Virus record (IMG/VR): IMGVR_UViG_3300010376_000113
Span: 1 to 26,841 of that record
Source of the DNA: a virus
Lineage: Duplodnaviria; Caudoviricetes
Strand: one strand, 5' to 3'
Length of the DNA stretch: 26,841 bases
Positions 1-26,841 of the stretch are shown here, piece after piece (positions within the stretch are counted from its first letter, which is position 1; each line of letters begins with the position of its first letter). The notes beneath the pieces were generated by a model. It was not told the DNA's origin. It saw nothing but the letters and a program-made list of their open reading frames with translations, and ran no database searches. Position numbers and translations under genes: made by a program.

Positions 1-340
1 CCTTTGGTCGCGCGTGGTTGCATAGGTCCTCTGCAGATTTTGCATAGGTGGATGTCGTGGATTGCATAGGTACCTCTGCAACGGTTGCAGGGGTCAGCAT
101 CCAGATCGACGCCATACCCGCCGACTTATCCACAGCCAGGTAGCCGGCTTTCACGACGCCGTTCAGCGCCGACCAGGCGGTGCGGTAGCTCACCCCCATG
201 TCCGCCGCCACCCGCGAAATCGACACTGTCGCCATCCCGGTATACCGATCGGCGCGGCAAGCCACCACCAGCAGAGCGTGCTTCGCCGAGGCTTCAAGAT
301 CGTTGAGTTGCAGCACGGCCATAACCGCCCGGATGTTCAC
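1..340 (-). CDS. Replication initiator, N-terminal winged-HTH (partial, runs off window; missing from ORF track)
   Basis: GTG at 340 overlaps the TGA of 337..648 (GTGA). Open to the edge: MNIRAVMAVLQLNDLEASAKHALLVVACRADRYTGMATVSISRVAADMGVSYRTAWSALNGVVKAGYL..., a typical phage initiator wHTH followed by a linker carrying repeats. Confidence 0.75.
   Translation of the reverse strand, partial: MNIRAVMAVLQLNDLEASAKHALLVVACRADRYTGMATVSISRVAADMGVSYRTAWSALNGVVKAGYLAVDKSAGMASIWMLTPATVAEVPMQSTTSTYAKSAEDLCNHARPK
18..94. repeat. Iteron-like direct repeats (putative phage origin inside the initiator gene)
   Basis: TTGCATAGGT at 18, 40 and 62 (22-bp period), a degenerate TTGCAGGGGT at 85, and CCTCTGCA at 28 and 73. 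Confidence 0.8.
126..134 (+). promoter_or_regulatory. Perfect DnaA box
   Basis: TTATCCACA, about 30 bp from the iteron array. Confidence 0.6.
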
Positions 341-648
341 CACAGGCTCGTCTGGTGGCCGTTCAAATGCAGCCGGACCCGCAGGATCTCCACCGCGGCC
401 GGATCCGCGGTGCGGGACCTGGGCCCTTTGAGCAGGCTGCGGGACCGGTTCATCACCGTAGCGATCTGGGGCCAGGACAGCCGGCTTTCCTCGTGGAGAA
501 GCTGGTAGGCGGCGCGGCGGGCCTCGACCCAGACGGGATGCTGGCGGTGGGATATCAGGTCGGGCAGGGTCAGCCCGTAGGCGTCGGCGACTACCTCGAG
601 GACCTGAGCTGGGGGGACGGGGAACGGGTGGGTTGGGTCATCGGTCAT
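337..648 (-). CDS. Stand-alone DnaA C-terminal (domain IV)-like HTH protein
   Basis: VLEVVADAYGLTLPDLISHRQ...VEARRAAYQLLHEESRLSWPQIATVMNR follows the Bac_DnaA_C pattern; RBS-like GAGGGG upstream. Confidence 0.7.
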   Translation of the reverse strand: MTDDPTHPFPVPPAQVLEVVADAYGLTLPDLISHRQHPVWVEARRAAYQLLHEESRLSWPQIATVMNRSRSLLKGPRSRTADPAAVEILRVRLHLNGHQTSLW

Positions 649-704
649 CAGGCCCCTCGGTCAGTTGTCCAGGGTCCGCCCTCTGGATGTGAAGGCGGGC
701 TGTT

Positions 705-1520
705 TTAGCGGAGAGTACGGACGATGTCGTCCAGGTCTTTTGGGCGCCACAGGAACACTTCGACGCCGGGTATTTCGGCTAGCAGGGTGAGCCAGTGCTG
801 CTGGTGGTGTGACAGTTTGCCGGTGGCCGATTTGAGTTCGGCGAACACCAGGCGGGGCGGCCGGCATAGGGCCAGATCCGGGAATCCGGCACCGTCGCCG
901 GACACGGCGGTGCGCCAGCCGTGCTCGGTCCGGGCCGGCCGGAAGTGCGCTCGTTGCCAGCCGAAGAGTTTGGACAGGTCGAGGACGTAGGCCAGCAGGT
1001 CGTCTTCGGTCGGCTGGAGGCTCGCCAGCGACAGTCCTTTTGCGATGCGGGACGCGATGGCACGCCTCCTCTGTCGGCACGGTTGGCAGTAGACGATCTC
1101 GCCGCCTCGCCGCCGGTAGGCAACCTCGCGGGGATGGCCGGCGACGCACACGCCGAGACGGTGGATGGCCATGCCAGGCGACTCACCGCGGCGGGTGTTC
1201 TCGGCGGCTGACACCAGCTCAAGATGGGATGGGTTGCAGCAGATCCGGTTACGGCACAGGTGGTCGACCTGCAGCCCGGTTGGGATCTCGCCGTAGGCCA
1301 TGGCCATGACAACCCGGTGGGTGTATTCGACGCCCCGACTGCGGCCTAGGTTGATGCGTCCGTAGCCGGCGCCGGCCAGCTGCGATCCGGTCCATTCCCA
1401 GCAGCCGTCGGCGTTGACGACGATCTTGGGTACCATCCGCCGGGCCACCCGTTCCCATCCCGGGACAGCAGCCAAATCTCCGACATGGATCAAGTCGCGG
1501 ATCTTGCGGGGTGTGGTCAC
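705..1520 (-). CDS. HNH endonuclease fused to a VRR-NUC (PD-(D/E)xK) nuclease domain
   Basis: CWEWTG...GYG...HRV...VDHLCRNRICCNPSHLE..N (HNH), then CxxGH...CxxC, then TEDDL...GFPDL...FAELK..TGKLS..QQHWL (VRR-NUC). Confidence 0.85.
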   Translation of the reverse strand: MTTPRKIRDLIHVGDLAAVPGWERVARRMVPKIVVNADGCWEWTGSQLAGAGYGRINLGRSRGVEYTHRVVMAMAYGEIPTGLQVDHLCRNRICCNPSHLELVSAAENTRRGESPGMAIHRLGVCVAGHPREVAYRRRGGEIVYCQPCRQRRRAIASRIAKGLSLASLQPTEDDLLAYVLDLSKLFGWQRAHFRPARTEHGWRTAVSGDGAGFPDLALCRPPRLVFAELKSATGKLSHHQQHWLTLLAEIPGVEVFLWRPKDLDDIVRTLR

Positions 1521-1588
1521 GGTCGGGTGGCGGCCCAGTAGACCAGGTAGCCGGCGAGGCAGATGAGCAGGATGGCGGCGAGCGTCAT
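1517..1588 (-). CDS. 23-aa single-TM peptide (MTLAAILLICLAGYLVYWAATRP)
   Basis: Fills the gap exactly, with ATGA and GTGA overlaps to both neighbours; hydrophobic. Confidence 0.65.
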   Translation of the reverse strand: MTLAAILLICLAGYLVYWAATRP

Positions 1589-1794
1589 GGCGGGCAGTCC
1601 CGGGCGGGGCGGTCCATGTCGGGTTTCCAGATGTAGCCGCAGTCGGCGCAGACCATGGCGGTCCGGCCGTGGTAGCGGCCGGTTTGCCAGGTGTGGGCGG
1701 ACAGGTTGTCGTCGGCGAGGCGGCGGCGGACCATCTGGCGGGTGTGCTCTTGCGGATAATTGGGGTTATGCGCGGAATCTGTGCCGCTATTCAC
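1585..1794 (-). CDS. Hypothetical protein with H-x-W...CxxC motif
   Basis: ORF coupled to neighbours; CADCG motif. Confidence 0.6.
   Translation of the reverse strand: MNSGTDSAHNPNYPQEHTRQMVRRRLADDNLSAHTWQTGRYHGRTAMVCADCGYIWKPDMDRPARDCPP
1749..1776. other. dif-like tyrosine-recombinase site 1
   Basis: Minus strand TCCGCGCATAA-CCCCAA-TTATCCGCAAG: 11-6-11 layout with ATAA-N6-TTAT core. Confidence 0.6.
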
Positions 1795-2560
1795 GATCTT
1801 CTTCTTCCTGGCGTCGTAATCGGACCAGCGTGCGCTCCAGCTCGGAGATCCGCTCGGTGCGGCGCTGTCGTTTAGCTGCCTTCTCTTCTTCAGGGCTCAG
1901 CTTTCGGAGCCCGGGAATGACTGGCAGCTTGATCAGCTCGTCGATCTTCGCTCGCTGCTCAGGACTCAACGGCGGGAACCCGCAGCAACGCTGACAATGC
2001 TGGGGGCCGCCGCCCCATGAATGGCCGGCGAATCCGCAGTCGGGATGGTCCCGGCGATATCGCTCGTTCTCGTCAGCCGAACGGTCACCTGTCCACGGCA
2101 CGCCGCAACCGGGGCAAGGCAGCCCGGCTTTCGCTTCCTCGTAGGACATCAGCCGGGCGGGATGCATTCGGCACATGCTGATCATGAATGCCTCTTTGTC
2201 TCGCTCAGCCGCCTCGGTGTCATAGGCGCTCGTCAGCTCTTCTAGCGGCATCCCCAGAACTTCGGCCACAAGTGGCAGTTTGCGCTTGGCCATCATGGGC
2301 CTGTCATGATGAAAAATATTGTTGACGGTCGCAGCGCCCAGCAGCCGTATAGCCTTTTTGCGGTCGAAGTAATCATGGTCGGTAAGGAGATTCGCTGCGT
2401 GGTCGATGAAACAGTCGACAAAGGCCCGGCTGGCGCGGAAGTCGTGTTGTCTGATCCATTGCAGATATTGGGGATGCAGTCGGCCGTTTTCTAAACGCCT
2501 GGGATCATCTAGGCGGGGACGGAACATTCGGGCCAGCTCCGAGGTGCTCTCAGTGGCCAT
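1787..2560 (-). CDS. Hypothetical protein: XRE-like helical segment, Cys/His-rich putative Zn domain, C-terminal coiled coil
   Basis: TVNNIF...LPLVAEVLGMPLEEL; CPGC...H..C...HCQRCC; charged tail; visibly more AT-rich than flanks; start uncertain. Confidence 0.7.
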   Translation of the reverse strand: MATESTSELARMFRPRLDDPRRLENGRLHPQYLQWIRQHDFRASRAFVDCFIDHAANLLTDHDYFDRKKAIRLLGAATVNNIFHHDRPMMAKRKLPLVAEVLGMPLEELTSAYDTEAAERDKEAFMISMCRMHPARLMSYEEAKAGLPCPGCGVPWTGDRSADENERYRRDHPDCGFAGHSWGGGPQHCQRCCGFPPLSPEQRAKIDELIKLPVIPGLRKLSPEEEKAAKRQRRTERISELERTLVRLRRQEEEDRE

Positions 2561-2844
2561 GGCGGCGTTCGAAGTCGTCGAGCATCCGGCGGCTGCGGAA
2601 GGCGAGCCCGAACGCAGATGAGGTCCGGTCGTTCAACGTTGCTCCAGTCGACGGTCTTCAGGTCGCCCAGATTGGGCACGCCAGGCCAGTGTTTCGCCAG
2701 CACCCGACTGGCGTAGGGGTTGATCTCGGATTGCCAGATGACTTTCATCCCGGCCCGTTCGAGGCCGAGGTCAAGTCCGCCGATCCCTGAGCATTCCGAG
2801 CCGACTGTGAGCTGCGGATAATGGGCCTTATGCGGACTAGACAT
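2509..2844 (-). pseudogene. Truncated C5-cytosine DNA methyltransferase (N-terminal motifs only)
   Basis: LTVGSECSGIGGLDLGLERAGMKVIWQSEI...LGDLKTVDW...PDLIC, then diverges before the catalytic GGFPCQ motif. Confidence 0.75.
2811..2838. other. dif-like tyrosine-recombinase site 2
   Basis: Minus strand AGTCCGCATAA-GGCCCA-TTATCCGCAGC, same orientation and core as site 1. Confidence 0.6.
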
Positions 2845-2861
2845 CCTGGCCTGACCCCGAG

Positions 2862-2929
2862 CGCGACAGAAGGCCCCCGTTGGGAGCCTTCTCGTCGTCG
2901 GAACCGCGTGAGCGGGCCGGATCGCAAGT
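2862..2929 (-). ncRNA. Candidate small antisense RNA complementary to the adjacent tRNA
   Basis: 2899-2929 is an inverted copy of tRNA segment 3013-3045; preceded by TGCTACACT and followed by a strong hairpin; ends inferred. Confidence 0.6.
2868..2892 (-). terminator. Terminator-like hairpin
   Basis: AGAAGGCTCCC-AAC-GGGGGCCTTCT (11-bp stem, one G-U); no clear U-tract. Confidence 0.55.
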
Positions 2930-2936
2930 AACGACC

Positions 2937-2945
2937 AGTGTAGCA
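2937..2945 (-). promoter_or_regulatory. Putative extended -10 promoter for the antisense RNA
   Basis: TGC-TACACT; shares CCCT-NN-TACACTG with the element upstream of the tRNA. Confidence 0.5.
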
Positions 2946-2969
2946 GGGACTGTCGCAAGCAGCCCCTGC
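2943..2969 (-). terminator. Hairpin in the tRNA 3' trailer
   Basis: GCAGGGGCTG-CTTGCGA-CAGTCCCTGC (10-bp stem, one G-U). Confidence 0.5.
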
Positions 2970-2984
2970 GGGTTAGTGCTGCGG

Positions 2985-3068
2985 CGGAGCGTGTGGGATT
3001 CGAACCCACGGGACTTGCGATCCGACCGCTTATCAGGCGGTTCCGTTCGGCCTCTCCGGCAACGCTCC
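2985..3068 (-). tRNA. tRNA with anticodon GAU (Ile) on a class II tRNA-Ser-type body; CCA not encoded
   Basis: GGAGCGT-TG-CCG-GAGAGGCCGAA-CGG-A-ACCGC-CTGATAA-GCGGT-C-GGAT-CGCAA-GTCC-C-GTGGG-TTCGAAT-CCCAC-ACGCTCC-G; all stems pair. Confidence 0.92.
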
Positions 3069-3078
3069 GTCACTGAAC

Positions 3079-3084
3079 AGTGTA
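3079..3084 (-). promoter_or_regulatory. Putative -10 element for the tRNA
   Basis: TACACT 10 nt upstream of tRNA G1; no canonical -35. Confidence 0.45.
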
Positions 3085-3101
3085 CTAGGGGGGTGTGACC
3101 G

Positions 3102-3188
3102 TTATCGGGCATGACGTCTAGCCTCCGCGTTGCGGGAGTTGCGCTTACGGCAGACCTTGCAAGAGCGATGCACCCGGTTATCGGTCAT
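3102..3188 (-). CDS. 28-aa basic CxxC peptide, possibly a gene remnant
   Basis: ATGA overlap; MTDNRVHRSCKVCRKRNSRNAEARRHAR. Confidence 0.4.
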   Translation of the reverse strand: MTDNRVHRSCKVCRKRNSRNAEARRHAR

Positions 3189-3751
3189 GGGACCAGCCGC
3201 CCTTGTGTCAGGCAGCGCAGCGGATGCGCCTCGCGGGCCAGGATGTACCGGCCAACGTCGAGCGTGTACCCGTCGGGCGTGCCCGGGCACTCGTGCCAAT
3301 GCCGGCCGTGCATCGAACGCACCTGCTCCCACCACTGCGCCGGGGTGACGTCGACGTACTGGCGGGAGTCGACCGGGGTCAGGCGGCGCACCCGAAAGCT
3401 AACGATGGGATTCTGCGCCTCGAGCTGGCGAATTCGGTGGTTGAGATCGTCGATCTCTTGCTGCACCTCGGGCGACCGGTCGATGCGCCAGGCCACCCCG
3501 AACGCATCGAGGCCGGCGGCGGTAGCGAGTTTCTTGCTGACCTGGACGCCCTTGTCCATGAGATCCTGGCCGACGTCGCGGAATTCCTCGTAGATGGCCA
3601 GCGGGTCCCGGCAGAAGTGGCAGAACTCGGTCCAGTCCCGGTCGGCCACGTCGAGCCGGTGGCCGGTGCGCCGATAGATCTCGGGCAGTTCGTCGCGGTG
3701 AGCGGTCGAGAACGTCAGATCAATGCCGGGATTGCGGCGGTGGCGACTCAT
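3185..3751 (-). CDS. Hypothetical protein, possible PD-(D/E)xK-like nuclease fold with CxxC
   Basis: ATGA overlap with the MTase stop; DVADRDWTEFCHFCRDPLAIYEE pattern; function is inference. Confidence 0.65.
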   Translation of the reverse strand: MSRHRRNPGIDLTFSTAHRDELPEIYRRTGHRLDVADRDWTEFCHFCRDPLAIYEEFRDVGQDLMDKGVQVSKKLATAAGLDAFGVAWRIDRSPEVQQEIDDLNHRIRQLEAQNPIVSFRVRRLTPVDSRQYVDVTPAQWWEQVRSMHGRHWHECPGTPDGYTLDVGRYILAREAHPLRCLTQGRLVP

Positions 3752-4899
3752 CCGATGCGCTCCTTTGCTCGTTTCACGTTGGCGGCGTCGACATCGCAAC
3801 CGATGACATGCCGGCCGAGGGCGTGAGCGGCGGCCAGGGTCGTGCCGGCGCCCATCATCGGATCGCAGACGGTCTGACCGGGCTCGGTGAGCCGCTCGAC
3901 GAGAGTGATGAACCCGTCAAGCCCCTGGCCCCACTCGTGCAGTTCTTTGGCCGCCGCGTTGGTGTCGGCGTTGCGTATCACGTCATCGAAGCGCCGGCCA
4001 CCGCCGTAGACGAGTATCGGTTTCCAGCCGGACTGCACCTGGCGGTAGGTCGAGCTGAACGCCGGGCCGCCCATCAGGTAGCAGGCAGTCCAGCGGTAGG
4101 GGCGAGAGCCTTCGAGCAGCCGGAACGCTTCGGGCAGCCAGGTGTGGCCGTAGAGGATGGCGAGCAGCCCGTCGTCGGTCAGGGTCCGGTGGGCGAACTG
4201 CGCGAGGTCGGCGAGTAGCGGCAGCCATTCCTTGCCGTATGGCGGGTCGGTGATAATCGCGTCAATAGTCGCTGGTTGGACGTCGGATAACGCTTTGCGA
4301 AAGTCGCCGCAGCGCAGATCGATGTTGCGGGGTTCTGTCATCGCATCAACGGTTTTCCTGGCCCGTTCTTGGCGGCGTTCAGCGGCGTTCTGGTCCCGAG
4401 CTAGTCGTCGGGCTCGTCCTTGCGCCAGGCCAGCAACATCGGCCGACTCCCGCTCGAACCACTCGCCTGTGCCATTTGGCGCAGTTCTCTCAGTGTCATC
4501 CTGGTCAGTGGACTTGGCGTTCGAGTCGCCTGTGCCATTTGGCACGGCCACATGATTGTGAACGGTCCTATGCGGCGTACCGGTGGCCTTTCCAATGGCC
4601 CGCGTTGACGCCTGTGGTTGCAGCTCCTTGATGCGTTGGTGGAGCCGTTTCTTCTCGGCCAGGTTGAACGCTGATAGGTCTATTGATCGCAGGAAAAGAT
4701 TCACGTCCGCGTATCCCGGCCCGACCTGCTGCCATCGATCGCCTTCGAGAAGCCATTCCAGTTCCCCGGTCATCCGCTCGAAGCCGTAACCGCTGATGTG
4801 TGCCGACTCAAGCAGGCGGCCGTAGACGATGTTCGGCGCTTCGGCTTGTGAATCCGTGCGCACATTGTCCTGATAAACGGGTGGTTTATCGGTGCTCAC
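3748..4899 (-). CDS. N6-adenine/N4-cytosine DNA methyltransferase (beta class) with N-terminal HTH extension
   Basis: IITDPPY precedes VCDPMMGAGTT; STRAIGKATGTPHRTVHNHV HTH; GTG 4899 overlaps the upstream TGA. Confidence 0.88.
   Translation of the reverse strand: MSTDKPPVYQDNVRTDSQAEAPNIVYGRLLESAHISGYGFERMTGELEWLLEGDRWQQVGPGYADVNLFLRSIDLSAFNLAEKKRLHQRIKELQPQASTRAIGKATGTPHRTVHNHVAVPNGTGDSNAKSTDQDDTERTAPNGTGEWFERESADVAGLAQGRARRLARDQNAAERRQERARKTVDAMTEPRNIDLRCGDFRKALSDVQPATIDAIITDPPYGKEWLPLLADLAQFAHRTLTDDGLLAILYGHTWLPEAFRLLEGSRPYRWTACYLMGGPAFSSTYRQVQSGWKPILVYGGGRRFDDVIRNADTNAAAKELHEWGQGLDGFITLVERLTEPGQTVCDPMMGAGTTLAAAHALGRHVIGCDVDAANVKRAKERIG
4463..4543. repeat. 18-bp in-frame direct repeat in the MTase linker
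   Basis: TCGCCTGTGCCATTTGGC at 4463 and 4526 (encodes PNGTG twice). Confidence 0.8.
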
Positions 4900-5090
4900 T
4901 GTTTCCACATCTTTCGGCTGTTCTCGCGGCGGGAGGTCTCGGCGTGCTCGGCGCAGCAGTACAGCCAGCGGGGCGCCGCGTTCTTGCCGCACCAAATGCA
5001 GGTGCGGGGAATCTTGGCGACTTCTTTGCCGCGGGTTTTGTTGACGCGGTAGTCGTGCAGGTGCTGGGCGACGTCGTTCTCAGTCCTCAT
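4896..5090 (-). CDS. Small Zn-finger protein
   Basis: CIWCG...YCCAEH. Confidence 0.65.
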   Translation of the reverse strand: MRTENDVAQHLHDYRVNKTRGKEVAKIPRTCIWCGKNAAPRWLYCCAEHAETSRRENSRKMWKQ

Positions 5091-5244
5091 AGCGGGCCCC
5101 GCACGAGTAGCAGGTGGCGTTGGCCTGGTCGTACCAGTCGGCCCAGGCGGCGTCGTCCCATTCATTGATCTCGTCGAGCATGTGCTCGGGCGGCTCGTCG
5201 TAGTGCCAGCGGTGGCGGCCGTCGGATTCGGCCGGGCAGCTCAT
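5080..5244 (-). CDS. Small acidic protein with C-terminal CxxC
   Basis: ATGA overlap; MSCPAESDGRHRW...TCYSCG. Confidence 0.6.
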   Translation of the reverse strand: MSCPAESDGRHRWHYDEPPEHMLDEINEWDDAAWADWYDQANATCYSCGARYED

Positions 5245-5732
5245 GGGGCGACCGCCCGGGCCAGGACCGATGCGTCGCGGACGATGGCGATCTCGGCGGC
5301 GGTGAGCCGGCGGAGGCGCCGGGTGCGGGATCGGGATAGGACTAGCGGTTTGAGGAGGGCGCGGACGGCGTCGCTCGCGGCGAGGAGGTCGAGGCCGCCT
5401 TGGGTGGGGTCGACGTCTGCGGCGTCGAGGTTCTGCCAGGGGTTGGCGGGCCGCCACGGGTTGTATGTGCGGTAGCGGGTGCGGGGGGTCATTTCGCCGG
5501 TGTCGGGGTCGACGTAGGTGTAGTGGTCGATGTCGACGACGATGCCGACGGGGTCGAGGGGCTGCCAGCGGGAGTAGAGGATCCAGCCGGGGGTGATGGT
5601 GCCGGTGCCGGCTCTAGCACCCGTGCGTGTTCCTCCTTGCTGGTGTGGGGTTCCGGCACCGGCGGAGAGTTGGGCGGCGTGTTGGCGGGCAGCGGCGAAG
5701 GCCTGGTCGTCGTCGGCGTTGGTGTAGGTCAC
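5241..5732 (-). CDS. Hypothetical protein
   Basis: GTGA-coupled start at 5732; coding-like C-terminal part of track ORF 5241..6767. Confidence 0.65.
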   Translation of the reverse strand: MTYTNADDDQAFAAARQHAAQLSAGAGTPHQQGGTRTGARAGTGTITPGWILYSRWQPLDPVGIVVDIDHYTYVDPDTGEMTPRTRYRTYNPWRPANPWQNLDAADVDPTQGGLDLLAASDAVRALLKPLVLSRSRTRRLRRLTAAEIAIVRDASVLARAVAP

Positions 5733-5959
5733 GACGGCACGTTCAATGTGGCCGCGATCCGTTTCTCCAGCCATCGCTCCACGTCGCTGTTCAGGTAGGC
5801 GATCTTGCGCGGCCCGAGGCGGAAATACGCAGGTCCCTGGCCGTTTCTGCGCCAGTAGGCGAGGGTGTTCACCGACACCGACAACCGTTTCGCAAGGTCG
5901 GCCTGGAGGATCACATCGGCGGGGTCGATAACGCGCCCCGAGTCGGCGTTCGGGGTCAT
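5729..5959 (-). CDS. AlpA/excisionase-family HTH protein
   Basis: DLAKRLSVSVNTLAYWRRNGQGPAYFRLGPRKIAYLNSDVERWL. Confidence 0.85.
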   Translation of the reverse strand: MTPNADSGRVIDPADVILQADLAKRLSVSVNTLAYWRRNGQGPAYFRLGPRKIAYLNSDVERWLEKRIAATLNVPS

Positions 5960-6801
5960 ATGAACGGCCGCCCAGCTGGGTCTTCGTAGGAGGCGGGTTG
6001 GGTGTCGTCGTAGTTGCGGGATTCGGGGAGGTTGTCGTAGTAGTCGGCGGGCGGGCCCTGGTCCCGGGCCGGCGGGCGCCTGGAAGGAGGCGCCGCTTTG
6101 GGCGGCGGGCGGGTCGCCGCCGCGGGCCGGCCCGGGGACTCGGGGGGGGTGGTTGGGGGGCCGCCCGGCGCCTGAGGAATGGCGGCCGCCTCCACGGCCG
6201 CCGACGCCGGGGGCTCCCCGATCTCTCCGGTGTCGTCGTCGACGGTCTGGTAGTCGCCGGTGATGTCGGCGAGGTCGGCGAGGGCTTTGCCGATCTCGGA
6301 GGAGAACCCTCGGCGGAGCGCCATTTTTTCGGCGGTGATGCCGAGCATGTGCGACGGTTTTTCTTTCCAGACCGGTGACACGGGCCGGTAGAACTCGGCG
6401 AATTTGGCGGTGCCGTTGGCGGGCATGTCCCAGCCGTCGACGTGGACCAGGACCCGGGCGGCGTAGGGGGTGCCGTCGCCGGTCCAGACGTCTTCCCATT
6501 CGAGGGGGAGTTTGTTGCCGTTTTTGTCGTAGCGGCGGGGTCCGCACCATTCGGGGCCTTGGATGCCGCGGAGGCGGCCGGTGCGCTGGGCGATGGTGCG
6601 CCGGCCGTCGATGGTGATCTGGATCTGGTTAACGTTGCCGTAGGGGACGAGGGCGATCTCGCGGGCGGGGATGGACAGGCGGAGGTGTCGGGCGGCGGCG
6701 GCGAACACTTCGAGTTCGGCCGGGCTGGCTTTTTGGCCGTACTGGGCGCGTAGGGCGTCAACGACACGGTCCTCGGCCCGGGCTAGGTCGGAGGAGGTCA
6801 T
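5956..6801 (-). CDS. Bet/RecT-family single-strand annealing protein
   Basis: ELEVF...REIALVPY...IQITIDGRRTIAQRTG...WKEKPSHML..TAEKMALRRGF; Pro-rich acidic tail ending PFI. Confidence 0.85.
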   Translation of the reverse strand: MTSSDLARAEDRVVDALRAQYGQKASPAELEVFAAAARHLRLSIPAREIALVPYGNVNQIQITIDGRRTIAQRTGRLRGIQGPEWCGPRRYDKNGNKLPLEWEDVWTGDGTPYAARVLVHVDGWDMPANGTAKFAEFYRPVSPVWKEKPSHMLGITAEKMALRRGFSSEIGKALADLADITGDYQTVDDDTGEIGEPPASAAVEAAAIPQAPGGPPTTPPESPGRPAAATRPPPKAAPPSRRPPARDQGPPADYYDNLPESRNYDDTQPASYEDPAGRPFI

Positions 6802-6986
6802 GCTTTTGGGGTTTTCTCCTGGTAGGTGGCGGCGGCTTGGTGTTGGCGGTAGACGTCGACGGCGATGGCCAGCTCGTCCATCAGCCACCCGTAGCGGTCG
6901 GTGTCGGCGCTGCCGCCGGCCCGGTACCAGTGGGCGAGTTCGGTGGCGGCGTTGACGAGCATGGCGAGGGCTTCGTCGCCGGTCAT
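6798..6986 (-). CDS. Hypothetical protein
   Basis: ATGA-coupled on both sides. Confidence 0.65.
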   Translation of the reverse strand: MTGDEALAMLVNAATELAHWYRAGGSADTDRYGWLMDELAIAVDVYRQHQAAATYQEKTPKA

Positions 6987-7138
6987 GGGCGGGCGGCTTG
7001 GACGTGGTCGCGGAAGTCGATGGCGCGCAGGTAGGCGTCGCGGGTGATGGGGGTGGGGTTGGCCATCCAGGTGTTGAGGGCGGCCCAGACGTAGTGGTCG
7101 GCCCGCCAGGCCCGCCACCGCCAGCGGAGCCGGTTCAC
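6983..7138 (-). CDS. Hypothetical Trp/Arg-rich protein
   Basis: GTGA-coupled; MNRLRWRWRAWRADHYVW... Confidence 0.6.
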   Translation of the reverse strand: MNRLRWRWRAWRADHYVWAALNTWMANPTPITRDAYLRAIDFRDHVQAARP

Positions 7139-7347
7139 GCCGCGGTGGGGGTGTGGCCGACGAGGTCGTCGATGGAGACCTGGAGGGCGGCGGCGAGTTT
7201 GACCAGGGTGGCGAGTGAGGGTTCGTTGAGGCCGTTTTCGATGCGGCTGTAGGTGGCGGTGGCGATGTCGGCGCGGCGGGCGACGGCCTCCTGGGATTCG
7301 CCTCGTTGTTCTCGTAGGGCTTTGGCCCGGGGTCCGATCTGGGTCAC
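7135..7347 (-). CDS. XRE-family HTH regulator (Cro-like, first gene of the early operon)
   Basis: KALREQRGESQEAVARRADIATATYSRIENGLNEPSLATLVKLAAALQVSIDDL; AAGGA RBS before GTG 7347. Confidence 0.9.
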   Translation of the reverse strand: MTQIGPRAKALREQRGESQEAVARRADIATATYSRIENGLNEPSLATLVKLAAALQVSIDDLVGHTPTAA

Positions 7348-7371
7348 AGACCCATCCTTGTCGGTGCAGAC

Positions 7372-7400
7372 TTGCAACGCAAGCACCCTGGCTGTACATT
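7372..7400 (+). promoter_or_regulatory. Housekeeping-sigma promoter giving a leaderless repressor mRNA
   Basis: TTGCAA-17 bp-TACATT, then 6 nt to ATG 7407; no RBS. Confidence 0.7.
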
Positions 7401-7406
7401 CGTGTT

Positions 7407-7775
7407 ATGGCAGCATTGGAATTGCGGCGGTTGGATCCGGAGCCGTGGGGGACCCGGCTGGGCCGGGCCCGCAAAGCGGCCGGCCTGAACGTCCGCCAGG
7501 TCGAGGAGATCCTGTTCCCCCACATTTCTAAGTCGGCGCTGATCCGCCTGGAGGCCCAGCCGGCCCTGCCCGAAGACCGCAAGGACCGGGCCCGGGCGGC
7601 GCTGGTGTTGCTGCTCTACGGGTTCGACGGCGACGATTTCGGCCTGGACCGGGCCGACGTGCCGCCCGCCATCGACCGGCGGGCGCTGGGCCGTCTGGCT
7701 CGCCGCAGAAGGAAGGTGGCGCCGCCGTCTACCAAATGGAAGAAGGCGCGGCCGCTTCTGGTGGTGGCGGCGTGA
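7407..7775 (+). CDS. Immunity repressor (XRE-like HTH) with ssrA-like C-terminus
   Basis: WGTRLGRARKAAGLNVRQVEE...ISKSALIRLE; divergent from the Cro-like gene; ends LLVVAA. Confidence 0.75.
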   Translation: MAALELRRLDPEPWGTRLGRARKAAGLNVRQVEEILFPHISKSALIRLEAQPALPEDRKDRARAALVLLLYGFDGDDFGLDRADVPPAIDRRALGRLARRRRKVAPPSTKWKKARPLLVVAA

Positions 7776-8059
7776 GCGGGAGCCCTGTTGATGCCAAGTT
7801 CATGAGCCGTAATTTACGGGCCCTGGCCCGCCATGTCGGCGACGGCGCCCTGCACGAGCTGGCCGACCTGGACCGCCTTCGCGACGAACTCGACGGCCAC
7901 ATTCTCGACGCGGTGGCCCGGCTGCGGGCCGAGCCGTGGTGCTACTCGTGGGCGCAGATCGGCAAGACGCTCGGGATCTCCCGCCAGGCGGCCGCCCAGC
8001 GGTTCGCTAAGGCCGGCGGGGATCGCCGGCCCGGCGGACAACTGGCAGACCGCAGATGA
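7772..8059 (+). CDS. Small HTH DNA-binding protein
   Basis: AVARLR...YSWAQIGKTLGISRQAAAQRF; GTGA overlap. Confidence 0.75.
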   Translation: MSGSPVDAKFMSRNLRALARHVGDGALHELADLDRLRDELDGHILDAVARLRAEPWCYSWAQIGKTLGISRQAAAQRFAKAGGDRRPGGQLADRR

Positions 8060-8145
8060 CCGGTTTGGTGTCAAGGCGACCTTGACGTGTGTGGGATGCC
8101 ACCATTCGGGGCCGGCGGAGAGCCATCCCGAGAGGAAGTACTCGC

Positions 8146-8973
8146 ATGCTGCTCGCCGACGCTATCGATCTCTACGTGACGGACCGCCACGCCCGCGGCG
8201 AGATCGGCGCCAACACCGCCCGCCAGGTGGCCTGGCGGCTCGGGCTGATGGCGCGGGCCTGCCCCGGTCTGGACATGCGCGACCTGACCCGGGACCGGGT
8301 GCTGGACTGGCAGCGGACGGTTGGCGGCCAGCGGGCCTCGACGCGGCGGTCGTACCAGTCGACCCTGAAGACGTTCTGTGTGTGGGCGGTGGACGGCGGC
8401 CTGGTCGATCATGATCCGACGGTGCGCCTGGCGAAGGTGCGCGAGCCTCGGCCGGTGGCCCGCCAGCTGTCGGACGGGGAGTTGGCCCGGCTGGCGTTGG
8501 TGTTGCCGGATGAGCGGGCCCGGCTGATCGTGGGGTTGATGCGCCACGGTTTGCGCTGCGTCGAAGTAGCCCGCCTGACGGCGGCGGACTACGACCCGGC
8601 CGGGCCGCGGCTGTGGGTGTGGGGCAAGAACGATCAGCGGCGGCGGGTGCCGGTGCGGCCGTGGCTGGCAATCCTGTTGGACCGGGCGGCCCGGGCCCGG
8701 CCGGTGGGGCCGCTGGTGGGGATCTCGGCGGGGCGGGTGTCGAAGCTGGTGTCGGGCTGGTTCGCGGCGTCGGGGGTGAAAACCGACCGGTATGACGGCC
8801 GGTCCGCGCACGCTTTGCGGCATACGGCGGCGGGACAGGTGTTGGCCGGCTGCGGGAATGTGAACACGGTGAAGGATTTTTTGGGCCACCAGAATCTGGC
8901 GACGACGACCCGCTATCTGCCGGACACGGCCGAGGAGAGCATGGCGGCGGCGATGGCCGCCGGCGGCATCTGA
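8146..8973 (+). CDS. int: Tyrosine recombinase/integrase, XerC/D-sized, no arm-binding domain
   Basis: GLRCVEV (R), WGKND (K), HALRH, LGH, TTTRY; GAGAGGAAG RBS before ATG 8146; 275 aa. Confidence 0.92.
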   Translation: MLLADAIDLYVTDRHARGEIGANTARQVAWRLGLMARACPGLDMRDLTRDRVLDWQRTVGGQRASTRRSYQSTLKTFCVWAVDGGLVDHDPTVRLAKVREPRPVARQLSDGELARLALVLPDERARLIVGLMRHGLRCVEVARLTAADYDPAGPRLWVWGKNDQRRRVPVRPWLAILLDRAARARPVGPLVGISAGRVSKLVSGWFAASGVKTDRYDGRSAHALRHTAAGQVLAGCGNVNTVKDFLGHQNLATTTRYLPDTAEESMAAAMAAGGI

Positions 8974-8992
8974 CCCCCCGAAAAACGGGGGG
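8974..8992 (+). terminator. Hairpin immediately after the integrase stop
   Basis: CCCCCCG-AAAAA-CGGGGGG. Confidence 0.5.
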
Positions 8993-9124
8993 CGGGCCGG
9001 GCTGGAACCGACGACCAAATCGGGGAACCAGCCGGCCCGCCGGGACCATGATGCTAAAGGTTTCGGCGGCGGCGGTCGATACCAGGATTGTTCCGACGAC
9101 CAAACACGAAAAGGGGAACACACA

Positions 9125-9352
9125 ATGCACGGTCCTGAATGGATTCCGGTGATCATCTTGGCCGCCTTCGGCTGGCTGGTGGCGTTCGTGGCCTGGTGGG
9201 CGCTGGCCGGGTGGGGTTTCTCCATCGCGGTGCGGGTGTACCGGCGGAGTATGCGAGCCCACCAACACAATCGGGAGTTGGCCCAGCTCGGCCGGGGACT
9301 AGCCGGCCGCCCAGCGGATCAGCAGGTAGACGAGCTCGCCGGCCGCGGCTGA
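9125..9352 (+). CDS. Small membrane protein
   Basis: AAGGGGA RBS; long hydrophobic N-terminal stretch followed by basic residues. Confidence 0.65.
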   Translation: MHGPEWIPVIILAAFGWLVAFVAWWALAGWGFSIAVRVYRRSMRAHQHNRELAQLGRGLAGRPADQQVDELAGRG

Positions 9353-9412
9353 CCCGGCGGCGATGGCCGCCCAGATCAGAACGATAACCAGGCGGTGTTC
9401 ACCCGCCGACAC
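9299..9412 (-). CDS. 37-aa single-TM protein (missing from ORF track)
   Basis: GTG 9412 overlaps the collagen gene end; [37 protein letters not shown] with mostly G/C-ending codons. Confidence 0.5.
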
Positions 9413-9938
9413 AGGCCAGGATGTCGATGGTGCCGCCTTTGGCGGTTTTGACGGTGACGGCCTCGACGGTGTGGTGGGCGGGGCAGGTGGGCCCGGACGG
9501 GCCGGTGGCGCCCCGGGCGCCGGCCGGTCCTACCGGCCCGGTTTGGCCGGTAGGCCCAGCAGGGCCAGCAGCACCGGCGGGTCCAGGCGGGCCAACTGCA
9601 CCGGGTTTACCCGCCGCTCCGGTGGAGCCGGCCGAGCCGGCCGAGCCAGTGGCGCCGGTCTGGCCGGCGGAGCCGGTCGAGCCTGTCGCTCCCACGCTTC
9701 CCGCCGTGCCCGCAGCTGTCGATCCAGATGTTCCGGCTGGTCCGGTGGCACCGGTCGCTCCTTTCGGTCCGGGCGGCCCAGCCGCGCCTGTCTGGCCGGC
9801 AGGCCCGGTGGCGCCGACGGGTCCGGGCGGGCCGACGGCGGGGACGGTGGGATTGTTCTGCAGGGCGTAGGCGGTGGCGGCGATGGAGCAGCCCAGCAGG
9901 ATGCCGGCCACGATGAACACCAGTACCGGTCTAGGCAT
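9399..9938 (-). CDS. Membrane-anchored or secreted collagen-like protein
   Basis: N-terminal hydrophobic segment, long Gly-X-Y run with one interruption, short two-Cys C-terminal domain. Confidence 0.85.
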
Positions 9939-10170
9939 CGGGGTCGATGCCGTGGCGGGCCAGTTTGAGCGCCAGATCGAAGTTGCGGCGCTCGGCAGCC
10001 AGGCGCTGATGGCGTTCGTCGGCTAACTGGCCGGACAGCTCTTCGATCTCGGCTTTGGCGGCTTTTCTTTCTTTGTCGCGGGCGGCGCGCACGGCGAGGA
10101 GGACGCCGCCGCAGGCGGTCACCAGGCCGCCTAGCCCGGTGACAACGGCGACCAGCCGGGCCGGGTCCAC
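9931..10170 (-). CDS. Single-TM plus coiled-coil membrane protein (holin-like lysis gene)
   Basis: [36 protein letters not shown]...LARHGIDP. Confidence 0.65.
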
Positions 10171-10193
10171 ATGGCTGGCCGTCCCCGGTCTTT

Positions 10194-10400
10194 TTAGCGG
10201 GCCGTCGGGACGACCGGGACGGGGTCGCCGGCGCCGGTGTGGTCGAACGCCGGATAGTCGGGGTTGACCCGGGCGGCCGGGTCGGTGGTGTTGGCGTCGT
10301 GGGATTCCCACACCACGTCGCCGGTCGAATCGTCGACGCAGATGATGTTGTGGCAGCCGTCGTGGTCGGCGCAGTCGTGGATCTGCTGGTGGAAGGTCAT
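10194..10400 (-). CDS. Hypothetical acidic protein
   Basis: ATGA overlap with the tailspike stop. Confidence 0.65.
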   Translation of the reverse strand: MTFHQQIHDCADHDGCHNIICVDDSTGDVVWESHDANTTDPAARVNPDYPAFDHTGAGDPVPVVPTAR

Positions 10401-12598
10401 GGCAGACCGTACAGGGCGACGATGGCGCCCCGGCCGCCGCCGCCGGCGGGGGCGGTGGCCGCCAGCGGGAAGGTGGCGCTGTCGTAGTAGACGAATCCGG
10501 GGCCGAGGGCGCCGGGGCTGGTGCCGACCAGCGAGCCGGTGCCGATAAAGGATGAGGCGCCGCTGGTGCCAACAGCGAAATAGTTGCTCTGGTCGACGGC
10601 GACGGAGCCGGTCAGGTTTATGGTGGCGGCGCCGGCCGCCGGGGTGGGCACCTGCGCCGACGAGGCGACCAGGGTGGTGGGCGGCCCGGTCGGCGACGCC
10701 GAGGCGTACACGCCGACCTGGGTGTTGCCGGCGGCGGTGACCACCTGCAGGCCTATTTTGGTGATGGTGGCCGCCCCGCCGATGTTGCGGAAGTAGTCGG
10801 TCTGGTTGGCGGCGAAACCGATGTTCGCGGACGGCAGCCCGGGGTGCATGGTGTGGGCGGGCAGGATGGCGGCGCTGTTGGGGGGGCCGATGTTGTTGGC
10901 GACCACGGTGGTGGACCCGGCGATGCGGGACACATAGTTGGTGCTGGTGCCGGCGAAGTTGTTGTCGGTGACCAGGTTGGCGGAGGCGCCCACCTCGCGG
11001 AACACGTTGCCGCCGACGTTGTTGACGAGAATGTTGCCGACGGCGGCGGAGTTGCCGCCCTGGAAAATGATGTTGTTGCCGCCGCCGGCGGTGATGGTGA
11101 TGGTGTTGCCGACGGCGGTGCAGTTGGTGACCGACCCGGGGGTGAGCACCCCATGTCCGATGGAGGACAGGTTGTTGGCGACGACGGCCACCCCGGAGGC
11201 GTTGCAGTTGACGGCCGGGTTGGCGGTGCCGACGTTGACGACGGTGTTGCCTTTCACCAGGCAGCCGATGTCCAGGCGGATGTAGGGGTTGACAAGGTTG
11301 TTGCCGTCGACGGTGACCCGGCTGCAGGAGGACTGGATCCAGATACCGATCAGGCCGGTGCCCGAGTAGGCGGAGGCGTCGATGTGGTTGTCGGCGACGA
11401 TCAGGTCGGCGATGTTGTTGGCGACGATGACGGCGTTGGCGACGGCGGTCACCCCGTCGATCTGGTTGCCGGCCACCCTGACCCGTTTGGAGCCGGCGGC
11501 GGCCTGCATGTTGATGGCGTCCTGGGATTGGGCGCCCATGGTGACCTGGTTGGCGGTGAAGGTGACGTCAGTCAGGACGGCCCGGGCGTTGATGCCGGCC
11601 GAGAACGCCCCGGTGGCGGCGGTCGACATGTCGAAAAGATTGTTGGCGATGACCGCCCGGGTCAGCGACCCGCCGGCCGAGATTTGCAGGCCGTTGCCTT
11701 TGCCGGACGGCGGGCAACGGTTGTAGTTGCCGGTGAAAACGATGTCGGTGCAGGTGCCGTCCAGGTCGTAGCCGATACCCCAGTCGTAGACGGCGTTGCC
11801 GGTGATGTGGATGCCCTGGTGGGTGTAGCCGCCAGAGCAGGTGATGCAGTTGGGGGCGGCGGCGGCCCCGTAGGCGGCGTTTAACGCCTGCCAGGCGATG
11901 TTGTCGGTGACCCACAGGTCCTGGCCGCCGTGGAGGCGCAGGCCGCCGTTGCACAGGGTGAGATAGTTGCGGTCGACCCAGCCGTGCGCCACCGACAGCG
12001 AGGTGGGGCTGGTGGTGATGGTGGAGACCGGGTTCTGCTGCCAGGAGGTGATCTTGTTGTTACGGATCACGAAATGGGTGGAGTTGCCGATCTGGATGGC
12101 CTGGTGCAGGTTCTCGCCGGGCGAGCTGGTGGGGGCCTGGCCGTTTAGGGTGCAGCCCACGATCTGCCAGTCGGCGGCCGGGGCGGTCTGGCCCTGGTCG
12201 CCGATGCCGCACACCGAGGCCGGGCTGCCGGTGAAGTTCGGGAACAGTAGCGACAGGCCGTCGAGGACCACTCCCGATTTGAGGACCAGGGCCGGGTTGG
12301 CGTTGAAGTTGGAGGCGTAGGCGTAGTTGGTGGCCTGGTAGGTGCAGTAGTAGGTTTTGCCGGGCTGGCCGACCACCCGGGTGGCGGCGCCGCTGGTGTT
12401 GTAGCGGCCGTTGGCGTCGTTGATGGCGGCCTGGATGTGGGCGGTATCGTCGGTGGTGCCGTCGCCGACCGCCCCGTAGTCGGCCAGGTTGAGGGACGCC
12501 GCGGCGGTGGCCGGGCCGGGCGGGCCTTGGGGGCCGACCATGTCGAGGGTGACGGTGGGCGGGCTGGGGACGGTGACGGTGACGGTGGGGTTGCTCAT
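10397..12598 (-). CDS. Tailspike / receptor-binding protein, right-handed parallel beta-helix (pectate-lyase-like)
   Basis: DYGAVGDGTTDDTAHIQAAI N-terminal motif and many I/V-x-G/N-N-x-I repeats. Confidence 0.85.
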   Translation of the reverse strand: MSNPTVTVTVPSPPTVTLDMVGPQGPPGPATAAASLNLADYGAVGDGTTDDTAHIQAAINDANGRYNTSGAATRVVGQPGKTYYCTYQATNYAYASNFNANPALVLKSGVVLDGLSLLFPNFTGSPASVCGIGDQGQTAPAADWQIVGCTLNGQAPTSSPGENLHQAIQIGNSTHFVIRNNKITSWQQNPVSTITTSPTSLSVAHGWVDRNYLTLCNGGLRLHGGQDLWVTDNIAWQALNAAYGAAAAPNCITCSGGYTHQGIHITGNAVYDWGIGYDLDGTCTDIVFTGNYNRCPPSGKGNGLQISAGGSLTRAVIANNLFDMSTAATGAFSAGINARAVLTDVTFTANQVTMGAQSQDAINMQAAAGSKRVRVAGNQIDGVTAVANAVIVANNIADLIVADNHIDASAYSGTGLIGIWIQSSCSRVTVDGNNLVNPYIRLDIGCLVKGNTVVNVGTANPAVNCNASGVAVVANNLSSIGHGVLTPGSVTNCTAVGNTITITAGGGNNIIFQGGNSAAVGNILVNNVGGNVFREVGASANLVTDNNFAGTSTNYVSRIAGSTTVVANNIGPPNSAAILPAHTMHPGLPSANIGFAANQTDYFRNIGGAATITKIGLQVVTAAGNTQVGVYASASPTGPPTTLVASSAQVPTPAAGAATINLTGSVAVDQSNYFAVGTSGASSFIGTGSLVGTSPGALGPGFVYYDSATFPLAATAPAGGGGRGAIVALYGLP

Positions 12599-13026
12599 GG
12601 GGTGGTGACCTGGGCGGTGATGGTGACGACGCCGGCGATCAATGTGGTGATGAGCCCGCCGGCCGATTTCATCTGGCAGTCGTAGACGGAGCTAGCGGGC
12701 AGGGTGGCGGTGGCGGCGTTGGTGAGGGTCATGGTGATGGTGCCGGCGGTGCCGCCGGGGGTGCAGGTGAAGGTGGCCAGGGCGGTGGTGTCGGAGGTGC
12801 GGGCTTTGATTTGGGCGGTGGCGGTGTAGCCAGTCAGGTCCATGTTGGTGCTGTCGGGGTTTTTGACGTTGACGACCATGGCGAAGTCGTCGCCGGCGTA
12901 CAGGCTGAGGTTGACCTGGACGGGCAGGGCGGTGATGTTGGTGGTGGTGCCGATCACCTCGAGCTCGACATGCGGTGGTGTGGCGGGCGCGGCCCGGGAT
13001 CTGATCGGTGCGGGCAAGGTGCTCAT
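12595..13026 (-). CDS. Putative tail-fibre adaptor beta-sandwich protein (LtfC/p132-like)
   Basis: NLSLYAGDDF...DLTGYTATAQIK...VYDCQM...TLIAGVV; directly upstream of the tailspike. Confidence 0.6.
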   Translation of the reverse strand: MSTLPAPIRSRAAPATPPHVELEVIGTTTNITALPVQVNLSLYAGDDFAMVVNVKNPDSTNMDLTGYTATAQIKARTSDTTALATFTCTPGGTAGTITMTLTNAATATLPASSVYDCQMKSAGGLITTLIAGVVTITAQVTTP

Positions 13027-13038
13027 TCGTTCTCGCTT

Positions 13039-13878
13039 TCAGGTGACCGGCATGGTCCACGAGGCCTGCCAGGTGGACGGCCCGACGAGGCCGTCGACGG
13101 CCAACCCTTTCTCTTGCTGGAATTGGCGGCAGACGGTTTCGCTGTTGGGGCCGTAGCAGCCGTCGACGGCGCCGATGCCGGCCCAGCCCCGCCCGGTTTT
13201 CATCTGCGTCTGCCACGTTTTGACGTTCTGGTTGTCCTCGCCGCCGTAGTAGCCGGAATGGCAGTGGGGGTCGGCGGACGGCTGGCCCAGATAGTCGCTG
13301 CTGGGGTAGGGAAAGGGCGGCGCCGGCCCCGCCGGAGGAACGGGTGTCGGCGGGGTCGGCGCCGGTGAACTTCCCCCCGCCATCTCTAGCACGGCGTCGA
13401 TGGGGAACGCGGGACCGCAGTCCCAGTGGCCACCACCCCACGAGCCGAGGTCGTTGTGCTGGCAGACACCCGACCCGCCGCCCTGCGCCTGGTCGGCCGT
13501 CAGCTTCACGATCGGGATCCCGAAGACGGCGGCCTCCTCGGCGACCCAGGCGGCGGTGTTGGCCAGCATGGTCGGATGCTGATTCCAGGTGGCGGCATCC
13601 CAGTCGGCGAAAGCGCACAGCTCGGCCTGCACCGCGATCGGGTTGGCGTTCGCCGCCGTCCAGGCTTTGTAGTCGCGGCGGACGTACTCGCCGACAGTGT
13701 TCTCGGTGTCGTCAATACCCACATGGGACGAGACGCCGGAGGCCGGGTTGGCGAACCAGGCGCCCAGATCCTGAATGTTCGTAGCACCCTCAGCAGTGTG
13801 CAAACATATGAGCCTAACGGTGGCGCCGCCCCGGCTCGAGTAGTTGCCGGTGGGGTAGGCGACCCGTTTAAGAGGCAT
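13039..13878 (-). CDS. Endolysin: N-acetylmuramoyl-L-alanine amidase plus peptidoglycan-binding domain
   Basis: ICLHTAEG, SSHV, AWTA, HNDL...HWDCGP; Pro-rich linker; VDGCYGP..FQQEKGLAVDGLVGPSTW. Confidence 0.92.
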   Translation of the reverse strand: MPLKRVAYPTGNYSSRGGATVRLICLHTAEGATNIQDLGAWFANPASGVSSHVGIDDTENTVGEYVRRDYKAWTAANANPIAVQAELCAFADWDAATWNQHPTMLANTAAWVAEEAAVFGIPIVKLTADQAQGGGSGVCQHNDLGSWGGGHWDCGPAFPIDAVLEMAGGSSPAPTPPTPVPPAGPAPPFPYPSSDYLGQPSADPHCHSGYYGGEDNQNVKTWQTQMKTGRGWAGIGAVDGCYGPNSETVCRQFQQEKGLAVDGLVGPSTWQASWTMPVT

Positions 13879-13975
13879 CTTTGGCCCAGTCCTCGTCGGG
13901 CTCGTCGTCGGGGTCGTCGGCCGGGTCAGGCCAGTCGACGGTGTTGTCGTCGGGTTCGGGTTCGGTGGGGGTCAT
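13868..13975 (-). CDS. 35-aa acidic Pro/Asp peptide (missing from ORF track)
   Basis: GAGGAG RBS; MTPTEPEPDDNTVDWPDPADDPDDEPDEDWAKDAS; overlaps the lysin start. Confidence 0.55.
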   Translation of the reverse strand: MTPTEPEPDDNTVDWPDPADDPDDEPDEDWAKDAS

Positions 13976-13984
13976 GGTCTCTCC

Positions 13985-14866
13985 TCAGGGGTGCAGGAAA
14001 CCGACACTGGCGAACGATTCGGGGGCGCCGCGCAGCGCGAAGCTGGCGGTGTTGATCTGGCAGCGGAAGTCGTAGGTGTCGCCGGCCGCGGCTCGGTCGA
14101 CGGCGGTGAGGGGGATCTCGGAGTAGCCGGACGCCTGGATGCCGTTGACGACCAGGGCGGCCCCGTTTTTGTAGATGGCCCGGTTGTTCTGGATGCCCGA
14201 CGCCGGGTTGAAGCCGAGCTGGAAGGAGAACAGGTACACGCCGGGGTTGGGGCAGGTCCACACCCCGGTGCCGGTGTTGTAGGCGTTGGCGTCGTCGAAA
14301 ATTTTGGTGGCGAAGGGGACGATCTGCCAGGTGAGGGGGGTGGCGGAGGTGGTGAAGCTGGCTAGGTTGTAGCGGCAGGAGGCCCGGGTTTCGGTGGCCA
14401 GGCCGCCGGGGCGGACGTCGGTGATGTTCCCGGCCGCTATCGCGGCGGAGCCGCCGGCCACGTAGATCTGGGCCAGGGCCAGGGTGCCGGCCGGGGCGGC
14501 CGGGGCGACGGGGGTGGCGGCCGGGGTGCCGGTGACGTAGTCGAAGATGAAGTCGTTGTTGGCGCCGCCGTCCAAATCGTTGGCGCGGGGCCGGCAGATG
14601 ACCAGGTCGACGCGGTTGGTGCCGGAGCCGGGGGCGGCGGTGAGGGTGACCTGTTCGACGGCGTCGGACGAGCACAGGGTGGCGCCGGTGTTGTTCTGGG
14701 TGGGGACGGCTACGGCGCCGGCGGCGACGTTGACGGTCATGGCGGTGGCCGGGGTGACGGCGCAGCCCGTGGTGGCGCCGGCCGGCCACAGGGCGGAGAT
14801 GAGGCGCCGGTCGAGGGCGGCGGCGTAGGAGCCTTGCTGTTCCCACAGCGGGGTGTAGCGGGTCAT
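13985..14866 (-). CDS. Minor tail protein with C-terminal C1q-like domain
   Basis: TNRVDLVIC...LALAQIYV...ITDVR tail motif; VPFATKIFDDANAYNTGTGVWTCPNPGVYLFSFQL is C1q-like. Confidence 0.75.
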   Translation of the reverse strand: MTRYTPLWEQQGSYAAALDRRLISALWPAGATTGCAVTPATAMTVNVAAGAVAVPTQNNTGATLCSSDAVEQVTLTAAPGSGTNRVDLVICRPRANDLDGGANNDFIFDYVTGTPAATPVAPAAPAGTLALAQIYVAGGSAAIAAGNITDVRPGGLATETRASCRYNLASFTTSATPLTWQIVPFATKIFDDANAYNTGTGVWTCPNPGVYLFSFQLGFNPASGIQNNRAIYKNGAALVVNGIQASGYSEIPLTAVDRAAAGDTYDFRCQINTASFALRGAPESFASVGFLHP

Positions 14867-14870
14867 GGTT

Positions 14871-16154
14871 TCATCTCCGGGTGAGGGCGTTGACGTCGCG
14901 GCTGTTGGCGGCGACGGTGTCGAACAGGCCGCGCTGGGGGCGGCCGACGGTCAAAGAGACGTCTTCGTTGCCGTCGTCGCCGATGTCGAAGGTGAGGCCG
15001 AGAACCCGGACGGTGGTGTTGACGGCCAGCCGGCCGGAGTTGACGACCAGCGGCACCACGTCGCCCATGTTGGGCCGGCCGGTCGAATAGGTGCCGGGCC
15101 GCAGCGTCAGCGCGTAGGTGGGGATCAGGGTGCCGTTGAGGGCCAGGTCGCCGGCGGCTTTGTCGTCGAGGGTGGATTGGACGGTGACGTCGGCGGCGTT
15201 GTCGTCGCCCTGCCACAGGCCGACCGGGTTGACGGTGATGTTGTTGGCGTCGGCGTTCCAGCGTTCGGAGAACAGCTGGGCGGCGGCCGGGTCGGAGGAG
15301 CCGTTGTTGCCCAGGACCCGCCAGTAGTTGCCGTAGGAGCCGGAGTCGACGGTGCGGGTCAGGGCGGCGACGGTGTTGCCGTACACCAGTTCCAGGTCGG
15401 CGCGGGTGACACCCTGGTAGGGGTAGTAGATGTTGAGACGGTCGGCGGTGGGGTCGACGGCGTAGTCGAACCCGCCGATGACTTTGGACAGCTCGTCGAA
15501 GGCGGTGCCGATGTTGGTGCCGGGATAGTAGGTGCGGTCCCGGTTCTGGCCGGACGGGCCCCGGGCGGTGCCGTTGGGGGCCACCGGGGTGGCGGTCAGG
15601 GGGATGTAGGAGCCCGGCCCGAAAAAGGTGTTGTCCATGGCGTGGGTGTATTTGGCGAACGACAACAGGTCGGCGGCTATGTCGTCCTGGTCTTCGGCGA
15701 TGTAGGGGGCGACGATGTTCAGCATCCGGCGGGACATGACCGCCGCATAGTCGTGGCAGGTGAAAGTGACGGTGTGGGTCTGTTCGGAGATGGTGTCGGC
15801 GGACTGGGCCACGATGCCTTTGAACATGATCCGGTCGCCGCCGGCGGTCTGATCCCAGCGCCAGGCGATCACGTCGGTGGCGAGCTCGGTGACGAGAGCG
15901 GCGGTGGGGTGGTGGCCGTCGAGAGAAAAGGTGAGGGTGGCCGGGGTGCACCAGGCCTGTTCGAGTTTGCGGCCCGCCGCGCCGGTCAGCTCGGTGATCA
16001 TCGTCTGGCTGTTCGACACCCCGTCGGCGAAGGCCCGCTGGTGGGCGGTGAGCCGCCACAGGCCCCGCCCGGCCGGCAGCGGCACGGGCGCGGACCGGGC
16101 CTGCCGCGGCGTGTCGGGCGGGCCTGCGGGGGTCCGGCCGGGCGGCCAGCTCAC
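14871..16154 (-). CDS. Minor tail / baseplate hub (Tal-like) protein
   Basis: Position after Dit; GTGA-coupled start at 16154; GDVV...VRVLGLTFDI C-terminal motif. Confidence 0.75.
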   Translation of the reverse strand: MSWPPGRTPAGPPDTPRQARSAPVPLPAGRGLWRLTAHQRAFADGVSNSQTMITELTGAAGRKLEQAWCTPATLTFSLDGHHPTAALVTELATDVIAWRWDQTAGGDRIMFKGIVAQSADTISEQTHTVTFTCHDYAAVMSRRMLNIVAPYIAEDQDDIAADLLSFAKYTHAMDNTFFGPGSYIPLTATPVAPNGTARGPSGQNRDRTYYPGTNIGTAFDELSKVIGGFDYAVDPTADRLNIYYPYQGVTRADLELVYGNTVAALTRTVDSGSYGNYWRVLGNNGSSDPAAAQLFSERWNADANNITVNPVGLWQGDDNAADVTVQSTLDDKAAGDLALNGTLIPTYALTLRPGTYSTGRPNMGDVVPLVVNSGRLAVNTTVRVLGLTFDIGDDGNEDVSLTVGRPQRGLFDTVAANSRDVNALTRR

Positions 16155-17740
16155 GAGAGGTAGCCGTCCTGCCAGATGGCCTGCACCTGGGTGAGGGCGG
16201 AGGTGCCGCCCCCGGACATGGACAGCAGCCCGGTGGCCGGCAGCGGCGCCACGGCCGGCCAGGTGGTCGACGTCCAGTCGATTTTGGAGATGACCGGCTG
16301 GGCCGGGTCGCCGTCGCGCAGCGCCGACTTTTGGGCGCAGTCGACGTCGACGTAGTGGCCGGCGTCGATCACATAGCCGCCGACGAAACGGACGTTCCAG
16401 GCGGTGTTGGGGTTCGACTGGGCGATCTGTATGTTGGCGGCGGTGATCGGCCCGTAGACACGCAGCAGCGGCCGCAGCGCCACGTCCCCCGGGGTGGACA
16501 AGACGGCCGAGTTGGGCGAGGTGGTCCCGGCCGGGTAGACGCGGGGGAAGGTGAGCGGGTAGGCGCGGCCGGCGCCGCCGGCGCCGCCGGTCCAGGCGGT
16601 CGCCGTGTTGACGGTGGGGTCGCGGGCTATGGGGTCGGCGGCCATCCATTGCAGCTGGATGTCGCGCTGGTAGGGGCCGGCGACCGGCCACGAGTAGCCG
16701 GTGCCGCGCACGGTGAGGGTGCGTTCGGGGGCGCCGGGCCGGTCCAGGATCCAGTGCAGCACGGGCCGGGCGGAGGGGACCATGTAACGGGCGAAGTTGT
16801 CGGCCACGTCGTCGACACGGGCGCCGGCGCCCTGGAGGGCGGTGATGTTGGCCGACACCACCCGGGCGCCCATGTATTGGGTGCGGTCGTCGACGCCGTC
16901 CTGGTCAGGCCGGCTGGACATCACCTCCCGCGGTGCCGGATAGCCCAGGTCGAGCTGGGTGCAGAAATAGCCTTTGGTGGTGTCCTCGAGCTGCACCGTG
17001 GACGAGCCGAGGGTCAGCCACGCCGACCGGACGCAACCGGTAGCGGGCGGTGTCGGGGTCGGGGTCGGCGGCGTCGGCACCAGCCACTTGTTGGTCAGGT
17101 AGGTGGTGGTGGAGTTGATGTCAGCGTCCGACAGAGGCGACGGGTAGATGATCATTTCGCAGATCGGGCCGTTCCAGACCAGGCTCGGGCTGTCGCTGCG
17201 AGCCCCGAACACGAACGGGCCGCCCAGCGCTGCGGTCCCCGGGTTGCCGGCGGTTTTGGTCCCGTCCACCCAGATGGCACTCGCCGAACTGTTCGCCACA
17301 TGGGCGAAAACGTGCAGGCTGGTGTCGGCCGGGGTGGTCGAGTTGACCAGGGCGGTGCCGTTGTAGATCACCCAGATGCCGGCCGGGTAGTTCGACTGCA
17401 GCATGGCATTCTGGGTGCTGTTGCCGTACACGGCCCGGCTGGTGCCCGTGTCGGACGATCGCGCGACTACCAGCAGCGTGTACGGCTGGGCGACAGTCAG
17501 CGACGAGTTGGACATATAGGTGGCCGCCCCGTCGAACCACACGGCCGGGAGGCCGTTGATCAACTGCCCGGCCGTGGTCTTGTAAAAGGTGGGCTGGTTG
17601 GCGCCGATGACCTGGCTGAGTGTCCAGCCGTGCCCGGACAGATCCGACCACGATGACAGTTTGGCGGCGTCCGCCACTCCGCTGATGGCGGTGGCGTCCC
17701 ACCAGGCGGTGTAGCCGGCGACGGGGGGGGCCACGGTCAC
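16151..17740 (-). CDS. Distal tail (Dit)-like protein with N-terminal LamG/concanavalin-like domain
   Basis: GTGA-coupled to TMP; WWDA..WSDLSG..NGLPAVWFDG..WNGPICEMIIY, PT linker, then Dit-like region with YPLTFPRVY and GDVALRP. Confidence 0.75.
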   Translation of the reverse strand: MTVAPPVAGYTAWWDATAISGVADAAKLSSWSDLSGHGWTLSQVIGANQPTFYKTTAGQLINGLPAVWFDGAATYMSNSSLTVAQPYTLLVVARSSDTGTSRAVYGNSTQNAMLQSNYPAGIWVIYNGTALVNSTTPADTSLHVFAHVANSSASAIWVDGTKTAGNPGTAALGGPFVFGARSDSPSLVWNGPICEMIIYPSPLSDADINSTTTYLTNKWLVPTPPTPTPTPPATGCVRSAWLTLGSSTVQLEDTTKGYFCTQLDLGYPAPREVMSSRPDQDGVDDRTQYMGARVVSANITALQGAGARVDDVADNFARYMVPSARPVLHWILDRPGAPERTLTVRGTGYSWPVAGPYQRDIQLQWMAADPIARDPTVNTATAWTGGAGGAGRAYPLTFPRVYPAGTTSPNSAVLSTPGDVALRPLLRVYGPITAANIQIAQSNPNTAWNVRFVGGYVIDAGHYVDVDCAQKSALRDGDPAQPVISKIDWTSTTWPAVAPLPATGLLSMSGGGTSALTQVQAIWQDGYLS

Positions 17741-19569
17741 ACCCCCTGGGTTTGGACGACCCAGGCGGCTTTGCGCATGAACGCCTCCACGTCGACGTCG
17801 CTCGAGAAGTGGGCGTGCTCGATGTGCACGGCCGGGCCGGCCCGCTTCCCGGCCGGGATGACGGTTTCGCCCTGGTGGGCGTAGATCATGCCGGTGTAGG
17901 GGACGACGCCACCCTGCTGGAAGGACAGCACGGGGATTTGGGGCATGGCGAAACCTTGGCCGCCCAGGCCGGGCACCCACGACGGCACTTTGAACGACAG
18001 CGAGCCGACGGTGTGGTTCCAGGCCCAGGCGATGGCGTTGAACACCCACTCGAACGGGGTGGCGATGGCTTTGACGACGTCGACGAACACCTGGCCGACG
18101 GTGCCGACGGTCGACCCGAACCAGTTGACCACCGCCGCCCAGCCGTCCTCGATGCCGCCCCACACGGCGGCGAAGGCGTCGATGATCTGGTCGCGGTATT
18201 TGTAGATGAAGTAGACGGCGGTGGCGATCGGGCCCAACAGGATGGACAGCAGCAGCGGCCAGTTGTTCCTTATCCAGTCCCACACGTCGGCCACCGCGTC
18301 TTTCATGAGCCGCCAGATGGTGGTCCAGTTGCGGTAGATCAGGTAGGCGGCCACACCCAGAGCGGCCAGGGCGGCGATGATCAGCAGGATGGGGGCCAGG
18401 GCCAGGCCTTCGGAGACCGCCGCGGTGTCCTCGGCGGCGGCCATGGCTTCGGTGGCGGTGGCGGCCGCCTCGGTGGTTTTGGTGAACGTGCCGATCACCG
18501 ATTTGGCCGCGGTGGTGATCCCGCCCAGCACGGCCATGGCCGAGCCGGCGGCGGTGATGGCCGGCCCGTACTTTTGGCCCAGGGTGGCGGCGGTGTCCTC
18601 CAGGTGGGCTTTGATGGCGGCGATGTGGCCGCCGAAGGTGTTCGCCGCCGCCGACGCCTGCCCGCCGAGTTTTTGGGACAGCTGGTCGATGGCGGTGCCG
18701 TGGTTGGTGGTGGCAGTTTTGGCGTCTTCCTGGGCCTGGGCCAGCGTTTTGTGGGCGGCGGTAGCCGCGGCGGTGGCGTCGACCACTTTCTGCTGGGCGT
18801 CGCGCAGGCGGATGGCTTCGGTGACGGTCAGATGTTTTTTGCCGGCGTCGATGGCTTCGATGTCGGCCAGGTGCTGTTTGGCGCGGGCCAGGGCCCGGTC
18901 GGCGGTCTCGGCCCGGGCGGTGTCTTTGGCGACGGTTTTGGTGGCGTCACCGGTTTTGGCGACGGTGATCCCGAACTCTTTCAGGATTTTGCCGGACCCG
19001 TTGTACACCTTGCCGAGCTGGGTGGCGGCGGTGGCCAGGTCTTCGTGTTTGGCGGCGGCCAGATCGGCGGTGGTGTTCAGGTACGCCAACGCTTTGGCCG
19101 GGTCGCCGGTGGCCTGGGTCAGGATCCGCAGGGCGTCCTGAGTCTGGTTGGCGCTATGCCCGAACCGCTCCTGGTATTTGATCGCCTCCTCGACCCGTTT
19201 GGCGTAGTCCTCGTAGGAGGCGCCGGTGGCCTCCACGGCGGTCTGGAGCTGCTGGTGGGCGGCCTGGTCTTTGGAGCCCAGCGCGGCCAGGCCCACACCG
19301 ACACCGGCCAGGGTGCCGCCCACCCCGATCATGGCCGCCCCGACCTGTTTGCCGTGTTTGGCGATCTGCTCGAGGGCGGTGTCGACACCGTCGAGGGCTT
19401 CGCCGAACGGGCCCAGGATCCCGGTTCTGTTCAGCGCCGCCAGCGTGCCCGAGAACGCCTCCTGCAGGCCTCGGGCGGCGCCGTGGCCTCGGTCGCCGGC
19501 GTCTTTGAACGCTTTGGACAGGCCGGACAGGTCGCCGAGGACCCGGACGACGACCGACGGGCCGGCCAT
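17737..19569 (-). CDS. Tape measure protein
   Basis: 610 aa, Ala-rich helical, periodic W/F repeats and hydrophobic segments; follows the chaperone genes. Confidence 0.9.
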   Translation of the reverse strand: MAGPSVVVRVLGDLSGLSKAFKDAGDRGHGAARGLQEAFSGTLAALNRTGILGPFGEALDGVDTALEQIAKHGKQVGAAMIGVGGTLAGVGVGLAALGSKDQAAHQQLQTAVEATGASYEDYAKRVEEAIKYQERFGHSANQTQDALRILTQATGDPAKALAYLNTTADLAAAKHEDLATAATQLGKVYNGSGKILKEFGITVAKTGDATKTVAKDTARAETADRALARAKQHLADIEAIDAGKKHLTVTEAIRLRDAQQKVVDATAAATAAHKTLAQAQEDAKTATTNHGTAIDQLSQKLGGQASAAANTFGGHIAAIKAHLEDTAATLGQKYGPAITAAGSAMAVLGGITTAAKSVIGTFTKTTEAAATATEAMAAAEDTAAVSEGLALAPILLIIAALAALGVAAYLIYRNWTTIWRLMKDAVADVWDWIRNNWPLLLSILLGPIATAVYFIYKYRDQIIDAFAAVWGGIEDGWAAVVNWFGSTVGTVGQVFVDVVKAIATPFEWVFNAIAWAWNHTVGSLSFKVPSWVPGLGGQGFAMPQIPVLSFQQGGVVPYTGMIYAHQGETVIPAGKRAGPAVHIEHAHFSSDVDVEAFMRKAAWVVQTQGV

Positions 19570-19573
19570 GCGG

Positions 19574-19747
19574 TTATCTCCGGGGCAGCGACGCCCGGGC
19601 GGCGGTGACGGCGGCCGCCTCGCGGTTCATGCGGCGCACCATGGCGTCGAACATGACGTCGGACAGGTCGTCGACTTCGGCCGGGGTCATGCGGTAGAAG
19701 TGGCAGAGGGCGGCGACGGCGTCGGCGACTTGCCGTTGGTAGGGTCC
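19574..19747 (-). CDS. Tail assembly chaperone T segment (probably reached by -1 frameshift)
   Basis: YQRQVADAVAALCHFYRMTPAEVDDL... in the -1 frame, overlapping the G ORF tail. Confidence 0.65.
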   Translation of the reverse strand, partial: GPYQRQVADAVAALCHFYRMTPAEVDDLSDVMFDAMVRRMNREAAAVTAARASLPRR

Positions 19748-20001
19748 ACCTCGACGATGGCCACCTCCACGTCGTAGGCGTGCATCCACAGGCTGGCGGG
19801 GTCCCGGGCCGGGTGGTCGCGCAAAAGGGCCCGGAAGGCGATCAGCCGGGGCGGCTGGTTCTCGGCCAGCTCCCCGAACTTCGCGCCGGGCTCGAGGCGG
19901 GTCAACAGGTCGATGATCCGCTGGGAGGGGAGGCGGGCGATAAAAGCCTGGGTGACGGTGACCAGCTCGGGCAGCGGGCCGGTGTCGTCGAGGTCAGTCA
20001 T
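19687..20001 (-). CDS. Tail assembly chaperone G
   Basis: Upstream of TMP; ends VDPT plus a low-complexity S/P/T tail; AGGAG RBS. Confidence 0.7.
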   Translation of the reverse strand: MTDLDDTGPLPELVTVTQAFIARLPSQRIIDLLTRLEPGAKFGELAENQPPRLIAFRALLRDHPARDPASLWMHAYDVEVAIVEVDPTNGKSPTPSPPSATSTA

Positions 20002-20449
20002 GCACACTCCTGGCGTCGGCGGTCTGGTTGGTCCAGCGGGCCCGGCCCAACGCCACCTCTACCGCCTCGGCGTAGGCCCGGGCCGAGGTGGCGGCCAGCT
20101 GGCGGGCGGCCGGGAACAGATACCGGCCGGTGCGCACGAACGGCCGGGCCGTGTCGTGGGGGCGGTGGCGGCGGCCGCCGAACTCCACCCAGGCGGCGTA
20201 GGGCACCGTTTTGCGGCCCATGCGCACCGCGGCGCCGGTGCGGGCGGCGGTGACCCGCACATCGCCGGCCAGGCGGCCGCTGTCATGGGGCAGGGCCGAG
20301 CGGGCGGCGGCGGCGACCGGCTCGGCCGCGGCCCGCCCCGCGGCCTGTAACGCCCGGGACATGCCGCCGGCGCGGGGGTCGGCCAGCCGGTTGAGGTCGC
20401 GTTGCAGGGCTTTGAGGCCGACGACGCCCACCTGGGCGGGCGGGGCCAT
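19994..20449 (-). CDS. HK97 gp10-like tail component
   Basis: VVGLKALQRDL...PHDSGRL...VPYAAWVEFG...RYLFPA. Confidence 0.8.
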   Translation of the reverse strand: MAPPAQVGVVGLKALQRDLNRLADPRAGGMSRALQAAGRAAAEPVAAAARSALPHDSGRLAGDVRVTAARTGAAVRMGRKTVPYAAWVEFGGRRHRPHDTARPFVRTGRYLFPAARQLAATSARAYAEAVEVALGRARWTNQTADARSVHD

Positions 20450-21159
20450 CAGGGGTGCTTGCCGGCCACCCAGGCCGACCCGTTCCAGTTGTTGGCCAAC
20501 AGGTCGGCGGTGATCACATACTGGCCTACCGTCCAGTTGGTGGCCGGGCTGGCGGTGATGCCGGTGAGGGCGGCCAGGTTGGCGGGGGTGGTCGCCCCCG
20601 ACGGGGTGAAATAGCCGGGGGTGCCGGCGGTGGCGCCGGTGGCGGTCACCGCCCCGTTGTCGACGGTCGGGAAGGCCGTGAGGTTCCAGTCGATCTGGAT
20701 TTGGGAGGCGGCGCCGGCGTCGCCGTTCATGTAGTCGAACGGCTGGGGGATGACCTGCCCGGAGATGATGGGGTTGTTGGCGGCCGCCACCCGGGAACTG
20801 TAGGCCCGGGCCTTGAAGTTCGTGGTCGCCCCCGACGCCACATAGCTGTTGTAGGCGGCGTTCAACACCGAGAACGTGGCGCCGGTATCGAAGGACTGGT
20901 AGAACGTAACCCTGAGGTGCCATTTGGTGACACCCGGGTAATCCGTTTCGGCGCAGAAACTGGTGACCGTGACCGGTTTATTTTCCGGGCTCACCTCCAG
21001 ATGCTGGACCAGGCAGCGCAGGTTGGTGCCGCCCAGCTCGAAGTAGCAGTCCGTCATGATCAGCGGGTTGGCGGTCGGCGGGGTCGGGTCCCCGGCCGCG
21101 GTCAGCATGATCTCCGGCGGCGGGCCGCCGTTGCCGTTTTCTTCTTCGACCATGGTCAT
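20449..21159 (-). CDS. Major tail (tube) protein
   Basis: Position, size, beta-rich composition; GAGGAG RBS. Confidence 0.75.
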   Translation of the reverse strand: MTMVEEENGNGGPPPEIMLTAAGDPTPPTANPLIMTDCYFELGGTNLRCLVQHLEVSPENKPVTVTSFCAETDYPGVTKWHLRVTFYQSFDTGATFSVLNAAYNSYVASGATTNFKARAYSSRVAAANNPIISGQVIPQPFDYMNGDAGAASQIQIDWNLTAFPTVDNGAVTATGATAGTPGYFTPSGATTPANLAALTGITASPATNWTVGQYVITADLLANNWNGSAWVAGKHP

Positions 21160-21169
21160 GGTTGGCTCC

Positions 21170-21553
21170 TCACATCTGGATGGTCAGGATCACTTCGGCC
21201 TGCAGGATCTCCACGCCGGCCAACACCACGTTCCGCCAGTTCCGGGCCGCCGAGGCCACGCAGGATTGGGCGGCGCCGCCCAGGCCGGGGGTTTTGACGG
21301 CGGCGCGGACCACGCCGATCAGGTCGTCGACGGTGTCGTCATCCTCGGCCGCCCCGACGCACAACACCGGCAGGGTGGTCTCGTCGACGGAGAAACCGGC
21401 GGTGGCGTAGAGCACTTCGACGGGCCGGCCGACCACCACCGCCGGCGGGTTGAGGGTGGTGGGCGGCCGGTCGAACACGAACACGGTGCCGCCGGATGCC
21501 ACGTCGATGGCGTTCACCAGGGCCGGCACCGCCACGGTGCGGTCCCAGCTCAC
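21170..21553 (-). CDS. Tail terminator-like protein
   Basis: GTGA-coupled; PPTTLNPPAVVVG motif; between connector and tube genes. Confidence 0.65.
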   Translation of the reverse strand: MSWDRTVAVPALVNAIDVASGGTVFVFDRPPTTLNPPAVVVGRPVEVLYATAGFSVDETTLPVLCVGAAEDDDTVDDLIGVVRAAVKTPGLGGAAQSCVASAARNWRNVVLAGVEILQAEVILTIQM

Positions 21554-21885
21554 CCGAACACCACCGGGGCGCAGGCGGCGTAGAGGGCGTCGACGTCGGC
21601 GTCGGTGCGGCCCACCCGCACCACCCCCAGATCCCCGAACCCCAGGGTGCCGTCGATCGAGTCGCGGCGGCGGTACAGCCGGGCGGCGTGCAGCAGGCAG
21701 GCCTCGTGGGCGGCATCCGGGAGGGTGCCGTCGTCGTAGGGGGGGACCGGGTAGCGGTAGTTGAGGCGCCGGTTGGCGTAGTCGACGGCGGCGGCCAGGG
21801 CGGTGGTGATGATCCCGTCTTCGGTCGGGTCGGGCTGCAGGCGCAGCAGCGACCGGACCTCCTGCAGTTTCGGGTAGTACGCCAC
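21550..21885 (-). CDS. Head-tail connector (gp6/gp15-like)
   Basis: ACLLHAARLYRRRDSIDG...DADVDAL; directly after capsid. Confidence 0.8.
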   Translation of the reverse strand: MAYYPKLQEVRSLLRLQPDPTEDGIITTALAAAVDYANRRLNYRYPVPPYDDGTLPDAAHEACLLHAARLYRRRDSIDGTLGFGDLGVVRVGRTDADVDALYAACAPVVFG

Positions 21886-21900
21886 CGCCCTGGGCTGGGC

Positions 21901-23259
21901 CTATTTGCGGGCCCGGGACGCCTCGGCGGGCGGCTCGTCGCCGGCGGGCGCTTCGGCCTCGAGGATGGTCGGCAAGGTGGCGGCGGACAGGTCCAGCGCC
22001 ACGAACGCGGTCTGGGCCAGCGACCCCTGGGCGAAGTAGCCGCCGTAGGCCACCTGCACCCCCAGGATCGACGGTTCGATCACCGACAGCAGCCCGATCA
22101 CCTCCTCGTACACTTCGTAGAGGGCGGACGGGCCGACGATGCACGTTTTGGCTGGCAGCGTCGGCGCCACGATGCGCGGCAGACCGAAAATGTCGCCCTG
22201 GAACGACGCCAGGTTCGATGTGCCGGGGGCGCCCATCTCCCGGTTGACGTCGACCGGCAAAACGACCCGGGCCACGTCCACCAAAGAGCCCAGCGCGGCC
22301 CACACGTCGAGCGAGCACCACACCCGGTCGGGCATCATGAAACTGGCCTGGTAGGAGTGCATGGCCGCCGTGTACAGCCCTTTGGCCCAGTCGGCCAGCA
22401 CCGGGGTGGCCGGCAGCGCCGGCGGTTTGGTGCCGGTCGCGGCGGTCACGAACGCCGAAGCCACGGCCGTCTCGGTCTGCACCGCGTACACCTGGGCCAG
22501 GTCCCGGATGAGGATGTCCCAGGCGGACGGGGAGGTCCAGTCGATGTCCTGGCGGGAGATGTCGACGGTGCCGCCGTAGGTGGTTTTGGCGAAGCTGATC
22601 GGGGTGATGGTCATCTTCTGCGACGACAGCTGCGTTTTTTCGTTGGCGCCGGCGGTCTGCTGGCCGACGGTGGTGTGCTGGGTCACTTTGGGCCGGGAGA
22701 ACGTCGACCCGGGGATGCCGCCCAAACCTTTGGCGCCGCCCAGGCTGGCGATCAGCGGCCGGTTGGCGTCGATCAGCGACACCACCGAACCGACGATCGG
22801 GGTGGGCAGGATGCCGGTGGTGTCGGTGGTCTTCTGGTCCGCCACCACCCGGGCCTGCAACGCCGCGATGCGCTGCGCCGCCCCCGGGTCGGGGTCGCCG
22901 CCCATCAGCGCCCGGCTGCGCACCAGGTCCACCAGGTACTCCCCGACGCCGCGGTATTCGGGCGGGCGGGTGTCGCCGTCGGCCCGGCGCGGCTGCGCCG
23001 GCGACCGATCCGCCACAGCCCGGGGTTCGGGCAGCGGCAGGCTGGCGGCGGTGGCGGCGTGCGCCGCCTTGACCCGCTCGTACTCCTCCAACGGTTCGAT
23101 CTGGCGGTCGACCTCGGCGATCCGCTCCCGGGTGTGCGCCAAAACCGACTGCTCGGCGTCGGTCAAATCCCGGCCGTCGACCTGGCCGAGAATCGACTCC
23201 ATGGTGGCGATCAGCTCCTGGCGTTCGGCGTGCATGCGTTCCAGCACAACGTTCGGCAT
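21901..23259 (-). CDS. Major capsid protein (HK97 fold, N-terminal coiled-coil delta domain)
   Basis: GGAGG RBS before ATG 23259; RDLTDAE coiled coil; GILPTP, TYGG..DISRQ.ID, IFGLPRIV. Confidence 0.92.
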   Translation of the reverse strand: MPNVVLERMHAERQELIATMESILGQVDGRDLTDAEQSVLAHTRERIAEVDRQIEPLEEYERVKAAHAATAASLPLPEPRAVADRSPAQPRRADGDTRPPEYRGVGEYLVDLVRSRALMGGDPDPGAAQRIAALQARVVADQKTTDTTGILPTPIVGSVVSLIDANRPLIASLGGAKGLGGIPGSTFSRPKVTQHTTVGQQTAGANEKTQLSSQKMTITPISFAKTTYGGTVDISRQDIDWTSPSAWDILIRDLAQVYAVQTETAVASAFVTAATGTKPPALPATPVLADWAKGLYTAAMHSYQASFMMPDRVWCSLDVWAALGSLVDVARVVLPVDVNREMGAPGTSNLASFQGDIFGLPRIVAPTLPAKTCIVGPSALYEVYEEVIGLLSVIEPSILGVQVAYGGYFAQGSLAQTAFVALDLSAATLPTILEAEAPAGDEPPAEASRARK

Positions 23260-23426
23260 AACAGTCAAAAACCTCCGCAAGTAAAGGACTGGCTTTGGGG
23301 CGCTCAAGTGCTCGGCGCCGAGCTGTCCAAAGCGGTGGCTCCTGGGTGGGCGCCGCCTCGACGGCTGGCACGCCCGGCCCGGGCCGGCCGTTGGGCGGGC
23401 TGGCCGCGGCTATCGCAGCCCCGATG

Positions 23427-24029
23427 CTAGCGCTTCAGTTTGGCCAGCTCGCGGACCCAGCCGTCCAGGCGGGTGTTCCCCCGCGCCCTCGGTCGTTCCG
23501 CGGTGCGCACCAGGGCGACCTCCGCCCCGGCGAACGCCGGCGTCGGTGTCAACGACACCTCCAGCAGCCGGGACTCCATCCGGGTCACCCGGTCCTTGCG
23601 GCCCACATCGGGGTTCCACTCCTCGTCGGAGAGGTATTCCCAGTCGGAGCGGACCGGCTGGAACCCGATCGACATGCCGGTCAGGTCGCCGGCGTTGGCC
23701 AGCGCCGCGGCCTGCTGGGCTTCGGGCAGCTCGTTGAGCCGCCACACCCCGTTCAGGCCGCCCTCGTCGGACCGCCACTGCTCGACGTGGCCGATCGGCC
23801 ACCGCTGGTTGTTGTGGAACAGCAACAAAGGCAGGTTCTGGCCGGACCCGGCCCTCGTGGTCTGGTCCAGCGAGCCGGGGGCGTGCTGCTCGAGGAAGAA
23901 GCCGATGTCGGCCCACTCGTGGTAGGGCACGGCCCGGCCCTCCAGAAACTTGTACGGCCGGCCGATCAGCTGGGTGTCGCGCAGGGCCAGCGGCGACTCG
24001 AACACCCGGCGCTCGGGGATGTTGATCAC
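23427..24029 (-). CDS. HK97-family prohead protease
   Basis: LEGRAVPY, LLLFHN..PIG, GMSIGF, LLEVSLT.TPAF; GTG 24029 overlaps the portal stop. Confidence 0.92.
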   Translation of the reverse strand: MINIPERRVFESPLALRDTQLIGRPYKFLEGRAVPYHEWADIGFFLEQHAPGSLDQTTRAGSGQNLPLLLFHNNQRWPIGHVEQWRSDEGGLNGVWRLNELPEAQQAAALANAGDLTGMSIGFQPVRSDWEYLSDEEWNPDVGRKDRVTRMESRLLEVSLTPTPAFAGAEVALVRTAERPRARGNTRLDGWVRELAKLKR

Positions 24030-25246
24030 TGGTTCGCACCTCCAGACTGGCCCGCGGTTTCGTCGGGCTCGGCCGCCGGCGGCGCCGCCGGGGCGGGCGG
24101 CGGCTCCGGTTTCTGGTATTCGATGGACGGCAGCGGCACCCCCAGCAGCATCTGCCAGGCCATCTCCCCGGTCACGATCCCGGCCGAGGTCAGCAACTGC
24201 AACGCCTGGGCGGTGGTGGGCAGATCCTCCGCCAAAAGCTTGTTCCGGTCGAACCGCACCTGGGTGCCGCGCGGGAACCAGGCGTCGGACCACACCTGCT
24301 CGAAATCGGCCAGCACCGGCTCCAGCGACGTCCGCAAGATCTGCTGGTATTGGGGGGCGGCGGTCTTGTACGTCATGCCCTGCACCGCCGCCCCCAGCCA
24401 GTAGGAGTCCAGGTTGAACATGTTGGCGACGTCGGTCAGCGTCATCTTGCGGGCCTCGGTCAGCTGCGTGTCCGACGGCGACCAGGCCAGCGGCTGCACC
24501 TGGGTGCCGGCCGGCAGGATCACCGGCTCCCGGGTCGGCCCGGCGAACTTGGCCAGCCACGCCGCCTTGGCGTCGTCGGCCACATCCTGGGGGATCGACG
24601 CCTGCGGGGCGATCACCGCCACGCTGGGCACGGCGCCGCCGGCCAGCGCCGAGCGCTCGTACTCCTCCTCCATGGCCGCCCGGTCCAGCGACGACAGGTA
24701 CTCCTCGACCACCCCGACGCCGCGCACCGGGTAGAACCGGTCGACACCCCGGGCGATATGGATCACGTCCTCGGTGGGCAGCACCTGGCCGTAGTAGGTG
24801 TACGACACGTTCTGGGGGTCGCCGGCCATCCAGGTGATATACACCCAGGTGATCGGCAGGTACATGACCGCCAGCGGCCAGCCGTCGGCGCCGCGGGCGG
24901 TGACCAGCGACACCGTGTTCCCCGACAGCAGGTAGTCCTCGACGGAGCACTGGATGTAGCGCGACCGGGGCCAGATCACGTTCGGGTCCGGGCTTTCGAG
25001 CAGCCGCGGCCGGGGCGACACCGCCTGCCCGCCCTTGTAGGCGTCCAGCGGCATCTGCTTGGTCATCCCGCCGTACAACTGGATGGCCCGGCCCACCGCC
25101 GGGATATGCCGGGCGGTGGTGGCATCCCACACGTACGCCCCGGGCAGCCCCCACCCCGACCCCGACACCGGCGGCGGCAGCAGCGGCCCCGAATCGCGCG
25201 GCGTCACCTGCCGGCCCACCGACCACGGCGCCGCCAGCGTGCTCAC
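24026..25246 (-). CDS. Portal protein (HK97 type)
   Basis: IPAVGRAIQL, YLLSGN, EDVIHI, QLTEARK...VANMFNL, VRFD...LL. Confidence 0.92.
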   Translation of the reverse strand: MSTLAAPWSVGRQVTPRDSGPLLPPPVSGSGWGLPGAYVWDATTARHIPAVGRAIQLYGGMTKQMPLDAYKGGQAVSPRPRLLESPDPNVIWPRSRYIQCSVEDYLLSGNTVSLVTARGADGWPLAVMYLPITWVYITWMAGDPQNVSYTYYGQVLPTEDVIHIARGVDRFYPVRGVGVVEEYLSSLDRAAMEEEYERSALAGGAVPSVAVIAPQASIPQDVADDAKAAWLAKFAGPTREPVILPAGTQVQPLAWSPSDTQLTEARKMTLTDVANMFNLDSYWLGAAVQGMTYKTAAPQYQQILRTSLEPVLADFEQVWSDAWFPRGTQVRFDRNKLLAEDLPTTAQALQLLTSAGIVTGEMAWQMLLGVPLPSIEYQKPEPPPAPAAPPAAEPDETAGQSGGANQ

Positions 25247-25254
25247 CCGGCGGC

Positions 25255-25668
25255 CTACACGTAGGTGAAGTTAGGGCCGGTGATGTTCCCCCCCGACGAG
25301 CGGACCACCACCACCGCCGCCGCCCCGACCGCGTGCGCCGGCGCCACGCAGGTGATCGCGTCCTGGTTGGTGTTCACCACCACCGCGGTGGCCGCCGTAC
25401 CCCCGAAGGTCACCCCGGTCACGTTCTGGAACCCGAACCCGCCGATCGTCACCGCCGTGCCGCCCGCGGCCGGGCCGGTAATCGGGGTCACCGACTGCAC
25501 CACCCCGGTCAGCGCGATGTTCTTGGCCACCGGGCGCCACACCAGCGCCGAGACGGCGTCGATCACCCAGCAGTTCGGCTGCCCCTTGATCTGCGGGACG
25601 TCGGTGCCCGGCGTCGTGTACGTCGTCCACACCCACGACCCGGTGTCCTGTTTCACCGAATGCGTCAT
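25255..25668 (-). CDS. IPT/TIG (Ig-like) domain protein
   Basis: VQSVTPITGPAAGGTAVTIGGFGF..VTFGGTAAT...ITCVAPAH.VG...FTY. Confidence 0.85.
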   Translation of the reverse strand: MTHSVKQDTGSWVWTTYTTPGTDVPQIKGQPNCWVIDAVSALVWRPVAKNIALTGVVQSVTPITGPAAGGTAVTIGGFGFQNVTGVTFGGTAATAVVVNTNQDAITCVAPAHAVGAAAVVVVRSSGGNITGPNFTYV

Positions 25669-25677
25669 CGCGCCGGG

Positions 25678-25686
25678 ATGTTACCA
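25678..25686 (-). promoter_or_regulatory. Possible extended -10 promoter ahead of the IPT/portal/head genes
   Basis: TGG-TAACAT in a locally AT-richer gap, 9 nt before ATG 25668. Confidence 0.35.
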
Positions 25687-25721
25687 GCCAGTCAACTAAC
25701 AGTGGGGAATAGGCCGATTTG

Positions 25722-26841
25722 TCACAGAATACGGAACTCGCCGAGCGCCGCCGGGGCGTGATCGAACGCCCACACCGCCACCGTCGCCGCCGTCAGACAC
25801 GCCAAACTCCCCGACGACTGGCGCCGCCCCCACGCCCAGGCGTCCCCCAGAGCCCTCCGTACGGCGCTGTGCGCCGCCGAATCCAACGCCGGGTGCTGCC
25901 GGTACCGAACGGCCGGCTCGGGGGCGCACAGGCCCTCCAGCAGCCCGGCGCAGGCCGCCGCATACTCCTTCGCCTTCAGGCCTACCGGCGCCAGCCCCGA
26001 CCGCTCGAGGGCGTCGCCGATATCCAAAGCCGGGCCGGCCGCGTCATACGCCACCACCAGCGGCCGCCACCGCTCGCCCAGCTCGGCCAGCCGGTCCACC
26101 AGCCACCCGCAGCCCGGCCGATGATCCGCCACCTCCACATGCGCCACCCCCACCTCGTCCCGCCACGCCGCCACGATCGCCGCGTCCGACCGGTCCACCG
26201 CCACATCGAAAGCGAGAGCGACCCGGCCGGCCTCCGGGAGATCGGCCGGGTCCTCGCCGGCCCGCCGCCACGCCTCCAACGGGATCACCCGCGCCACCGT
26301 CGACACCCACCGGTTCCCGTAGGCCCGGGCGAACTCGTCCGGGCCGAACTGATCCAACGCCGCCTGCATCGACTCCGCCCCCACCGTCCGCCCGAAGGCC
26401 GGATGGTACAACGGCCATGAGACCGCATCCGCCGGATCCAGATCCTCGCCGCAGGACCACTCGAAATACGCCACCCCGCTCGTCCGCCCGCTCTTGACCG
26501 CCGCCCGGCCCGCCTCCACCGACCCCAGCCACCACGTCGACGAGGCGTCACCGGCCGTCGACACCTTCCACACCTGGGCGTTCGGCCGGGTCGCCTGCGT
26601 CGGCACGATGGCCTGATCCAGCTGGCCGCCCCGCACCGGGTCGAACGCCCACGGCTCGTCCACCACCACCAGATCGCTGACCTTGCCGTGCAAACCGTCC
26701 GGGGTCGGCGGGAACGGGCGGATCAGCCCGCCCGACGGCAGCCACTTGATGTGCTCCGACCCGGCCGCCCGCCGCAAATGCACCTTCGGCACGAACGGCG
26801 CCAACAGCGGCCAATGCTCGTTGATCAACCAGTCCACCGCA
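25722..26841 (-). CDS. terL: Terminase large subunit (5' part outside window)
   Basis: Walker B LVVVDE, coupling motif STAG, nuclease LAFDV, AYD; upstream of portal. Confidence 0.92.
   Translation of the reverse strand, partial: AVDWLINEHWPLLAPFVPKVHLRRAAGSEHIKWLPSGGLIRPFPPTPDGLHGKVSDLVVVDEPWAFDPVRGGQLDQAIVPTQATRPNAQVWKVSTAGDASSTWWLGSVEAGRAAVKSGRTSGVAYFEWSCGEDLDPADAVSWPLYHPAFGRTVGAESMQAALDQFGPDEFARAYGNRWVSTVARVIPLEAWRRAGEDPADLPEAGRVALAFDVAVDRSDAAIVAAWRDEVGVAHVEVADHRPGCGWLVDRLAELGERWRPLVVAYDAAGPALDIGDALERSGLAPVGLKAKEYAAACAGLLEGLCAPEPAVRYRQHPALDSAAHSAVRRALGDAWAWGRRQSSGSLACLTAATVAVWAFDHAPAALGEFRIL

Follow-up and report, generated by a model that had tools for sequence, protein, structure and literature searches.

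Dif-like sites at gene starts as candidate joints of an ordered row of exchangeable accessory genes in soil phages

Introduction

Where the mosaic structure of phage genomes comes from is an old open question. Mosaicism is usually ascribed to illegitimate recombination, an answer that, in the available text of PMC3029335, is the usual one because boundary sequences are rarely found. The locus described here poses the question in a concrete form: two 28-bp sites resembling the dif targets of Xer recombinases lie inside reading frames at the starts of neighbouring genes, and we asked what they do there. The DNA analysed, hereafter the window, is the whole of virus record IMGVR_UViG_3300010376_000113 (26,841 bases). 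Pfam and PHROG matches identify terminase, portal, capsid, tail and endolysin genes, a short tyrosine integrase, RecT and methyltransferases; the window is a temperate HK97-type siphophage, and its G+C content, the relatives of its integrase and its dif arms point to a host among the Acidimicrobiia or another group of actinobacteria.

Results

Two dif-like sites lie in frame behind start codons

2811-2838, minus strand: site B, dif-like 11-6-11 site, spacer class GGCCCA, in frame behind ATG 2844
1749-1776, minus strand: site A, dif-like 11-6-11 site, spacer CCCCAA, in frame behind GTG 1794

Both sites of the first-pass annotation were reproduced at these coordinates, 1062 bp apart on the minus strand, and each does stand just after a start codon and is read in the same register, as that annotation had it. 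On the circular map they fall in the early region, a few kb before the terminase gene. The reading frame leading into site B from upstream meets its stop codon in the opening bases of that site's upstream arm. The pattern ATAA-N6-TTAT, picked after the sites had been seen, has exactly two matches in the window and none in 100 shuffles, in agreement with the earlier statement that the window holds no third. A weak site-like start at 5060-5087 (minus strand) resembles the TGACGT class described below, with a score at the level of the controls. When viral sequences were scanned with the 15 bases that the window's sites share, 64 matches were returned, about the chance level, and none lay in a similar array; a promoter and terminator scan gave nothing above chance, and no RNA data are listed among the runs that hold the region.

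The enclosed segment is chimeric and is absent from one soil contig

2614-2844, minus strand: 5' fragment of a C5 cytosine methyltransferase gene, 77 codons, beginning in site B (PF00145, E 7e-9)
1787-2560, minus strand: ORF of 246-257 aa with a Cys-rich C-terminal half and a weak Cro/C1 HTH lead
1585-1794, minus strand: small zinc-finger-like gene read through site A, 69 aa, frame from GTG 1794
1751-2812, no strand: 1062-bp segment absent in soil run X2 (one contig, depth 4.3)

The DNA between the sites had been called AT-richer and chimeric, and both descriptions hold: its G+C content is 60.7%, against 66.1% and 68.0% in the 1-kb flanks, and the 77-codon start of a methyltransferase is followed by the unrelated ORF of 246-257 aa. 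The methyltransferase fragment is 70-85% identical to full-length homologues up to codon 77, where it is broken off after the motif-I region, and its frame continues as unrelated sequence to 2509; named phages match the window region at this fragment only. The ORF that follows has no Pfam or PHROG match and ends in a stop that overlaps GTG 1794, the start codon reading into site A. Two other proteins resemble it at 37-39%, its Atlas score of 0.83-0.85 serves as a lead only, and its model has a pTM of 0.49; of the loci found with the 246-aa ORF, L116 is the window itself and L117-L119 are non-phage contexts without sites. For the zinc-finger-like gene the search returned no viral locus and 13 proteins, with the motif at the start in none of the nine that were read. 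Further along the same strand, at 705-1520, an HNH endonuclease is fused in frame to a VRR-NUC domain.

Two scans for a site together with a methyltransferase gave 4 and 18 matches, none of which, in a phage of high G+C, placed a site in frame where a methyltransferase gene begins, and none of 51 viral loci with the methyltransferase carried a site at the gene start. At the protein level, 4 of 14 methyltransferase N-termini (from the 120 homologues listed) read [HD][NK]xxY and one nearly does, a count to which little weight is given, the query itself having held the motif. The slot is probably a broken cassette, in which the start of a methyltransferase was fused to a later gene by ordinary internal deletion; it would have begun as a methyltransferase cassette like that of record G066. 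Our first idea, that the insert was a permuted circle from one donor, gave way to this slot model and now seems the less likely of the two.

The region is present in two soil runs, X1, which may be the run the window came from, and X2, from another sample and another study. One X1 contig spans 1538-3009, and no empty or circular form was found in the 68% of that run that was read. A 1305-bp contig of X2 joins 1750 to 2813 and omits exactly 1062 bp; it differs from the window at 7 positions over 923-1750 and at none over 2813-3289. The first-pass annotation had advised looking for a 1062-bp excision, and this contig represents such a form, its joint lying inside the sites. The joint falls within 10 shared bases (1751-1760 and 2813-2822), the longest shared run, and since the index was built on words of 31 letters, longer than this run, collapse of a repeat appears unlikely. 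Site B contributes its upstream arm and spacer to the joined form and site A its downstream arm, so placed that the zinc-finger-like gene would start at ATG 2844 in a 65-codon frame. The two spacers involved are unlike at 3 of 6 positions, which include the base second from the joint. With two alleles to compare, the absence is probably a later loss, a gain in the window's lineage being less likely; a loss could have taken one pair of strand exchanges at the edge of the spacer, completed by replication. Elsewhere, at 8802-8916, within the part of the integrase gene for the catalytic end, the X2 strain departs from the window at many third positions, the rest being near-identical, which suggests a recombination patch.

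Related phages carry rows of co-oriented sites

Relatives were gathered by capsid protein; the best 80 of 207 were taken and 50 of those 80 were scanned whole. The exact core was present in 9 of the 50, at 17 sites, with none in the reversed control, and among near-complete relatives arrays occurred in 8 of 28 and were absent from 20. A profile built from 19 of the sites (those of the exact-core relatives and the window), used together with scans for two spacers, brought the collection to 78 sites in 23 records, with 2-6 sites per record and no match in 402 kb of control sequence; 12 of the 23 records were found through the two-spacer scans and are to that extent spacer-selected, and L217 and the low-G+C or duplicate loci of those scans were excluded.

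An ATG or GTG stands in frame no more than 10 codons upstream at 72 of the 78 sites, whereas each of the five remaining frames gave 4-18. Judged by profile and by reading frame, every array site points the same way, with near-symmetric arms that leave the C/D direction ambiguous. In 22 of 51 pairs of adjacent sites, the frame opened at one site ends in a stop right at the border of the following one (0 and 3 in control frames), with the stop at arm base 2 in 13 cases and at arm base 4 in 4; a cassette is thus often one gene that supplies the next start. The earlier proposal that a crossover would keep the frame and hand a start codon to the next gene is consistent with both counts. Outside these phages, a genome scan with the window's core gave five single matches in unrelated phyla and no arrays in the three genomes checked. 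At the loci L120-L124 the core has one close copy each, the genomes belonging to Planctomycetota, Kiritimatiellia, Pyrinomonadaceae, FCPU426 and Desulfobacter, with 1-2 such sites per genome in the three.

Spacers keep one order while the cargo between them turns over

That the two spacers of the window differ had been counted against the sites; they do differ, but far from being a weakness the spacers proved to be the organising principle of the arrays. With 4 isolated sites left out beforehand, 14 spacer pairs occurred in at least two records, and their 53 observations contained no conflict of order, the minimum in 20,000 shuffles being 6. No array of the 22 repeated a spacer, against 6.8 expected. 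The main run reads TCCGGC or TCGTGC, TGACGT, CGGCAC, CCCCGG, GGCCCA, GCCCAC; the order holds without the three close records (35 observations) and spans terminase clades at 71-79% and 31-40% identity to that of the window. The site B spacer is present in 8 other records, partly through selection on the spacer. The site A spacer CCCCAA looks like a variant of the GCCCAC/CCCCAC class, which follows GGCCCA in relatives, and if this assignment to the last class is right, the window's own order, GGCCCA then CCCCAA, fits the main run.

The genes within a slot are seldom alike. Related pairs of same-slot cargo numbered 1 of 28 for CCCCGG-GGCCCA, none of 10 for GGCCCA-GCCCAC, none of 10 for CGGCAC-CCCCGG and 1 of 6 for TGACGT-CGGCAC, and the outer arms of same-spacer pairs were about as alike (6.0 of 12) as those of other pairs (5.6). 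Conversely, one cargo can occupy different slots, as in G056 and G062 (80% over 450 bp). Among the 58 site-started ORFs of at least 45 aa, 9 belonged to DNA-modification families (C5 and N6 methylases, MT-A70, Mom), others matched HNH, HTH_17, Vut_1 or DUF7694, and 44 had no match.

Homology between close phages breaks inside the sites

The most complete exchange was seen between G019 and G058, which share a block at 99.2% up to position 21 of the TGACGT site and return to homology 4 bases before the CCCCGG site; between these points one carries a tRNA module and the other a methyltransferase, a CGGCAC site and a small gene. This difference is a double-crossover replacement. Module replacement at identical spacers was likewise seen in three further pairs: the 95.6% block of G062 and G063 ends at position 22 of CCCCGG, and homology returns 27 and 48 bases inside the sites that follow, which are unlike; G063 and G066 have DNA in common up to GCCCAC; and G058 and G065 have the TGACGT cassette in common with unrelated DNA upstream.

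Over all comparisons, 48 of 146 alignment ends lay within 10 bases of a site, against 13.3 expected, the ends being non-independent and their count inflated by alignments that extend into shared sites. Together with the X2 joint and the G019/G058 swap, these ends bear out the expectation that a motif scan of related phages would find gene content switching at the sites, and with it the view of the sites as cassette joints. Ten pairs were homologous on one side only; in 5 of them the spacer was the same (background 11%) and in 5 it was unlike, which, with the same cargo turning up in different slots, indicates that strict spacer matching is not the sole route.

The row continues upstream of site B

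4866-4896, minus strand: third site, 9-bp spacer (ACCCGT class lengthened by one codon, 3 bp), starting an N6-methyltransferase fusion gene (3748-4899)
3161-3188, minus strand: half-site, upstream arm only, behind an ATG (arm score 14.8)
3085-3112, minus strand: half-site, upstream arm only, behind an ATG, heading a tRNA module
2983-3068, minus strand: predicted tRNA gene with a long variable arm and GAT anticodon, cassette cargo

The 6-bp form of the ACCCGT class is the first spacer in the array of G057. Centres stretched by exactly 3 bases, with the frame kept, occur both at 4866-4896 and in locus L251 at about 18985-19010 (G021), and are possibly slipped crossovers. The half-site at 3161-3188 is probably a decayed site; half-sites are the weaker evidence, the scoring threshold of 9 having also given 3 and 7 control matches. 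The tRNA module headed by the half-site at 3085-3112 follows a full site in G019 and G056.

Long-variable-arm tRNAs with a G discriminator were found at 2983-3068 of the window (minus strand), at 2117-2202 of L249 and at 6889-6977 of L317, and through each an open frame of 91-98 codons passes from the site or half-site. Their anticodon is GAT (Ile) in the window and G019 and CAT in G056. The long variable arm and G discriminator make up what we take to be a serine-type tRNA body, so that the GAT-anticodon tRNA could misinsert serine. ARAGORN draws these tRNAs as 7/5; the allo-tRNAs that misinsert serine have 8/4 or 9/3 stems in the portion of PMC5389517 available.

Candidate enzymes

8146-8973, plus strand: short tyrosine integrase, 275 aa (PF00589)
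5956-6888, minus strand: RecT-family annealing protein (PF03837)

As drivers of such an array the first-pass annotation had named the host's Xer or the phage's own short tyrosine recombinase, and the latter fared poorly. Among near-complete relatives, an integrase of the window's type occurs in 4 of the 8 with arrays and in 6 of the 20 without (p=0.40). Relatives 46-75% identical to it are found in 7 of the 22 other site-bearing records, and the closest named ones, at about 32%, are ordinary integrases of Gordonia and Mycobacterium phages. PF00589 has no match in four records that bear arrays: G008 (terminal repeats, 100%), G060 (100%), G027 (95%) and G055 (83%). PF03837 was matched in 8 of 20 site-bearing records, while seven near-complete array-bearing records gave no match in a search for this family only. 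A crude screen of 14 against 20 genomes, in which antisense frames were kept, found no ORF family confined to array-bearing genomes. Upstream of the integrase and on the same strand, a repressor-like ORF (7407-7775, plus strand) without a Pfam match ends in LVVAA. This layout of repressor and integrase recalls the integration-dependent immunity of mycobacteriophages.

The arms themselves resemble targets of host Xer. Upstream arms match XerC arms of actinobacterial dif sites, and in two sites are identical to the Mycobacterium smegmatis arm; the dif arms used for comparison are themselves predictions, taken from the available part of PMC3025954. Measured against this predicted actinobacterial dif, as distinct from the host's own, 36 of 78 sites have an XerC-like core on both arms and 3 of 78 have the start of an actinobacterial XerD arm on either side, so that the early remark that both arms are XerC-like, in place of XerC plus XerD, is well founded. 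Likeness to the published arms in the two orientations averaged 12.0 and 12.4 of 22. The lone site of G010 matches 21 of 22 arm bases of published dif as given in that source, combining the Arthrobacter XerC arm with the XerD arm of Acidimicrobium ferrooxidans. It lies in L328 at 15621-15869 (minus strand), where it is read in frame as a gene begins and precedes the terminase by 3.8 kb. This dif copy is a possible founder of the arrays, or possibly a dimer-resolution site. By exclusion and resemblance, host Xer is the favoured candidate.

Discussion

The answer towards which we lean is that the sites are neighbouring joints of an ordered dif-like row, at which phages lose or swap accessory genes, likely through a Xer-type tyrosine recombinase, probably that of the host; it takes as its ground what is directly observed, namely the anatomy and frame of the sites, the fixed order of spacers, the turnover of cargo and the breakpoints inside sites. 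A cassette would begin with one site's downstream arm, end with the spacer of the following site, and so comprise a gene body, its stop codon and the next start codon. When two phage genomes meet in one cell, a crossover at identical 6-bp spacers would join them, and a second crossover at another matching pair would resolve the cointegrate, exchanging in register the genes between two spacer classes. Because the cassette carries both a stop and the next start, every new combination would be in frame and translationally coupled, and because no array repeats a spacer, self-deletion should be rare. Rare one-edge exchanges or microhomology events would delete slots and move cargo between them. Tentatively, and with rather more doubt than belief, we extend this picture to a guild of small actinobacterial soil phages with a multi-slot exchange code, in which host XerC, without a canonical XerD arm and with no phage enzyme, would swap anti-restriction modification genes and foreign-anticodon serine-type tRNAs, in register and in frame, between distant phages.

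Much of the same evidence could be accommodated if the sites were boundary linkers, short conserved sequences recombined through homology by annealing proteins such as RecT. Sites with the same spacer share at least 16 bases and would therefore pair best, and the 1062-bp loss would be a 10-bp microhomology deletion, as is suggested by the position of the X2 joint in the longest shared run. The window does encode a RecT, the family recurs among site-bearing records, and a kept order is also predicted by this idea, which is a published one in the available text of PMC3029335. What it leaves unexplained is the fixed two-armed core with its 6-bp centre, the match to dif arms and the sharing of the centre alone within a class, and the seven near-complete array-bearing records without a PF03837 match speak against it as well; we consider it unlikely. 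A site-specific alternative would dispense with the host and have a single phage or element recombinase, for instance the 275-aa integrase, act as a homotetramer, in trans where its gene is absent. Symmetric arms suit one enzyme, and the integrase is Xer-sized with relatives in other site-bearing records; its lack of association with arrays, the arrays in records with a different integrase or none, the outcome of the crude ORF-family screen and its kinship with ordinary phage integrases make this distinctly improbable. Operators bound by a dimeric regulator where genes begin, with breakpoints reflecting selection for whole genes, would agree, as a reading of the sites, with their palindromic form, their co-orientation at the start codons of one transcription unit and the presence of HTH genes. 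Mosaic borders, moreover, generally lie at gene ends. Yet operators would hardly need centres that are unique within each genome and still conserved to the letter, and in one order, among phages whose genes are unrelated; the breakpoints lie within the site, by which point the gene has already run for several codons, and no regulator family tracked the arrays in the crude screen. We give this last explanation very little credence.

Should the favoured reading be right, that of an ordered row worked by host Xer, the dif-module shuffling known in Acinetobacter plasmids would reach tailed phages and coding sequence, and the symmetric XerC-like sites would raise the matter of how Xer manages without a canonical XerD arm. 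Mosaic boundaries take the form here of defined sites of 28 bp that carry a spacer code and exist in natural alleles from before and after a change, and the share of DNA-modification families in the cargo hints at a purpose. Our searches of the open-licence literature turned up no description of tailed phages with dif-like arrays that are both ordered and in frame.

The closest known system, as had been suggested at the outset, is that of the pdif or xrs dif modules of Acinetobacter Rep_3 plasmids, which have in common with these arrays the 28-bp layout and replacement at identical spacers. According to the available parts of PMC11705084 and PMC13141974, Xer joins replicons there when the centres of the two sites are identical, but not when they are unlike, and the module is exchanged by a second crossover; several 11-6-11 ATAA-N6-TTAT sites lie between accessory genes, module ends carry unlike spacers, and single modules are replaced with the flanking spacers kept. 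The settings differ, Acinetobacter plasmids in one case and a tailed phage of a probably actinobacterial host in the other. Neighbouring pdif sites, as described in those parts, alternate between C/D and D/C, whereas here all read as direct repeats by frame and profile, the near-symmetric arms giving no clear C/D direction; and pdif has a distinct XerD arm, whereas here arms are mostly symmetric and XerC-like, with the lone G010 site the one that combines XerC and XerD arms. Only here do sites lie inside coding frames, with start and stop codons on the outer arm, and only here does one spacer order extend across distant phages; neither the phrase 'in frame' nor the word 'phage' occurs in the available text of PMC13141974. 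Since a distinct XerD arm was not found, we do not file the arrays as pdif modules, although they would work alike.

Elements integrated by host Xer without a recombinase of their own (IMEX: CTX-phi, VGJ-phi, TLC-phi) offer a parallel for the X2 joint: in the available parts of PMC9226527 and PMC4246890, one pair of strand exchanges at one spacer edge is finished by replication, a one-edge exchange that yields a joint of this type, and a degenerate XerD arm can work, as in TLC-phi. IMEX, however, bring one site into a chromosomal dif, whereas here several sites divide the phage's own accessory region; records hold 2-6 of them, the window has its own integrase and no prophage junction was seen. 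Integration of these phages probably runs through the separate integrases, unlike that of IMEX. The boundary-sequence linker model of PMC3029335, in its available text, is alike in its short conserved junction sequences, and differs in that the sites here have recombinase-site anatomy and position-specific centres.

Integrons, the other system that had been invoked, resemble the arrays in forming a row of expressed single-gene cassettes, and they part company in that the order of joints here is fixed and not shuffled, so that the integron-like reading found no support. Integrons with attC cassettes are reportedly known in phages. An attC site is 55-140 bases of folded single strand, whereas conservation here is limited to 28 bases; and in place of an IntI gene next to the array, the window's sole PF00589 gene lies 5 kb away and is phage-integrase-like, with some arrays lacking PF00589 altogether. 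The nearest likeness in design is engineered: in recombinase-mediated cassette exchange, heterospecific end sites permit a swap and not an excision. That is a laboratory method, whereas the exchange proposed here would be natural, multi-slot and in frame, and a mutually exclusive, frame-keeping set of sites of this kind could in turn serve as a gene-assembly tool.

Follow-up and report, generated by a model that had tools for sequence, protein, structure and literature searches.

A candidate RNA-only toxin-antitoxin cassette joining a serine-body tRNA to a predicted antisense RNA in phage and bacterial sequences

Transfer RNAs that combine a serine body with a non-serine anticodon have been described both in nature and by design. 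Allo-tRNAs (PMC5389517; reviewed in PMC7609411) are of this kind, and those with serine identity and Leu anticodons were reported to insert Ser at Leu codons and to kill E. coli; they are also described near protein toxin-antitoxin genes (PMC5389517). Engineered yeast tRNA-Ser with GAU or GAA anticodons, tS-I(GAU) and tS-F(GAA), are lethal by Ser misincorporation, and these synthetic, eukaryotic molecules are described as controlled by tRNA decay, not by antisense RNA (PMC6125640). Among toxin-antitoxin pairs, type I hok/Sok carries an adjacent antisense RNA, its toxin, as in type I generally, is a small protein, and the full-length toxin transcript is inert through a 3' fold-back until slow trimming (PMC9841398). 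In type VIII both toxin and antitoxin are RNA (PMC8610362, PMC12737573): SdsR is an mRNA-targeting small RNA overlapped on the opposite strand by RyeA, which neutralises it by antisense pairing, while in CreTA the toxin CreT acts by sequestering a rare tRNA, and repression by CreA goes through Cascade.

Here we describe a protein-free cassette of 240 bp in a 26.8-kb virus record (26,841 nt, the whole stretch of DNA analysed and hereafter the window), in which a serine-body tRNA with an isoleucine anticodon lies next to an inverted copy of its own centre. Since matched pairing between such tRNAs and antisense segments recurs in dozens of phage and bacterial sequences, the cassette is likely an undescribed all-RNA toxin-antitoxin pair.

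The cassette in the window

The window has a GC content of about 68% and carries terminase, portal, capsid, amidase, RecT, HTH and methylase genes. An integrase-like ORF (8973-8089) has no Pfam or PHROG match, and because it was assigned by its motifs we go no further than inferring a temperate lifestyle. Among the matches listed, the closest cassette architectures were found in Acidimicrobiales and other Actinomycetota assemblies. Elsewhere in the window, an HNH endonuclease ORF runs on into a VRR-NUC domain (1520-705) and an N6/N4 methylase has a long unassigned N-terminal region (4995-3748).

The tRNA gene lies on the minus strand at 2985-3068, with a GAU anticodon at 3034-3032; it was called Ile-GAT by ARAGORN and scored 52.8 bits against RF00005. 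Its cloverleaf is of the 7/5 type (acceptor 7 bp, T stem 5 bp), no CCA is encoded, and serine identity features are found in G1-C72, G2-C71, A3-U70, C11-G24, G73 and a long variable arm, the variable region being 15 nt (3024-3010). G73, G1-C72, G2-C71 and the long variable arm, which mark the tRNA-Ser class under the rules given in PMC9976931, are all present; in the relatives described below the same identity bases were demanded by the search pattern. The window tRNA is a predicted Ile-to-Ser mistranslator, although serine charging may be weak, given a short variable arm of 4 pairs and a bulge or wobble. The loop region of this arm, UCGCAAG (minus strand, 3014-3020), is the target of both antisense elements of the cassette.

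Upstream of the tRNA is a predicted -10 hexamer, TACACT (minus strand, 3079-3084). Comparable boxes occur in relatives, where 9-10 nt separate the end of a -10-like hexamer from G1 (L073, L089, L334, L262, L051, L282, L322, L386 and L231). Seven nucleotides upstream of the -10 stands a GTCACACC element (minus strand, 3092-3099), probably a promoter or regulator site, and motif plus -10 have their sole exact match in the window here. A 13-nt direct repeat upstream of this promoter (3101-3113 and 3177-3189, 12 of 13 identical, spacing 76) is a possible operator.

The antisense block (minus strand, 2899-2929) would form the 5' part of a predicted anti-tRNA RNA of 65-70 nt. Pairing with the variable arm is perfect over its first 12 nt, and the remainder pairs with the anticodon stem. 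A previous sequence-only reading had described this segment as an inverted copy of the tRNA centre and proposed co-folding as a check, and both points are borne out. The alignment score is 36, reached by none of 5000 dinucleotide shuffles (maximum 31), and the best of 528 other 200-nt window segments scores 24; co-folding gains -19.7 kcal/mol, a value reached by none of 300 shuffled partners (mean -5.1). In a read-through precursor, fold-back (-110.6) would be preferred over the cloverleaf (-93.3). An extended -10 (TGC-TACACT, minus strand, 2937-2945) is predicted for the antisense RNA and is followed by a 7-nt spacer before the block begins at 2929, a register that is shared in the family. 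The predicted terminator is a strong hairpin (minus strand, 2863-2897), which is without a U tail in the window; U tails on the corresponding hairpins were seen in Planctomycetota members. A generic scan of positions 2500-3500 found no sigma-70 promoter and no U-tailed terminator, so the promoter and terminator assignments in the window rest on family comparison. At gathering score, Rfam recognised the tRNA alone in the window and in 20 family loci, and the antisense RNA matched no family.

Downstream of the tRNA, a trailer hairpin (minus strand, 2943-2969) exposes a 7-nt loop, CUUGCGA (2959-2953), which complements the variable loop. The loop CUUGCG faces the variable loop CGCAAG in the window, L089 and L282, and CUUGGG faces CCCAAG in L249/L267 and L334, a co-variation that amounts to one base pair in five lineages (CGC/GCG versus CCC/GGG). 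Any such 7-mer at that distance occurs at 3 of 105 non-family tRNAs. We infer a cis kissing loop that holds the precursor inert, by analogy with the hok 3' fold-back; the hairpin may double as a terminator of the tRNA transcript. In most tandem loci the stretch from the tRNA to the antisense promoter lacks a hairpin, so the precursor there could be kept inert by read-through fold-back.

The extent of the cassette (minus strand, 2862-3099) was drawn from a contig of run X3 that matches the window over this interval alone, with 17 substitutions and 3 gaps. Its anticodon and both TACACT boxes are those of the window, while a G-U pair of the trailer hairpin is A-U. The tRNA pair 28-42 changes from C-G to U-A and, at the base that corresponds to position 42, the antisense copy acquires an A, a change found in this one contig at a depth of 4.2. 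A contig from another study is identical to the window over 2813-3289, so the GAU anticodon is not an assembly error. Re-checked against the sequence, the positions earlier given for the TACACT box, the tRNA, the hairpins, the second -10 and the antisense block all hold.

Directly downstream of the cassette lies an N-terminal fragment of a C5 DNA methylase (minus strand, about 2810-2600; Pfam positions 7-66 of 324). It is truncated and followed by a lower-GC ORF of 257 aa (2560-1787) of no known family, for which Pfam and PHROG gave no match and HTH leads stayed below threshold. Both were rejected as parts of the cassette, as the X2 and X3 contigs diverge from the window before them.

Relatives in viral and bacterial sequences

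Degenerate serine-body tRNA patterns were run on viral, metagenome and GTDB contigs. A first strict pattern returned no loci on viral contigs; the strict pattern used here, with serine identity bases and A35 fixed, gave at least 177 matches and at least 154 distinct tRNAs. Before counting, 24 of the 154 with fewer than four anticodon-stem pairs were dropped, leaving 130 among the matches listed. Many of the 24 look like misregistered Ser-UGA, and three of them (L249, L267 and L298) carry copies; conversely, L290 and L332 were kept in the counts despite looking like chance or terminator matches. A copy was called when it matched the core of its own tRNA with a score of at least 25 within 250 nt. 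Copy-bearing tRNAs fall into 38 clusters (under 88% identity), and the window's own contig, L281, is counted among both the 44 tRNAs and the 38 clusters reported below.

Among the matches listed, 44 of 130 serine-body NAN tRNAs carry a copy of their own core (41 of the 114 with full flanks), as against 1 of 63 serine(GCU) tRNAs of the same body pattern; in a further control set of canonical serine tRNAs, the copy score was at most 22. Co-variation with the tRNA had been proposed as a check on related Ser-body tRNAs with non-Ser anticodons, and it is seen: the cognate score averages 34.6 versus 12.4 for non-cognate pairs and is the best in 41 of 44 (among the matches listed), with a co-fold energy of -15.9 kcal/mol against -3.1 kcal/mol for 190 non-cognate pairs. 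The anticodons of the 44 are GAU (18), GAA (13), UAG (4), GAG (1) and UAU, CAU, CAG and CAA (2 each); per cluster, GAU accounts for 15/38 and GAA for 12/38. A separate C35 scan yielded 8 loci, three Arg(CCG) tRNAs among them scoring 30-39. Two Arg(CCG) cassettes on one contig (L525/L526) score 30 and 39 with their own copies and 12 and 19 when crossed. No viral loci were found with NGB anticodons, and 120 further loci gave 95 distinct tRNAs, all with serine anticodons; as these loci cover 15 of 64 parts of the collection, the anticodon range is not exhausted. Other anticodons were also seen on serine bodies, corresponding to Trp, Gly, Arg, Asn or Val: CCA (L522, L527), UCC (L523), CCG (L521, L524), GUU (L103) and CAC (L104). 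L527 has a 12-nt complement of its own variable arm behind a TTGACA promoter, with a score of 24.

Named hosts include Planctomycetota, Acidimicrobiia, other Actinomycetota and Myxococcota assemblies. Distribution is sporadic and accessory, the cassette being present in 1/401 and 2/401 sampled genomes (all known seeds), and a BLAST search of the cassette against phages and plasmids matched the tRNA part alone.

No copy was detected for 73 of the 114 full-flank serine-body NAN tRNAs, including 9 of 23 GAU clusters (among the matches listed), and a wider whole-locus search of 69 negative clusters gave weak matches at most, in 4; such tRNAs can thus exist without this antidote. Where position 34 is G, C or A, 31 of 56 clusters have a copy, versus 5 of 49 with U34 (among the matches listed), a contrast confounded by GC content and kinship and expected if the antidote is needed for tRNAs reading common codons. 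Yeast toxicity, by comparison, is reported to be poorly predicted by codon usage. The 44 serine-body U34 clusters without a detected copy have UAA, UAU, UAG or UAC anticodons (e.g. L232, L247, L259, L362, L382), and variable arms of the type GUGCU(C/G)A(C/U)ACCAC are common to several of these tRNAs. A-ending codons would be misread by this group, which might act against AT-rich invaders. Phage serine-body tRNAs with the stop-reading anticodons UUA or CUA (L081, L097, L082, L083, L084, L087, L093) were also seen, with no antisense copy. A second long-arm tRNA group, mostly GAU, has the first 1-3 bases unpaired with the 3' acceptor strand (tRNA at about 400-490; L001, L010, L064, L076, L016, L021, L027, L031, L042, L071, L092, L086, L099). 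In L001, L010, L064 and L076 a leader hairpin runs into the tRNA 5' end and a terminator follows, and L064 carries, upstream, a sequence complementary to the 5' strand. This group is possibly another way of caging a mistranslating tRNA.

Three arrangements were observed among the 44 (among the matches listed): tandem downstream (24), direct downstream (15) and upstream (5). In direct-orientation loci a promoter-like box lies on the opposite strand, mostly convergent, with a hairpin between the two genes. The sequence-only reading had left open whether the segment acts as a small RNA or as a fold-back trailer of the precursor; direct copies under a convergent promoter (15/44) are not fold-back trailers and predict a separate RNA, which is thereby favoured, while tandem loci could use both. 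Upstream copies in Myxococcota-type loci (L255, L359, L363, L345) are complementary to the variable-arm 3' strand and end in a U-tailed hairpin before the tRNA, with no -10 at the usual spacing.

The start site of the antisense RNA had been placed just after the second -10 of the window, and much of the family keeps this register: 24 of 38 clusters have a -10 hexamer whose end lies 3-10 nt upstream of the paired block, versus 6.5% of 4322 control windows. The hairpin after the copy averages -23.8 kcal/mol, versus -14.6 kcal/mol in 79 control windows. L079 combines a TTGACA-17-TATACT promoter with a U-tailed terminator; duplex energy by itself (-27.0) does not set this AT-rich locus apart. In 36-37 of 38 clusters the paired region takes in the variable arm's 5' strand and loop, in agreement with the earlier claim that this arm is the target. 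The bulged-out anticodon described for the window, on the other hand, is not conserved as a family trait, as the alignment spans the anticodon in 17/38 clusters and pairs all three of its bases in 9/38. Variable loops of the family (38 clusters, among the matches listed) average 5.6 nt and are 58% pyrimidine; those of 189 canonical serine tRNAs average 4.8 nt and are 26% pyrimidine.

Possible functions of the cassette

We consider it probable that the cassette is an RNA-only toxin-antitoxin pair, with the serine-body tRNA as toxin and the predicted antisense RNA as antidote. This interpretation, already put forward in the sequence-only reading, gains computational support from the cognate co-variation, the register of the start site and variable-arm targeting. 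In the proposed mechanism, the host SerRS would charge the tRNA with serine, because SerRS reads the variable arm and not the anticodon, and the charged tRNA would insert Ser at AUC/AUU codons, to which 243 of the 257 Ile codons in 18 phage genes belong, with proteotoxic effect. The 5' end of the small RNA would nucleate on the variable loop and unzip the variable arm and anticodon stem, which would remove the SerRS identity element and probably trigger decay. In the subfamily of the window, the trailer hairpin would kiss the same loop and keep the precursor inert until 3' trimming, as in the hok fold-back. A stable tRNA paired with a less stable antidote would punish prophage loss or transcription shut-off. 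With slightly less confidence, we still favour a broader generalization, in which such cassettes are widespread, protein-free selfish or defence elements consisting of a functional tRNA that breaks the code, with Ser inserted at Ile, Phe, Leu, Met or Arg codons, a small RNA that strips the SerRS arm through a programmable variable-loop address, and a hok-like kissing-loop trailer.

An antisense small RNA targeting the tRNA is predicted equally if the cassette is a triggered switch or if the tRNA does not decode. The toxin-antitoxin pair could serve addiction, abortive infection or regulated mistranslation; a triggered switch in place of addiction is considered unlikely. As a switch, the antisense RNA would hold the tRNA off until a signal such as DNA damage, superinfection or prophage induction, upon which proteome-wide Ser misincorporation would abort infection or slow the cell. 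The pairing evidence fits it just as it fits a toxin-antitoxin pair. Regulated transcription is suggested by the GTCACACC motif or a near variant, found upstream of 12 of 46 antisense-bearing tRNAs versus 1 of 105 others, yet it is restricted to an actinobacterial-type subfamily. Such an element lies just upstream of the tRNA -10 in L051, L073, L089, L249, L262, L267, L282, L322, L334, L354 and L355, and is present at L525 and L526. Its position resembles that of a PafBC/RecA-NDp site, a motif that exists in Actinobacteria. Several chromosomal members sit amid housekeeping genes and have no mobile gene closer than 2.5 kb, which would suit a switch, but no conserved sensor or partner gene accompanies them: no family is common to the 92 ORFs from 25 loci, and neighbours range from housekeeping to capsid, HTH and transposase genes. 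Moreover, AUC mistranslation would strike the phage's own genes.

It is improbable that the tRNA does not decode at all and serves as a serine carrier, or as a decoy for anticodon nucleases, IleRS or tRNA-modifying enzymes, with the antisense RNA tuning its level or maturation. Some allo-tRNAs are reported as inactive in translation (PMC5389517), L249, L267 and L298 keep an antisense copy next to weak anticodon stems, and CCA is encoded in just 3 of 38 clusters. Against this, anticodon loops are canonical, with 7 nt and U33 (demanded by the search pattern), the anticodons vary (Ile, Phe, Leu, Met, Arg), X3 shows a compensatory anticodon-stem change, no transferase is found nearby and a harmless carrier would need no cognate inhibitor.

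The last two explanations together have a very small probability. One holds the copy to be a DNA-level relic (an attachment-site scar, a tRNA-linked repeat or a template-switch duplication), and short direct copies beside tRNA genes can indeed arise so; this is already largely refuted and most improbable. None of the 38 clusters was found to copy the T arm or the 3' acceptor strand, by which an attachment-site scar or tRNA-linked repeat was rejected, copies are almost missing next to canonical serine tRNAs, and the copy exists in either orientation, promoter and hairpin lying on the antisense strand each time. Mismatches also lean toward RNA pairing, with 21 G-U versus 2 A-C across the variable arm plus the 3' anticodon strand; this zone was picked after the test on the whole lenient alignment, where the bias was weak (46 versus 30, p=0.085), and outside it the bias is reversed (5 versus 10). 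Least probable of all is reassignment of AUC to serine by phage or host with the antisense RNA timing the switch, which the serine body and Ile anticodon would fit, but which is refuted for the portal gene, where 14 AUC sites aligned with 119 homologues are mostly Ile/Val/Leu and Ser makes up 1.1% of 1659 residues, and is further opposed by hosts G001 and G005, which retain a short-arm tRNA with the same GAA anticodon, and by the differing anticodons of close relatives.

Comparison with known systems

Literature searches, with most subscription journals outside their scope, returned no description of this architecture; the main text of PMC5389517 nowhere uses 'antisense' or 'complementary', nor does the review text of PMC7609411 use 'antisense'. 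If the toxin-antitoxin reading is true, the cassette would include a natural tRNA that acts as a toxin through mistranslation, as well as an antisense RNA dedicated to switching off a tRNA, neither of which was found described in the literature searched. It would also give a reason why wrong-anticodon serine-body tRNAs persist, a question left open by the allo-tRNA work. Annotation pipelines label such genes tRNA-Ile, -Phe or -Leu, and miss both serine body and antisense partner. The small size, orthogonal pairs and host SerRS as the sole need would make the cassette easy to test and a useful on/off control for engineered and suppressor tRNAs.

The cassette shares the serine body and non-serine anticodon with allo-tRNAs, but its 7/5 tRNA differs from their 8/4 or 9/3 arms and tRNA-Sec-like D arm (PMC5389517; PMC7609411). 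GAU and GAA, the anticodons of the lethal yeast constructs (PMC6125640), are the two that dominate the family. With hok/Sok (PMC9841398) it has in common an adjacent antisense RNA and, as proposed for the trailer hairpin, an inert full-length transcript; a small-protein toxin is lacking, neither the cassette nor its flanks holding a conserved ORF, and what is targeted is an identity element of a tRNA. By definition, the cassette would fall under type VIII, whose known members, as described in PMC8610362 and PMC12737573, differ in their toxins and modes. Both partners are predicted non-coding RNA genes, from promoter, pairing and hairpin register, and by computation the antisense RNA pairs with its tRNA in a cognate-specific manner, as is expected of a type VIII antitoxin and as RyeA does with its own target. 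Unlike in SdsR/RyeA and CreTA, a tRNA here takes the part of the predicted toxin, and a separate, non-overlapping gene that of the antidote.

Follow-up and report, generated by a model that had tools for sequence, protein, structure and literature searches.

What is a tRNA with the body of a serine tRNA and the anticodon of an isoleucine tRNA doing on a phage, and how might a cell that carries it tolerate it? The window, by which we mean the whole stretch of 26,841 nucleotides analysed here, is a 26.8-kb contig of a soil phage, of 69% GC, with genes for terminase, portal, capsid, tail, endolysin and integrase as well as repressor-like and excisionase genes, and because integrase, repressor-like and excisionase genes are among them the phage is likely temperate. 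Its GC content, the weak matches of its portal to Microbacterium phages (28%) and the presence of a resembling cassette in an Acidimicrobiales assembly (L219) suggest a host in the Actinomycetota. The tRNA gene, the only one of the window, lies on the minus strand in an early/middle gene block with DNA methyltransferase genes on either side, its immediate neighbours being an upstream 188-aa ORF, which has no assigned function and for which no viral relative was found, and a truncated C5 methyltransferase gene. The body of the latter and a 257-aa ORF without assignment fill positions 1750-2813, a segment with a 10-nt direct repeat at both bounds that is skipped in a variant from run X2, where the start at 2844 is joined to a small ORF ending at 1585. 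Further along, one ORF at 705-1520 (minus strand) holds an HNH endonuclease together with a weak VRR-NUC match.

The tRNA is real and not a sequencing error, as a contig of run X2, which comes from a separate study, spans 2813-3289 with 0 differences from the window; run X1, possibly not independent of the window, has the same tRNA letters, and the GAU at 3034-3032, where a check of the reads had been proposed, is thus genuine. Run X3 covers only a small share of the window, and the tRNA lies outside that share. Among the sequencing runs listed as containing the window none is of RNA, which speaks neither for nor against the reading. In run X1 a 580-nt contig, a single one at a depth of 4.5, holds a related tRNA (window 2981-3069) with 9 differences, including one at 3032 that turns the anticodon into GAA (Phe). 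ARAGORN calls the window gene tRNA-Ile(gat) at 2983-3068(-), and a local Rfam search with RF00005 gave 52.8 bits for 2985-3068(-), while a search of the whole window at the Rfam gathering threshold listed nothing. When phage and plasmid records were searched by blastn with the tRNA region, none covered 80% of it, the best annotated phage matches were ordinary tRNA-Ser, and a close-sequence pattern of the region had 0 matches in viral contigs.

The sequence-only reading had described a Ser-type cloverleaf with a canonical 7/5 fold, and this description was borne out. The acceptor has 7 bp with G1-C72, G2-C71 and A3-U70, followed by discriminator G73; the D stem has 3 bp, the anticodon and T stems 5 bp each, the anticodon loop is CU-GAU-AA, and the variable region of 15 nt forms a long arm with a 4-bp stem and a 5-nt loop. 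No CCA is encoded, CCG following G73, and the folding energy is by itself unexceptional (z -1.56). Serine identity resides mainly in the variable arm and does not use the anticodon (PMC9976931), and the long variable arm, G73, G1-C72 and G2-C71 that define a Ser body in that source are all present. The comparison of isotype models that had been suggested was run with purpose-built nhmmer profiles, not with tRNAscan-SE; these were trained with masked anticodons on tRNAs of the fetched loci and classed 175 of 181 reference tRNAs correctly in 3-fold cross-validation. As had been expected, Ser was best for the window tRNA with 43.9 bits, ahead of Tyr (13.1), Leu (12.6) and Ile (8.4). Ser was likewise the best profile for 65 of the 66 intact genes with non-Ser anticodons among the matches listed, a figure to be read in the light of a Ser training set and a tested gene set that were both partly chosen by a Ser-type pattern.

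Could this nonetheless be an unusual but cognate tRNA-Ile, charged by IleRS through its GAU loop and supplementing the decoding of ATC? ATC is indeed the usual Ile codon of the phage, as had been claimed, and accounts for 246 of the 275 Ile codons counted across 20 of its genes. A38 is an Ile determinant, and bacterial tRNA-Ile has A73. The known Ile determinants include anticodon-loop features and C29-G41 (in part from PMC9976931), and since the window tRNA has the whole Ile anticodon loop (GAU, A37, A38) and C29-G41, it is possible that it is charged with Ile to some extent. The short variable loop, A73, C4-G69 and U12 pair of tRNA-Ile are nevertheless missing, and in their place stand the 15-nt variable region, G73, G4-C69 and G12-C23, of which the last three depart from the E. 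coli Ile set. The low score of the Ile profile speaks against a cognate tRNA-Ile as well, the same cassette occurs with Phe, Leu, Val, Arg, Trp and Tyr anticodons on a Ser body, and the antisense partner described below would be superfluous for a helper tRNA, which together make this explanation very improbable. The predicted insertion of Ser at AUC/AUU is, on the other hand, well supported by the identity elements, the masked profile and engineered analogues. In five genomes looked up for the canonical tRNA-Ile of the host there was one clear class I match. Recoding of AUC to Ser by the phage was considered and rejected: at the 14 ATC positions of one protein, the portal, 119 homologues have 50% Ile, 25% Val and 9% Leu (84% in sum) and 1.1% Ser, and because these positions align to Ile/Val/Leu columns the phage still reads ATC as Ile.

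The sequence-only reading had treated the gene as an odd, lone tRNA. The Ser body stood, whereas the reading proved incomplete in that it missed an adjoining predicted antisense RNA gene, with which the tRNA makes up a two-RNA module instead of standing by itself (Table 1).

Table 1. Parts of the tRNA-antisense cassette in the window
Feature	Position	Strand	Basis or remark
Predicted tRNA promoter: GTCACAC motif (3099-3093) and TACACT -10 box (3084-3079)	3079..3099	-	inferred
Ser-type 7/5 tRNA with GAU anticodon (3034-3032); predicted toxin	2985..3068	-	ARAGORN, Rfam, sequence, masked profile, run X2
GC-rich hairpin, -19.2 kcal/mol; possible end of tRNA transcript	2943..2969	-	computed fold
Extended -10 box TG-n-TACACT; predicted small-RNA promoter	2937..2945	-	7 nt ahead of antisense segment
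Antisense segment, 31 nt; predicted antitoxin RNA	2899..2929	-	complementarity, cofold, shuffles
Terminator-like hairpin at the end of the antisense RNA (core 2892-2868)	2864..2897	-	fold; without a long U run

The antisense segment starts 55 nt downstream of G73 and is able to pair with the variable arm over 12 contiguous bp as well as with the anticodon stem and the D stem's 3' strand. Its complement score of 36 was reached by 0 of 3000 shuffles (maximum 28), and the best complement to the tRNA elsewhere in the window scores 21. Cofolding of tRNA and antisense gains -18.3 kcal/mol with a predicted opening of the cloverleaf, and the predicted small RNA, of about 65 nt including the terminator, leaves its 5' end unpaired, opposite the variable-arm loop. 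A strict scan of 2750-3300 for sigma-70 promoters and U-tract terminators returned 0 and 0. The motifs do recur across six aligned tandem cassettes, which share the order promoter motif, tRNA, extended -10, antisense and hairpin: a motif similar to that of the tRNA promoter, the -10 box of which sits 10 nt ahead of G1 in the window, precedes the other five and the cassette of a further phage (L469), the TG and TA of the extended -10 box are invariant columns, and the variable arm and its complement change together. The GC-rich hairpin between the two units is kept with changes in L469 and is absent from the other five.

Pattern scans of viral, metagenome and genome contigs placed the window tRNA in a family. 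The patterns require particular D-loop, T-loop and 3' letters, leave out Arg YCU anticodons and are weighted to NWN anticodons and GAU, two of the scans extend over 9 and 42 of 64 parts, and the family counts are lower bounds; at least 328 distinct Ser-body tRNAs were parsed, at least 319 of them with enough flank (9 of the 328 with a flank below 120 nt were left out) and at least 60 of those GAU, with L252 excluded as non-independent of the window. An element was defined as a complement score of at least 24 within 250 nt downstream of the tRNA. Among the matches listed, 25 of the 55 intact missense Ser-body tRNAs, the window included, are followed by an element. In the same listing this holds for 6 of 215 tRNAs with Ser anticodons (most of the six, by eye, being tRNA genes next door), for none of the 10 stop suppressors and for none of the 39 genes that do not begin with GG and have an unpaired 5' end; the upstream control gave 1/55. 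For GAU genes alone the element was present in 15/25 intact genes versus 0/35 with an unpaired 5' end, and clustering at 80% identity left 17/45 missense versus 3/71 Ser-anticodon versus 0/21, again among the matches listed. At this threshold 30 of the 55 intact missense tRNAs listed (10 of the 25 GAU) lack the element, and no clear complement appeared when the whole loci of 29 element-negatives were searched; several negatives are misparsed Ser or true Tyr genes, and others are real exceptions.

A held-out scan yielded two new GAU genes, an intact one with the element (L469, score 42) and a 5'-broken one without (L456). The former belongs to a related phage in which a cassette of 75% identity is surrounded by different methyltransferase-like ORFs, and a change at tRNA position 44 is matched in its antisense. 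Because this antisense binds the window tRNA as well as its own (-49.9 versus -49.6), specificity between close relatives is not strict.

The layout was analysed in 26 positives with a score of at least 22 among the matches listed, whose anticodons are GAU (16), GAA (3), CCG (2) and UAU, CAC, GUA, CAG and CCA (1 each). A single change from a Ser(GCU) loop, as had been implied, is not shown as the origin of the window anticodon, because the family carries GAU, GAA, CCG, CAG, CAC, UAU, CCA and GUA. Within this set 19 cassettes are tandem and 7 convergent; a TAnnnT box lies 3-9 nt ahead of the antisense start in 13/26 versus 5.6% in background (21/26 versus 6.5% with a relaxed pattern chosen post hoc), and in both layouts it lies on whichever strand yields the complement, whereas the tRNA itself is preceded by such a box in just 7/26. 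Many antisense -10 boxes also have a TTG-type -35 at 16-17 nt. In the same listed set the cognate is the best pairing partner in 26/26, a partly circular measure, the antisense covers the variable-arm loop in 24/26, and the variable loops average 7.4 nt versus 5.1 in ordinary tRNA-Ser; family-wide among the matches listed, the 60 nt past the antisense segment fold at -25.9 kcal/mol versus -17.3 for upstream windows.

These layouts bear on a lock in cis, in which the complement would be the 3' trailer of a read-through precursor that folds back and blocks maturation until a nuclease or trigger acts, with no separate small RNA. The read-through RNA of the tandem layout does fold into the same long duplex (-108 kcal/mol), and 19 of the 26 listed cassettes are tandem. 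In the 7 of 26 that are convergent, however, read-through would give a sense copy unable to pair in this way, -10 boxes stand just ahead of the antisense start in both layouts, and a hairpin separates the two units in the window, so that we regard a trailer as quite unlikely. Mobile elements often carry tRNA remnants and the neighbouring C5 methyltransferase gene is itself truncated, as might suit a drifted tRNA-Ser pseudogene, or a sequencing error, beside a chance inverted duplication or an att-site remnant. Yet all stems are intact, the letters are identical in the run of a separate study, at least 60 distinct GAU Ser-body genes exist, and the element goes together with promoter and terminator motifs and varies in step with the variable arm; this explanation is extremely unlikely and already largely refuted. 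An att-site remnant was rejected on the grounds that the copy is inverted in 19/26 (among the matches listed) and centred on the variable arm.

Named genome matches include Pirellulales, Kofleriaceae, Acidimicrobiia and Parcubacteria assemblies, and the pattern is rare, with 4/401 genomes in the class of one seed genome (G003) and 1/401 in its phylum, the seed being counted both times. All-against-all blastp of ORFs within 1.6 kb found no protein neighbour common to the family; the largest cluster is one of tyrosine recombinases (5 loci), integrases and transposases are among the neighbours, and the same search found no Thg1-like repair gene beside this or the 5'-broken subfamily. Small ORFs beside mismatched tRNAs at L011 and L272 are related to each other by blastp and presumably resemble Panacea/SocA antitoxins. 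One phage (L313) has two separate Ser-body tRNA(CCG, Arg) cassettes, at 1122-1210 and 1999-2092 (-), each with its own antisense unit. Ser-body amber and ochre suppressors (CUA, UUA) occur in phages and genomes (L031, L033, L036, L037, L041, L045, L060, L083, L163, L189), and none of these has an antisense unit.

Taken together, we consider it probable that the cassette is an RNA-RNA toxin-antitoxin module of a mistranslating tRNA and an anti-tRNA small RNA; an RNA-only poison-antidote pair seems likely because the pairing of tRNA and complement recurs in many unrelated phages and bacteria. Each RNA would be transcribed from its own promoter, and the tRNA would be matured by host RNase P and the CCA-adding enzyme and charged by SerRS, which ignores the anticodon. 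Once free, it would insert Ser at AUC/AUU throughout the proteome, which is lethal in engineered analogues: in yeast, tRNA-Ser(GAU) and tRNA-Ser(GAA) cause death by misincorporation of Ser, an effect that alterations of the variable loop suppress (PMC6125640); of three chimeras compared in human cells, tRNA-Ser(Ile) was the strongest (PMC2836549); and Ser-charged allo-tRNAs with Leu anticodons kill E. coli, although some of the allo-tRNAs tested by Mukai et al. were inactive in translation (PMC5389517). By analogy, since such tRNAs are toxic, an intact gene of this kind should need a lock. The unpaired 5' end of the small RNA might enter at the variable-arm loop and unzip both the anticodon stem and the variable arm, on which recognition by SerRS mainly depends, thereby blocking charging or leading to decay. 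If the prophage is lost, or another phage shuts the host off, transcription of the cassette would stop; the small RNA would then be the first to decay and would leave the stable tRNA free, with addiction or abortive infection as the outcome. Among the matches listed, a promoter-preceded complement is frequent beside intact copies and absent from every stop suppressor and every copy with an unpaired acceptor, and the simplest account of this would be a toxic tRNA that is stable and an antisense antitoxin that is labile.

An antisense-regulated tRNA need not kill, and might instead serve a tuned, low mistranslation or, in lytic growth, be a decoy that occupies SerRS or host defences aimed at tRNA-Ser. 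The position of the cassette in an early/middle gene block between DNA methyltransferase genes is in keeping with this, as is the existence of benign natural mistranslators such as tRNAProX (PMC10404621, PMC11415595). A decoy, however, has no need of an Ile anticodon, the antisense-linked anticodons are mostly those of hydrophobic residues (in scans weighted to these), and the phage's own ATC codons, in Ile/Val/Leu columns, would be hit too; we therefore think a non-killing role unlikely.

In a second subfamily the 5' end is broken. Among the matches listed, 35 of 60 GAU genes have a Ser body without G1-G2 (mostly CC or GC instead), L001, L227, L242, L251, L282 and L294 among them, and none of this subfamily has the antisense unit. 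A 5' leader hairpin closing on positions 1-2 is found in 25/40 such genes versus 15/66 intact and 37/211 Ser genes, again among the matches listed; it often runs into the acceptor strand, and an upstream GG could pair with C71-C72. The hairpin is possibly a second lock, as a structural switch, an excisable insert or a site of 5' repair; blastp of ORFs within 1.6 kb found no protein neighbour in common. Here we speculate, more tentatively than for the module itself and with some doubt, that protein-free killer cassettes of about 200 bp may be widespread on phages and mobile DNA, in which the toxin is a Ser-body tRNA whose anticodon can be exchanged (Ile, Phe, Leu, Val, Arg, Trp, Tyr) and the antitoxin a small RNA directed against that tRNA, that their lock might open on shut-off of host transcription so that lysogens abort superinfecting phages through corruption of the code, and that the second subfamily might use the leader hairpin to hide the acceptor end.

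If the RNA-RNA module is confirmed, it would answer how cells tolerate mismatched tRNAs able to wreck their proteome and what these are for, a puzzle raised by the allo-tRNAs, and it would be a toxin-antitoxin system whose toxin is a tRNA and whose antidote comes from a small RNA gene that serves a single tRNA. Current annotations conceal the class because annotation tools name genes by anticodon (ARAGORN gives Ile, Phe, Leu and Arg for family genes). Being short and needing host enzymes only, the cassette can be tested directly, and it points synthetic biology to a suppressor tRNA that an antisense RNA could switch. A literature search judged by titles and the starts of abstracts found no antisense-controlled mistranslating tRNA and no tRNA toxin with an antisense antitoxin, though subscription papers or supplements may hold one, and a term search of the available part of an allo-tRNA review (PMC7609411) gave none of the former either.

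Allo-tRNAs (Mukai et al. 2017, PMC5389517) likewise combine Ser identity with non-Ser anticodons, come from soil metagenomes and mobile DNA, act as lethal missense suppressors in E. coli and often lie close to protein toxin-antitoxin genes. The window tRNA, known by its sequence, shares the apparent Ser identity, the non-Ser anticodon and the mobile setting, but they have 8/4 or 9/3 acceptor branches and a tRNA-Sec-like D arm, whereas here the acceptor has 7 bp, the T stem 5 bp and the D stem 3 bp. The putative antitoxin also differs from the protein toxin-antitoxin genes beside allo-tRNAs in being an RNA aimed at the tRNA itself; a term search of the main text and one supplement of that paper, as available, found neither the word antisense nor the word complementary. 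The tRNAProX of Streptomyces and Kitasatospora (PMC10404621, PMC11415595) is, as here, a natural bacterial tRNA with a mismatch of body identity and anticodon, although its body is Pro and not Ser, and the terms antisense, phage and toxin were not found in the available text of those papers. The engineered tRNA-Ser(GAU)/(GAA) of yeast (PMC6125640) and tRNA-Ser(Ile) of human cells (PMC2836549) are the same chimera with strong toxicity from Ser misincorporation, suppressed in yeast by changes in the variable arm; they were built in the laboratory for eukaryotic cells and are regulated through tRNA decay or transfection, whereas the window tRNA is natural and bacterial and has its own predicted off-switch. 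In type VIII toxin-antitoxin systems, SdsR-RyeA and CreTA (TADB 3.0, PMC10767807), both partners are RNAs within 200 bp on either strand, and the two adjoining, protein-free RNA genes of the window, their transcription being inferred, fit this layout, with toxicity and neutralisation as predictions. CreT sequesters tRNAs and CreA acts through Cascade, while the toxin here is predicted to corrupt the code as a functional tRNA adaptor; SdsR and RyeA lie on opposite strands and overlap, while the putative antitoxin here is encoded separately, downstream of the tRNA gene, and complements it imperfectly. As neither validated member has a tRNA as its toxin, the cassette, if it acts as proposed, would be filed under type VIII by the TADB definition with a mechanism unlike either of them.
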